Shown here: in pieces, positions 1 to 39,366 of the stretch
How positions within the stretch are numbered: position 1 is the first letter of the stretch
Layout of the letters: the number at the start of each line of letters is the position of its first letter
Assembly (NCBI GenBank): GCA_046292385.1
Contig: JBKBRF010000003.1
Location: forward strand, 138,855 to 178,220
Origin: Armatimonadota bacterium
Lineage (GTDB): Bacteria > Armatimonadota > SYMT01
Direction of reading: 5' to 3'
DNA length: 39,366 nt
Translations under genes and position numbers: made by a program
Notes under the pieces: generated by a model
What the model was told of the DNA's origin: nothing
The model's input: only the letters and a program-made list of their open reading frames with translations
Databases searched by the model: none

Positions 1-21
1 CCCGCCGGCGATGCCGGCGGG
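1..21 (-). terminator. Possible terminator hairpin downstream of the lasso cluster
   Basis: Perfect 9-bp stem CCCGCCGGC-GAT-GCCGGCGGG, 37 nt past the kinase stop. Any U-tract would lie outside the window. Confidence 0.35.
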
Positions 22-58
22 CCCCTTCGCTCGTAGTTACTGCCGCCGTTCGCCAGTG

Positions 59-1045
59 TCAGGCTAACGCCAGATCCCGCAGGATCGCGTCATGTACTCG
101 CGGCAGGTGATGGTGCCCGGATGGATAGTATAAGCGCCGGACTGGTACCTCTCGCACGATTCGGGCGACCCGTGCGAGCCGGTGCGGGTGCAGTTCCAGG
201 GCGTGAATCGTCTTCGGGATAAAGGCGTGCCGCACCAGAGCCATCGCGGCCTCATCGCGGGGCAACGGCTCAATCCGGACGGCGTCCAGCCCCGTAACTT
301 CTTCGAGCGCCGGATAGCGCTGTGGCAGGTAAAGACGGGCGAGTGGAGCGGGTTGATCCCAGAACGTACCGAACTCCGCCCCCACTGGAATGACGCATTT
401 CCCCAGCCTGGGATGCAAGCTACGCCACCGTTCGCCCTCTCCCGTTAGGATTGCTGCATCCCGTCGCCGCAGCCGGATCTGCGGATAAGCCGGCCTTGCG
501 AGAACGTCGCCGCCGGAGTCCACCGCGAGCAGGTCGTCGGTGAGAAGCGGGATTCCCATACCCGAAAGCGCGGCAGCCAGAGTGCTCTTGCCCGCGTGGT
601 TGACGCCGAGAAACCCGGCGGCTCGCCCCCCAAAGACCGAGGCAGTGGAGTGCAGAGCAGTGACGCCTCTCAGTTCGAGCCAGAGCGCAAAAACGATGCC
701 GAGCAGGCGGATCTCAAGCAGATCGGGGTCCACTTGATCCCCAGAGATGCAGCGGATCTCGCGATCCTCGATCAAGAAATCAGCGGCGCCAGGGCAACGT
801 AGGAGATACCGGTCTCCAAGTCGGAAAAGTGAGAAGTCTGGTTGCTGGTTCCGCGATTGAGGTAGGGCAGTGTGAATTGGGTCCGGCAAGGGACCTGCGG
901 CTTCCCTCGCCTCCATCTCGTGTCGGATGACTAGCCTAGGGTCATCCGACGCCTGCAGGAGCGAAGCCTTGAGCGCAAGGTTCGTGCGCAGTGGCACCCC
1001 GTAGGCGGTCAAGGCTCGCCACTCTATCCCGTCAGATCCACACAT
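59..1045 (-). CDS. HPr-kinase-like lasso peptide kinase (PadeK/ThcoK-type)
   Basis: LHSTAS...FLGVNHAGKSTLAAAL...LLTDD gives the HprK-type His, Walker A and DD motifs. Starts 8 nt after the precursor stop. Confidence 0.8.
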   Translation of the reverse strand: MCGSDGIEWRALTAYGVPLRTNLALKASLLQASDDPRLVIRHEMEAREAAGPLPDPIHTALPQSRNQQPDFSLFRLGDRYLLRCPGAADFLIEDREIRCISGDQVDPDLLEIRLLGIVFALWLELRGVTALHSTASVFGGRAAGFLGVNHAGKSTLAAALSGMGIPLLTDDLLAVDSGGDVLARPAYPQIRLRRRDAAILTGEGERWRSLHPRLGKCVIPVGAEFGTFWDQPAPLARLYLPQRYPALEEVTGLDAVRIEPLPRDEAAMALVRHAFIPKTIHALELHPHRLARVARIVREVPVRRLYYPSGHHHLPRVHDAILRDLALA

Positions 1046-1053
1046 CGCCGCGG

Positions 1054-1227
1054 CTAGCCGCCGATCGGGGTTGTGCCCTGATCGAAATCATCATCCGGCA
1101 GTCCGTCGCCGCCGGCCAAAGTGAGTTGTCTGATGTCACCATACTCTCGCAGCTCAGGCGCCACGTAGGTACGAGGTACCGAGCCGAATCCGTGCTCATC
1201 GACCGTGGGCTTCGCGTAAGTCTTCAT
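1054..1227 (-). CDS. Lasso peptide precursor, 57 aa: MKTYAKPTVDEHGFGSVPRTYVAPELREYGDIRQLTL / AGGDGLPDDDFDQGTTPIGG
   Basis: Hand-translated; ATG at 1227 with GGGAG RBS upstream. YxxPxLxxxGxxxxxT leader motif with Thr at -2; core starts Ala-Gly with Asp at 8/9. Sits between cyclase and kinase and overlaps the cyclase 3' end by 32 nt. Confidence 0.88.
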   Translation of the reverse strand: MKTYAKPTVDEHGFGSVPRTYVAPELREYGDIRQLTLAGGDGLPDDDFDQGTTPIGG

Positions 1228-3151
1228 TTGCTTGCTCCCTTTGCCAAGTGTCCAACTCATGAGATCGAAGCGCCCCGTAGGAACCCTCACGATCACGGAG
1301 CCAGATCTCCAGTTGAACCGCATATAGAAACTGGACCATTTGATAGACATTCAGCCGTGCGAGATGCTCGATGCTCGCCCGCATCACCCTGGCCTCTATC
1401 AGTGCCAGTTCCTGAAGAATACCCTTGTCAAGTAGCGCTCGGTACTGACCTATTCCTTCGGAGACGGCGATCCGCGCGAGGACGCACATGTCAGAATTAT
1501 ACTTCCGGCGGATGCGGATCTCCTCGGGTAGTATCCCCTTCATCGTCTCACGCAGGATCCATTTCGAAGTGCCGGGCTGAACCAGTAGGCCAAACGGCAA
1601 CCGGAGCGCGAATTCCGCGAGACGCCGATCCATCAGTGGGAACCGCATGTCTAATCTGGCTTCGCGCGCCAGTTTTGAATAGCGGGAGAGCGCATCTCGT
1701 TGTCCATGCCGGGCGATAAGATTCTGATACTGGTGTTGTCTCGCGGGATGCGAGTATCTCCGGGCATAGCGGATACCCCGACGGCGCAGATCCGGCCGGG
1801 TCAGCCGGACCAACTCTGGGTGGAGCCAGCGCGGCACCGGACGGTAGGTGCCGCTGCGGCTCCACCAGCGCCACGATCGCATCCAAGAGTCAGGTATCCA
1901 GGGACGTACTAAGCCCCGAAGCCGAACTCCGGCCCAGTTTCTACCGCGACTACTCGTCAGCCACTTTCGCACGCCTGGGTCTTTCAGAGAGGCGCTCCAG
2001 TCTGACAACGAAAGTGGCCCGGGTAGGAACAGCGTGTCTCCTCCGTGCCCTGTAAAGGCAGCTTGTCCACCCCGCGACTGGAGTTGGAGTAGCGCTTCGC
2101 GAACGAGGAGATCGTTTGCTACGGGGGCCCTGTCAGCTTCGGTCGATGCTCGACCCGGGCCGGCGATCACCGGAAAACGATCTGTCGCCAGTGGGACGTA
2201 CTCCATCCCCACGCTGGCCGCGAGGGATGTGGCGAGCACCCGTTCGTCGACGCCCGAGCGTTCGCCAAGTGTCTTGTTTAGTGCAATGGGCCTGACTCGC
2301 ACCCGCCTAGCGAGATACAGTCGCTGCGCGAGCGCTGCTATCGAGGTCGAATCGAGCCCGCCACTGGTGAATACACCCGCCACGCCATCCAGATCGCTTA
2401 GACGTTGCTCAACCGAGTCACGCAGTACAGTAGCAAACTCTTCGACGAGTTCCGATTGATTCCTCTCCGGTGCTGGGTGTGTGCTGAGACCCGGGTCCCA
2501 ATAGCGCCGCGCCGACCGCGTCTGCTGCGCCAGTGATAGCGAGTGGCCCGGCACCACGTTTTGAACGCCGATGTAGAATGTTCGAGCATCGAACTTCGAA
2601 TTCTGGGTCAGGTAATCACTCAGCGCGCAGGCGTCCAGGTCTCGGGAGGTCTCGGGAAGGCGGAGGAGGGCGTCGGCGGAGGTGGCGAAGGCGAAGCCCT
2701 GCTCCCGCGGGGAGTAGCAGAGCAGGCGGATGCCCATGGCGTCTCGCGCTACGAAGAGCCGCCGCTCGCGGGTGTCCCACACGGCGAAGGCGAAGTCGCC
2801 GTAGAGCCGCTCCGGGCAGCGCTCGCCCCAGCGGGCGTAGGCGGCGAGGATCAGCTCGGAGTCGGCGGCGTCTCGCTCCAGCGGGATCTCGCCGTTCCGG
2901 AGCTCCGCATACAGTTCCGCGCGCTCGTCCAGGCGAGAGTCGGCCACCACCACCAGCCGTCCGTCCGGGCTCTGCGCCATGCCGCTGCCGCGGGTGGGGC
3001 CGGGAATCCGGCGCGCCGCCAGGGCGGCGGTGCCGCAGGGGCTGAAGTAGCGCTGCGGGGGATCGCCGGCGCCGTCTGGGCCGAGCAGGCAGTCGAGACG
3101 CTCGCGGTCGACCGGCCGCCGCCAGTCTACGATGCCGAAGATGTCGTTCAC
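1196..3151 (-). CDS. Lasso cyclase (asparagine synthetase-like, protein C)
   Basis: GTG start overlaps the B2 stop (GTGA). N-terminus NDIFGIVD has no Ntn Cys1. Motifs GDFAFAVWD, RDAMGIR, SGGLDS (PP-loop), TGHGGD, RFPLMDRRL. Confidence 0.9.
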   Translation of the reverse strand: MNDIFGIVDWRRPVDRERLDCLLGPDGAGDPPQRYFSPCGTAALAARRIPGPTRGSGMAQSPDGRLVVVADSRLDERAELYAELRNGEIPLERDAADSELILAAYARWGERCPERLYGDFAFAVWDTRERRLFVARDAMGIRLLCYSPREQGFAFATSADALLRLPETSRDLDACALSDYLTQNSKFDARTFYIGVQNVVPGHSLSLAQQTRSARRYWDPGLSTHPAPERNQSELVEEFATVLRDSVEQRLSDLDGVAGVFTSGGLDSTSIAALAQRLYLARRVRVRPIALNKTLGERSGVDERVLATSLAASVGMEYVPLATDRFPVIAGPGRASTEADRAPVANDLLVREALLQLQSRGGQAAFTGHGGDTLFLPGPLSLSDWSASLKDPGVRKWLTSSRGRNWAGVRLRGLVRPWIPDSWMRSWRWWSRSGTYRPVPRWLHPELVRLTRPDLRRRGIRYARRYSHPARQHQYQNLIARHGQRDALSRYSKLAREARLDMRFPLMDRRLAEFALRLPFGLLVQPGTSKWILRETMKGILPEEIRIRRKYNSDMCVLARIAVSEGIGQYRALLDKGILQELALIEARVMRASIEHLARLNVYQMVQFLYAVQLEIWLRDREGSYGALRSHELDTWQREQANEDLREAHGR

Positions 3152-3615
3152 GGCGCCGGCTCCGCCCGGGGCGCCGGTACGGCGGGGAACGCCCGGTAGC
3201 GCCCGGGCACGCCCCCGGCCTCTCCCACGGCGATGCCGTGGAGCTCCACCCACGCGTGGGCGAGGAGGGCGCCTTCCTCTTTACAGACGCCGACCCGCAG
3301 CGCTGCCGGAATCCCGCGCCGCCGGAGCAGCCAGAAGAGTGCGAGCGCGCGGGGCAGGCAGGTCACCTCTCCGGGGAGCGCCTCCGCACCGCGGTGGACC
3401 CGCGCGTGACAGCGGCGCACGCTGACCCACTGGCTGCGGACCAGCGCCTGCGGCACGGCGGTGGCGGCGTCCGGAGCCGGGCGAAGCGCGATCGCGACCG
3501 CCCGCTCCGCGCGCAGGCGCACCACCGCGCATGCGGCGAGCAGCACCATGCCGGTCTCCAGGGTGGCGCAGAGCCGGCGGACCCGGTATCGGAGCGACTC
3601 AGGCATCGAGAGCAT
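3148..3615 (-). CDS. Lasso leader peptidase B2 (transglutaminase-like)
   Basis: TCLPRALAL and AHAWVE catalytic Cys/His motifs; overlaps B1 and C. Confidence 0.9.
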   Translation of the reverse strand: MLSMPESLRYRVRRLCATLETGMVLLAACAVVRLRAERAVAIALRPAPDAATAVPQALVRSQWVSVRRCHARVHRGAEALPGEVTCLPRALALFWLLRRRGIPAALRVGVCKEEGALLAHAWVELHGIAVGEAGGVPGRYRAFPAVPAPRAEPAP

Positions 3616-3883
3616 GGACCAGCCCTCGCGAGAGCAGAAGGCGCACGAACGTCTCGAAATCGGCGCGGAGCACCTCGTCGGAGACGTCGTAGGTGCCCTG
3701 GAGACCGCGGAAGGCGCCCTCGAGGCAGCCGTCTTGCGAGAGGAGCGACCAGATCCGGCCGCCGACCTCGTTCAGGCCGAAGTAGGTGCCGGCCCGGAGG
3801 TCCAGCAGGACGCGCTCGTCCCCCAGGTCGACCTCCATCACCTGCGCTTCTACCTGCACTCGCCGCGGCATCGGATCCCTCAT
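3599..3883 (-). CDS. RiPP recognition element B1 (PqqD family), 94 aa
   Basis: C-terminal part of ORF 3599..5260; ATG at 3883 with AGGTGAGGGA RBS. Pattern DLGDERVLLDLRAGTYFGLNEVGGRIWSLL...YDV...L..D...F...L...GL. Confidence 0.88.
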   Translation of the reverse strand: MRDPMPRRVQVEAQVMEVDLGDERVLLDLRAGTYFGLNEVGGRIWSLLSQDGCLEGAFRGLQGTYDVSDEVLRADFETFVRLLLSRGLVHALDA

Positions 3884-3902
3884 CACTGATTCCCTCACCT
3901 GT

Positions 3903-3931
3903 CCTATAGGCACCGCACCCCGCCGGTGCAA
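3903..3931 (-). promoter_or_regulatory. Candidate sigma70-type promoter for the lasso operon
   Basis: Minus strand TTGCAC-N17-TATAGG just upstream of the B1 RBS; imperfect -10. Confidence 0.3.
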
Positions 3932-4249
3932 GCAGGCGGACCTCCCAAAAGCGGTCTTCAACGCCCCGCCCGCGCGACGCGGGCAGGAGCTATTGTCGGC
4001 CGCGGACTTTATCCGCTGGACGGCATCCCCCTGTAAGTTGCCCCCTGCGGTTGTAGCTCGGCTGCGCGGCAAGTGAGGAGGTGGGCAGGCGCCGGCGGCG
4101 ACGCGGCGGCTCCCGTGGGGAGTGTGGCAGGGTGCCCTAAGGGCGGGCTCGCTTCTGCCGATAATGCTTGCGCGGTGATCCGCTCCCCCTGCCGGCAGGC
4201 TCTTCCCGGCGGCACCCCGTTTCCTGAAGCATTTGCGGAGGCATTGACT

Positions 4250-5353
4250 ATGGCGGCCAGCAGTGTGGTCGGACTCGATATCGGCAGCAGCCAGATTAAG
4301 GCGGTACACCTCAGCCGCAGCCGGAGCAACTGGTCGCTGGCCGGCGCCGGCATCGTGCCCACCCCGCCGGAGAGCGTGCAGGACGGCGTGATCCTGGACG
4401 CGCCCTCGGTGACGGAGGCGGTGCGCGACCTGCTGCGCCAGTTCCACCTGCCCGCGTCCGACACGGTGGCGGCCGTCTCCGGCTCTCACGTGCTGGTGCG
4501 CTCCATCCGGGTGCCGGACATGAACCTGAACACCCTGAAGAAGTCGATCCGCTTCGAGGCGGCGAAGCACGTGGACCAGGGCACCAGCGGCGTCTCGATC
4601 GACCAGAGCGCGGTGGAGTTCGAGGTGCTGGGAAAGACCGGCAGCCCGGCGCAGCTCGAGCTGCTCCTGGTAGTGGCGCCGAACACGATGGTGAACGGCC
4701 GGGTCGCCGTGATGGAAGGCGCCGGGATGGAGCCGGTGGCGGTCGACGTGGAGGCGTTCGCGCTGCTCCGGTCGATGGAAGCGGCCGGACTGATGCCGCC
4801 GAGCGGCCAGGCGGCGGTCCTGATGAACATGGGCGCCACCTACACCGACCTGAACATCATCGTCGGCGACCAGGTGGCGGTGACCCGCAGCATCCCGATC
4901 GGCGGCAACGCGCTCACCTCCAGCCTCGCCTCCATGCTCAACGTGCCGGTGGAAGAGGCGGAGCAGCAGAAGCGGCACATCGACATCGCTCCCGGCCGCG
5001 CGAGTACCGACGCCATGGGCTTCGGCGTCTCCGCGGCGCCCGATCCGGCTCGGCAGGTGACGCTCCCGTTCGTGGACGAGCTGATCCGCGAGCTGAAGCG
5101 CTCCGTGATCTTCTTCCAGTCCCAGGCGGCCGAGGCGGGAATGAACGTCTCCGTGGACCAGCTGATCCTGGCCGGCGGCGGCACCCAGCTGCAGGGTCTT
5201 ACCGACTATCTCAAGGAGCGGCTCTCGATGAACGTGGTGCTGCTCGACCCGCTCGCGCACGGCGCCGCTGCCGCGCCGGAGGCTGCCTCCTGGCAGGGGC
5301 GCGGCGCCGAGCTGGCGGTGGCGATGGGTCTCGCCCTGAAGGAGTACGTGTGA
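4250..5353 (+). CDS. pilM: Type IV pilus assembly protein PilM (actin-like)
   Basis: VGLDIGSSQIKAV, NMGATYT, ILAGGG, AVAMGLAL; GGAGG RBS before ATG 4250. Confidence 0.92.
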   Translation: MAASSVVGLDIGSSQIKAVHLSRSRSNWSLAGAGIVPTPPESVQDGVILDAPSVTEAVRDLLRQFHLPASDTVAAVSGSHVLVRSIRVPDMNLNTLKKSIRFEAAKHVDQGTSGVSIDQSAVEFEVLGKTGSPAQLELLLVVAPNTMVNGRVAVMEGAGMEPVAVDVEAFALLRSMEAAGLMPPSGQAAVLMNMGATYTDLNIIVGDQVAVTRSIPIGGNALTSSLASMLNVPVEEAEQQKRHIDIAPGRASTDAMGFGVSAAPDPARQVTLPFVDELIRELKRSVIFFQSQAAEAGMNVSVDQLILAGGGTQLQGLTDYLKERLSMNVVLLDPLAHGAAAAPEAASWQGRGAELAVAMGLALKEYV

Positions 5354-5952
5354 TGGCGAATATCAACCTGATCTCCGCCCGGCGCGCCGAGCGAGTGCGG
5401 GTAGCCAAGGTGGCCAAGGGTCTGCTGATCGGCCTGATTGTCGTCAGCTCGCTCGGCCTCGGCTCGGCCGCGTTCATGACCGGCCAGATCTTCATCGCCG
5501 GCGGCCGCGTGACCGCCGCGGAGAAGGAGCTGGAGAAGCTCCGCCCGATCCTGGACGAGATCGAGGCGGCGGAGAAGGAGCGGCTCGCGCTGCAGCCGAA
5601 GCTCACCACCCTCACCGAGGCCCAGCAGGCGACCAACCGCTGGTACGGCATCCTGGAGGGGCTGAAGCGGGCGGTGCCGGAGGAGACGTGGCTGACGAAC
5701 CTGGCGGTGGAGAAGTCCGGTGACGGACCGCAGACGCTGCGGATCAACGGCATGACCGCGAGCCAGACCCGCGTGGGCGAGACGATGTACCGTCTCACGC
5801 AGCAGCCGGAGCATTACGCCAAGGTGGACCTGCGCTACTCCGAGACGAGCCGCGCTCAGATTGCGGATGCGGTAGAGTTCGAGCTCGCCGCCCAGTTGTT
5901 CCAGCCGGAGAAGTCGAAGACGGGGGCCAAGGATGAAGCTAAAACCAAGTAA
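5353..5952 (+). CDS. pilN: Type IV pilus assembly protein PilN
   Basis: N-terminal NINLI motif, single TM helix, coiled coil, VPEETWLT; coupled to pilM. Confidence 0.85.
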   Translation: MANINLISARRAERVRVAKVAKGLLIGLIVVSSLGLGSAAFMTGQIFIAGGRVTAAEKELEKLRPILDEIEAAEKERLALQPKLTTLTEAQQATNRWYGILEGLKRAVPEETWLTNLAVEKSGDGPQTLRINGMTASQTRVGETMYRLTQQPEHYAKVDLRYSETSRAQIADAVEFELAAQLFQPEKSKTGAKDEAKTK

Positions 5953-6640
5953 GCAGTTGCTGATCCTGCTGGGCGCCGCCGTCGGCGCGGCGGTCCTTCT
6001 CTTCGGAGGCGTCTTCTGGTTCCAGAGCACCGCGCTGGACGAGACCATGCAGAAGCTGGAGGCGCGGCAGAAGGAGCTGGAGGACGGCAAGAAGATCGCC
6101 GAGCGCGAAGAGCTGGCGAAGGCGATGCTGGAGGAAGACCTCACCCAGCTTCGCTTCCTGGAGAGCGGCGTCTCGGAGGCGGTCTACGTGCCGACCTTCC
6201 TGAAGCAGTTGGAAGAGCTCGCCGGAGAGACGAAGAATCGGGTGCTGGGTATCCGGCCGGAGGTGGTGCGGCAGGCGCCGACCAAGCTCCAGCAGCGCCG
6301 CGATCCGGAAGCGGATGAAAAGGCGCAGAAGGACGGAAAGAAGCCGGCGGCCGAGAAGCCGGAGCCGTACACGCGGCTCAGCATCGAGGTGAACCTGGAG
6401 GGGACGTTCCAGTCCGCCCAGACCTTCATCTCCCGCCTCACCCGCTTTCCCAAGATCGTGGCGGTGGAGGAAGTGCAGCTCCAGCCGCAGCAGGCACAGC
6501 TCAACACCGCCGCCGGAGCCCTCTCCGCGCGGGTCAAGCTGATCGCGTTTGTGATGAAAGAAACCCAGCCCGCGCGCGCTTCGGTGACCGCTTCCAGCGT
6601 CAGCGCGCTGCAGCAGGCCGAGCTCGGAGGGAGCCGCTGA
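5933..6640 (+). CDS. pilO: Type IV pilus assembly protein PilO
   Basis: N-terminal TM, coiled coil, PY..LSIEVNLEGTF....FISRL..FPKIV; follows pilN. Confidence 0.8.
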   Translation: MKLKPSKQLLILLGAAVGAAVLLFGGVFWFQSTALDETMQKLEARQKELEDGKKIAEREELAKAMLEEDLTQLRFLESGVSEAVYVPTFLKQLEELAGETKNRVLGIRPEVVRQAPTKLQQRRDPEADEKAQKDGKKPAAEKPEPYTRLSIEVNLEGTFQSAQTFISRLTRFPKIVAVEEVQLQPQQAQLNTAAGALSARVKLIAFVMKETQPARASVTASSVSALQQAELGGSR

Positions 6641-7362
6641 TGAAGTTCCAGAAACTGGACAGCAAGCAGGTGCCGCAGGTAGTCGTGCTCGGCGTGCTCT
6701 GCGTGGGGGTGGTCGGCTACGGCGCCTATTCGGTCTTGGGCTCCGTCCCCGAGGAGCCGAAGAGGAAGGCGGAGGCGAAGAGCTCCGGCGCGAGCCAGGC
6801 CCAACTCGCCCAGGCGCCGGCGGGAGAGACCGGGGCGACGTCCGAGGCGGTAAGTATGGCGGAGGCGCCGCAAGCCGTACCCGGACTGCAACTCCCGGGT
6901 CAGTACAACCCGGATCCGTTTAAGCCGGCCCGCCAGCTTACGCCGCCGAAGAAGGTTTCCAAGGCGCCGACCGTCTCCGTACGGCCCTCCCGCCCCGAGC
7001 GGAGCTCCGCGCCGCAGCGCGACTTCCGCCTCACGCCGCTGCCGTTTCCCGGCGCCGGAGCCACTTTCCAGCCGCCGGCTGCCCCGGCCAGACCGGTGCC
7101 GGTAGTCCCGCCCGCGCCCGTGCGGCCCCAGGTCGCGATGCTCGGCGTCATCGACGTGGACGAGGGCGACGACATGGCCTTGCTGGAGCTCCAGGGTCAG
7201 CAGCAGATGGTACAGGTGGGGCAGCTGGTCGCCGATTACCGGATCAAAGAGATCCACCTGGACCGGGTGGTGCTCGTCCACGGTAAGGACCGGTTCGTGG
7301 TCTACCTGGCAGCGCCGTCTTCGGAGAAGTCCGCCCCCGCGCGGAGCTCCGAGATCGCCTGA
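6640..7362 (+). CDS. PilP/GspC-like membrane-anchored pilus assembly protein
   Basis: N-terminal TM, PDPF motif, Pro-rich linker, C-terminal beta domain (LGVI...MALL...VQVGQ...YRIKEI); occupies the pilP position. Confidence 0.6.
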   Translation: MKFQKLDSKQVPQVVVLGVLCVGVVGYGAYSVLGSVPEEPKRKAEAKSSGASQAQLAQAPAGETGATSEAVSMAEAPQAVPGLQLPGQYNPDPFKPARQLTPPKKVSKAPTVSVRPSRPERSSAPQRDFRLTPLPFPGAGATFQPPAAPARPVPVVPPAPVRPQVAMLGVIDVDEGDDMALLELQGQQQMVQVGQLVADYRIKEIHLDRVVLVHGKDRFVVYLAAPSSEKSAPARSSEIA

Positions 7363-7367
7363 CCCGC

Positions 7368-7402
7368 GCGGTCCCCAGGCTCGCGCTGACCCTGGGGACT
7401 GC
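7368..7402 (+). other. Intergenic hairpin between the pilP-like gene and pilB
   Basis: GCGGTCCCCAGG / CCTGGGGACTGC 12-bp stem with one G-U and no U-tract. Confidence 0.4.
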
Positions 7403-7485
7403 CGCACCGTCTCCGCCTCGCCGGCGGGGGCGGCACTCTTCGGACGCGCCCTCACGTCTTCCGAGGGGGAAGTAGTTAAGCAACC

Positions 7486-9204
7486 ATGGCGAAGCTAGGC
7501 GAAATCCTCGTCAACCGGGGATACATCACCGCGGAGCAGCTCCAGACCGCGCTGGACGCGCAGAGCGGACTTCCCACCCTGCAGGCCCTGGGCCACACGC
7601 TGGTGGGGATGGGTTACCTGACCGAGAAGGACCGCCTCCGCTGCCTCGCCGAGCAGTGGGGCGTCGAGTTCGTGGAGCTCGACACCTACCCGATCGACCT
7701 GGAGCTTGTCACCTCGGTCAGCCAGGAGATCTGCCGCCGCTACAAGGCGATCCCGATCGCGCGACCCAACGGCAAAGTGGTCGTGGCGATGAAGGAGCCG
7801 AACGACATCTACGCCATCGACGCCCTCCGGCTGATCCTGGGGGCCGACGTAGAGCCGGCGCTGGCAGAGGAGGAAGATATCCTCCACGCGGTCTCCCGCC
7901 ACTTCCAGAACGACGTCAGCGCTCAGGATGCGGTCAAGAGCGCGCTCAAGGACATCGACGTCCTCGGCATCGAAGCGAGCAGCGCTGAGACTGCGTCGGT
8001 GGAAGAGCCGAACGTGGAGCAGCTCCGCGAGCTGGTCGACGAAGCCCCGGTGGTCCGCCTCGCCAACCTGATCCTGGGACAGGCGGTGCGGGACGGCGCG
8101 AGCGACATCCACGTGGAGCCGACCAAAGACGGCATGCGGGTGCGGAACCGGATCGACGGCATCCTGACCGAGTCGATGGTGCTGCCGCGCAAGGTGCAGG
8201 CGCCGCTCGTCTCCCGCCTCAAGATCATGGCGTCGATGGATATCGCGGAGAAGCGCGCTCCCCAGGACGGCCGCATCAGCCTGATGATCGAGGGCAAGCA
8301 GTGGGACTTCCGCGTCTCCACCCTGCCGTCGCAGTTCGGCGAGAAGGTGGTGCTCCGGGTGCTCGACAAGAGCGCCATCGGCATCGGACTCCACCGTCTC
8401 GGCATCATGCCGAAGACGCTGGAGCAGTTCGAGGGCCTGATCCAGCGGACCTACGGCATCATCCTGGTCACCGGGCCGACCGGCTCCGGAAAGTCGACCA
8501 CCCTCTACTCCGTGCTCTCCAAGCTGAACAGCACGGAGAAGAACATCCTTACCATCGAGGACCCGGTGGAGTATGAGCTCGCCGGCCTCACCCAGGTCGG
8601 CGTCAACCCGAGGGCGGGCCTTACCTTCGCCTCCGGGCTCCGCTGTATGCTCCGGCAGGACCCCAACATCATCATGGTGGGGGAGATCCGGGATGAGGAG
8701 ACCGGTACCATCGCCGTCGAAGCGGCGCTGACCGGGCACCTGGTGCTCTCCACGCTGCACACCAACGACGCGCCCGGCGCCATCGCGCGCCTCCTCGACA
8801 TGGGAATCGAGCCGTTCCTCATCTCGTCCGCGGTCGTCGGCGTGCTCGCCCAGCGCCTCGTCCGCGTCATCTGCCCGCGGTGCAAGGTCGCCTACCAGCC
8901 GCCCATGGACGCCGTCCGGCGCCTCGGCATCAGCACCGAGAACAGCCAGGGTGTGAAGTTCTATCGCGGGCGCGGCTGCGATTATTGCAAGCAGACCGGC
9001 TACAAGGGCCGGATGGGCATTTACGAGCTGATGGTGCTGAGCGACGAGATCCGGGAGCTGGCACTGGAGCGCGCGAGCAGCCACCAGATCCGGCAGGCCG
9101 CCATCTCCAACGGCATGATCACGCTTAAAGCCGACGCGACCGAGAAGGTGCTCCTCGGCATGACCACCCTGGAGGAGACGCTCCGTGTCATTTACAGTGG
9201 CTAA
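7486..9204 (+). CDS. pilB: Type IV pilus extension ATPase PilB (GspE family) with N-terminal MshEN domain
   Basis: KLGEILVNRGYITAEQL..AL..Q MshEN-type repeat, ASDIHVEP, GPTGSGKST, LRQDPNIIMVGEIRD, CxxC...CxxC zinc site. Confidence 0.93.
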   Translation: MAKLGEILVNRGYITAEQLQTALDAQSGLPTLQALGHTLVGMGYLTEKDRLRCLAEQWGVEFVELDTYPIDLELVTSVSQEICRRYKAIPIARPNGKVVVAMKEPNDIYAIDALRLILGADVEPALAEEEDILHAVSRHFQNDVSAQDAVKSALKDIDVLGIEASSAETASVEEPNVEQLRELVDEAPVVRLANLILGQAVRDGASDIHVEPTKDGMRVRNRIDGILTESMVLPRKVQAPLVSRLKIMASMDIAEKRAPQDGRISLMIEGKQWDFRVSTLPSQFGEKVVLRVLDKSAIGIGLHRLGIMPKTLEQFEGLIQRTYGIILVTGPTGSGKSTTLYSVLSKLNSTEKNILTIEDPVEYELAGLTQVGVNPRAGLTFASGLRCMLRQDPNIIMVGEIRDEETGTIAVEAALTGHLVLSTLHTNDAPGAIARLLDMGIEPFLISSAVVGVLAQRLVRVICPRCKVAYQPPMDAVRRLGISTENSQGVKFYRGRGCDYCKQTGYKGRMGIYELMVLSDEIRELALERASSHQIRQAAISNGMITLKADATEKVLLGMTTLEETLRVIYSG

Positions 9205-10336
9205 CTGGCAGGACCTGCCGCCCGCAGCGCCCCCCGCCCCCACGCTGACCACCGGCGCGCTGCCGGTGGCCGAGCTGCATATCGACGACCTGCTGATCGA
9301 GGCGATGCAGCGCGGCGCTTCGGACCTCCACCTCTCCGAGAAGCTGCCGCCGACCGTCCGCCTCGACGGCAAGCTGGTCCGCCTCGGCTACGAGCCGCTG
9401 ACCGCGCAGGATATTCAGCGCCTGGTCTACGACGTGCTCAACAACCAGCAGATCCAGTGGTTCGAAAAGGTCCGGGAGCTCGACTTCTCCTACGAGATCG
9501 TGGGCGTGGGCCGGTACCGGTTCAACGTCTACCGCCAGCGCGGCTCCATCGGTGCGGCGATGCGCGCCATTCCGACCAAGATCCCCACGCTGGAAGAGCT
9601 GCGCCTGCCGAACATGCTGCGCGAGCTCACCCGCCGCCCCAGCGGCCTGGTGCTGGTGACCGGCGCCACCGGTATGGGGAAGTCGACCACCCTCGCCTCC
9701 ATGATCGACGTCCTGAACCAGGAGCGCGACTGCCACGTGATGACGATCGAGGATCCGATCGAGTACATTCACGGGCACCGGCGGGCGATGGTGAACCAGC
9801 GGGAGCTGGGGCAGGACACGAACAGCTTTGAGAACGCGCTGCGCGCCGTGCTCCGCGAAGACCCCGACGTGATCCTGGTGGGGGAGATGCGAGACCTGGA
9901 GACGATCAGCGCGGCCGTGACGCTGGCGGAAACCGGCCACCTGGTCTTCGCCACGCTCCACACCCGCAACGCGCCCCAGACGATCGACCGCCTGGTCGAC
10001 GTCTTCCCGCCGCACCAGCAGGACCAGATCAAGGTGCAGCTCGCCAACTCTCTGGAGGCGGTGGTGGCCCAGCAGCTCCTGCCGCGCGTCGGCGGCGGAC
10101 GCATCCCGGCGGTCGAGATCATGCTCGCCAACAGCGCGGTCCGCAACCTGATTCGCGAGGGCCGGACGGAGCAGCTCGCCTCCTGCATCGAGACCGGCGC
10201 GCAGCACGGGATGCAGACCATGGACCGCGCCCTGGTGCACCTGCTGCGGATGGGCGCCATCACCATGGACACCGCCCGTGCGGCCACGCTCGACCCGGAC
10301 AACCTCCTCCGCCTGCTGAAGAACTTCGGCCTCTAA
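9185..10336 (+). CDS. pilT: Type IV pilus retraction ATPase PilT
   Basis: ASDLHL, GATGMGKST, LREDPDVILVGEMRD, AVRNLIRE (AIRNLIRE motif); GGAGGAG RBS before GTG 9185. Confidence 0.92.
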   Translation: MSFTVANWQDLPPAAPPAPTLTTGALPVAELHIDDLLIEAMQRGASDLHLSEKLPPTVRLDGKLVRLGYEPLTAQDIQRLVYDVLNNQQIQWFEKVRELDFSYEIVGVGRYRFNVYRQRGSIGAAMRAIPTKIPTLEELRLPNMLRELTRRPSGLVLVTGATGMGKSTTLASMIDVLNQERDCHVMTIEDPIEYIHGHRRAMVNQRELGQDTNSFENALRAVLREDPDVILVGEMRDLETISAAVTLAETGHLVFATLHTRNAPQTIDRLVDVFPPHQQDQIKVQLANSLEAVVAQQLLPRVGGGRIPAVEIMLANSAVRNLIREGRTEQLASCIETGAQHGMQTMDRALVHLLRMGAITMDTARAATLDPDNLLRLLKNFGL

Positions 10337-10484
10337 GGCGCGCATCCGGTAAGCGGCGGATCTGTCGGTCTCCGTCCGCGCCGGATCCTGAACGCTGCCG
10401 CCTTCGCGAGGGGGATGACTCCCCGGAGATACCGGATTGGCGAGCCGCCGCAGTAAACCCTGGCGGAGGGGTTCGGGCCGACGA

Positions 10485-10806
10485 GCTTGTGATGTCCCTC
10501 AATGCGTGAGTTGATGTTGAGGGAATGTAGCTTCTCCGAAAACTCACGAGCCGCCCTGGAAACAAATACCGGTTTAGGCTATCTTTAGCCGTGGGTAGTA
10601 TCTAACTCGGACCCTTGTACGTCTCTTCAGCAAGAGGGTGCAACGCGGCCGGAATCCTGGAGCGTCCTACGGTGATAGGAAGGCGCAAGGACCGGCTTCG
10701 GAAGCATCCCATACCGAGATTTGGCCCTGGTTGACCCCTCCCACCACACCGGATCTCTCTCACTCACGCTCGTAGTCAAGACCGCTGCTGCTTCGGCAGC
10801 GTAGTG
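10485..10806. other. Lower-GC structured non-coding region with potential pseudoknot and an IS200/IS605-end-like motif
   Basis: Stems 10495-10502/10517-10524 and 10505-10512/10541-10548; CTTTAGCCGTGGGTAG at 10583-10598; nested hairpin 10648-10696; cUUCGg hairpin 10787-10800. Confidence 0.4.
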
Positions 10807-10868
10807 ACCCCTTTCTCTACAGTGGCACAGGGAAGTTTGTGCGTACCCGCCCTGGAGGATGCAGCCCG

Positions 10869-11405
10869 GTGGTGACGATCTACAGCAGGTTTCCGGGGCC
10901 ATGGTGGCGCCTCGGTCGGCGTGACGTGGTGTTCCGCGTCAAAGGTGACAATCTGGAGAAGGCCGAGCTGGGGAACAGGATCCTGGCCGAGGCCGACCTG
11001 CGCGGTGTGAACCTGCGCGGCGCGAACCTGAACACGTCTGACCTCTCCCAGGCGGACCTTTCCCGGGCCGACCTCCGCGGGGCGCGGCTCGGCCGGACCT
11101 TCTTTACCGACGCGCTCCTTTGCGAGGCGGACCTGCGCGGGGCGTCCATGCCGCAAGCGGTCCTGGAGCGGGCGGATCTCCGCGGCGCGGATCTCCGCGG
11201 CGCCGACCTCTCCGGGGCGGTGCTGCGCGACGCGAACCTGCGCGGTGCCCGGTACGATACTTCCACCCGCTGGCCCGCCAACTGCAGTCCGATCGACTGC
11301 GGCGCCATCCTGGAGTCCGGCCCGCCCTCCGGCCGAAAGTCACCCGCCGCCGCCCCGGGTGAAGAGGATCACCGCCACCCCCAGCGGTCGCCGATCCTGA
11401 TGTAA
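10869..11405 (+). CDS. Pentapeptide repeat protein
   Basis: Tandem A(D/N)Lxx repeats and C-cap [11 protein letters not shown]; start placed at the GTG following GGAGG (uncertain). Confidence 0.85.
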
Positions 11406-11478
11406 GCGCGGCCGGCCCCTGCACCCTTTGTGAGGCGATGCTGCAACGCGGCAGCATCGCCTCACCACAGGAGAGGCC

Positions 11479-12765
11479 ATGCCCCCGGATGGCGATCACG
11501 AGCGCGGACGCGCCCCCGATGCCCGTCAGGGAGTCGGGGAGGTGATTGCAAGGCTCCTCGCAGAGCGAACGCAGATCGCTTTCGACGTGGTGGCAGACAC
11601 CGCCGGGGTGTCCAAGCGCTATCTCTTGTCGAAGGAGGAGCTGCGCGAGCGGATCCAGTTTCTCTCCGACTGCGAGAACGGCCTCGGCGCGCTCCGTGTC
11701 CGGGCCATCATTCCCCACCGCAAGAGCTGGGAACACATCCTGGCGCTCACCCCGGATGCGTCGATGCTGCTCGCCGCCACCGAGGACGGCGCGCTCACGG
11801 CGTGGGATCTCCACCCGGACGGTCCACAGCAGCGATGGAGCTTCCAGTCCGAGGACCCGATTTCCCGCTTGCGGGTTTCAGCCGACGGCGCCTCGCTTCT
11901 CACCTGCGCATTCCGGTGCATGCAGACGCGAAAGGCGGAGAACGGGGCGCAACTGTTCACCTTGCGAGGTCCTGGGGTGGGTCTTCAGGCCCTCCCGGGC
12001 TTCGACGCCACACCTTCACTCACGCGGGCGGTCACCTATGGCAAGAATGGCTTCACACTTGCTTGCTGGGATCTGGCAGCCGGCAGAGTGGTTCACGAGG
12101 CGCTGGAGGGGCACACCCGCCTCATCAGCAGCATGTCCATAACTCCTGATGGAGAGACGTTCATCTCGGGCTGCAGCTCGAGTGAGCCCCATATAAGCCC
12201 CGGGGGATTCGTCGATCTAGGTCCTGTCGACCCAGCGCTTCGGGTGTGGGATTTCGCCACCGGCAACTGCCGCCGTGTGCTGCACGGACACAAATTGGGC
12301 GTAAGCGAGATCTGCGTCTCGCCTGACGGAGCTCTCGCCGCCTCCGCCGGCGAAGACGGAACTGCACGCGTTTGGGACCTCGAAAGTGGCGAGTGTCTCC
12401 GATGCTTCGACGTCTACTCACAGCCGGTGCTGCAAGTGCGCTTTACTCCGGACGGCAAGCGGCTCATAACCACTGACGGAGAAGCCGTGCGAGTGTGGGA
12501 CCTAGAACGTCCCCGAGACGTACTGACGCTCCGGCATCCGGATAACCAATACGGGGGCGCGCTGATCGGGATCATGTCCGGCGGACTTCGGGCGGCAACT
12601 GAGTCCGGCCAGACCCTTTGCGTCTGGAATCTGGAGAACGGGCGCTGTGTAGCCAGATGGAAGAACCCCATCCAATATAGGTTCTGCGCGGTCACTGCCG
12701 GCCGGTGTATCGCGCTGGCTTCGATCAACGGCAGCGACATCCTGGTCCTCTCGCTCCAGGAGTAG
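11479..12765 (+). CDS. WD40-repeat protein with N-terminal DUF6262/TnpC-like helical segment
   Basis: Several GH...WD repeats (LEGHTRLI...LRVWD; LHGHKLGV...DGTARVWD); N-terminal IAFDVVADTAGVSKRYL...ELRERI; many A/T-ending codons. Confidence 0.8.
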   Translation: MPPDGDHERGRAPDARQGVGEVIARLLAERTQIAFDVVADTAGVSKRYLLSKEELRERIQFLSDCENGLGALRVRAIIPHRKSWEHILALTPDASMLLAATEDGALTAWDLHPDGPQQRWSFQSEDPISRLRVSADGASLLTCAFRCMQTRKAENGAQLFTLRGPGVGLQALPGFDATPSLTRAVTYGKNGFTLACWDLAAGRVVHEALEGHTRLISSMSITPDGETFISGCSSSEPHISPGGFVDLGPVDPALRVWDFATGNCRRVLHGHKLGVSEICVSPDGALAASAGEDGTARVWDLESGECLRCFDVYSQPVLQVRFTPDGKRLITTDGEAVRVWDLERPRDVLTLRHPDNQYGGALIGIMSGGLRAATESGQTLCVWNLENGRCVARWKNPIQYRFCAVTAGRCIALASINGSDILVLSLQE

Positions 12766-13017
12766 ATTCCACCGCCGACGCGGCGAGATGTCGCGCGCCG
12801 CCTGCGGTGTGAGCTCCGCCGCGCGCTGACTACCGATGCCAGCCACGTCGGCTATCTCTCCGGCTTCACCGGCAGCACCGCCGCGCTGCTGGGTCCCGGG
12901 TTCATCGCCGACTCCCGCTGCACCGCCCAGGCGGCGCGGGAGTGTCCCCGCTTCGAGCTGGCGCAGACCAACTCCGGCGGGGCCTCCGGAGCAGCCTTCC
13001 GGTTTCGCCACTGGTAG
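12766..13017 (+). pseudogene. Remnant of a Xaa-Pro peptidase (M24B, creatinase/prolidase N-domain)
   Basis: Hand translation in frame after the WD40 stop gives ...HVGYLSGFTGSTAALLGPGFIADSRCTAQAARECPRFE...; no start codon and no catalytic domain. Confidence 0.6.
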
Positions 13018-13157
13018 GCGACGGCGCCATTCCGGCAGTCCCGTCGAGCGGTAGCCTTACCCCCGCCATGGCCACGGCTACGGGTTACCGCGCGGATGTG
13101 GGGGCCGGGGTGCCCGCCCGCAGACCCCGCCCTATGAACGACCGTCCCATGAAAGAA

Positions 13158-13197
13158 GGGGAGCGGGAGAACCGGCGGCTGCCGTCTCCCGCTCCCC
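13158..13197 (-). terminator. Intrinsic terminator of lpdA
   Basis: 13-bp stem GGGGAGCGGGAGA/TCTCCCGCTCCCC followed on the minus strand by TTCTTTC. Confidence 0.7.
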
Positions 13198-13222
13198 GTT
13201 GCTTCACGCCTCGCGTGGACGC

Positions 13223-14728
13223 TTACTTGTGGATGGCGCGCTGCCAGGCGTCGAGGCTCGCCTCGAGGAAGCCTTCCGGCAGCGTGGGATGCGCGTGGAC
13301 CGTGTGGAAGATCTCGTCGACCGTCGCCTCCAGCGTCATTGCGAGGGTCGGCTCCGCGATCAGGTCGGTCACGTGGGCGCCGACCATGTGGACGCCCAAG
13401 ATCTCGCCGTACTTCGGCTCCGCGACCACCTTGATGAAACCTTCCCGGTAGCCGGCGGCGATGGCGCGGCCGAGGATGCGGAACGGGAACCGCCCCACCT
13501 TCACCTCGCCGTGGCGTTCCCGGGCCTCCGCTTCGGTCAGGCCGACCCACGCCACCTCCGGCGAGGTGTAGACGCAGCTCGGGATGTACCGGCTCTCAAA
13601 GCGCGCCTTGTGGCCGGCGATCACCTCCGCGGCGACCTCGCCCTGCCGGCTCGCCACGTGGGCGAGCTGCGGGAACGGGGTGATGTCGCCGATGGCGAAC
13701 ACCCCGCCGCGGGCGCGGGTGCGCTGCTGCTCGTCCACCGGCACGAACCGGCGCTGCAGCTCGATCCCGAGCTTCTCCAGGCCGATCCCCTCCGTGTTCG
13801 GCCAGCGGCCCGTGGCGACCAGCACCACTTCCGCCTCTACCGTCTTCTCCTCCGCGCCTTCCTTAGCGTAGCGGACGGAGAGGCCCTTCTTCGTCTTCTC
13901 GATCCCCTTCACGCGGACGCCGAGGAGCAGGTCGATCCCCTTCTTCTGGAACGACTTGCCGAGCTCCTGGGAGACCTCCGCGTCCGCCACCGGGATCACG
14001 CGGTCCGCCATCTCGAGCACCGTCACCTTGGCGCCGAGCTCGTGGAAGATGTCGCCCCACTCCAGGCCGACGGCCCCCGCCCCGATCACCGCCAGGCTCT
14101 TGGGGATGGTGGGGAGCGCCAGGAGCTGGTCGCTGTTCACCACGCCTTCCAGGTCGCTGCCCGGGATCGGCGGCGCGCTCGGGATCGAGCCGGTCGCCAC
14201 GATCAGGTTCGCGGCGGTCACCTTCTGCGTGCCCTGGTCGCCGGTCACCTCCACCTCGCTGGGGCTGAGGAAGCGGCCCTTTCCGTTGATGACGGTGACC
14301 TTGTTCTTCTGCATCAGGCCGCCGACACCCTGGCGGAACCCCGCGACTACCTTGTCGCGGCGCTTCACCATCGCGTCATAGTCCGGCTTCACGCCCTCTA
14401 CCGTGAACCCGTACTCCTTGCCGTTCCGCGCGGTGGCGAGCGCCTCCACGCTGGAGAGCATCGCCTTGGTCGGGATGCAGCCGACGTTGAGGCAGGTGCC
14501 GCCGAGGTGGTTCTTCTCCACGATGGCGACCTTGAGCCCGAGCTGCGCCGCGCGGATCGCCGCCACGTACCCGCCGGGGCCGGAGCCGACGATCGCCACG
14601 TCGTAGTCCGCGCCGTGCGCCGGCTTCCCTTGCGGCTGCGGCCGTTCCGTGGGACGCGCCGCTTCGGCGGGCACGGAGGTGGGCGAAGAGGGCCGCTCGA
14701 GGACGGTGGCGCTGGATTTGGTGGACAT
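13223..14728 (-). CDS. lpdA: Dihydrolipoyl dehydrogenase
   Basis: GSGPGGYVAAIRAAQLG, GGTCLNVGCIPTK redox disulfide, GAGAVGLE, HAHPTLPE. Confidence 0.95.
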   Translation of the reverse strand: MSTKSSATVLERPSSPTSVPAEAARPTERPQPQGKPAHGADYDVAIVGSGPGGYVAAIRAAQLGLKVAIVEKNHLGGTCLNVGCIPTKAMLSSVEALATARNGKEYGFTVEGVKPDYDAMVKRRDKVVAGFRQGVGGLMQKNKVTVINGKGRFLSPSEVEVTGDQGTQKVTAANLIVATGSIPSAPPIPGSDLEGVVNSDQLLALPTIPKSLAVIGAGAVGLEWGDIFHELGAKVTVLEMADRVIPVADAEVSQELGKSFQKKGIDLLLGVRVKGIEKTKKGLSVRYAKEGAEEKTVEAEVVLVATGRWPNTEGIGLEKLGIELQRRFVPVDEQQRTRARGGVFAIGDITPFPQLAHVASRQGEVAAEVIAGHKARFESRYIPSCVYTSPEVAWVGLTEAEARERHGEVKVGRFPFRILGRAIAAGYREGFIKVVAEPKYGEILGVHMVGAHVTDLIAEPTLAMTLEATVDEIFHTVHAHPTLPEGFLEASLDAWQRAIHK

Positions 14729-15000
14729 TCAGCCTTGCTCCCGGTACGAGATTTACCTGGTCGAAAAGGAGGCCCTTCGGGCCGTCTAACAATAGCTTAT
14801 CCCAGCGCGGTCCGGCAGTAGCGGGGAGACACGCCGCGGCGAGGGGACCTGCTGGCGAGGGGATCGGATCGCCGAGATGCGGCGGCGGACCCGGCGCACG
14901 CCGCCCAGACCCCCGGATTTCGCTGGTTGGGAACAGCCGCCGCGCGGGTAGAATGACTCTGCGAATTTCCCGGGCATTCCCGCGACTCCCCACCGAACCT

Positions 15001-15381
15001 ATGGATCCCTCCCGCACGCGTGGTCCGGTGCTGTTGATCGACGATGATCCGGCTTACCGCTATACCGTCTCCCGGTGGCTCCAGCAGGGTGGCTATGAGG
15101 TGGTTACCGCCGCGAGCGGGACGGAAGCGCTCGAGCATCTGCGCAAGGCCGAGGTGCTCCCGCGGCTGATCCTGCTCGACATCCTGATGCCGGAGATGGA
15201 CGGCAACGCCTTCCGGTGGGAACAGCTTGGCGACCCCCGGCTCCAGGGAATTCCGGTCGTCGTCTTGACGATGCTCGGAGCCTACGATCCCCGCGCGCTC
15301 GGAGGCTACTTCCGGGCGTACTGTCCCAAGAGTGTCGACAGAGAGACGCTGCTGCAGCTGGTGGCGCAGCACTGCCACTGA
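15001..15381 (+). CDS. Single-domain response regulator (receiver)
   Basis: VLLIDDD, LILLDILMPEMDG, IPVVVLT, PKS. Confidence 0.85.
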   Translation: MDPSRTRGPVLLIDDDPAYRYTVSRWLQQGGYEVVTAASGTEALEHLRKAEVLPRLILLDILMPEMDGNAFRWEQLGDPRLQGIPVVVLTMLGAYDPRALGGYFRAYCPKSVDRETLLQLVAQHCH

Positions 15382-15441
15382 CGGCCGGGAAGAACACTCG
15401 CCTGTAGGACTGCTCACCATCAGCCGACGATTGCATCGGCG

Positions 15442-15930
15442 GTGATTCAACCGATGCACCTCGTCAACATCCACGGGAGACGGCTGATGGACGTGCCCTC
15501 GCTCGCCGGGGCGAACCTGGCCCTGGCAAACCTGCGCGCGGTCGACCTGACCGGCATGGCGCTGGCGGACGCGCAGCTCGACGGCTCGGATTTGCGGGAC
15601 GGACAGCTCCTGCGGATTACCGCCTCCGGCGCTTCCCTGGCCGGGGCGCTGCTGATGCGGGCCAACCTGCAGGGGGCGGACCTTTCCGAGGCCGACCTGA
15701 GCTTTGCCAGCCTGGAAGGCGCGGACCTGCGGGGCGCGGACCTCCGCGGCGCCGATCTCCGCCGGACGAACCTGATGGGGGCCAACCTGGAGCGCGCGGA
15801 CCTCCGCGGCACGGACCTCCGCCACGCCCGCATCTCCGGCGCCTCGCTGGTCGGCGCCCTCTGCGACGCGTCCACCCTCTGGCCGGACGGCTGCGACCCC
15901 TCTGCCCTGGGGCTGCTGCTGTTGGAGTAA
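15442..15930 (+). CDS. Pentapeptide repeat protein
   Basis: A(D/N)LxG repeats and C-cap GALCDASTLWP; start may be ATG 15454. Confidence 0.85.
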   Translation: MIQPMHLVNIHGRRLMDVPSLAGANLALANLRAVDLTGMALADAQLDGSDLRDGQLLRITASGASLAGALLMRANLQGADLSEADLSFASLEGADLRGADLRGADLRRTNLMGANLERADLRGTDLRHARISGASLVGALCDASTLWPDGCDPSALGLLLLE

Positions 15931-15967
15931 ACCACGGCTGCGCCCTGGGCCCGGCGGCGGCCTCTCG

Positions 15968-16693
15968 CTACGCGCTGCCGCGGAGCCGCTCCAGGTGCTC
16001 CACGAGCCCGTGCAGGTCTTCTACCTCGTGGTCCGGCGTGATCCCCGGGATCGGGAGGAGATGCGGATAGCGGCGCATCCAGACGGCGTGGATGCCGGCG
16101 GCCTGCGCCCCGGCGATGTCGCGCTCCAGGTTGTCTCCCACCATCACCGCCTCGCCCGGCCGGGCACCCGCCAGCCCCAGCGCGTGCCGGAAGATCCCCG
16201 CGTCCGGCTTCCAGCTCCCGACCTCTCCGGAGACGACGAGGTGCGGCACCCACCGCTCCAGCTCCAGGGCCGCGATCTTCTCCCGCTGGAAGTCGCTGGG
16301 ACCGTTGGTCACCAGCACCAGGGTGTACTCGCGGCCGAGTCGCTCCAGGATCTCGACCGCTTCCTCGTAGAGCCGGTAATGCTTGCGCCGCTCCGCCAGG
16401 TAGAGCTCGCCGAGCTCCTTCGCCAGCTCGATCGTCAGCCCGCACTCCTTCAGCGTCTGCGCCCAGGTGACGCTGCGGTAGTGGAGCTGCGACTCGTAGG
16501 CGAAGCGACCTGCTTCCAGTTCCGACTCCAGCGCGTGGTAGGCGCGGGTGAAGGAGCGGCGGAACTGCTCCGGCGTCCAGTGCGGGTGCGCCGCCGCGGC
16601 CTGCTCGCAGCAGACCCGCATGGCGGTCATGTGCCCGTGGTGGGTCTCCAGGAGCGTGTCGTCGAGGTCGAAGAGGAGAGCGCGAATCGGCAT
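15968..16693 (-). CDS. HAD-superfamily hydrolase (YjjG/YfnB-like)
   Basis: FDLDDTL, VTNG, KPD, MVGDNLERDIAGA. Confidence 0.9.
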   Translation of the reverse strand: MPIRALLFDLDDTLLETHHGHMTAMRVCCEQAAAAHPHWTPEQFRRSFTRAYHALESELEAGRFAYESQLHYRSVTWAQTLKECGLTIELAKELGELYLAERRKHYRLYEEAVEILERLGREYTLVLVTNGPSDFQREKIAALELERWVPHLVVSGEVGSWKPDAGIFRHALGLAGARPGEAVMVGDNLERDIAGAQAAGIHAVWMRRYPHLLPIPGITPDHEVEDLHGLVEHLERLRGSA

Positions 16694-16697
16694 AGGA

Positions 16698-16879
16698 AGG
16701 GTTTAGGGTCTAGGGGTTAGGGTGCAGGCGTTCGGTGGGTTGTGCGTGTTTGAACCGGGGCCGGGTCCACCTTCGGTAAGCGGGGAGCGAGACAAAACGA
16801 GGCGCAAGGGCGGTCGTGTCCGAATGGGGCAGCCGGCCCCTCGCCAGCCCTAGACCCTAGACCCTGCCCCCTAGACCCT
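16698..16879. repeat. Inverted heptamer arrays (AGGGTCT)n ... (AGACCCT)n around a hairpin core
   Basis: Five degenerate units at 16698-16732, four to five reverse-complement units at 16846-16879; inner GGGGCCGG/CCGGCCCC stem. Confidence 0.75.
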
Positions 16880-18283
16880 CTACGGCAGCTTCCACAGCGG
16901 ATTGGGGACGTGCTCGCGGTCCATGCGGCGGCGCATCGCCTCCACCTGCTCCGGGTGCTCCGCGGCGACGCTGCGCGTTTCGCCCGGGTCTTCTTTCAGG
17001 TTATACAGCTCGATCTCCCCGTGAAACGGCTTGGCGACCGCCTTCCAGTCGCCCATCCGCAGGGCGCGGGCGGAGCCCTGCTCGTAGAACTCCCAGTAGA
17101 GCGCCTCGTGGCGGCGCTGCTCCGCGGAGCGTCCCCGCAGGGTGGGCGCGAAGCTGATGCCGTCGGTGGCGGTGGTCAGCGGCGTGCCGGCCAGCTCCGC
17201 GAGGGTGGGGAGCACGTCCGCGAAGTAGCCGACGTGGTCCGACGCGCTGCCCGCCCGCACCTGGCCGGGCCAGCGGACGAGCATCGGCACGCGGATCCCG
17301 CCTTCGTAGAGCGCCCGCTTGATCCCGCGGAGCGGCCCGTTCGAGTCGGAGGGCTCCGGATCGAAGCCGCCTTCCCGGTGCGGGCCGTTGTCCGAGGTGA
17401 AGACGACCATGGTCCGCTCGTCCAGACCCAGCGCCTTGAGCCGCTCGAAGAGACGCCCGATATCGCGGTCCATCCGCGCGATCATCGCCGCGTGCGCCTT
17501 CTGGGCCGGGGGCCAGTCTTCGTTCGCGTACTCGCCGAGGTCCGGGACCTCCATCCCGTTCGCGCCCGCTTCGTTGTTCGCGTGCGGGATCGTGTACGCG
17601 AGGTAGAGGAAGAACGGCCGCTCCCGGCTGCGGTCGAGGAACCGCAGCGCCTCCTCGGTCATCAGGTCGTGGCTGTAGTCGAGGCGGACGGTCGCCACGC
17701 CCTGGCCCACCTTCCCCTCGTTTGGCACGACGTTCCGCAGCGGGACCCGCTCCTCGTTCCGGTGGAGGAAGGTCGGGTAGTAGTTGTGCGCGTGGGTCTG
17801 GTCCAGATAGCCGAAGAAGCTGTCGAAGCCCTGCCGCGTGGGGACGCCGCTGCTCCCCTCGTGTCCCAGGCCCCACTTGCCGACCAGCCCGGTCGTGTAG
17901 CCGGCCCGGCGGACCACTTCCGCCACCGTCACGTCCTCCGGCCGCAGGTTCGTCTTCGCATTTCCCCGGATGTAGGCGTGCCCGGTGTGGAGGCCGGTCA
18001 TCAGCACGCAGCGGGAGGGCGCGCAGACGGTGGAGCCGGCGTAGAACTGCGTGAAGCGCATCCCCTCCGCCATCCGGTCCAGGTGCGGGGTGCGGAAGCT
18101 CCGCTGGCCGTAGCAGCCCAGGTCTCCATATCCGAGATCGTCGGCTAGAATGAAGATTACATTGGGCCGCGCCGGTCGCTGGCCCGCCCCCACCGCCGAG
18201 ACGGCGCCGAGCGCCGACAGCAGGCCGAGGAGGGCCAGGAGCAGCGTCCGGAGACGAGGGGTTCGCGGAGGAAAGAGCGGCAT
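16880..18283 (-). CDS. Secreted arylsulfatase-family sulfatase
   Basis: Signal peptide, PNVIFILADDLGYGD, CAPSR (CxPxR) LMTG, GKWGLG, SDNG, K..LYEGGIRVP. Confidence 0.92.
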   Translation of the reverse strand: MPLFPPRTPRLRTLLLALLGLLSALGAVSAVGAGQRPARPNVIFILADDLGYGDLGCYGQRSFRTPHLDRMAEGMRFTQFYAGSTVCAPSRCVLMTGLHTGHAYIRGNAKTNLRPEDVTVAEVVRRAGYTTGLVGKWGLGHEGSSGVPTRQGFDSFFGYLDQTHAHNYYPTFLHRNEERVPLRNVVPNEGKVGQGVATVRLDYSHDLMTEEALRFLDRSRERPFFLYLAYTIPHANNEAGANGMEVPDLGEYANEDWPPAQKAHAAMIARMDRDIGRLFERLKALGLDERTMVVFTSDNGPHREGGFDPEPSDSNGPLRGIKRALYEGGIRVPMLVRWPGQVRAGSASDHVGYFADVLPTLAELAGTPLTTATDGISFAPTLRGRSAEQRRHEALYWEFYEQGSARALRMGDWKAVAKPFHGEIELYNLKEDPGETRSVAAEHPEQVEAMRRRMDREHVPNPLWKLP

Positions 18284-18736
18284 CGGAGCGTCCTACGTAA
18301 GAGGGGGTGTCCCTGCGGCTCAAGTTCGGCGCCGGGCGCGGGGTTCCTGTCCGGTGGTTCCCTACGTGGAGCACCCGGGAAGTACTCATTCCTTGTCCGA
18401 AAGCAGGGAGCGGCACGAAAGGGAGGCCGAGCAAGCTCGTCACTCCGCAAGGGGACGAGAGGCGTATCGCTGCGGCGGTTGCTGTCTGCTGTCCGGGACG
18501 TGGGCCTCTCTCGATCAGAGGCTGGAGCGACACGGTACTGCCGGAGTGCCGAGCTCGCTCGGCCCTTCCCGCGGGGTGAAGTTGCCTCCGCCCCGCAGGC
18601 AGGGCCCGCCGGAACCGCGCGCCAGCTCGAGCACCTACCTGGCAGCCGAAGGCAAGGGGCGGCACTGAGATACCCTTCATGAGGTCTGTTACGGTCCCTG
18701 GGAGACCGGCCGGGCCCTCGATAGGATTTCAAGAGC

Positions 18737-21613
<2,877 letters not shown>

Positions 21614-21635
21614 ACCCCCGGCAGGCGGAAACAAA

Positions 21636-21672
21636 GCGGAGCCCCTCGACCGACGTGGTCGAGGGGCTCCGC
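21636..21672. terminator. Bidirectional terminator between convergent genes
   Basis: Perfect 16-bp stem GCGGAGCCCCTCGACC/GGTCGAGGGGCTCCGC, A-rich before and T-rich after. Confidence 0.8.
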
Positions 21673-21694
21673 GTTTCTACCGAGTTGCCAGGAG

Positions 21695-21982
21695 CTACAT
21701 CCCGGCCGGGGTCTGAGGGGCGGCCGGGACAAGACTCAAGCCACCCGCTCCCAATAGAAACTGCCCCACGATGGGAGCGAGCAGCCATACCGCAATGAGC
21801 AGCCACTTGTTTGGGTGGACCATCTCTGCGATGGCGAAGTAGAGCAGGTAGAAGCCGCAGATGAGGCCGACAATCCCCTTCCAGATCTCGTTCTGAAACG
21901 CCTGCACCAGAATGATCAGCCATGCCGCCGCCCCCGCCAGTACCAGGATACCTCCGAGAATAATCAGGACAATTCCCACCAT
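21695..21982 (-). CDS. Small membrane protein, 95 aa, about 3 TM helices
   Basis: C-terminal part of ORF 21695..22624; ATG at 21982 with AGGAGG RBS; strongly hydrophobic. Confidence 0.75.
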   Translation of the reverse strand: MVGIVLIILGGILVLAGAAAWLIILVQAFQNEIWKGIVGLICGFYLLYFAIAEMVHPNKWLLIAVWLLAPIVGQFLLGAGGLSLVPAAPQTPAGM

Positions 21983-22129
21983 CGCCTCCTTGCGAATCGG
22001 AAAGCAGAGCTCTGGATCTTTCAGGTTGTTCAGGGAACGTGCTCCTGCTTCCTCTACCGCCTGGTCATCCCTCGAGCAGGCCGCTCCGCTTACTTTCACC
22101 AACGGCCCCAATATGCGGCGGAGTCTCCG

Positions 22130-23131
22130 ATGAAGGATCCGGGCGCTCGTCTCCAGTGGCTCCGGTGGGCGGTGCCCGCGGGAATGTGCCTGATCGTGTT
22201 CGCGCTGGCGTTCACCGCGCCGCACTTCTTCACGGCGCAGAACCTGCGCAACGTCGGCACGCAGGTGCCGGTCAACCTGATCCTCGCCGCGGGGATGACG
22301 CTCGTCATCCTCACCGGCGGCATCGATCTCTCGGTCGGCTCGGTCCACGCGCTCTGCGGCATCACCGCCGCGCTGGTGCTCACCCGCCTCGCCCCGGAGC
22401 TGGGCGGCGCCACCGTCCCCGCGGCGATCGCGGCGTCGCTGCTGGTCGGGGCGCTTCTCGGCGCCTTCAACGGCTCCGCCATCGGGTGGATCGGCATCCC
22501 GCCGTTCATCGCCACGCTCGCCATGATGAGCGTGGCGCGCGGGCTGGCGAAGCACCTCACCAACGGCATCGCGATCGGGATCGTGGGGCCGGACGTGACC
22601 GGCTGGGAGGCGATCAACCGCCACTGGCTGGAGCTTCGGCCGCTCGGCCTCGGCTTCGTAAACGGGGTGGTGCCGGTCTCATTCCTGCTCGCCTGCGCGG
22701 TGCTCGGGGCGCTGGCGCTGCTGCTGCGGAAGACCCGCCCCGGCCGCCGCATCTACGCGGTCGGCGGCAGCGAGGGCGCCTCCCACCTCTCCGGCGTGCC
22801 GGTCGCGCGCACCAAGCTGCTGGTCTACACCCTGATGGGCGCCCTGGCGGGGCTGGCGGGGCTGGTGGAGACGGCGGCGCAGCAGAGCGGCTCGCCCATC
22901 GCCGGTATGGGCTACGAGCTGAACGCGATTGCCGCGGTGGTGGTCGGCGGCACCCGCCTCTCCGGCGGACAGGGCGGCATGCTCGGCACCTTCATCGGCG
23001 CCGTCTTCATCATCGGGCTGATGAACAACGCGCTCAACCTCCACAACGTCTCCCCGTTCTGGCAGGAGATCGCCAAGGGAGCGATCATCTTCAGCGTGGC
23101 GCTGGTCGACCGGGTCGCGCGGCGGGACTGA
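22130..23131 (+). CDS. RbsC-like sugar ABC transporter permease (orphan)
   Basis: GMTLVILTGGIDLSVGS, IPPFIATL, GR.IYAVGGSEGASHLSG, YELNAIAAVVVGGT.LSGG.G. Confidence 0.9.
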   Translation: MKDPGARLQWLRWAVPAGMCLIVFALAFTAPHFFTAQNLRNVGTQVPVNLILAAGMTLVILTGGIDLSVGSVHALCGITAALVLTRLAPELGGATVPAAIAASLLVGALLGAFNGSAIGWIGIPPFIATLAMMSVARGLAKHLTNGIAIGIVGPDVTGWEAINRHWLELRPLGLGFVNGVVPVSFLLACAVLGALALLLRKTRPGRRIYAVGGSEGASHLSGVPVARTKLLVYTLMGALAGLAGLVETAAQQSGSPIAGMGYELNAIAAVVVGGTRLSGGQGGMLGTFIGAVFIIGLMNNALNLHNVSPFWQEIAKGAIIFSVALVDRVARRD

Positions 23132-23142
23132 TGCGGGGGAGT

Positions 23143-23445
23143 GGGTTCTAAAGGCTAAAGGCAGAAGGCTAAAGGCTAAAGATCCGAACCCTGCGTGAGC
23201 GGGAGGTCCTGCTCCTGCTCTTACTCTTGCTCCAGCTCGCTGGCGACCGGGTGTTTCCGGCACGTCTTCGAGAGCTCGCTCCAGGCGCGCTGATCGGGAT
23301 GAAGGCGGGCCTTCCGGAACTGAATGGGAGAGTGGGAGAGCCGCTCGCTGGCTGCCGTTGGCAGGTTCCAGGTTGGCAAGTGTCAGGTTCCGAACCCCCC
23401 ACCGGGGAGCTCAACCTGCAACCTGCCAACTTGCTAACCTGTAAC
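23143..23445. repeat. Heptamer arrays (CTAAAGG)5 and inverted CAGGTT/AACCTG arrays
   Basis: CTAAAGG-type units at 23148-23182; degenerate CAGGTT units 23357-23390 inverted against AACCTG units 23413-23445. Confidence 0.7.
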
Positions 23446-23514
23446 AGACGTCGCCCACTCTCCAAAAATCGCCCATCGATCCCGAACCGACGGAATTCTG
23501 GTTCGGGGATGGAG

Positions 23515-24060
23515 TTAGCCGGCGCCGGGAAGCACCGACGGCTCCTTCGCGATCGCCGGCTTCTGCACCGGGCCCAGGATTTCCAGCCGGATCGGATCGG
23601 TGCCGGTGAGGCCGATGCGGCGCGCCAGGCCCCGGCTCAGGTCCGCCGTCACGCTCCGCTTGCCGAACGGCCCGCGGTCGTTCACGCGGCCCACCGCCGA
23701 CCTCCCCGTCTTGAGGTGCGTCACCCGCACCCGGGTTCCGAACGGGAGATGGCGGCTCGCGAGCGTCATCGCGTTCTGATTGAACCGCTCGCCGGAAGCG
23801 GTGCGCCGCCCGTGGAATCCGGGGCCGTACCACGTGGCCCGGGTGTTGATCACCTTGCCGGTCGGCGCGTACCTCGCCCGCAGCTCGGAGCGGCTCTGCG
23901 CCGGCTTCGCGCGGGCGACCCGCTTCATATTCTTCTTCCGAGCGGCGTCCGCCGGCTTCGGAAGCATCCCGCCCCACGCCATCAGAAACAGCGGGGACAT
24001 CATCGCCGCAAAGCAGCGGTAGACCAGACCCAGTCTTCCGAGTCTTGAGCCTTTTCGCAT
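23515..24060 (-). CDS. rlpA: RlpA-family (DPBB) lytic transglycosylase-like protein
   Basis: ATWYGPGFHGRRTASGERF...LPFGTRVRV...VNDRGPF...DLS; AAAAGGAG RBS before ATG 24060. Confidence 0.85.
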   Translation of the reverse strand: MRKGSRLGRLGLVYRCFAAMMSPLFLMAWGGMLPKPADAARKKNMKRVARAKPAQSRSELRARYAPTGKVINTRATWYGPGFHGRRTASGERFNQNAMTLASRHLPFGTRVRVTHLKTGRSAVGRVNDRGPFGKRSVTADLSRGLARRIGLTGTDPIRLEILGPVQKPAIAKEPSVLPGAG

Positions 24061-24437
24061 TTGGAATGCTCCTTTTGCGAGAAAGGGCTTCGGCCCTCGG
24101 ACCGAAACCTGGAAGCGCTCGGAGATCTCCCCTCCAACCAGCCGCGCGCACGACGGCGCGGGCCGATCAGGATGGAGGAGCTCGAAAACTTCCGCCGGTT
24201 GTGTCGCTCGCCGTCGCCGGGTAACGCTGGCGAGGAGCGGGAGGACCACCCGTACCGGGATAGAGCGGGCTCACTGCGAACTGCATCGCCGCGCTCGGGT
24301 CGCTCCCCAAAACGAACGTGGACCAAACTCTTCAGTCCGCCGACGATTATAACTTAGCTGTCAACAGGCGTCCTGAAGCCTCCTCGGACGGTCCGCGAGC
24401 TGGCACCCGCCCGGCCCTCGCGCTCAGGGCCGGAGAC

Positions 24438-24560
24438 TCCAGGTTGTAGGTTCCAGGTTGTAGGTTCCAGGTTGCAGGTTCCAGGTTGCAGGTTTGGCGG
24501 GTTGCAGGCTCTGGCTCACGGCGAGCGGGGTTCGGAACTTGAAACCTGAAACCTGAAACC
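24438..24560. repeat. Heptamer array (TCCAGGT-TGYAGGT)4 with an inverted (GAAACCT)n partner
   Basis: Eight alternating heptamers at 24438-24493; GGAACTT GAAACCT GAAACCT GAAACC at 24534-24560. Confidence 0.8.
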
Positions 24561-24686
24561 CCAGCTTTTACTTCTGGGCGCTTCGCAAGCATAAGGAATC
24601 GGGGTGCGGCGGAGTAAAACTGCCTGGACAGCGCGACCGGCAGTCCGGCGCGGAGGCCGCCGGATCCGTCTTCTAGCGAGAGAGAC

Positions 24687-26027
24687 ATGCAGGCACAGGG
24701 CAGCGACATCGAATTCGTGCTGAAGAGCGCGCGAGAGAACAACGTCCGGTTCATCCGCCTCTGGTTCACCGATATCCTGGGCTTTCCGAAAAGCGTGGCC
24801 GTGACGCTGGCGCAGCTCGAAGACTCCCTGGAGAACGGCGTCAGCTTCGACGGCTCCTCCATCCAGGGCTTCGCGCGGCGGCAGGAAAGCGACATGCGCG
24901 CCCGCCCCGATCCGTCGACCTTCCAGCTCCTCCCGTGGCGCCGGGGCGAGCAGGGGACGGTGGCGGCGATGTTCTGCGACATCGTGAAGCCGGACGGCGC
25001 GCCGTACGAGGGCGATCCCCGCTGGGTGCTCCGCCGGACCCTGGAGCGGGCCGCGCGCCACGGCTACACCTTCTACGTGGGCCCGGAACTGGAGTTCTTC
25101 TACTTCCGCAGCTCCCGCGGCGCCCCGGAGACGCTGGACGAGGGCGGTTACTTCGACCTCACCCCCCAGGACATCGCCACCGACATCCGCCGCGACACCA
25201 TCCTGACGCTGGAGGAGATGGGGATCGACGTCGACTTCAGCCACCACGAGGGGGCGCACAGCCAGCACGAGATCGACCTCCGGTACGCCGACGCGCTGAC
25301 GATGGCGGACAACACGATGACGTTCCGCCTGGTGGTGAAGGAGATCGCGCAGAAGCACGGGGTCTTCGCCAGTTTCATGCCGAAGCCGCTGGGCAACCAG
25401 AACGGCAGCAGCATGCACACCAACACCTCGCTGTTCCAGGGCAGCCGGAATCTCTTCTTCGACCCGGAAGATCCGCAGAACCTGTCGCAGCTCGCCCGCC
25501 AGTACACCGCCGGCCTGCTGCGCCACGTGCCGGAGATCACGCTGGTGCTGAACCAGTGGGTCAACTCCTACAAGCGGCTGGTGCCGGGCTACGAGGCGCC
25601 GACCTACGTCTCCTGGGCCTTCCAGAACCGCTCCGACCTGATCCGGGTGCCGGCCTATCAGCGGGGCCGCGAGGATTCGGTCCGCATCGAGCTGCGCTCG
25701 CCCGACGCGGCGTGCAACCCGTACCTCGCCTTCGCCTGCATCCTCTCGGCCGGGATGGAAGGGATCGAGAACGAGTACGAGCTGCCGCCGCCGATGGAGG
25801 AGGACGTCGCCGAGATGACCCCGGAGGAGCGCGCCGGGCTGGGCATCGCCAGCCTGCCGGAGGACCTCCACGCCGCCATCGAGCGCGCCGAGGGGAGCGA
25901 CTTCCTGCGGCGGACGCTCGGCGATCACGTCTTTACCAACCTGATCCTGAACAAGCGGCGCGAGTGGAACCGGTTCCGGGCGTACGTGACGGATTTCGAG
26001 CTGCAGGAGTATCTCCCGATCCTTTAG
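24687..26027 (+). CDS. glnA: Glutamine synthetase type I
   Basis: FDGSSI, GPELEFF, HHE, QHEI, FMPKP...NGSSMH, SYKRLVPGYEAP, NRS, RIELRSPD.ACNPYL. Confidence 0.95.
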   Translation: MQAQGSDIEFVLKSARENNVRFIRLWFTDILGFPKSVAVTLAQLEDSLENGVSFDGSSIQGFARRQESDMRARPDPSTFQLLPWRRGEQGTVAAMFCDIVKPDGAPYEGDPRWVLRRTLERAARHGYTFYVGPELEFFYFRSSRGAPETLDEGGYFDLTPQDIATDIRRDTILTLEEMGIDVDFSHHEGAHSQHEIDLRYADALTMADNTMTFRLVVKEIAQKHGVFASFMPKPLGNQNGSSMHTNTSLFQGSRNLFFDPEDPQNLSQLARQYTAGLLRHVPEITLVLNQWVNSYKRLVPGYEAPTYVSWAFQNRSDLIRVPAYQRGREDSVRIELRSPDAACNPYLAFACILSAGMEGIENEYELPPPMEEDVAEMTPEERAGLGIASLPEDLHAAIERAEGSDFLRRTLGDHVFTNLILNKRREWNRFRAYVTDFELQEYLPIL

Positions 26028-26120
26028 CTTCGCGCGATGAGTGCCTCGAACGCTAACATCCATAGAGGGGAGGGCGCCGGCATCCGGGCGGGCTCGTGCC
26101 GCGCTTCGGTCGGTCGCGTT

Positions 26121-26218
26121 CGTCCCGAGGGTCCCACCCCGCGCCCTTGTGCGGGTGGTTTCACTTACTCGCCGCACAGCAGCGTCCGTCCCGAGGGTCC
26201 CACCCCGCGCCCTTGTGC
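26121..26218 (+). repeat. 32-bp exact direct repeat
   Basis: CGTCCCGAGGGTCCCACCCCGCGCCCTTGTGC at 26121-26152 and 26187-26218. Confidence 0.9.
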
Positions 26219-26772
26219 CGGGAGGCAGCCCTCCCGCGACGGGTGCCCTCCGCGGCCTTTTCACGCTCCGGCTGCGCCTCCGCTAGCAGGCCGCTCCGGG
26301 AGCTCATCTCGCTTCGCTCTTCCCGCGCCACTGCCGGGATCGCACCCCCAGCCCAGTTCACGGGCTGCCTCCCGGCCCTTCGAGCGAACCCCCCTGCGCC
26401 CAGGGGGGTTCACAAGTGGCACCCTGCGGGCGCCCTGGTTTCTGGCTGATTCCGAGCCGGATCCGTCTCCTCAGTCCCGGTTAGCGGTACCCGTCAGCCG
26501 CCTGAGCCGAGGAGCCTGGAGGCGCTGCCGAAGGCAGAGCCGGAGGGCTTCCCTTGTGACCACCCCTGGCGAGGGGTGGTTGCTTGAGCCGGACGGGGCG
26601 GCCCGTGAATCGCAGTCCCGGAGCAACCGCAGCCTGCGAACGCGGAGCACAGGCTTTCGCCGCGCACGCCCGGAGCAGTCCGCTAGCCCGAAGGGCGTGA
26701 AAGGACTGCGGGAGGGCCAGCGTCGCGTGAGGGCCGTTCCGCCCGGTGAGGGCACAGGGTGGACTCTCGGGG
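26187..26772. ncRNA. Candidate structured RNA/ssDNA element: two diverged inverted ~260-nt units with covarying stems
   Basis: Reverse complement of 26187-26450 aligns by eye with 26503-26772; three homologous stems differ by compensatory changes (see findings). Family unknown. Confidence 0.55.
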
Positions 26773-26847
26773 AGATGCCGCTCCCTGGGGAGAGATCGCA
26801 GTTATCCGCTGTCCGCGCGGCGCACAGAAGCCGAAGAGCCTGACCGC

Positions 26848-27522
26848 ATGCAGCGCATCCTCATCATCACGGATAACGCCAAGAACGCCGCCCCCTGGCA
26901 GCAGGAGCTGATCCGGGCCGGCTACCCGGTCACCTGTACCAGCTCCGACCGGCGCCAGCTCCACGAGTCGTTCAACCCACGGCCGGCGGAGGTGTTCATC
27001 CTGGACGGGACCTCCGTGCGCACCTCGCCGAAGGAGCTGCGGGAGCTGCTGGAGCTGGAGTGTCCGGAGCACGAGTCGTGCCTGATCTGGCTGGTCACGC
27101 AGGAAGTGGCGGCCCGGCTCGACCCGGCCTGCGGGATCGATGACTTCATCATCCTCCCGTCGAGCGCGCACGAGCTCCTCGCGCGGGTGCGCCTGCACCT
27201 CTGGAAGAGCCACAAGGTCTCCGGGACCGACCTGATCGTGGCCGGGGGGCTGGTGATCGACCAGGGCAACTACAGCGTCTCGCTCGACGGGCGCTCCCTG
27301 AACCTTACCTTTAAGGAATACGAGCTGCTCCGCTTCCTGGTGAGCCACCGCGGTCGGGTCTTCACGCGGGAAGCGCTGCTCAACCAGGTGTGGGGCTACG
27401 ACTACTACGGCGGCATCCGCACGGTCGACGTCCACATCCGCCGCATCCGCGCCAAGCTCGGGCCGGAGCACGAGGAGCTGGTCGAGACGCTCCGCAACGT
27501 CGGCTACCGGTTCAACGGGTAG
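26848..27522 (+). CDS. glnR: OmpR-family orphan response regulator, actinobacterial GlnR-like
   Basis: Winged helix LTFKEYELL..L..H.GRVFTR..LL..VWGYDY.GG.RTVDVH.RR.RAKLGPEHE....T.RNVGYRF closely follows Streptomyces/Mycobacterium GlnR; divergent receiver domain; next to glnA. Confidence 0.7.
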   Translation: MQRILIITDNAKNAAPWQQELIRAGYPVTCTSSDRRQLHESFNPRPAEVFILDGTSVRTSPKELRELLELECPEHESCLIWLVTQEVAARLDPACGIDDFIILPSSAHELLARVRLHLWKSHKVSGTDLIVAGGLVIDQGNYSVSLDGRSLNLTFKEYELLRFLVSHRGRVFTREALLNQVWGYDYYGGIRTVDVHIRRIRAKLGPEHEELVETLRNVGYRFNG

Positions 27523-27552
27523 CGGTGCGCGGTGAACCGCGCGGGTTGGCTC

Positions 27553-27652
27553 CGCCGGGAGTCAACTCCCGGCGATCGTGGTTGAGGCGCCGGGTTCGTG
27601 ATCTCCGGGAGTTGACTCCCGGAGCGCCAAACGCGGGCAGTTGACTGCCCGC
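27553..27652. repeat. Three REP-like palindromes sharing an AGT(TG/CA)ACT core
   Basis: CGCCGGGAGT-CA-ACTCCCGGCG 27553-27574; CTCCGGGAGT-TG-ACTCCCGGAG 27603-27624; GCGGGCAGT-TG-ACTGCCCGC 27633-27652. Confidence 0.8.
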
Positions 27653-27936
27653 TCGGATTCGGCCTGTTGCTCGTCCCGCATCCGAACGGGGGCCGGCCCG
27701 GGAAGCAACAGTAGTGAAACACGCATTTTCTCGCGACTCGGGCTGGATGCCCGGCGGCGAGAGTCCGACTTCAGGTGTAGCGGGGGACGTGCTGCTGTTG
27801 TATTTTTTCGAACTTTCGGCCGCAAAAGGGAACCGATTCGGATCGCGTGGGTCTTAAACCTGGCGATCCGACCACCGATTTGCTCCCCTGAGCGAGCTCC
27901 CCGCCGGTTTTCCGTGATTGCGCCGCTGGAGTCTGG

Positions 27937-30900
27937 ATGCTGTTTCTCAAGTCTGCTGGCCTGCCCGTAATCCGCCGTCACTGGCCCAAGCTGGTGCTGT
28001 CCGGCACCGCTGTATCCGTGGCGGTGGTGGGCGGGCTGCGGGTGCGGTCGGCGATGGAAGGCGTGGTGCCGGAGCTGTTGAAGTCGAAGCTCGAGGCGGC
28101 GCTGGGCCGGCCGGTCACGTTCGGGGAGCTGCACGTCACGCCGCTGGGCGCGTGGGTGGATGACCTGCGCGTGCCGCGGATCGCCGGCGAGAGCCAGGAC
28201 CCGCTCGCCGCAAAGCGCCTCTCGGTTTCCGCCGACTGGTGGCACATGCTCCGCACCCGCGAGGTGCGGATCAACGGCATCGACCTTCACGACGCGAAGG
28301 TGCGGCTGGCGCCGGGTGCCGCGAAGGAGCCGACCGGACCGTGGACCGGCCAGGTGCTGGGACTCTCCCGGGCCGGCGTGGAACGCATCGGTCTCCGCAA
28401 CGCTTCCTTTCACATGCTGTCTTCCCGGGGGAGTACCCCGCAGTGGGCCGCCGAAGGGATCAGCGGCGACCTCCGCGTGCAGCCGGCCTCGTTCCGCTAC
28501 GAGGGCCGCCTGAAGAAGCTCGCCGCGGGGCAGGAGACGCTGACCGACCTGAAGTTCCGGGGCAGCGGCGATGCCGCGGGCGTCCGGATCGCCGGCGCGG
28601 ACGCGCGGTTCCAGGGCGGCCGGGTCTCCGGCAGCGGCACCGTCCGCGCGGCCGACAACGCCTCCGTGCTGGAGCTCCGGGTCGAGCGCCTCCCGCTGAC
28701 CCAGCTGGCCGACGACCTGCAGATTCCGGCCGACTGGGCCGTGAAGGGCACCGTAACCGGGACCGTGACGGTGGACGCCACCGATCAGGCGGTCCGCCGG
28801 GTGCGCGGCACCGTGCAGCTCGACAACGGCTCCGTCGGCCACAACGGCGCGGAGCTGCCGTGGCAGACGGCGGCGGCGCAGGTCGACTGGACCCCCGCGA
28901 AGACCGCTCTCTCGCAGATCAAGATCTCCGGCGGCGGGATCAGTCTCACCGGCGGCGGCGAAGTGCTCACCGCCAAGGGGCAGCCGTTTACCGCCGGACA
29001 GTTCCGCCTGAACGGCTCGCTCACCGCGCAGGACGGCGCCAGCGTGCGCCGCGTCGCGGACCTCCTGGCGTTCCAGCAGGTGCTGGGCGGTCGCTGGGAC
29101 GCCGGCAAGGCGGTGGTGGAGTTCCGGACCCACGGAACGGTGGGGGCGCTGGAGCGCGCCGCGCTCGAAGGCAGCCTGGCGATCGACCGCCTCCAGGTGC
29201 AGCCGCTCGCGGAGCAGGAGGCGGTGGTCGTGAACCGCGTCACCGCGGACGTGAAGCGGGTGCCGGGCAAGATCGAGCTGACCAACGTGCAGGGCCGCAC
29301 CGACGGTCTCCACGTCTCCGCCGACGCGACGATCACCGACGACCGCCCGGGCGCTCCCGGCCGCTTCACCGTGAAAGGGAAGGCGGGGATCGCGGACCTG
29401 AAGTCGCTCCGCGCCGCGGTGCCGCAGTCGACGATGTGGAAGTGGATCCCGGTCGCCTCTCCGGAGGCGGGCGGCGACCTGGAGTTCACCGCGTCCGGCC
29501 TCACCAGCAAGCCGGAGACGGCGCGCAGCGCCGGCAGCTTCAACCTGCGGAAGTTCCGCCTCACGGCGCGCTCTCCGCTGCCGAGCGGCGCCGTCTTCTT
29601 CATCCCGGTGCAGACCGCGCGCGGCCGCTACGACTACGCGAACAGCACGGTCCACTTCAACGACCTGGAGCTGGAGACGCAGACCTTCTCCGCGAAGGGC
29701 CACGCGCACCTGCAGCTCCAGGGCCAGGATCCGACCGTCGCGGCCGAGATCGCCATCACCACGGATGACTGGCGCGGCCTGCCGGCAATGCCGGCCTCGG
29801 CTCTGCCGGAGCTCTCCGGCGGTCACTTCACCGCGACCGTGCGAGTGGCCGGCCCCTACTCCCAGATGTCGAAGGCGCCGGTGAACGGCTCGTTCCAGCT
29901 CACCGACGCGAGCTACCTGCCGGGCCGCGAGGGCGCGACCCCGGTGCCGGTGAAGGAGCTCGCCGCCCGGTTCCGCTGGGCCGACCGCGTCCTGGAGCTG
30001 CCGAGCCTCACCGTCGAGACCCCGATCCTTTCGGGCGAGTCGCAGGGCCGGATCTATCCGGTCGACGGCAAGTATCGCCTGGCGCTCGATCTGAACGCCC
30101 GCTCGGACGACGCGGGCACGGTGGTGGCGCGCTTCACCGACGATCTGAAGGTGGCGGGCGGCGCGGCGACCGCGGCGCTCCACGTTGACACCCCGGTGGA
30201 GGAGCTGGCGGGCGCAGTGATCACCGACGGCACGCTGACGCTCACCGGCGCGACGGTGCAGCAGGCGATCGAGCCGCTCGCGCTGAAGCAGCTCGAGGCC
30301 CGCAAGCTGGAGCTCGCCTTCGGCCGCCAGGACGGGCAGTGGGCGCTCTCCCGCGCCGAGCTCGACTCGCCGTCGCTGGCGCTCACCGCGGAGGGGCTGA
30401 TCTCTCCGGCGGCGATCGACGCTGACGTGCAGCTCCGCTCCGCCGCCTGGGCGCCGCAGAAAGGCCTGCCGGTCGCCGGCGGCTCCGTGGCGGTGGCGGG
30501 CCGGCTGCGGGGCAATCCGGCCGACGCGAAGACGCTGGAGCTGCAGGGACGTCTCGACCTCGACGGCGCGAAGCTGGCCTACGCGAGCGGCGAGACTGCC
30601 GTCCGGGGAGGCGAGCTGCGGGTGACCGCGAGCGGAGTGGGCCTTATCAGCGACCCGATGGCGTGGGTGCGCGCCGGTGAGGTGACGCTGACCGGCGCCG
30701 CCGCGAAGGTGGCGGGCCGGCCGGAGCTGCCGGTGGAGCGGGCGGTCCTGGCGTTCGGCCGGGAAGGCGACGCCTTCACCTGGAAGGACGCCCGCCTGAC
30801 CGCCGCCGGCGCGGAGCTGCTCACCTCCGGCCGCTGGAGCCCGGAAGCGCACGACGTGACGCTCTCCGTCCACACCGGCTCGCTGGCCGCGTTCGGCGTG

Positions 30901-32655
30901 AAGCTGCCGGAGGGCGTCTCCGCCGGCGACTACCGGATCTCCGCGCGGGTGCAGGGCGCCGGCCGCGAGCTGGTGCGCCAGGCGGAAGGACGCGTGGAGC
31001 TGGCCGGAGCGCGCCTGGCGCTGGCGGGACTGCCGGAGCAGCAGCTTCCGAGCCTCGAGTCCGACTTCAAGTGGGAGAACGACCGGCTCTTCCTGCGGAA
31101 CCTCGCGGGCCGGAGCACGGCGGGCACCCTCACCGGCAGCGGCGAGTGGGGCCGCGCCGGCCATCAGCTCGCGGTGGTGCTGGAAGGCGACGACTTCAAG
31201 CGGATCGGCTACGCGCTGCCGGAAGGCTTCGCGCTCCGCGGCTTCCGCATCGAGGCGAAGGTCAGCGGCACCGCGAAGCAGCCGCTGGCCGGCGGCACCG
31301 CCTCCGTGCGGTTCACCGGCGCGGAGATGCCGTTCGGTCCGGGCGTGGCGCACCGCGTCGACAGCCTCGCCGCGCAGGTGAAGGTGGAGGACGGCCGGCT
31401 CCGGCTGAGCGACATCGTGGCGGAAGGACCGGCCGGCCGCGCGACGGGATCCGGCACCCTCACCCGGGACGGGTTCCGGCTGGCGCTGACGGCGCCGCGG
31501 GTGGACCCGGCGCTGGTGCGCTGGATGCTCCCCGGCACCCTGGCGGGCGGCGAGCTGACCGCGACCGCGGACGTCACCGGCGACTTCCGCGCCGAGATGC
31601 CGATCCGCGCGATCCACGGGCGCTTCACGCTGAAGCAGGCGACCTACACCGTGCCGGAGACGCTCGACCTGGTCGGCGGGCCGGTAGCGGTGCAGAGCGC
31701 CGACGGCCGCTACCGCTGGGAAGACGGTACCGCGACGCTGGAAGAGGTGACGCTGGTGACCGACCTCGGGAAGGCGGTCGGGACCCTGACGAGCGCGGAC
31801 GGTAAGGGCCAGGTGAAGGCCGAAGTGACGACCGCGGACGCGGGCCGCGTGGCGGGCTACTGGCCGGCGCTGGTGGGGCTGCTGAACGGCGGCACCGCCT
31901 CCGGCAAGCTCAACGCGCGCTTTGCGGGAGCGGAGGTGACCGGACGGCTGAAGCTCGACGTGGAGGGCGGCGAGGTGAAGCTGCCGTCCGCGCCGGAAGA
32001 GTTCGCCACCCACCCGGTGGAGACGGCGACCGGCGTGCTCCGCTTCGAGCCGGGTAAGCTGACCTTCGAGAACGTGAAGGTCCGCGGGCCGAAGGGGAAC
32101 CTGGACGGCAGCGGCGTCTGGACCGTGGACGGACCGGTCCAGGGCACCGGGAAGGCGTGGTTCTCCAAGGCCTACACTTCCAAGCTGATGAAGCCGACCG
32201 GAATGGGCTGGCTGGCGAAGCTGATCGGCATCCGGGAGATCAAGAGCAACTTCGAGCTCTCCGGCTCCTCGGACCGGGTGATGCTGGAAGCCGCCATCAC
32301 CCGGAGCTTCATCTGGCGGTTCGCGAAGGGCCGGGTCCCGAAGGAGTTCCAGCAGATCGCCGCCGGTAAGGCGCCGCTCTGGGTGACGCCGCTGGACGAG
32401 AACGGCAAGCCGCTCACCGCGACGGTCCCGGCCCCCGCCGAAAAGCCGGCGGAGAAGCCGGCCGAGAAGCCGGCTCCGGTGAAGGCGAAGAGCGAGCCGG
32501 TCGCGCCCGCCGAGAAGCGCGAAGAGGCCCCGGCCCCCGCGCCGGCGGAAGCGCCTGCGAAGGCCGCGGTGACCGAAGCCGCCGCCCCGCCGCAGGAAGA
32601 CGGCACGCCGGTAGTGGCGAAGTCGGAAGAGGCAGGCGCCGCCCCGCAGCCGTAG
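27937..32655 (+). CDS. AsmA/TamB-like bridge-like lipid transfer protein, 1572 aa
   Basis: N-terminal anchor then L..KLEAALGRPVTFGEL (AsmA_N-like); long Gly-rich amphipathic beta repeats; PAEK low-complexity tail. Confidence 0.7.
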   Translation: MLFLKSAGLPVIRRHWPKLVLSGTAVSVAVVGGLRVRSAMEGVVPELLKSKLEAALGRPVTFGELHVTPLGAWVDDLRVPRIAGESQDPLAAKRLSVSADWWHMLRTREVRINGIDLHDAKVRLAPGAAKEPTGPWTGQVLGLSRAGVERIGLRNASFHMLSSRGSTPQWAAEGISGDLRVQPASFRYEGRLKKLAAGQETLTDLKFRGSGDAAGVRIAGADARFQGGRVSGSGTVRAADNASVLELRVERLPLTQLADDLQIPADWAVKGTVTGTVTVDATDQAVRRVRGTVQLDNGSVGHNGAELPWQTAAAQVDWTPAKTALSQIKISGGGISLTGGGEVLTAKGQPFTAGQFRLNGSLTAQDGASVRRVADLLAFQQVLGGRWDAGKAVVEFRTHGTVGALERAALEGSLAIDRLQVQPLAEQEAVVVNRVTADVKRVPGKIELTNVQGRTDGLHVSADATITDDRPGAPGRFTVKGKAGIADLKSLRAAVPQSTMWKWIPVASPEAGGDLEFTASGLTSKPETARSAGSFNLRKFRLTARSPLPSGAVFFIPVQTARGRYDYANSTVHFNDLELETQTFSAKGHAHLQLQGQDPTVAAEIAITTDDWRGLPAMPASALPELSGGHFTATVRVAGPYSQMSKAPVNGSFQLTDASYLPGREGATPVPVKELAARFRWADRVLELPSLTVETPILSGESQGRIYPVDGKYRLALDLNARSDDAGTVVARFTDDLKVAGGAATAALHVDTPVEELAGAVITDGTLTLTGATVQQAIEPLALKQLEARKLELAFGRQDGQWALSRAELDSPSLALTAEGLISPAAIDADVQLRSAAWAPQKGLPVAGGSVAVAGRLRGNPADAKTLELQGRLDLDGAKLAYASGETAVRGGELRVTASGVGLISDPMAWVRAGEVTLTGAAAKVAGRPELPVERAVLAFGREGDAFTWKDARLTAAGAELLTSGRWSPEAHDVTLSVHTGSLAAFGVKLPEGVSAGDYRISARVQGAGRELVRQAEGRVELAGARLALAGLPEQQLPSLESDFKWENDRLFLRNLAGRSTAGTLTGSGEWGRAGHQLAVVLEGDDFKRIGYALPEGFALRGFRIEAKVSGTAKQPLAGGTASVRFTGAEMPFGPGVAHRVDSLAAQVKVEDGRLRLSDIVAEGPAGRATGSGTLTRDGFRLALTAPRVDPALVRWMLPGTLAGGELTATADVTGDFRAEMPIRAIHGRFTLKQATYTVPETLDLVGGPVAVQSADGRYRWEDGTATLEEVTLVTDLGKAVGTLTSADGKGQVKAEVTTADAGRVAGYWPALVGLLNGGTASGKLNARFAGAEVTGRLKLDVEGGEVKLPSAPEEFATHPVETATGVLRFEPGKLTFENVKVRGPKGNLDGSGVWTVDGPVQGTGKAWFSKAYTSKLMKPTGMGWLAKLIGIREIKSNFELSGSSDRVMLEAAITRSFIWRFAKGRVPKEFQQIAAGKAPLWVTPLDENGKPLTATVPAPAEKPAEKPAEKPAPVKAKSEPVAPAEKREEAPAPAPAEAPAKAAVTEAAAPPQEDGTPVVAKSEEAGAAPQP

Positions 32656-32681
32656 GGCACTGCGGGTGAGGCAGAACGCAA

Positions 32682-32718
32682 GAGAGGCGACCCCCAGCAC
32701 TGACGGGGGTCGCCTCTC
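32682..32718. terminator. Terminator hairpin between the convergent AsmA-like gene and dapA
   Basis: Perfect 14-bp stem GAGAGGCGACCCCC/GGGGGTCGCCTCTC. Confidence 0.7.
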
Positions 32719-32751
32719 CTCGCTTTCTGTGCGATCTCCGCGGTGACTCCG

Positions 32752-33630
32752 CTACAGGATCCCGAGCGCCTCCATCTCCCGGCGCACCGTCGCGATCACT
32801 TGCTCGTCCGCGTCGACCAGCGGCAGTCGCACCGGGCCGGCCGGGATGCCGAGCAGGCTCACGCCGGCCTTGACCGGGATCGGGTTGGTGGTGCAGAAGC
32901 AGGCCTGGAAGAGCGGGAGCAGCCGCTGGTGCCAGCGGGCCGCCTCCGCCACGTTGCCGGCGGCGAAGGCGTCGACCATCTGCCGGATCTGCTTGCCCGC
33001 CAGGTGGCCCGCCACGCTGATGATGCCGTAGGCGCCCATGCTCATCAGCGGCAGGGTGGAGGAGTCGTCGCCGCTGTAGACCCGGAAGCCTTCCGGCGCT
33101 TTGCCCAGGATCTCCGCGATCTGCTCCAGCTTGCCGCTCGCCTCCTTCACCGCCACGATGTTCGGGATCTCCGCCAGGCGGAGGGTGGTCGCCGCTTCCA
33201 TGTTGCGGGGGGCGCGGGACGGCACGTTGTAGAGGATGATCGGCAGCCGGGTCCCCTCCGCGATGGCGCGGAAGTGGCGGTAGAGCCCCTCCTGCGGAGG
33301 GTTGTTGTAGTACGGCACCACCAGCATGGCGCCGTCGACCCCCAGCTTCTCCGCTTCCTGCGTCAGCTCCAGCGACTCCCGGGTGGAGTAGCTGCCGGTG
33401 CCGGCCACCACGCGGGCGCTGTCTCCCACCGCTTCCCGCACGGTGCGGTAGAGATCGAGCTTCTCCTCCACGGTGAGCGTGGGCGATTCGCCGGTGGTGC
33501 CGGTCACCACCAGCGTGTCGGTGCCGTGCTCCACCAGGTAGCGGGCGAGCTGGGCCGACGCCTCGTGGTTGACGGAGCCGTCCGGGTGCATCGGCGTCAC
33601 CATCGCGGTGAGCAGCCTTCCGAATTCCAT
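32752..33630 (-). CDS. dapA: 4-hydroxy-tetrahydrodipicolinate synthase
   Basis: TAMVTP, GTTGESPTL, PYYN, LYNVPSR, AVKEASG, YSGDD, NPIPVK. Confidence 0.96.
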   Translation of the reverse strand: MEFGRLLTAMVTPMHPDGSVNHEASAQLARYLVEHGTDTLVVTGTTGESPTLTVEEKLDLYRTVREAVGDSARVVAGTGSYSTRESLELTQEAEKLGVDGAMLVVPYYNNPPQEGLYRHFRAIAEGTRLPIILYNVPSRAPRNMEAATTLRLAEIPNIVAVKEASGKLEQIAEILGKAPEGFRVYSGDDSSTLPLMSMGAYGIISVAGHLAGKQIRQMVDAFAAGNVAEAARWHQRLLPLFQACFCTTNPIPVKAGVSLLGIPAGPVRLPLVDADEQVIATVRREMEALGIL

Positions 33631-33655
33631 GGTCGTTCTCCTTGTCTCCGGACGG

Positions 33656-34708
33656 CTAGCCGGCGCGGCGGCGCAGGCAGTTGCGGCGGACCAGCTCTTC
33701 CGCGATCTGGACGGCGTTCTGCGCGGCCCCCTTGCGGAGGTTGTCTGCGACCACCCACATCAAGAGCCCGTTCTCCACGAACGGATCCTCGCGGATGCGG
33801 CCGACCAGCGTCTCCGCCGCGCCGGCGGCGTCGAGCGGCGTCGGGTAGCTGCGGGCGTGCGGGTCCTTCTCGGACGGCGCGGGCTCGTCCACCACGCGGA
33901 GGTTGGGGAACGCGGCCAGCGCTTCGCGGGCCTCGTCCGCCGTCACCTTGCGCTCCGTCTCCACGTAGAGGCTCTCCGCGTGACCGATCGTGACCGGCAC
34001 GCGGACCGCCGTGGGGGTGATCCGGATGGTGTCGTCGTGGAGCATCTTGTGCGTCTCCACCACCATCTTCCACTCCTCGTCCTGGTAGCCGTTGTCCCGG
34101 AACCGCCAGCAGCCGGCGAGCACGTTGCCGGCGAGCTGCGTCGGGATGTTCTGGCACGGGGGCAGCGGCTCGCCCTGGGCCACCGCCTTGAGCTGCGCCT
34201 CCAGCTCCCGCATGGCGGGGGCGCCGCCGCCGGAGACCGACTGGTAGGTGCTCACCACGATGCGGCGGACCGGCGAGAGGTCGTGGATCGGCTTCAGCGC
34301 GTGGACCATCTGGATCGTGGAGCAGTTCGGGTTGGCGATGATCCCGCGGTGCCACTCCACGTCTTCCCCGTTCACCTCCGGCACCACCAGCGGCACGTTC
34401 GGGTCCATGCGGAAGTCGCTGCCGTTGTCGATCACCACGGCGCCGCGCTTCACCGCCTCCTCGCCGAACGTCACCGCCGCGCCCTTATCGCCTTCGGTGC
34501 CGGCGAAGAGGGCGATGTCGACGCCGTCGAACGCCTCCGGCGTGGTGGCGCGCACCGGGTAGGTGCGGCCGTCGATCTCCATCTCCCGGTCCGAGCGCGC
34601 GAGGATGCGCAGCTCCTTCAGCGGAAAGCCGCGCTCGTGGAGCACCCGGATCATCTCGACGCCGACTGCCCCGGCGCCGACCACTGCCACTACATAACCT
34701 TCGGACAT
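33656..34708 (-). CDS. asd: Aspartate-semialdehyde dehydrogenase
   Basis: VAVVGAGAVG, IDNGSDFRM, VPEVN, IANPNCST, YQSVSGGG, VRVPV..GH, DNLRKGAA; AGGAG RBS. Confidence 0.95.
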   Translation of the reverse strand: MSEGYVVAVVGAGAVGVEMIRVLHERGFPLKELRILARSDREMEIDGRTYPVRATTPEAFDGVDIALFAGTEGDKGAAVTFGEEAVKRGAVVIDNGSDFRMDPNVPLVVPEVNGEDVEWHRGIIANPNCSTIQMVHALKPIHDLSPVRRIVVSTYQSVSGGGAPAMRELEAQLKAVAQGEPLPPCQNIPTQLAGNVLAGCWRFRDNGYQDEEWKMVVETHKMLHDDTIRITPTAVRVPVTIGHAESLYVETERKVTADEAREALAAFPNLRVVDEPAPSEKDPHARSYPTPLDAAGAAETLVGRIREDPFVENGLLMWVVADNLRKGAAQNAVQIAEELVRRNCLRRRAG

Positions 34709-34897
34709 CACAACTCCTGTCACTTCCAATCGGGTCGTACGTGCAGATCGGAACGGGCGCGCGCGCCCGCCCGGTGGCGTGGTCAATCCTTCACAGCGCG
34801 GTCGCACTGAACGTTGCCGCTCCGCGACCGCGGGGTACCCTCTCGCTCCATCTCGAACACTCCAATGAGACCCCGCGATCGCCGCGGAAGTCCAGAA

Positions 34898-35701
34898 CTA
34901 AAGCTCCAGCAGGTGCTCCAGGCCCTCCACCAGGCCTTCCAGGCCGCGGACCCGCTTGCACGCCAGCAGCACGCCGGGCATGAAGCTGACGCGGTCGGTG
35001 CTGTCGTGGCGAATCGTGAGCGTCTGGCCCAGCCCGCCGAAGATGCACTCCTGGTGCGCCACGTAGCCGGGCAGGCGGACGCTGTGGACGCGCAGCCCCT
35101 GCACGTCCCCGCCGCGCGCGCCTTCCACCTTAAAGACTTCCTTCTCCGGGCGCACCGCCGTCAACCCGCCGCGGCTCTCCAGGATCATGTCGATCGTGCG
35201 CATCGCGGTGCCGCTCGGCGCGTCGAGCTTCTGCTCCCCGTGGAACTCGATGATCTCCACCTCCGGCATGTACTTCGCCGCTTTCTGCGCGAAGAGCATC
35301 ATCAACACCGCGCCGATGGCGAAGTTGGGCGCCAGGAAGGCGCCGGCCCCGCGCTCCCGCGCCCGCCGATCCAGCTCCGCCACCTGCTCCCGCGTCATGC
35401 CGGTGGTGCCGATCACGGGGGAGACCCCCCGCTCCAGCGCCGCGCACGCGTTCCGGTAGGCGCTTTCCGCGCGGGTGAAGTCGACCAGCACCTCCGCGCC
35501 GGACGACGCCAGCGCCGCGTCGAGGTCGCCCCGGATCGCGATTCCCGTCTCGCCGATGCCGGCGGCGGGTCCGCAGTCTTCCCCCACGCGGGCGACGTCG
35601 ATTGCCGCCACCAGCTCGGTGTCACGGTCTTCCCGCACCGCCTTCACGACGCTGCGTCCCATCCGGCCGGCTGCGCCGGCCACTGCTACTCGCACGCTCA
35701 T
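34898..35701 (-). CDS. dapB: 4-hydroxy-tetrahydrodipicolinate reductase
   Basis: GAAGRMG, VDFT, VIGTTG, APNFAIG, EFHGEQKLDAPSGTA. Confidence 0.95.
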   Translation of the reverse strand: MSVRVAVAGAAGRMGRSVVKAVREDRDTELVAAIDVARVGEDCGPAAGIGETGIAIRGDLDAALASSGAEVLVDFTRAESAYRNACAALERGVSPVIGTTGMTREQVAELDRRARERGAGAFLAPNFAIGAVLMMLFAQKAAKYMPEVEIIEFHGEQKLDAPSGTAMRTIDMILESRGGLTAVRPEKEVFKVEGARGGDVQGLRVHSVRLPGYVAHQECIFGGLGQTLTIRHDSTDRVSFMPGVLLACKRVRGLEGLVEGLEHLLEL

Positions 35702-35717
35702 AACGCCATTCTTCCCA

Positions 35718-36980
35718 TCATGCACTCGCAACTTTGCGCCGCCGCTTCCGGAACGGGCCGATGGCGGCGAAGGCGAACTCCCCGCGCTTCCAGAGGCGCT
35801 CCGCCGCGCGGGCGCAGTCGTCCCGCGTCACCGCGTCAACCCGCGCCGCGATCTCCGAGAGCGGGATCACCGTGTCGTGATACATCACGCTGCGACCCAG
35901 CCGGCCCATGCGGCTGCCGACGTCGTCCAGCGACATCAGCGTCGCGGCGCGGACCTGGTTCTTCGCCCGCACCAGCTCCTCGCTGGTGATCCCGTGCTCC
36001 ACCACCTTCAGCAGCTCGTCCCGGGAGAGGTCACGCACCTGCTCCAGCTGCTCCGGCTTGGTATCGGCGTAGACGACGAACATGCCGCCTTCCCGGTAGC
36101 TGACGGTCTCGCAGCCGATGCTGTAGCAGAGCCCGCGCTTCTCCCGGATCTCCTGGAAGAGCCGCGAGCTCATGCTCCCGCCCACGATGAGGCTCAGCAC
36201 CCGGACCGCCCAGCGGTCGAGATCGGTCTCGCTCACTCCCGGGGTGCCCATGCAGAAGTGGGCCTGCTCCGTGGGGCGGCTCAGCCGCGTCTCCTCGTGG
36301 CTCGACGCCGGCGCGGAGAGCTCCCGCGCGGGCGCCTCGCCGGAGAGGTCGCCGAACTGCGTCTCCAGCTCCGCCACCAGCTCGTCGTGATCGATGCGCC
36401 CGGCCGCCGCGCAGATGATGCGCTGGGGTACGTAGTAGCGGGCCAGGTAGCCGCGCAGGTCGTCCCGGGTGAGCGACTTGATCACCTCCGGCGAGCCGAT
36501 GACCGGGCGACCGAGCGGGTGACTGGGCCAGAGCGTGCGGGCGAAGAGGTCGTGGACGTAATCCTCCGGGGAGTCTTCGATGCTCCGGTACTCCTCCAGG
36601 ATGACGCCCTTCTCCAGGGTCAGCTCGTCCTCGTCCAGGAGCGAGCGGCGGAGCATGTCGGCGAGGACGTCGAGCGCCAGCGGCACGTGCTCCGGCAGGA
36701 CCCGCACGCCGAAGCCGGTGTACTCCTTGGTGGTGTACGCGTCGATGTGCCCGCCGACGGCGTCCATCTCCTCCGCGATCTCCCGGGCGGTGCGCCGCTC
36801 GGTGCCCTTGAAGAGCATGTGCTCCAGGACGTGAGAGATCCCGGCCCGGTCTTCGGACTCGTCGCGCGCGCCGGCGTCGACGCGCAGGCCCACCGCCACG
36901 CCGTTGGCGTGGGGCACATATTCGGATACGACCCGGATCCCGTTCTCCAGGCGCGTCTGCCGGACTTCCGTATCGAGCAT
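35718..36980 (-). CDS. M16-family (pitrilysin-like) zinc peptidase
   Basis: L.NG.RV, GISHVLEHMLFKGT (HxxEH), SSRLFQEIREKRGL.Y; typical position upstream of dapB. Confidence 0.93.
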   Translation of the reverse strand: MLDTEVRQTRLENGIRVVSEYVPHANGVAVGLRVDAGARDESEDRAGISHVLEHMLFKGTERRTAREIAEEMDAVGGHIDAYTTKEYTGFGVRVLPEHVPLALDVLADMLRRSLLDEDELTLEKGVILEEYRSIEDSPEDYVHDLFARTLWPSHPLGRPVIGSPEVIKSLTRDDLRGYLARYYVPQRIICAAAGRIDHDELVAELETQFGDLSGEAPARELSAPASSHEETRLSRPTEQAHFCMGTPGVSETDLDRWAVRVLSLIVGGSMSSRLFQEIREKRGLCYSIGCETVSYREGGMFVVYADTKPEQLEQVRDLSRDELLKVVEHGITSEELVRAKNQVRAATLMSLDDVGSRMGRLGRSVMYHDTVIPLSEIAARVDAVTRDDCARAAERLWKRGEFAFAAIGPFRKRRRKVASA

Positions 36981-37175
36981 CGTCTGATTCTGCCCGCCGA
37001 GCCCGGGAGGTCGGAGCAAGCGGGCACAAGCGAGAGCCGCGCTCCCCGGCGCAGGGAGCGCGACTCTCGAATGCGCGGCCACTTGTCCCCCCGGGAGGGG
37101 TCCTTAGTTTTATACCGCCGGGCTTCAGAAAGGGCAGCGAGGTTCTCCCCAGCCCGGCCGCGGGTCAACACCCCC

Positions 37176-38333
37176 TCACGCGGTGTACTCGCACTGCGCC
37201 CGCAGGTAGTGGTGCACCGCGTCGTGGTCCAGCTCCACGCCGAGGCCGGGCGCGTCCGGCAGCGGCAGGGTGCCGTCCCGGTAGGGCCAGTCCCAGGTGA
37301 CGAGGGTGTGCTCCCGGATGAGGGCGCTCTGGAAGTCGGACGGCATCGTGCAGGCGCGCGCCGCGGCGGCGGCGTGCAGGCCGGCGGCCTGGCCCACCCC
37401 CAGCTCCAGGGACGAGCCGCGCCAGCAGGAGTAGCCGGCCACCTCTACCGCGTGGGCGTAGGTGAGGAACTCGGTGGCGACGCCGCTGCAGTTGAACGCG
37501 TCTGCGCAGCCCTCCTGGAGCGCGCGGCGCAGCGACGGCAGCCCGCGGGCGTGCCAGACCAGCGGCACGGAGCAGGTCTGCCGGGCGCGCCGCCAGAACT
37601 CCGGCCGGTCTTCCGGGAACGGGTCTTCTACCCGCACGCCGGCGCCGAACCGCTCCAGCGCCCGCAGCGTGGCGAGCGACTCGCTCGGGCCGTGCCACTG
37701 GTACATCGGGTCGATCGTCACGGAGAACGTCTCGCCGCCGACCTCTCGGATGGCGGCGACCTGCTCCACCACCGGGTCGCCCAGGCGCGACTTCATCTTG
37801 AGACCATGGAAGCCGCGCTCCCGCGCCCGCTCGATGGTGGTCCGGAGGTCGGCCGGCGTCTTGCGGCCGCACCAGTAGTCGACCGGCACCCGCTCCCGGT
37901 AGGCGCCGCCGAGCAGGTCGGCCACCCGGCAGCCGAGCCGCTTTCCGCACCAGTCGAAGAGCAGCATCTCCACCGCGTGGATCAGCGGCGTAGGCGACGA
38001 CCAGAGCGGGGGACGGTGCGCCTCCTGGATGGCGCCGCCCCAGAGCGAGGTCCCGCGCCAGCCCTCCGGCAGGGTGCCGAGATTCAGGCCGCGCAGCTCT
38101 AGCCCGGGAAGCTGCTCCAGCCACGGGTGGAGCTCCTGCAGCGTGTGGCCGCGGCCGACTTCTCCCAGCGCGACGATCCCGTCGTCGATCTCTGCCTCCA
38201 CCAGGCAGATCGGCCAGAGGTCCCACGGGTACTCGAGGAAGTTGCCGTACTCCTCGCTGTTCACGGCGCCGGGGTGGGCCGGGACGACCACTTCGTAGGT
38301 GGTAACGCGGCGGATACGCGGGTAGGCAGGCAT
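37176..38333 (-). CDS. Mandelate racemase/muconate lactonizing enzyme family (enolase superfamily) protein
   Basis: G.VALGE, AVEM.LFD..GK.LG..V..LLGGA.RE.VP, KMK, IDP, VEDP, P.APGLGVELD. Confidence 0.88.
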   Translation of the reverse strand: MPAYPRIRRVTTYEVVVPAHPGAVNSEEYGNFLEYPWDLWPICLVEAEIDDGIVALGEVGRGHTLQELHPWLEQLPGLELRGLNLGTLPEGWRGTSLWGGAIQEAHRPPLWSSPTPLIHAVEMLLFDWCGKRLGCRVADLLGGAYRERVPVDYWCGRKTPADLRTTIERARERGFHGLKMKSRLGDPVVEQVAAIREVGGETFSVTIDPMYQWHGPSESLATLRALERFGAGVRVEDPFPEDRPEFWRRARQTCSVPLVWHARGLPSLRRALQEGCADAFNCSGVATEFLTYAHAVEVAGYSCWRGSSLELGVGQAAGLHAAAAARACTMPSDFQSALIREHTLVTWDWPYRDGTLPLPDAPGLGVELDHDAVHHYLRAQCEYTA

Positions 38334-38418
38334 GTCGGCTCACAGGCAGGGAAGGGGGCGCCGGAGCGGCGCCGCCGTACCGTTAGCGGCGGGCGGCGGC
38401 ATTCCTGCGTCGGTGGCG

Positions 38419-39288
38419 TTATCCCGCCTCGTAGAGGAACGGCCCGGCGCGCCGCAGCCGTCCGGCGTCCACCTCCACGCTCAGTGCTCCCACCGCGGTC
38501 TCCGGCGGGCTCCCCAGCGCTTCCGCGACTTCCTGCGCCGTGGCGCGCCCCCAGTACCGGACGTACTCCACCGGGTCGGTCGCGCTCCGGAGCGGCGGGA
38601 GCGCCGGCTCCAGCTCTTCCAGCGCGGCCCGGAGCACGGAGTAGGGGCGGTAGCCGACCATCAGCACGGCGCGCCCGGAGCGGAGTCCGCGCACCACCAG
38701 GGACGGAAACCGACCGATTCCGCGGTACCGCACCTCACGCAGGTCTTCCCGAAAGGCGTCCCGCGCCGCCGGCCCCGGCAGCTCTCGCCGGAACCGCTCC
38801 GCGTCGAAGCGCCCCGTCGCCTGCGCCAGCTCCTCCGCCACCGCCGTCAGCACCTCCGGGAGGGAGACGTTCCGCCGCTGCAGCAGCGCCGCCGCGCGCA
38901 GCCGCCGCAGGTACGCCTCTTCCGCCTCGGGGCCCTGCAGCGCCGCCGCCTTCACCGCCAGGCAGGCGGGATAGGAGGAGGAAGGCGGGTCCTCGTGCCA
39001 GATCCGCTCGTCCAGCGGCACTCCGGTGGCGGTGCGGACGTGGTACCACTGCGGCGCCATCTGCGCCGGGCTGGAGACCGAGTTGAGCGGGTCGTCGTAG
39101 CTGTTCCAGTCCGGGATCATGCCGGCCATGCGGTAGCGCCAGGTGAGCCGCGGACCCAGCTCGTACCGGAGGCGCCGCCACTGCGGCTCCAGGGACCAGC
39201 TCCAGGAGCAGAGCGGGTCGGTGTAGTACTCCACGGCGATCCGGGCTTCGGTCGCGGGCTGGCGCTCCAGGGCGGTCGCTTCGTTCAT
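38419..39288 (-). CDS. DsbA-family (thioredoxin-fold, YjbH/FrnE-like) protein
   Basis: YYTDPLCSWSW..EP, SSYPACLAVKAA..QG, F.EDL......GI..FPSL; GAGGAG RBS before ATG 39288. Confidence 0.82.
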   Translation of the reverse strand: MNEATALERQPATEARIAVEYYTDPLCSWSWSLEPQWRRLRYELGPRLTWRYRMAGMIPDWNSYDDPLNSVSSPAQMAPQWYHVRTATGVPLDERIWHEDPPSSSYPACLAVKAAALQGPEAEEAYLRRLRAAALLQRRNVSLPEVLTAVAEELAQATGRFDAERFRRELPGPAARDAFREDLREVRYRGIGRFPSLVVRGLRSGRAVLMVGYRPYSVLRAALEELEPALPPLRSATDPVEYVRYWGRATAQEVAEALGSPPETAVGALSVEVDAGRLRRAGPFLYEAG

Positions 39289-39366
39289 GCACTCCTCGGG
39301 ACGGTTCCGGTCACGCAGCGGGGGGGGGGGGCCCCCCCCAAACCCACCCCCAGACCAACCCCCCAC

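Follow-up and report, generated by a model that had tools for sequence, protein, structure and literature searches.

Phosphorylated lasso peptides have been described from paeninodin-type clusters of Firmicutes and Proteobacteria with the kinases PadeK, ThcoK and SyanK. According to these descriptions, such clusters combine split B1/B2 proteins and a C cyclase with an ABC exporter and an HPr-kinase homologue, which acts on the linear precursor and carries the His-Lys-Asp-Asp motif described for lasso and RiPP HPr-kinase homologues (PMC9266682, PMC10368454). PadeK, ThcoK and SyanK need a C-terminal Ser, the reported site of known lasso kinases (PMC9266682, PMC8498205). The C-terminal Ser is also modified in pseudomycoidin (PsmK, PsmN), a phosphorylated lasso peptide in which PsmN is described to extend the modification with hexoses and in which, as its authors speculate, bulky modifications keep the thread in place. 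HprK-like RiPP kinases can also use a non-terminal site. In the Bsf peptide of Bradymonas sediminis (BsfK) and the LppK peptides, the site given is Ser3 of the core (PMC10368454, PMC13381572), and an RRE protein is reported to speed phosphorylation.

The locus analysed here resembles the paeninodin-type clusters in its split B1/B2 genes, its C cyclase and its HPr-kinase homologue, which carries the His-Lys-Asp-Asp motif. In the window, i.e. the whole stretch of 39,366 nucleotides that was analysed, five overlapping or closely spaced genes occupy positions 59-3883 of the minus strand in the order B1-B2-C-A-K. Judged from its sequence, this is an authentic lasso peptide operon of class II (cysteine-free), encoding a PqqD-like B1 as RiPP recognition element, a transglutaminase-like B2, an Asn-synthetase-like cyclase without the N-terminal Cys nucleophile, and a precursor with a YxxPxL...T(-2) leader and a Cys-free core with Asp/Glu at positions 7-9. 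Unlike the substrates of PadeK, ThcoK and SyanK, compared here by description, the core ends in Gly-Gly (...PIGG), and in place of the Ser3 of the Bsf and Lpp peptides it has Gly3. As the core has neither a C-terminal Ser nor Ser/Thr3, K cannot use either known site. This absence is the most interesting point of the analysis and goes beyond the sequence-only reading that preceded it. We lean slightly towards a reading of the locus as a class II lasso operon with an Ala1-Asp8 ring, a kinase phosphorylating Thr15 and a recombined distal cassette. The features are as follows.

3883..3599, minus strand: B1, discrete RiPP recognition element (PqqD-like), 94 aa (Pfam PqqD, E 2.1e-15)
3615..3148, minus strand: B2, transglutaminase-like leader peptidase, 155 aa (Pfam Transglut_core3, E 6.3e-21)
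3151..1196, minus strand: C, Asn-synthetase-like lasso macrolactam synthetase, 651 aa (Asn_synthase, E 2.9e-35; GATase_7, E 4e-23)
2600..2750, no strand: junction in composition and strain divergence inside C (GC3 shift, contig comparison)
1227..1054, minus strand: A, precursor, 57 aa (NF033521 lasso leader, 28.8 bits, cut-off 19)
1117..1227, minus strand: leader of A, 37 aa, with Y(-17)xxP(-14)xL(-12), G(-8) and T(-2) (NF033521)
1057..1116, minus strand: core of A, AGGDGLPDDDFDQGTTPIGG, 20 aa (stop codon at 1054-1056)
1093..1095, minus strand: codon of core Asp8, predicted isopeptide acceptor (alignment column Asp in 29/31, Glu in 2/31)
1072..1074, minus strand: codon of core Thr15, predicted phosphate acceptor (column Ser in 18/31, Thr in 9/31)
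1045..59, minus strand: K, peptide kinase of the HPr-kinase/PEPCK fold, 328 aa (homologue profile, fold match, invariant motif)
650-652, 587-589 and 533-538, minus strand: K motif residues His132, Walker-A Lys153 and Asp170-Asp171 (homologue alignment)
1..21, minus strand: G+C hairpin with nine G-C pairs and a loop of 3, 38 nt past the K stop codon

The five tightly coupled genes proposed from the sequence were recovered by ORF reading and family models. B1 and A, said to be buried in longer spurious ORFs, indeed lie inside 3599..5260 and 1054..1350. The B1 frame is preceded by the Shine-Dalgarno-like sequence GGTGAGGGA; two NCBIfam lasso PqqD models matched it with E-values of 1.8e-13 and 7.7e-10, both below the strict cut-offs. 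B2, whose first 17 nt lie within the end of B1 (alternative ATG at 3606), scored 67.3 bits against NF033537 (lasso_biosyn_B2, cut-off 33) and is the sole B2 in the genome above that cut-off. C starts with a GTG within the GTGA overlap with the B2 stop. Its N-terminus, MNDIFGIV, lacks the Cys1 that serves AsnB as nucleophile, and an SGGLDS motif is present. Matches to the NCBIfam lasso cyclase models (E 5.3e-73 for lass_lactam_cya and 9.2e-29) were both under the strict cut-offs. An identical 651-aa C product is annotated in the source genome (P0121), and identity to the next best relative is 35%. The first 32 nt of A lie within the end of C, with AAGGGAG 7 nt upstream of A, and K starts 8 nt past the A stop. 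The source genome annotation starts K at an internal TTG, giving 238 aa; homologues cover residues 1-328.

The proposed combination of split B1/B2, a cyclase lacking Cys1 and a YxxP...T(-2) precursor agrees with the family models and with a comparison with 30 related precursors. Y21, P24, G30 and T36 were invariant in all 31 aligned precursors, rows chosen by a pattern that itself requires Y, P and T. As had been noted, the core contains five Asp and lacks Cys and basic residues. It starts with Ala, as does the paeninodin core. It had been called unrecognised, and it had no match in the literature searched; a catalogue entry for the kinase clade may exist elsewhere. A shared-word search of 31-100 aa proteins with the core returned only the self match.

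K had no Pfam match at E <= 0.01 and scored 18.9 bits against TIGR04352 (cut-off 200). A profile of 44 K homologues matched HPr kinase structures with E-values of 2.3e-9 to 5.8e-8 over the catalytic core of about 60 residues only. H132, G152, K153, D170 and D171 are invariant among the homologues. An AF2 model of K (pLDDT 94.4) matched ATP-PEPCK (E 3e-9) and HPrK/P (E 2e-5 to 6e-5) in Foldseek. A role as HPr kinase/phosphorylase proper in carbon catabolite control was rejected, as there was no full-length Hpr_kinase_C/HprK match. In a tree of 99 kinases, a branch with 99% local support split 17 rows from 82. The smaller side includes five rows whose precursors end in Ser and carry no earlier Gly-Ser/Thr motif. 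K falls on the other side, in a large and mostly metagenomic clade that differs from the Ser-ending kinase group of its own phylum. Within this clade its placement is a long, poorly resolved branch (end branch 1.18, best tree-alignment identity 43%).

The closest comparable loci are uncharacterised relatives from metagenomes or the same phylum (for example L083, L052, L089, L057, L004 and L005). They resemble the operon in kinase clade, leader motifs, an Asp that is residue 8 or 9 of the core and a Gly-Ser/Thr pair, and several of them also have a compact C-A-K order without exporter. Kinase identity to these relatives is at most 42-47% and precursor identity 22-35%. On the available flanking DNA, a lasso gene was found near the metagenomic kinase in 55 of 80 loci and a B1-like (PqqD) match in 39 of the 80. 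In three inspected loci, this match is the C-terminal part of a protein of about 400 aa encoded between A and K, a gene absent from the operon. L038, L039, L041 and L042 keep the order B1-B2-C-(A)-K.

Both predicted acceptors were derived from these relatives. The kinase clade yielded 47 unique cores, of which 46 have Asp/Glu at positions 7-9. Only 7 of the 47 end in Ser, and about 4% have Ser/Thr at position 3. For the alignment, self-picked cores of at most 21 aa were used; this excluded 15 longer cores, and 31 of the 32 that qualified were aligned. The ring is probably an eight-residue Ala1-Asp8 macrolactam, because the acceptor column holds Asp/Glu in all 31 aligned precursors. Thus, where the sequence-only reading had offered Asp8 or Asp9, the Asp8 option stood and the Asp9 option is disfavoured. 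About six residues after the acceptor column lies a Gly-Ser/Thr pair, with Gly in 29 of 31 rows at the Gly14 column and Ser/Thr in 27 of 31 at the Thr15 column; the remaining four rows have Ser/Thr at most two residues away. Among the 47 unique cores, 32 contain such a pair with its Ser/Thr at positions 11-17 (mode 14) and 15 do not. In 2000 tail shuffles the pair occurred in 17.5 cores on average and in at most 27, compared with the observed 32, a statistic inflated by the kinship of the sequences. Because the pair is kept in 27 to 29 of 31 related precursors, Thr15 is the predicted phosphate acceptor, an assignment to which we give roughly even chances.

A nine-residue Ala1-Asp9 ring appears rather unlikely. 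Asp9 occurs in the core, 24 of the 47 clade cores have Asp/Glu at position 9, and phosphorylated lasso peptides with nine-residue rings are described (pseudomycoidin, A1-D9). However, Asp8 falls in the 31/31 Asp/Glu column without any gap in the core, the commonest residue in the Asp9 column is Gly (12/31), and the one-residue insertion seen in rows with a position-9 acceptor is absent from the operon's core. Somewhat less doubtful, though still improbable, is that the lasso pathway is active and K acts elsewhere, on Thr16, on a leader residue (Thr3, Tyr4, Thr8, Ser16, Thr20, Tyr21 or Tyr29) or by adding more than one phosphate to a single site. In that case the conserved Gly-Ser/Thr would reflect the structure of the threaded segment. 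Thr16 adjoins Thr15, seven family cores have [ST]-T-P as the operon's core does, the Thr15 column lacks Ser/Thr in 4 of 31 rows, and known relatives are described to polyphosphorylate. Against this, only 10 of 31 rows have Ser/Thr in the Thr16 column compared with 27 of 31 for Thr15, and the characterised lasso and LPP kinases, as far as described, all modify the core and none the leader. Small Gly, Ser and Thr residues are expected in a segment threading a lasso ring. The Gly-Ser/Thr motif could therefore be structural.

Going by the families found, B1 would bind the YxxPxL leader of the 57-aa precursor, B2 would cleave after Leu(-1), next to Thr(-2), and C would couple the freed Ala1 amine to an Asp side chain, putatively that of Asp8. 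K would phosphorylate the linear precursor ahead of leader removal, probably with B1 presenting the leader, as reported for BsfK/BsfB1. The final product would be a strongly anionic phospho-lasso of 20 residues with a computed monoisotopic mass of 1885.797 Da as lasso and 1965.763 Da with one phosphate. As a speculation, given the few bulky residues in the tail, the phosphate may also help to lock the thread.

The cluster had been called complete. Its five genes were found, and completeness cannot be proven because a gap follows K: directly beyond the hairpin the contig runs into 10 N and some 38 bases of poly-G. A separate, independent assembly of what is probably the source run likewise stops at window position 19. 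The hairpin at 1-21, suspected to close the operon, is present; a role as terminator was not borne out. The 70-nt fold is not unusual for its composition (z -0.47), and the 10 N directly past it leave no sequence in which a U-tract could be read. Within the window, a scan of pilM, pilN and pilO at 4073-6640 and of 20 ORFs from 6640 to 38333 (GC3-filtered, 110 aa or longer) gave no ABC exporter, isopeptidase or nucleotidyltransferase. The operon differs from the described paeninodin-type clusters with their ABC exporter (often accompanied by a nucleotidyltransferase), from pseudomycoidin, as it has no PsmN-like gene, and from Bsf, which is described with Ile(-2), an exporter and a nucleotidyltransferase, compared with Thr(-2) and neither gene here. 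Beyond the gap, no ABC exporter was detected among five selected ORFs from 11 kb. A relative's lasso-linked ABC exporter used as query gave 14 matches (E <= 1e-20), none of them on the operon's contig. The earlier statement that these genes are missing held within the window; outside it, about 8 kb beyond K, lies a PF14907 nucleotidyltransferase gene whose product is about 27% identical to lasso-linked ones.

The operon's composition changes within C. GC3 is 0.87-0.93 in C codons 1-200 and 0.57-0.70 from codon 200 onward (0.57-0.71 for the last two thirds of C together with A and K); it is 0.86 (host-like) in B1, 0.67 in A, 0.68 in K and 0.85-0.96 in the flanking genes. In two soil runs from two studies, contigs match the window at and above position 2741; below it they have one continuation in common, which differs from the window. 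Because the GC3 break and the strain divergence lie near the same point, the data suggest that the distal 2.6 kb, comprising A, K and some two thirds of C, is a cassette acquired through recombination within C. The two portions of C also differ in their best relative: P0122 is best for residues 171-651 and outside the top ten for residues 1-170.

The same features might instead mark a cryptic or decaying remnant that has a chimeric cyclase, has lost its exporter and nucleotidyltransferase and makes no mature product. The GC3 break inside C is sharp, C, if recombinant, might not be active, the assembled DNA contains no exporter or immunity gene, and an ABC exporter and NTP_transf_5 follow K in L038, L039 and L041. 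Decay is nevertheless quite unlikely given the five open frames, their tight coupling, the retained catalytic motifs and near-identical copies in the sample of a second study. Moreover, the exporter-less state is common to most relatives: 23 of the 38 related loci for which 2.5 kb or more past K was available show neither an ABC exporter nor a nucleotidyltransferase within 3 kb. The low-GC distal half could also be an assembly chimera joining two organisms inside the conserved cyclase gene. The draft genome comprises 91 contigs with 2.9% estimated contamination, and the low-GC3 block starts exactly at the scaffold gap. This explanation is hardly credible, however, as a contig from another assembler spans window positions 19-4300 with 0 differences, and a run from a different study has identical pieces on both sides of the junction at similarly low depth, with depth in the bins 2449-2736. 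Returning to the putative cassette, the composition break inside C is an observation beyond what the sequence-only reading had seen.

The minus-strand genes at 59–3883 of the window (contig C3, 138855–178220) form a lasso peptide operon, as the sequence-only reading had proposed. The five frames overlap or nearly touch, and family models confirmed their identities:

B1, 3883..3599, minus strand: PqqD-like RRE protein of 94 aa (Pfam PqqD, E 2.1e-15)
B2, 3615..3148, minus strand: leader peptidase of 155 aa (Transglut_core3, E 6.3e-21); 17-nt overlap with the stop of B1
C, 3151..1196, minus strand: Asn-synthetase-like cyclase of 651 aa (Pfam Asn_synthase and GATase_7); GTG start in a GTGA overlap with the stop of B2
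A, 1227..1054, minus strand: precursor of 57 aa; AAGGGAG 7 nt upstream, 32-nt overlap with the end of C
K, 1045..59, minus strand: HPr-kinase/PEPCK-fold kinase of 328 aa; start 8 nt past the stop of A

B2 reached 67.3 bits with the NCBIfam model lasso_biosyn_B2 (cut-off 33) and is the single B2 above cut-off genome-wide, while the leader of A reached 28.8 bits with NF033521 (cut-off 19). B1 and A were indeed found buried in longer mechanical ORFs. The absence of Cys1 from the cyclase was also borne out: C starts with MNDIFGIV, without the AsnB cysteine, and retains SGGLDS. Gene calls of the source genome contain an identical 651-aa C and 57-aa A, and a K of 238 aa that starts from an internal TTG (residue 91). 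Alignment of homologues over residues 1–328 and a confident predicted fold support the 328-aa form as the probable kinase. The lasso operon is real and its earlier interpretation sound. It is a compact unit of five genes with a 20-residue core, lacking an exporter and a second RRE gene. The core, described as unfamiliar, had no match in the literature searched, and a search of proteins of 31–100 aa with precursor A retrieved nothing but the record of A itself. The best relative of C is 35% identical.

As a lasso cluster the operon is ordinary; distinctive are a kinase facing a core at odds with both known acceptor sites and a signature of module exchange in C. Lasso peptides are, to our knowledge, tailored in few ways, phosphorylation being one of them, and we know of only two phosphosites shown so far, the C-terminal Ser and Ser3. 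The C-terminal Ser is reported to be phosphorylated in paeninodin and by ThcoK, SyanK and PsmK (PMC9266682, PMC8498205), and core Ser3 by BsfK (PMC10368454) and LppK (PMC13381572). The core AGGDGLPDDDFDQGTTPIGG contains no Ser. In contrast to the substrates with a C-terminal Ser acceptor it ends in Gly-Gly, and unlike those of BsfK and LppK it carries Gly3; its sole hydroxyl residues are Thr15 and Thr16.

A FastTree phylogeny of 99 kinases separated a 17-row from an 82-row group with 99% local support. The former includes five rows with Ser-ending precursors, which lack an earlier Gly-Ser/Thr motif. K falls in the 82-row group on a long branch, its placement inside the group being poorly resolved. 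Among the 47 unique cores of the 82-row group, 46 have Asp or Glu at positions 7–9 from the predicted cleavage site, only seven end in Ser and about 4% carry Ser/Thr at position 3. A Gly-Ser/Thr motif with the hydroxyl at positions 11–17 (mode 14) was present in 32 of the 47 cores; 2000 shuffles of the tails gave 17.5 such cores on average and never more than 27.

A was aligned with 30 relatives using MAFFT; cores of at most 21 residues were chosen, leaving out 15 longer ones of the 47. The Asp8 column is acidic in all 31 rows (D 29, E 2), which favours Asp8 over Asp9 as the ring partner of Ala1; the sequence-only reading had considered both. Gly14 is conserved in 29 of 31 rows, and the Thr15 column contains Ser in 18 and Thr in nine. 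Ser or Thr occupies the Thr16 column in only 10/31 rows, and Phe the Phe11 column in 9/31. Because of this column conservation we predict an Ala1-Asp8 ring with Thr15 as phosphate acceptor. Monoisotopic masses computed for the core are 1903.807 Da in the linear form, 1885.797 Da once cyclised and 1965.763 Da for the cyclised form bearing one phosphate. The mismatch between K and the known acceptor sites would be resolved by a Gly-Ser/Thr motif conserved across a large unstudied clade. Tails with almost no bulky residue after Phe11 occur in several family members, such as the cores of loci L067, L084 and L006. Since bulky tail residues are few, the phosphate might conceivably act as a lock; the authors of the pseudomycoidin report make a comparable thread-lock speculation (PMC6993621).

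No kinase-linked lasso cluster with an internal tail site was described in the portion of the literature covered; a catalogue listing may exist. The accessible text of PMC13352647 and PMC9064862 contained nothing on an internal tail site, and no studied member of the K clade was found in the parts of the literature searched. Neither term appeared in any matching title or abstract when lasso peptides were searched together with Armatimonad*.

K had no Pfam match at E <= 0.01, and the HprK-related kinase A model gave only 18.9 bits. A profile built from 44 homologues matched the catalytic core of the HPr kinase structures 1jb1 (E 2.3e-9), 1ko7 (8.4e-9) and 3tqf (5.8e-8). His132, Gly152, Lys153, Asp170 and Asp171 are invariant among the homologues and make up the His-Lys-Asp-Asp motif of lasso kinases reported in PMC9266682 and PMC10368454. 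The AlphaFold model of K (pLDDT 94.4) resembles ATP-dependent PEP carboxykinases across both domains (E 3e-9, TM 0.55) and also HPrK/P structures. These enzymes constitute one fold superfamily. The prediction of K, with ATP and Mg, in complex with the precursor stayed below the mark of 0.32 (scores 0.02 and 0.01) and weighs neither for nor against the pairing.

The kinase family is large and its clade common in soil and root metagenomes. Among 1.84 billion representative proteins, 323 matched at E <= 1e-30 (clusters at 50% identity, mostly from soil metagenomes) and 3573 at E <= 1e-10. The closest non-self matches were 42–43% identical to K among the rows with the highest scores, and no match listed exceeded 48%; named homologues belong to Acidobacteriota and Myxococcota bins. 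Within the phylum, 61 of 401 genomes matched the kinase profile at E <= 1e-10, 25 of these at E <= 1e-30. The class comprises only eight genomes, of which the source genome and one relative matched the single-protein query at E <= 1e-25. A single-protein search of genome contigs gave 122 pattern matches, none of them confirmed. In a metagenome scan 151 of 214 candidate stretches were confirmed and the best 80 of the 151 retained. At 55 of these 80 loci the retrieved DNA also carries a cyclase, B2 or lasso-type precursor; the remaining 25 are mostly short or have the kinase near a contig end. The order B1-B2-C-(A)-K recurs at loci L038, L039, L041 and L042.

A B1-like PqqD match was present at 39 of the best 80 loci. 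At the three loci inspected, which come from two metagenome contigs and a genome of the same family (L059:1032-2219, L095:4725-5975, L033:7525-8709), the match forms the C-terminal part of a protein of about 400 aa encoded between precursor and kinase. The operon lacks this RRE gene, and therefore its single B1 would serve both B2 and K. By eye, the N-terminal part of the 400-aa protein resembles a phosphoribosyltransferase-type nucleotide-binding motif; Pfam matched the PqqD part only. At loci L069, L077, L087 and L095 the precursors upstream of the kinase have cores with two conserved Cys (N-A-C...C) and a [ST]-T-P motif, which hints at a subgroup of putative disulfide-bearing kinase-linked lasso peptides.

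The composition of the operon changes within C. GC3 (third-codon-position GC) is 0.86 in B1, 0.89 in B2 and 0.87–0.93 in codons 1–200 of C, and 0.57–0.70 from codon 200 to the end of C, 0.67 in A and 0.68 in K. Because values are high in the genes on both flanks (0.85–0.96) and low from codon 200 of C through K, the low-GC3 block extends from the gap at window position 1 to about 2650:

GC3 drop, 2600–2750, inside C on the minus strand: from about 0.9 to about 0.65; low-GC3 block 1–2650

The two parts of C also differ in their best relatives. The relative P0122 is the best match of residues 171–651 (207 bits; next 112 bits) and is not in the top ten for residues 1–170. In the likely source run, a single contig from another assembler covers 19–4300 and is identical to the window throughout. 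In a root-metagenome run belonging to a different study, identical small contigs lie on either side of the junction, with depth in the bins 2449–2736. The soil runs X3 and X4, each from a further study, match from 2741 upwards and have a common unlike sequence below 2741, which we read as a probable divergent cyclase allele; cover in both is missing over much of 1–2740. From the GC3 break, the differing relatives and the public-run contigs, we read the operon as a recombinant that acquired its distal module (A, K and the C-terminal part of C) by exchange, rather than as an assembly artefact.

Taken jointly, these observations would describe a large uncharacterised RiPP-kinase clade with a third regiospecificity, a phosphate lock and a mobile cassette, a combined reading that we consider possible but rather doubtful. 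The clade would phosphorylate an internal tail Ser/Thr that comes after the conserved Gly and some six residues beyond the macrolactam, and the phosphate would be a steric lock for tails without bulky plug residues. The products would be polyanionic, possibly metal-binding lasso peptides. The cyclase C-terminal part, precursor and kinase would travel together as a swap-in cassette that recombines inside the cyclase gene. If true, a third, internal Gly-Ser/Thr site would widen the enzymology of HprK-like peptide kinases, would provide a new handle for engineering the lasso scaffold and could explain the threading of short glycine-rich tails. The compact five-gene operon is a convenient test case for the clade, and the break in C illustrates concretely one way in which lasso clusters might diversify, by exchange of a cyclase-precursor-tailoring module.

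Neither an ABC exporter nor an isopeptidase was detected among the 23 window ORFs scanned, in agreement with the earlier claim; K is directly followed by a gap of about 38 G and then 10 N, left of window position 1 (L002:14806-14846). A separate assembly of the likely source run likewise breaks off at window 19, so that this junction was not closed despite a depth of about 70x. Genome-wide, a relative's lasso-linked ABC exporter had 14 matches (E <= 1e-20), none of them on the operon's contig. Sequence reaching 2.5 kb or more past the kinase was present at 38 loci: 15 of them carry an ABC exporter and/or a PF14907 gene within 3 kb and the other 23 neither, so exporter absence is common in the K family.

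Past the gap follow convergent Wzy_C and Wzz/tyrosine-kinase genes, an SdrD_B-repeat protein, a PF14907 nucleotidyltransferase-family gene and a sigma factor. The PF14907 gene lies about 8 kb beyond K on the operon's strand (L002:5783-6994). Its closeness is suggestive, with only five PF14907 loci genome-wide, and it was considered as the missing 'N' gene of the operon. This assignment was dropped because the protein is only 23–30% identical to lasso-linked N proteins and groups with a paralogue (40% identity) encoded on contig C42, and because convergent polysaccharide genes lie in between. The hairpin at 1–21, suggested to close the operon, does exist but is statistically unremarkable, and a terminator role lacked statistical support. 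A scan of 1–4300 gave two terminator-like sites, each within a gene and on the plus strand (shuffle mean 2.0), and no promoter-like sites. To the right of B1, divergent pilM, pilN and pilO are followed by pilus ATPases and housekeeping genes. This type IV pilus block, with two T2SSE ATPases, and two pentapeptide-repeat proteins encoded further along occupy 4073-10336, 10839-11405 and 15442-15930.

Follow-up and report, generated by a model that had tools for sequence, protein, structure and literature searches.

The window (the whole 39,366-nt stretch of Armatimonadota DNA that was analysed) carries a head-to-head pair of ~300-nt non-coding units, which fills the gap between glnA and the gene for an OmpR-type, GlnR-like regulator at 26166-26796 (Table 1). 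The regulator scored 21.3 bits against GlnR_1st, under the 27-bit cut-off. Its start is most likely the ATG at 26848, judged from the sequence and its alignment with the gene start in relatives, and this places the end of the repeat ~60 nt upstream of it rather than the 75 nt given for the right copy in an earlier, sequence-only reading. The two inverted structured units which that reading had described between the genes are real: the reverse complement of 26187-26450 is colinear with 26503-26772, with a column identity of 76% in the alignment. Their location stood, whereas the proposed limits of 26187..26772 were too narrow, the repeated stretch running slightly further by copy coverage (~26170-26790). 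All of the stems listed at the time were found where they had been placed, the 15-bp and 11-bp pairs being perfect inverted repeats (I5 and I17), and its three stem pairs correspond to helices P5, P3 and P2 of the family-wide consensus fold.

The two units of the doublet belong to two different sub-families; A and B units share homology in their outer tails. Copy coverage was 80-119 within the units versus ~25-29 in the central spacer, which is common only to doublets of the same sub-family. A second locus (C2:76294-76922) matches the whole 600 nt of the glnA doublet, spacer included, at 82%; the glnA-type pair has been copied together with its spacer as one whole. The extra copy of the left unit's outer end motif (direct repeat D1) is 95% identical to 26182-26221. 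No open reading frame was found in the unit, which has no coding capacity. Rfam 15 gave no match at the gathering score over the whole window, and two chance-level matches at E up to 10; the sequence-only reading had seen no hallmark of tRNA, SRP, RNase P, tmRNA or group II intron domain V.

Table 1 Features of the doublet and its neighbours (positions in the window)
Feature	Position	Strand	Basis
glnA (glutamine synthetase), left neighbour, outside element	24687..26027	+	Pfam Gln-synt_C E = 1e-122; Gln-synt_N
Extra 40-nt copy of left unit's outer (3') end motif	26116..26155	-	direct repeat D1
Left unit, A-type, short head	26166..26466	-	alignment A2 row L001:1637-1937:-
Left-unit nhmmer core	26193-26429	-	match C3:165047-165283(-), model 30-263
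Left-unit long-range helix P3	26217-26231/26362-26376	-	perfect 15-bp inverted repeat I5
Left-unit helix P5	26252-58/26288-94	-	sequence; A2 helices 7 and 8
Left-unit hairpin P2	26386..26411 (26386-96/26401-11)	-	perfect 11-bp inverted repeat I17
Central spacer between the two unit heads	26467..26502	.	copy coverage, C2 match
Right unit, B-type, long head	26503..26796	+	A2 row L001:1974-2267:+
Right-unit 5' hairpin P1	26511..26551	+	minimum-energy and centroid folds
Right-unit nhmmer core	26512-26770	+	match C3:165366-165624(+), model 2-264
Right-unit hairpin P2	26559..26580 (26559-67/26572-80)	+	sequence, fold, covariation
Right-unit long-range helix P3	26594-26604/26731-26741	+	sequence; same helix as left-unit P3
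Right-unit helix P5	26675-81/26703-09	+	sequence, fold, covariation
Right-unit inner hairpin within P5, GCCC-GAA-GGGC triloop	26686-26696	+	
Right-unit 3' tail hairpin	26768..26787	+	fold; coverage drops to 1.6 past ~26786
OmpR-type GlnR-like regulator, right neighbour, outside element	26848..27522	+	Pfam Trans_reg_C E = 1.3e-26

Copies of the unit and their fold

The element has no specific tie to glnA or GlnR and belongs to a family with at least 127 units dispersed through the source genome, where nhmmer returned 150 matches, 127 of them near full length. A pattern built on a 23-base motif matched this genome exactly 89 times (reversed control, 0) and had no match in 400 other genomes of the phylum. 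The units occupy 117 loci, of which 84 hold single units that are intact, with well-defined heads, unlike ends and no second arm. Grouped units are almost all head to head: there were 31 '-+' groups (27 with both units >200 nt), one partial '+-' and one partial '++', and the gaps between paired heads cluster at 28-34 and 72-95 nt. Based on gene positions from a crude GC3-based gene caller, ~90% of the loci are intergenic, convergent gene ends among them, and unit orientation relative to neighbouring genes is random, with no significant gene-strand bias; at C40, five units lie antisense in the tight gaps of a co-directional gene row.

Copies are strongly diverged, with a mean pairwise identity of 0.66 and a median nearest-neighbour identity of 0.82. 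No pair is >95% identical, and there is thus no sign of recent movement. Singles were as well preserved as doublet units, both in canonical pairing (96.4% versus 97.1% of 39 pairs, p = 0.37) and in nhmmer score (165.8 versus 170.9, p = 0.57). Relative to the sign of GC skew, singles split 44 versus 29 (Fisher p = 0.10), in a 91-contig assembly with a mean absolute skew of only 0.017. No enzyme or gene family was enriched among 416 proteins flanking the units; the commonest families there are large ordinary paralogue families (for example, 9/64 and 7/57, with ~9.5% expected).

Each unit consists of a 5' hairpin, hairpin P2, a 13-bp helix P3 that closes a multi-branch core (P5 plus a variable hairpin) and a tail hairpin, the last present in other B-type copies as well. 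In the right unit, P1 ends in a C-GAA-G triloop at 26529-26533, and the same hairpin occurs with GNA triloops in other rows of alignment A2. Within P5 of the left unit lie GCTAGC, an inner hairpin and GCGTGAAA. Pairs changed on both sides made up 8/13 in P3 (A2 columns 126-138/293-305 for the left unit; 10/13 in other genera), 7/9 in P2 (A2 helix 2) and 5/8 in P5. The unpaired motifs between helices are near invariant across genera (TGTGA, CGTGAA, GCTAGC, GCGTGAAA, GCGGAGGGC, CGCGGGAGGGC and AGGGCGCGGGG). An extra long-range CUUGUG/CACAAG pairing, suggested by minimum-energy folds, was rejected since it had no covariation support by eye in the A2 rows.

Covariation was assessed in alignments of 49 copies from the source genome and 24 copies from other genomes. 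In the source genome, 97.3% of 2196 cells were paired, compared to 36-49% with partners slid, and 20 of 45 pairs had changed on both sides; in other genomes the corresponding values were 92.4% of 1007 cells, 38-51% and 25 of 45 pairs. None of 500 shuffles reached as high a value in either set. Despite their mean identity, 115 of the 127 units keep at least 90% of the 39 consensus pairs. Among changes private to single copies, double changes kept the pair in 164/176 cases, single changes stayed canonical in 52/97 (30.9 expected), and private substitutions affected 3.3% of paired versus 7.1% of unpaired columns. This strong covariation, in the source genome and in other genera, bears out the earlier claim that structure has been selected in each unit, unlike in a decaying MITE inverted repeat.

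The fold is also specific to one strand. Among 4919 cells, G.T occurred 286 times versus 30 times for A.C, which indicates folding of a single strand (the minus strand in the left unit, the plus strand in the right), just as had been proposed from G-U pairs. Folded as RNA, the right unit on the plus strand (z = -3.50, 0/200 shuffles as good) and the left unit on the minus strand (z = -3.54, 0/100 shuffles as good) each folded better than their shuffles, versus z = -1.90 (7/200 shuffles as good) for the right-unit antisense; sense and antisense energies were -164.7 versus -144.1 and -154.2 versus -118.7 kcal/mol. Folds with DNA parameters gave z = -1.71, -3.02 and -3.11, with no separation from the RNA folds. 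Hairpins with a C-GNA-G triloop, a type that is exceptionally stable in DNA, numbered 165 on the sense and 13 on the antisense strand of the 127 units.

Relatives, insertion sites and candidate enzymes

We searched 41 genomes, 40 of them relatives, with covariance model R1 (plus re-runs), a kind of search that the sequence-only reading had suggested. Diverged units were found only in G005 (15) and G006 (8), which represent two other genera of the same family; out of several thousand first-look candidates in each genome, 43-150 were scored, so that a unit not found is not the same as a unit absent. This applies equally to G001, a member of the same genus as G006, in which no R1 match was obtained among the candidates scored. 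The '-+' geometry with a ~30-nt gap is present in G005 too. One true unit was found in a metagenome contig, and none of nine unit-bearing stretches (from G005, G006 and this contig) shared its flanking genes across genomes or with the source genome. The single pattern match among genome contigs, in a Polyangiales MAG (L057), was discarded as chance, only the 40-nt pattern itself matching. Plasmids and phages (blastn) and viral contigs (pattern search) gave no match, and no description of such an element was found in the full-text literature, subscription journals being outside the scope of the search.

The spacer between glnA and the regulator is ~10-125 nt in five relatives (G003, G004, G005, G006 and G007) versus 820 nt in the source genome, from which it follows that the glnA copy is an insertion: the doublet has been inserted in the source lineage only. 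The earlier proposal of a new multi-stem non-coding RNA or ssDNA mobile element is thereby strengthened on the side of mobility. Conversely, G005 carries a doublet in a spacer whose syntenic counterpart in the source genome is 155 nt long and empty. In a comparison of source C55 with G005 for an orthologous empty site, the spacers were too diverged to align. Flank pairs of the 117 loci, compared with the source genome in a search for paralogous empty sites, matched only flanks that are other repeats, and yielded no exact boundary. Contigs from four metagenome runs in four studies contain the glnA locus with an intact junction and 0-1 differences. The metagenome contigs listed over 25400-27600 either end at the borders of the repeat or span the central spacer, and among the joints listed from the four runs none skips the insertion.

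Ends are sharpest in a long sub-family of 20 bounded copies, which has fixed asymmetric ends and no terminal inverted repeat, and are less sharply defined in other sub-families. The bounded copies fall into size classes of 400-416 nt with one unit (6 copies) and 789-821 nt with two units (10 copies), the remaining four being 548-888 nt. By eye, no target duplication was seen at any of the 20. Their left flanks end in C in 18/20 cases, with a preceding T in 14/20, bases that may belong to the target or to the element. None of the LE...RE pairs bounds a coding segment or spans >888 nt.

The sequence-only reading had suggested looking for a linked transposase, reverse transcriptase or nuclease at other copies; no linked enzyme was found. 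The source genome encodes five Y1/HUH proteins, two IS200-like and three RAYT-like, and RAYT-like genes also occur in G005 and G006; G001 and G002, which yielded no unit, have them too. No R1 match with E <0.06 was present in 13 loci of Y1, RAYT-like or IS110 genes. At C40 and C83 the RAYT-like genes have a different REP on their flanks, an IS200-like gene is flanked by its own small hairpins, and the ends of the two IS200-like tnpA genes are unrelated to the units. The source genome, which is 98% complete, has no reverse transcriptase candidate (PF00078), and none of its 23 candidates contains a TnpB domain (PF07282). IS110 genes (PF01548) number two in the source genome, none in G005 and one in G006, and none adjoins a unit. 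A search for Y2/IS91 transposases gave no match, and neither did its control anywhere. Lastly, guide-like matching of the variable hairpin to its own flanks scored 6.79 versus 6.96 for the control (91/125 units delimitable).

Explanations for the family

We tentatively favour, with somewhat less than even confidence, a non-autonomous mobile element made of ~300-nt structured modules and copied via a folded single strand. The family, to all appearances a kind of mobile DNA that has not been described before, combines multi-copy spread, lineage-specific insertion, a strand-specific conserved fold, no coding capacity and, in one sub-family, fixed asymmetric ends. Selection would preserve the fold of the module because, we propose, the element is recognised and copied in that form. 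A trans-acting, single-strand-specific enzyme of HUH/Y1 type would excise the folded top strand and re-insert it as ssDNA, as has been proposed for REPINs and for IS200/IS605-derived miniature elements, and modules may move singly or as inverted pairs. Both the ssDNA intermediate and the enzyme are what we infer from several hints: sense-strand C-GNA-G triloops, the '-+' bias, asymmetric ends without duplication, C-ending left flanks and the Y1/HUH genes of the source genome. The lack of reverse transcriptase, TnpB, coding LE...RE segments and flanking enzyme enrichment in turn points to a non-autonomous element. Against ssDNA and an HUH enzyme stand the lack of a linked enzyme, the unrelated repeats beside the RAYT-like and IS200-like genes, the RAYT-like genes in genomes where no unit was found, the absence of a clear replication-strand bias, DNA-parameter folds that do not stand apart from the RNA folds and the lack of any sign of recent movement. 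To our knowledge, no ssDNA transposon end approaches the complexity of a 270-nt multi-junction fold with a long-range helix and invariant junction motifs, and such an architecture looks more like a functional RNA.

It is a substantial possibility, if still short of probable, that the conserved fold is that of a ~270-300-nt transcript, borne by the element and serving it or the host as scaffold, guide, ribozyme or regulator, while trans machinery spreads the DNA; head-to-head pairs would then be divergently transcribed twins. Covarying helices with invariant unpaired junctions across genera are the usual signature of functional RNA, G-U use is strong and strand-specific, and the copy numbers in G005 and G006 are low and more like those of a gene family. 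The '-+' geometry is moreover the only one that fits outward transcription from a shared centre. On the other hand, 25950-26950 contains no promoter-like site and a single terminator-like site, which falls beyond the units; singles show no conservation in their 5' flanks, and only 28-34 nt separate the heads of some pairs. Random orientation relative to genes, including the five antisense units at C40, also speaks against a transcript, as do the missing partner protein (no TnpB or reverse transcriptase, and IS110 missing from G005) and the variable hairpin without guide-like flank matches. Private substitutions that are half as frequent in paired columns, private double changes that mostly still pair and singles as intact as doublet units count for an RNA; the compensated changes could reflect selection acting on copies at rest, something not predicted for a purely selfish ssDNA element, but the private-branch signal can also come from the loss of most sister copies.

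That the units are host-adopted architectural or RNA-stability elements like REP/BIME, with ancient and now negligible mobility, is improbable; folded copies would protect transcripts, end transcription or bind nucleoid proteins. This would suit the intergenic loci with their convergent gene ends, the fold kept in old copies of which no pair exceeds 95% identity, and the near-identical glnA junction in four metagenome runs, but a single folding strand combined with random gene orientation leaves half of the copies in the wrong sense in a read-through mRNA, there are no T-tracts for termination, the junction motifs and the 13-bp long-range helix go unexplained, and the family is too patchily spread across close genera for a core host function to be likely. 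A conventional MITE moved by double-strand cut and paste, with units as long terminal inverted repeats and incidental internal stems, is largely refuted already and very improbable. Doublets do form long imperfect inverted repeats with homologous outer tails, yet most loci are single with no second arm, the bounded copies lack target duplications, identity between the arms of one doublet is only 76%, and neither compensation inside each arm nor the 10:1 excess of G.T over A.C is predicted by double-stranded recognition. For practical purposes we also consider refuted a cis-regulatory, riboswitch-like leader of the GlnR-like gene or glnA: the right unit does lie sense-upstream of the regulator, ~60 nt from its start, but at least 127 units sit beside unrelated genes in either orientation and the orthologous spacer is without the element in five relatives, including the family carriers G005 and G006.

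A further reading, which we hold to be rather unlikely, is a self-contained mobile structured module undescribed in bacteria, a ~300-nt multi-junction fold with invariant junction nucleotides, whose folded strand is recognised by a trans factor, which spreads singly or as mirror twins, and of which >100 resting copies are kept by selection for a working role in place. If true, this would make it the bacterial equivalent of structured repeats of the Alu type, or else a new transposon-borne RNA class. The fold implies an unrecognised partner, be it a transposase acting on single strands or a protein that binds RNA or is guided by it, and such partners have repeatedly proved useful (TnpB, IscB and IS110). 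The family also provides 150 natural variants of a single fold on which structural work can draw, and it breaks short-read assemblies of this Armatimonadota lineage. At the glnA locus, the 820-nt separation of glnA and the regulator may have altered expression of the pair.

Comparison with known systems

TnpB/IscB omega-RNA (Rfam HEARO and relatives) and IS110 bridge RNA are ~200-300-nt multi-stem non-coding folds with conserved junctions that are element-borne, multi-copy and sometimes without a protein gene, and in this they resemble the unit; TnpB guide RNAs are the subject of PMC10690162. Unlike omega-RNA, however, the unit has no Rfam match and its genome no TnpB domain, and unlike for bridge RNA, the recombinase is absent from G005, never adjoins a unit and is accompanied by no flank complementarity. 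Retrons, group II introns and SINE-like retroelements differ in that the source genome has no reverse transcriptase.

Correia/NEMIS, ERIC, BOX and RUP elements (Delihas 2011, PMC3184786) are likewise intergenic, multi-copy, foldable and non-autonomous, but each is either a mosaic of short boxes or a MITE-like element bounded by terminal inverted repeats and target duplications. REPINs (Bertels and Rainey 2011, PMC3116915) too are extragenic, non-coding and lineage-dispersed without a transposase of their own, and are found either singly or as inverted doublets around a short spacer, foldable in ssDNA or mRNA. A REP is a palindrome of ~20-40 nt, compared to a unit of ~265-300 nt with at least five helices including a long-range one, and REP singlets are more decayed than doublets, whereas single units are as intact as doublet units; IS608 (IS200/IS605 family) is described in the same paper. 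As in REP-RAYT systems, inverted doublets are over-represented with set spacing and RAYT-like HUH genes are present in the source genome, but the repeat beside these genes is a different REP and never the unit family, whose copies are far more diverged than REPINs.

The bounded sub-family shares further features with IS200/IS605 elements, namely no terminal inverted repeats, no target duplication, unlike ends with sub-terminal hairpins, structure confined to one strand and, ahead of the left end, a largely conserved base. IS200/IS605 elements and their miniature derivatives (PATEs) are moved as ssDNA by Y1 TnpA. In contrast to such derivatives, the units have no full-length, same-ended relative with Y1 TnpA, the tnpA ends of the source genome being unrelated, and their structured core is much larger than any TnpA recognition hairpin known to us. 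Nor do we know of a Correia/NEMIS, ERIC, BOX or RUP element with a covarying, long-range multi-junction fold of this size. The bacterial interspersed repeats that we are aware of are short palindromes or inverted-repeat MITEs, and a 300-nt element conserved in fold rather than sequence, in >100 diverged copies and across genera, lies outside these known repeat types.

Fold of the glnA–regulator copy

The repeated structured sequence that the sequence-only reading described between glnA and the GlnR-like regulator gene (26187–26772) was confirmed on re-reading the bases, and its interpretation as a candidate new multi-stem non-coding RNA or single-stranded DNA (ssDNA) mobile element was supported. 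The reverse complement of the left stretch is colinear with the right stretch (76% column identity), the left-copy stems of 15 bp and 11 bp are perfect inverted repeats (I5 and I17) and the remaining stems were verified base by base. As RNA, the right unit folds on the plus strand at −164.7 kcal/mol (z = −3.50; 0 of 200 dinucleotide shuffles as good) and its antisense at −144.1 kcal/mol (z = −1.90; 7 of 200), and the left unit folds on the minus strand with z = −3.54 (0 of 100). No known family was found in Rfam 15, which gave zero matches at the gathering score over the whole window and two, both at chance level, at E values up to 10 between 25950 and 26900.

Using 49 units from 30 loci of the source genome (alignment A2), RNAalifold predicted a consensus of 45 pairs, with 97.3% of 2196 cells paired (36–49% when slid), compensatory double changes in 20 of the 45 pairs and 0 of 500 shuffles as high, figures to be read knowing that related copies are non-independent. 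The 24 units from other genomes (alignment A3), which were fitted to the model's structure, had 92.4% of 1007 cells paired (38–51% when slid), 25 of 45 pairs changed on both sides and likewise 0 of 500 shuffles as high. Double changes in A2 fall in the P2 hairpin (7 of 9 pairs), the long-range P3 helix (8 of 13) and P5 together with the hairpin it encloses (5 of 8); these helices, the best supported by covariation, are exactly the three stems picked out earlier. Some copies have entire hairpins swapped for unrelated yet self-complementary sequence (for example, A2 rows L009 and L015). Near-invariant motifs lie between the A2 helices (TGTGA, CGTGAA, GGCGCGGGAAG, GCTAGC, GCGTGAAA, GCGGAGGGC, CGCGGGAGGGC and AGGGCGCGGGG), and three 3-bp mini-helices, in which covariation was never seen, are predicted only.

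Across 39 consensus pairs in 127 units (4919 cells), 91.5% of cells are Watson–Crick, and the excess of G.T (286) over A.C (30) identifies the model strand as the folded one, bearing out the strands previously proposed (left unit minus, right unit plus). The RNA energy gap between sense and antisense was 20 and 35 kcal/mol for the two units tested. C-GNA-G triloop hairpins, which are exceptionally stable in DNA, number 165 in sense and 13 in antisense, and this excess is only a hint of a DNA fold. With DNA parameters the folds reached z = −1.71, −3.02 and −3.11, and fold energies do not tell RNA and DNA apart.

A dispersed family and its boundaries

In the source genome (G000; 7.04 Mb, 91 contigs, 68.9% G+C), we found 80 matches to a query spanning 26030–26850 and 150 matches by iterated nhmmer, 127 of which span model positions from at most 45 to at least 255. 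Of the 117 loci formed by the nhmmer matches, 84 hold a single unit (45 on the plus and 39 on the minus strand), 31 are '−+' groups (both units >200 nt in 27), and there is one partial '+−' and one partial '++'. Pairs are thus always head to head with 3′ tails outward, and their gaps cluster at 28–34 nt and 72–95 nt according to head type; the window's left unit belongs to the short-head sub-family (A-type) and its right unit to the long-head one (B-type). Because one other doublet matches the entire window doublet, spacer included, doublets must have been copied as wholes; the central spacer is common to only ~25 of them. By our crude gene call, ~90% of loci are intergenic and single units show no orientation preference toward either neighbouring gene. 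Loci cluster on contigs C8 (12 versus 2.6 expected) and C40 (8 versus 1.0). The eight C40 units, within 26 kb, are all on the minus strand regardless of neighbouring gene direction, five of them placed antisense within the narrow gaps of a row of co-directional genes; being only 65–84% alike, they are not a recent local duplication.

The glnA–regulator spacer measures 820 nt here and ~12, ~125, ~57, ~22 and ~23 nt in G003 to G007, respectively, genomes of the same family that include carriers of the element, so the window copy is a lineage-specific insertion. Contigs of four metagenome runs (four studies) bridge the A–spacer–B junction with 0–1 differences and no joint skipping the insertion was among the joints listed for these runs, so the locus looks fixed in the sampled populations. 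As a lineage-specific insertion belonging to a dispersed family, the copy was rejected as a glnA or GlnR control element, and the window pair is almost certainly a doublet from a mobile, non-autonomous family whose members are structured non-coding modules. If glnA and the GlnR-like gene are co-transcribed, the insertion adds one folded sense unit and one antisense unit to the transcript. A solitary copy of the left unit's 3′-terminal motif lies 27 nt outside that unit and other short terminal fragments occur elsewhere in G000 as partial nhmmer matches; these could be left over from insertions that were abortive or nested.

A 23-base pattern built from two invariant motifs had 89 matches in G000 (reversed control, 0), none in 400 other genomes of the phylum and, over 185,579 species genomes, matched in one place with no similarity beyond the pattern itself. 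One contig of a metagenome collection carries a true diverged unit (pattern match; 109.5 bits), and viral contigs, plasmids and phages gave no match. A covariance model of the unit (R1; 299 positions) detected 15 units in G005 and 8 in G006, genomes that represent two further genera of G000's taxonomic family; among 43–150 first-look candidates scored per genome, it found none in G001–G004 and G007 or in 33 genomes from other families of the phylum. G001 and G006 belong to one genus. In G005, '−+' pairs have gaps of 30–31 nt, and one doublet occupies a syntenic spacer whose G000 counterpart (155 nt) is empty; no conserved gene context surrounds the units of G005, G006 and G000.

In most units a tail hairpin comes before the end, which lies ~30–35 nt beyond the core. 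The members of one sub-family are longer and have sharp boundaries: the left end opens with ...TGTACTACTCACCG and includes a sub-terminal hairpin of 8 bp, and the right end closes with ...GCATCAGCCGCGCTGTG. The two ends have no inverted-repeat relation, and no target duplication is visible. The 20 elements of this sub-family comprise ten of 789–821 nt (two units), six of 400–416 nt (one unit) and four outside these ranges (548–888 nt). The 400-nt form arose by deletion, its B-unit head being fused to the last ~50 nt of the left end, and has itself multiplied (copies 84–89% pairwise identical). Left flanks have a final C in 18 of 20 elements and a T before that position in 14 of 20. No end pair in G000 encloses more than 888 nt, and the assembly contains no autonomous copy. 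Arrays of 7-nt units (CAGGTTG / AACCTGC type) adjoin the left end of several of these elements and may be a preferred landing site.

Coordinates of the element, its fragments and associated features (unprefixed positions refer to the window; C, contig; L, locus)
Feature	Genome	Position	Remark
Gap, glnA to GlnR-like gene	G000	26028–26847	10–125 nt in five relatives
Solitary terminal motif	G000	26116–26155	40 nt
Left unit	G000	26166–26466	minus
Repeated stretch	G000	~26170–26790	by copy coverage
Right unit	G000	26503–26796	plus
Doublet matching window	G000	C2:76294–76922	82%
Minus-strand run	G000	C40:13671–39998	
Same-strand run	G005	C3:830640–836894	
Same-strand runs	G006	C236, C47	
7-nt arrays, left flanks of 400-nt elements (examples)	G000	C14:58839–58900; C37:6800–6900; C16:77300–77361	
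7-nt array, empty syntenic spacer	G000	C55:5990–6100	
IS200-like TnpA gene	G000	C51:25905–26330 (L043:1486–1911)	141 aa
RAYT-like (HUH/Y1) genes	G000	C40:61900–62940; C83:9670–10395 (L045/L087; L046/L082)	mutually 65% identical
REP-like repeat abutting element (example)	G000	C2:197800–198760	

Selection and propagation

Mean pairwise identity among the 127 units is 0.66 (nearest neighbour median 0.82, maximum 0.95), 115 of them retain 90% or more of the 39 consensus pairs and single units are as intact as doublet units. Copy-private substitutions, defined as differences from the three nearest neighbours where these agree, affect 3.3% of paired versus 7.1% of unpaired sites. For 273 private changes at ancestrally paired positions, the partner also changed in 176, with the pair kept in 164; where it was unchanged (97), 52 results were canonical versus 30.9 expected from the unpaired-site spectrum. 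These numbers fit selection on structure in resting copies. They also fit a loss of most sister copies, by which 'private' branches would include time in the active lineage, and the overall 2.7% of non-canonical cells, close to what neutral change of a few percent after insertion would produce, leaves room for that reading. The strand-specific fold must have a role in propagation or in function.

Candidate enzymes in G000 include two IS200-like Y1 transposase genes, three RAYT-like genes and two IS110-type genes; neither a TnpB domain nor a reverse transcriptase was found there. The C51 TnpA gene has its own 23-nt hairpin (GCGAGGGGTT-GAAAA-CCCCTCGC type) on both sides in inverted orientation, an arrangement suggestive of a small IS200 or RAYT unit that carries a REP of its own. 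A REP-like repeat distinct from the element (core ...TGTGGAGTGCG..GCTTGC...) forms inverted pairs on the flanks of each of two RAYT-like genes and also abuts some element copies. R1 units were absent near Y1, RAYT-like and IS110 genes at 13 loci (G000, G001, G002, G005 and G006), and RAYT-like genes occur in five of seven family genomes, among them G001 and G002, in which R1 detected no unit. Among 416 flanking proteins no family is enriched beside the loci, and those that recur are large ordinary paralogue families, found at close to background frequency.

Ends in one sub-family are asymmetric and lack a duplication, doublets are inverted and GNA triloops are present; together with the presence of HUH genes and the lack of a reverse transcriptase, this suggests that the element might move as folded ssDNA through a trans-acting HUH/Y1-type enzyme, by REPIN- or IS200/IS605-like logic. 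We hold this account tentatively, at somewhat below even probability, since enzyme linkage is missing, units show no clear replication-strand bias in G000 and the fold is so complex. The conserved fold could instead be that of an element-borne RNA, to which the junction architecture with invariant motifs, the possible selection in place and the low copy number in sister genera would point; yet we found no conserved promoter or terminator and no partner protein or guide-like feature, and placement is random or antisense, leaving this explanation plausible but doubtful. REP-like host roles or something unforeseen are unlikely and account for the remainder.

Relation to known systems

Classical MITEs, omega-RNAs and bridge RNAs were each rejected on a defining test, as were retroelements, given the absence of reverse transcriptase from G000. 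One sub-family has the end architecture of the IS200/IS605 type; its cognate TnpA was not found. Full-text literature searches turned up no published description of such an element. The nearest known system is REPIN/RAYT, which the element resembles in its extragenic placement and inverted doublets but from which it differs in unit size, singlet decay and RAYT adjacency. Among the structured interspersed repeats of bacteria, the element, whose acting nucleic acid and enzyme are putative, stands as a new and unusually elaborate variant.
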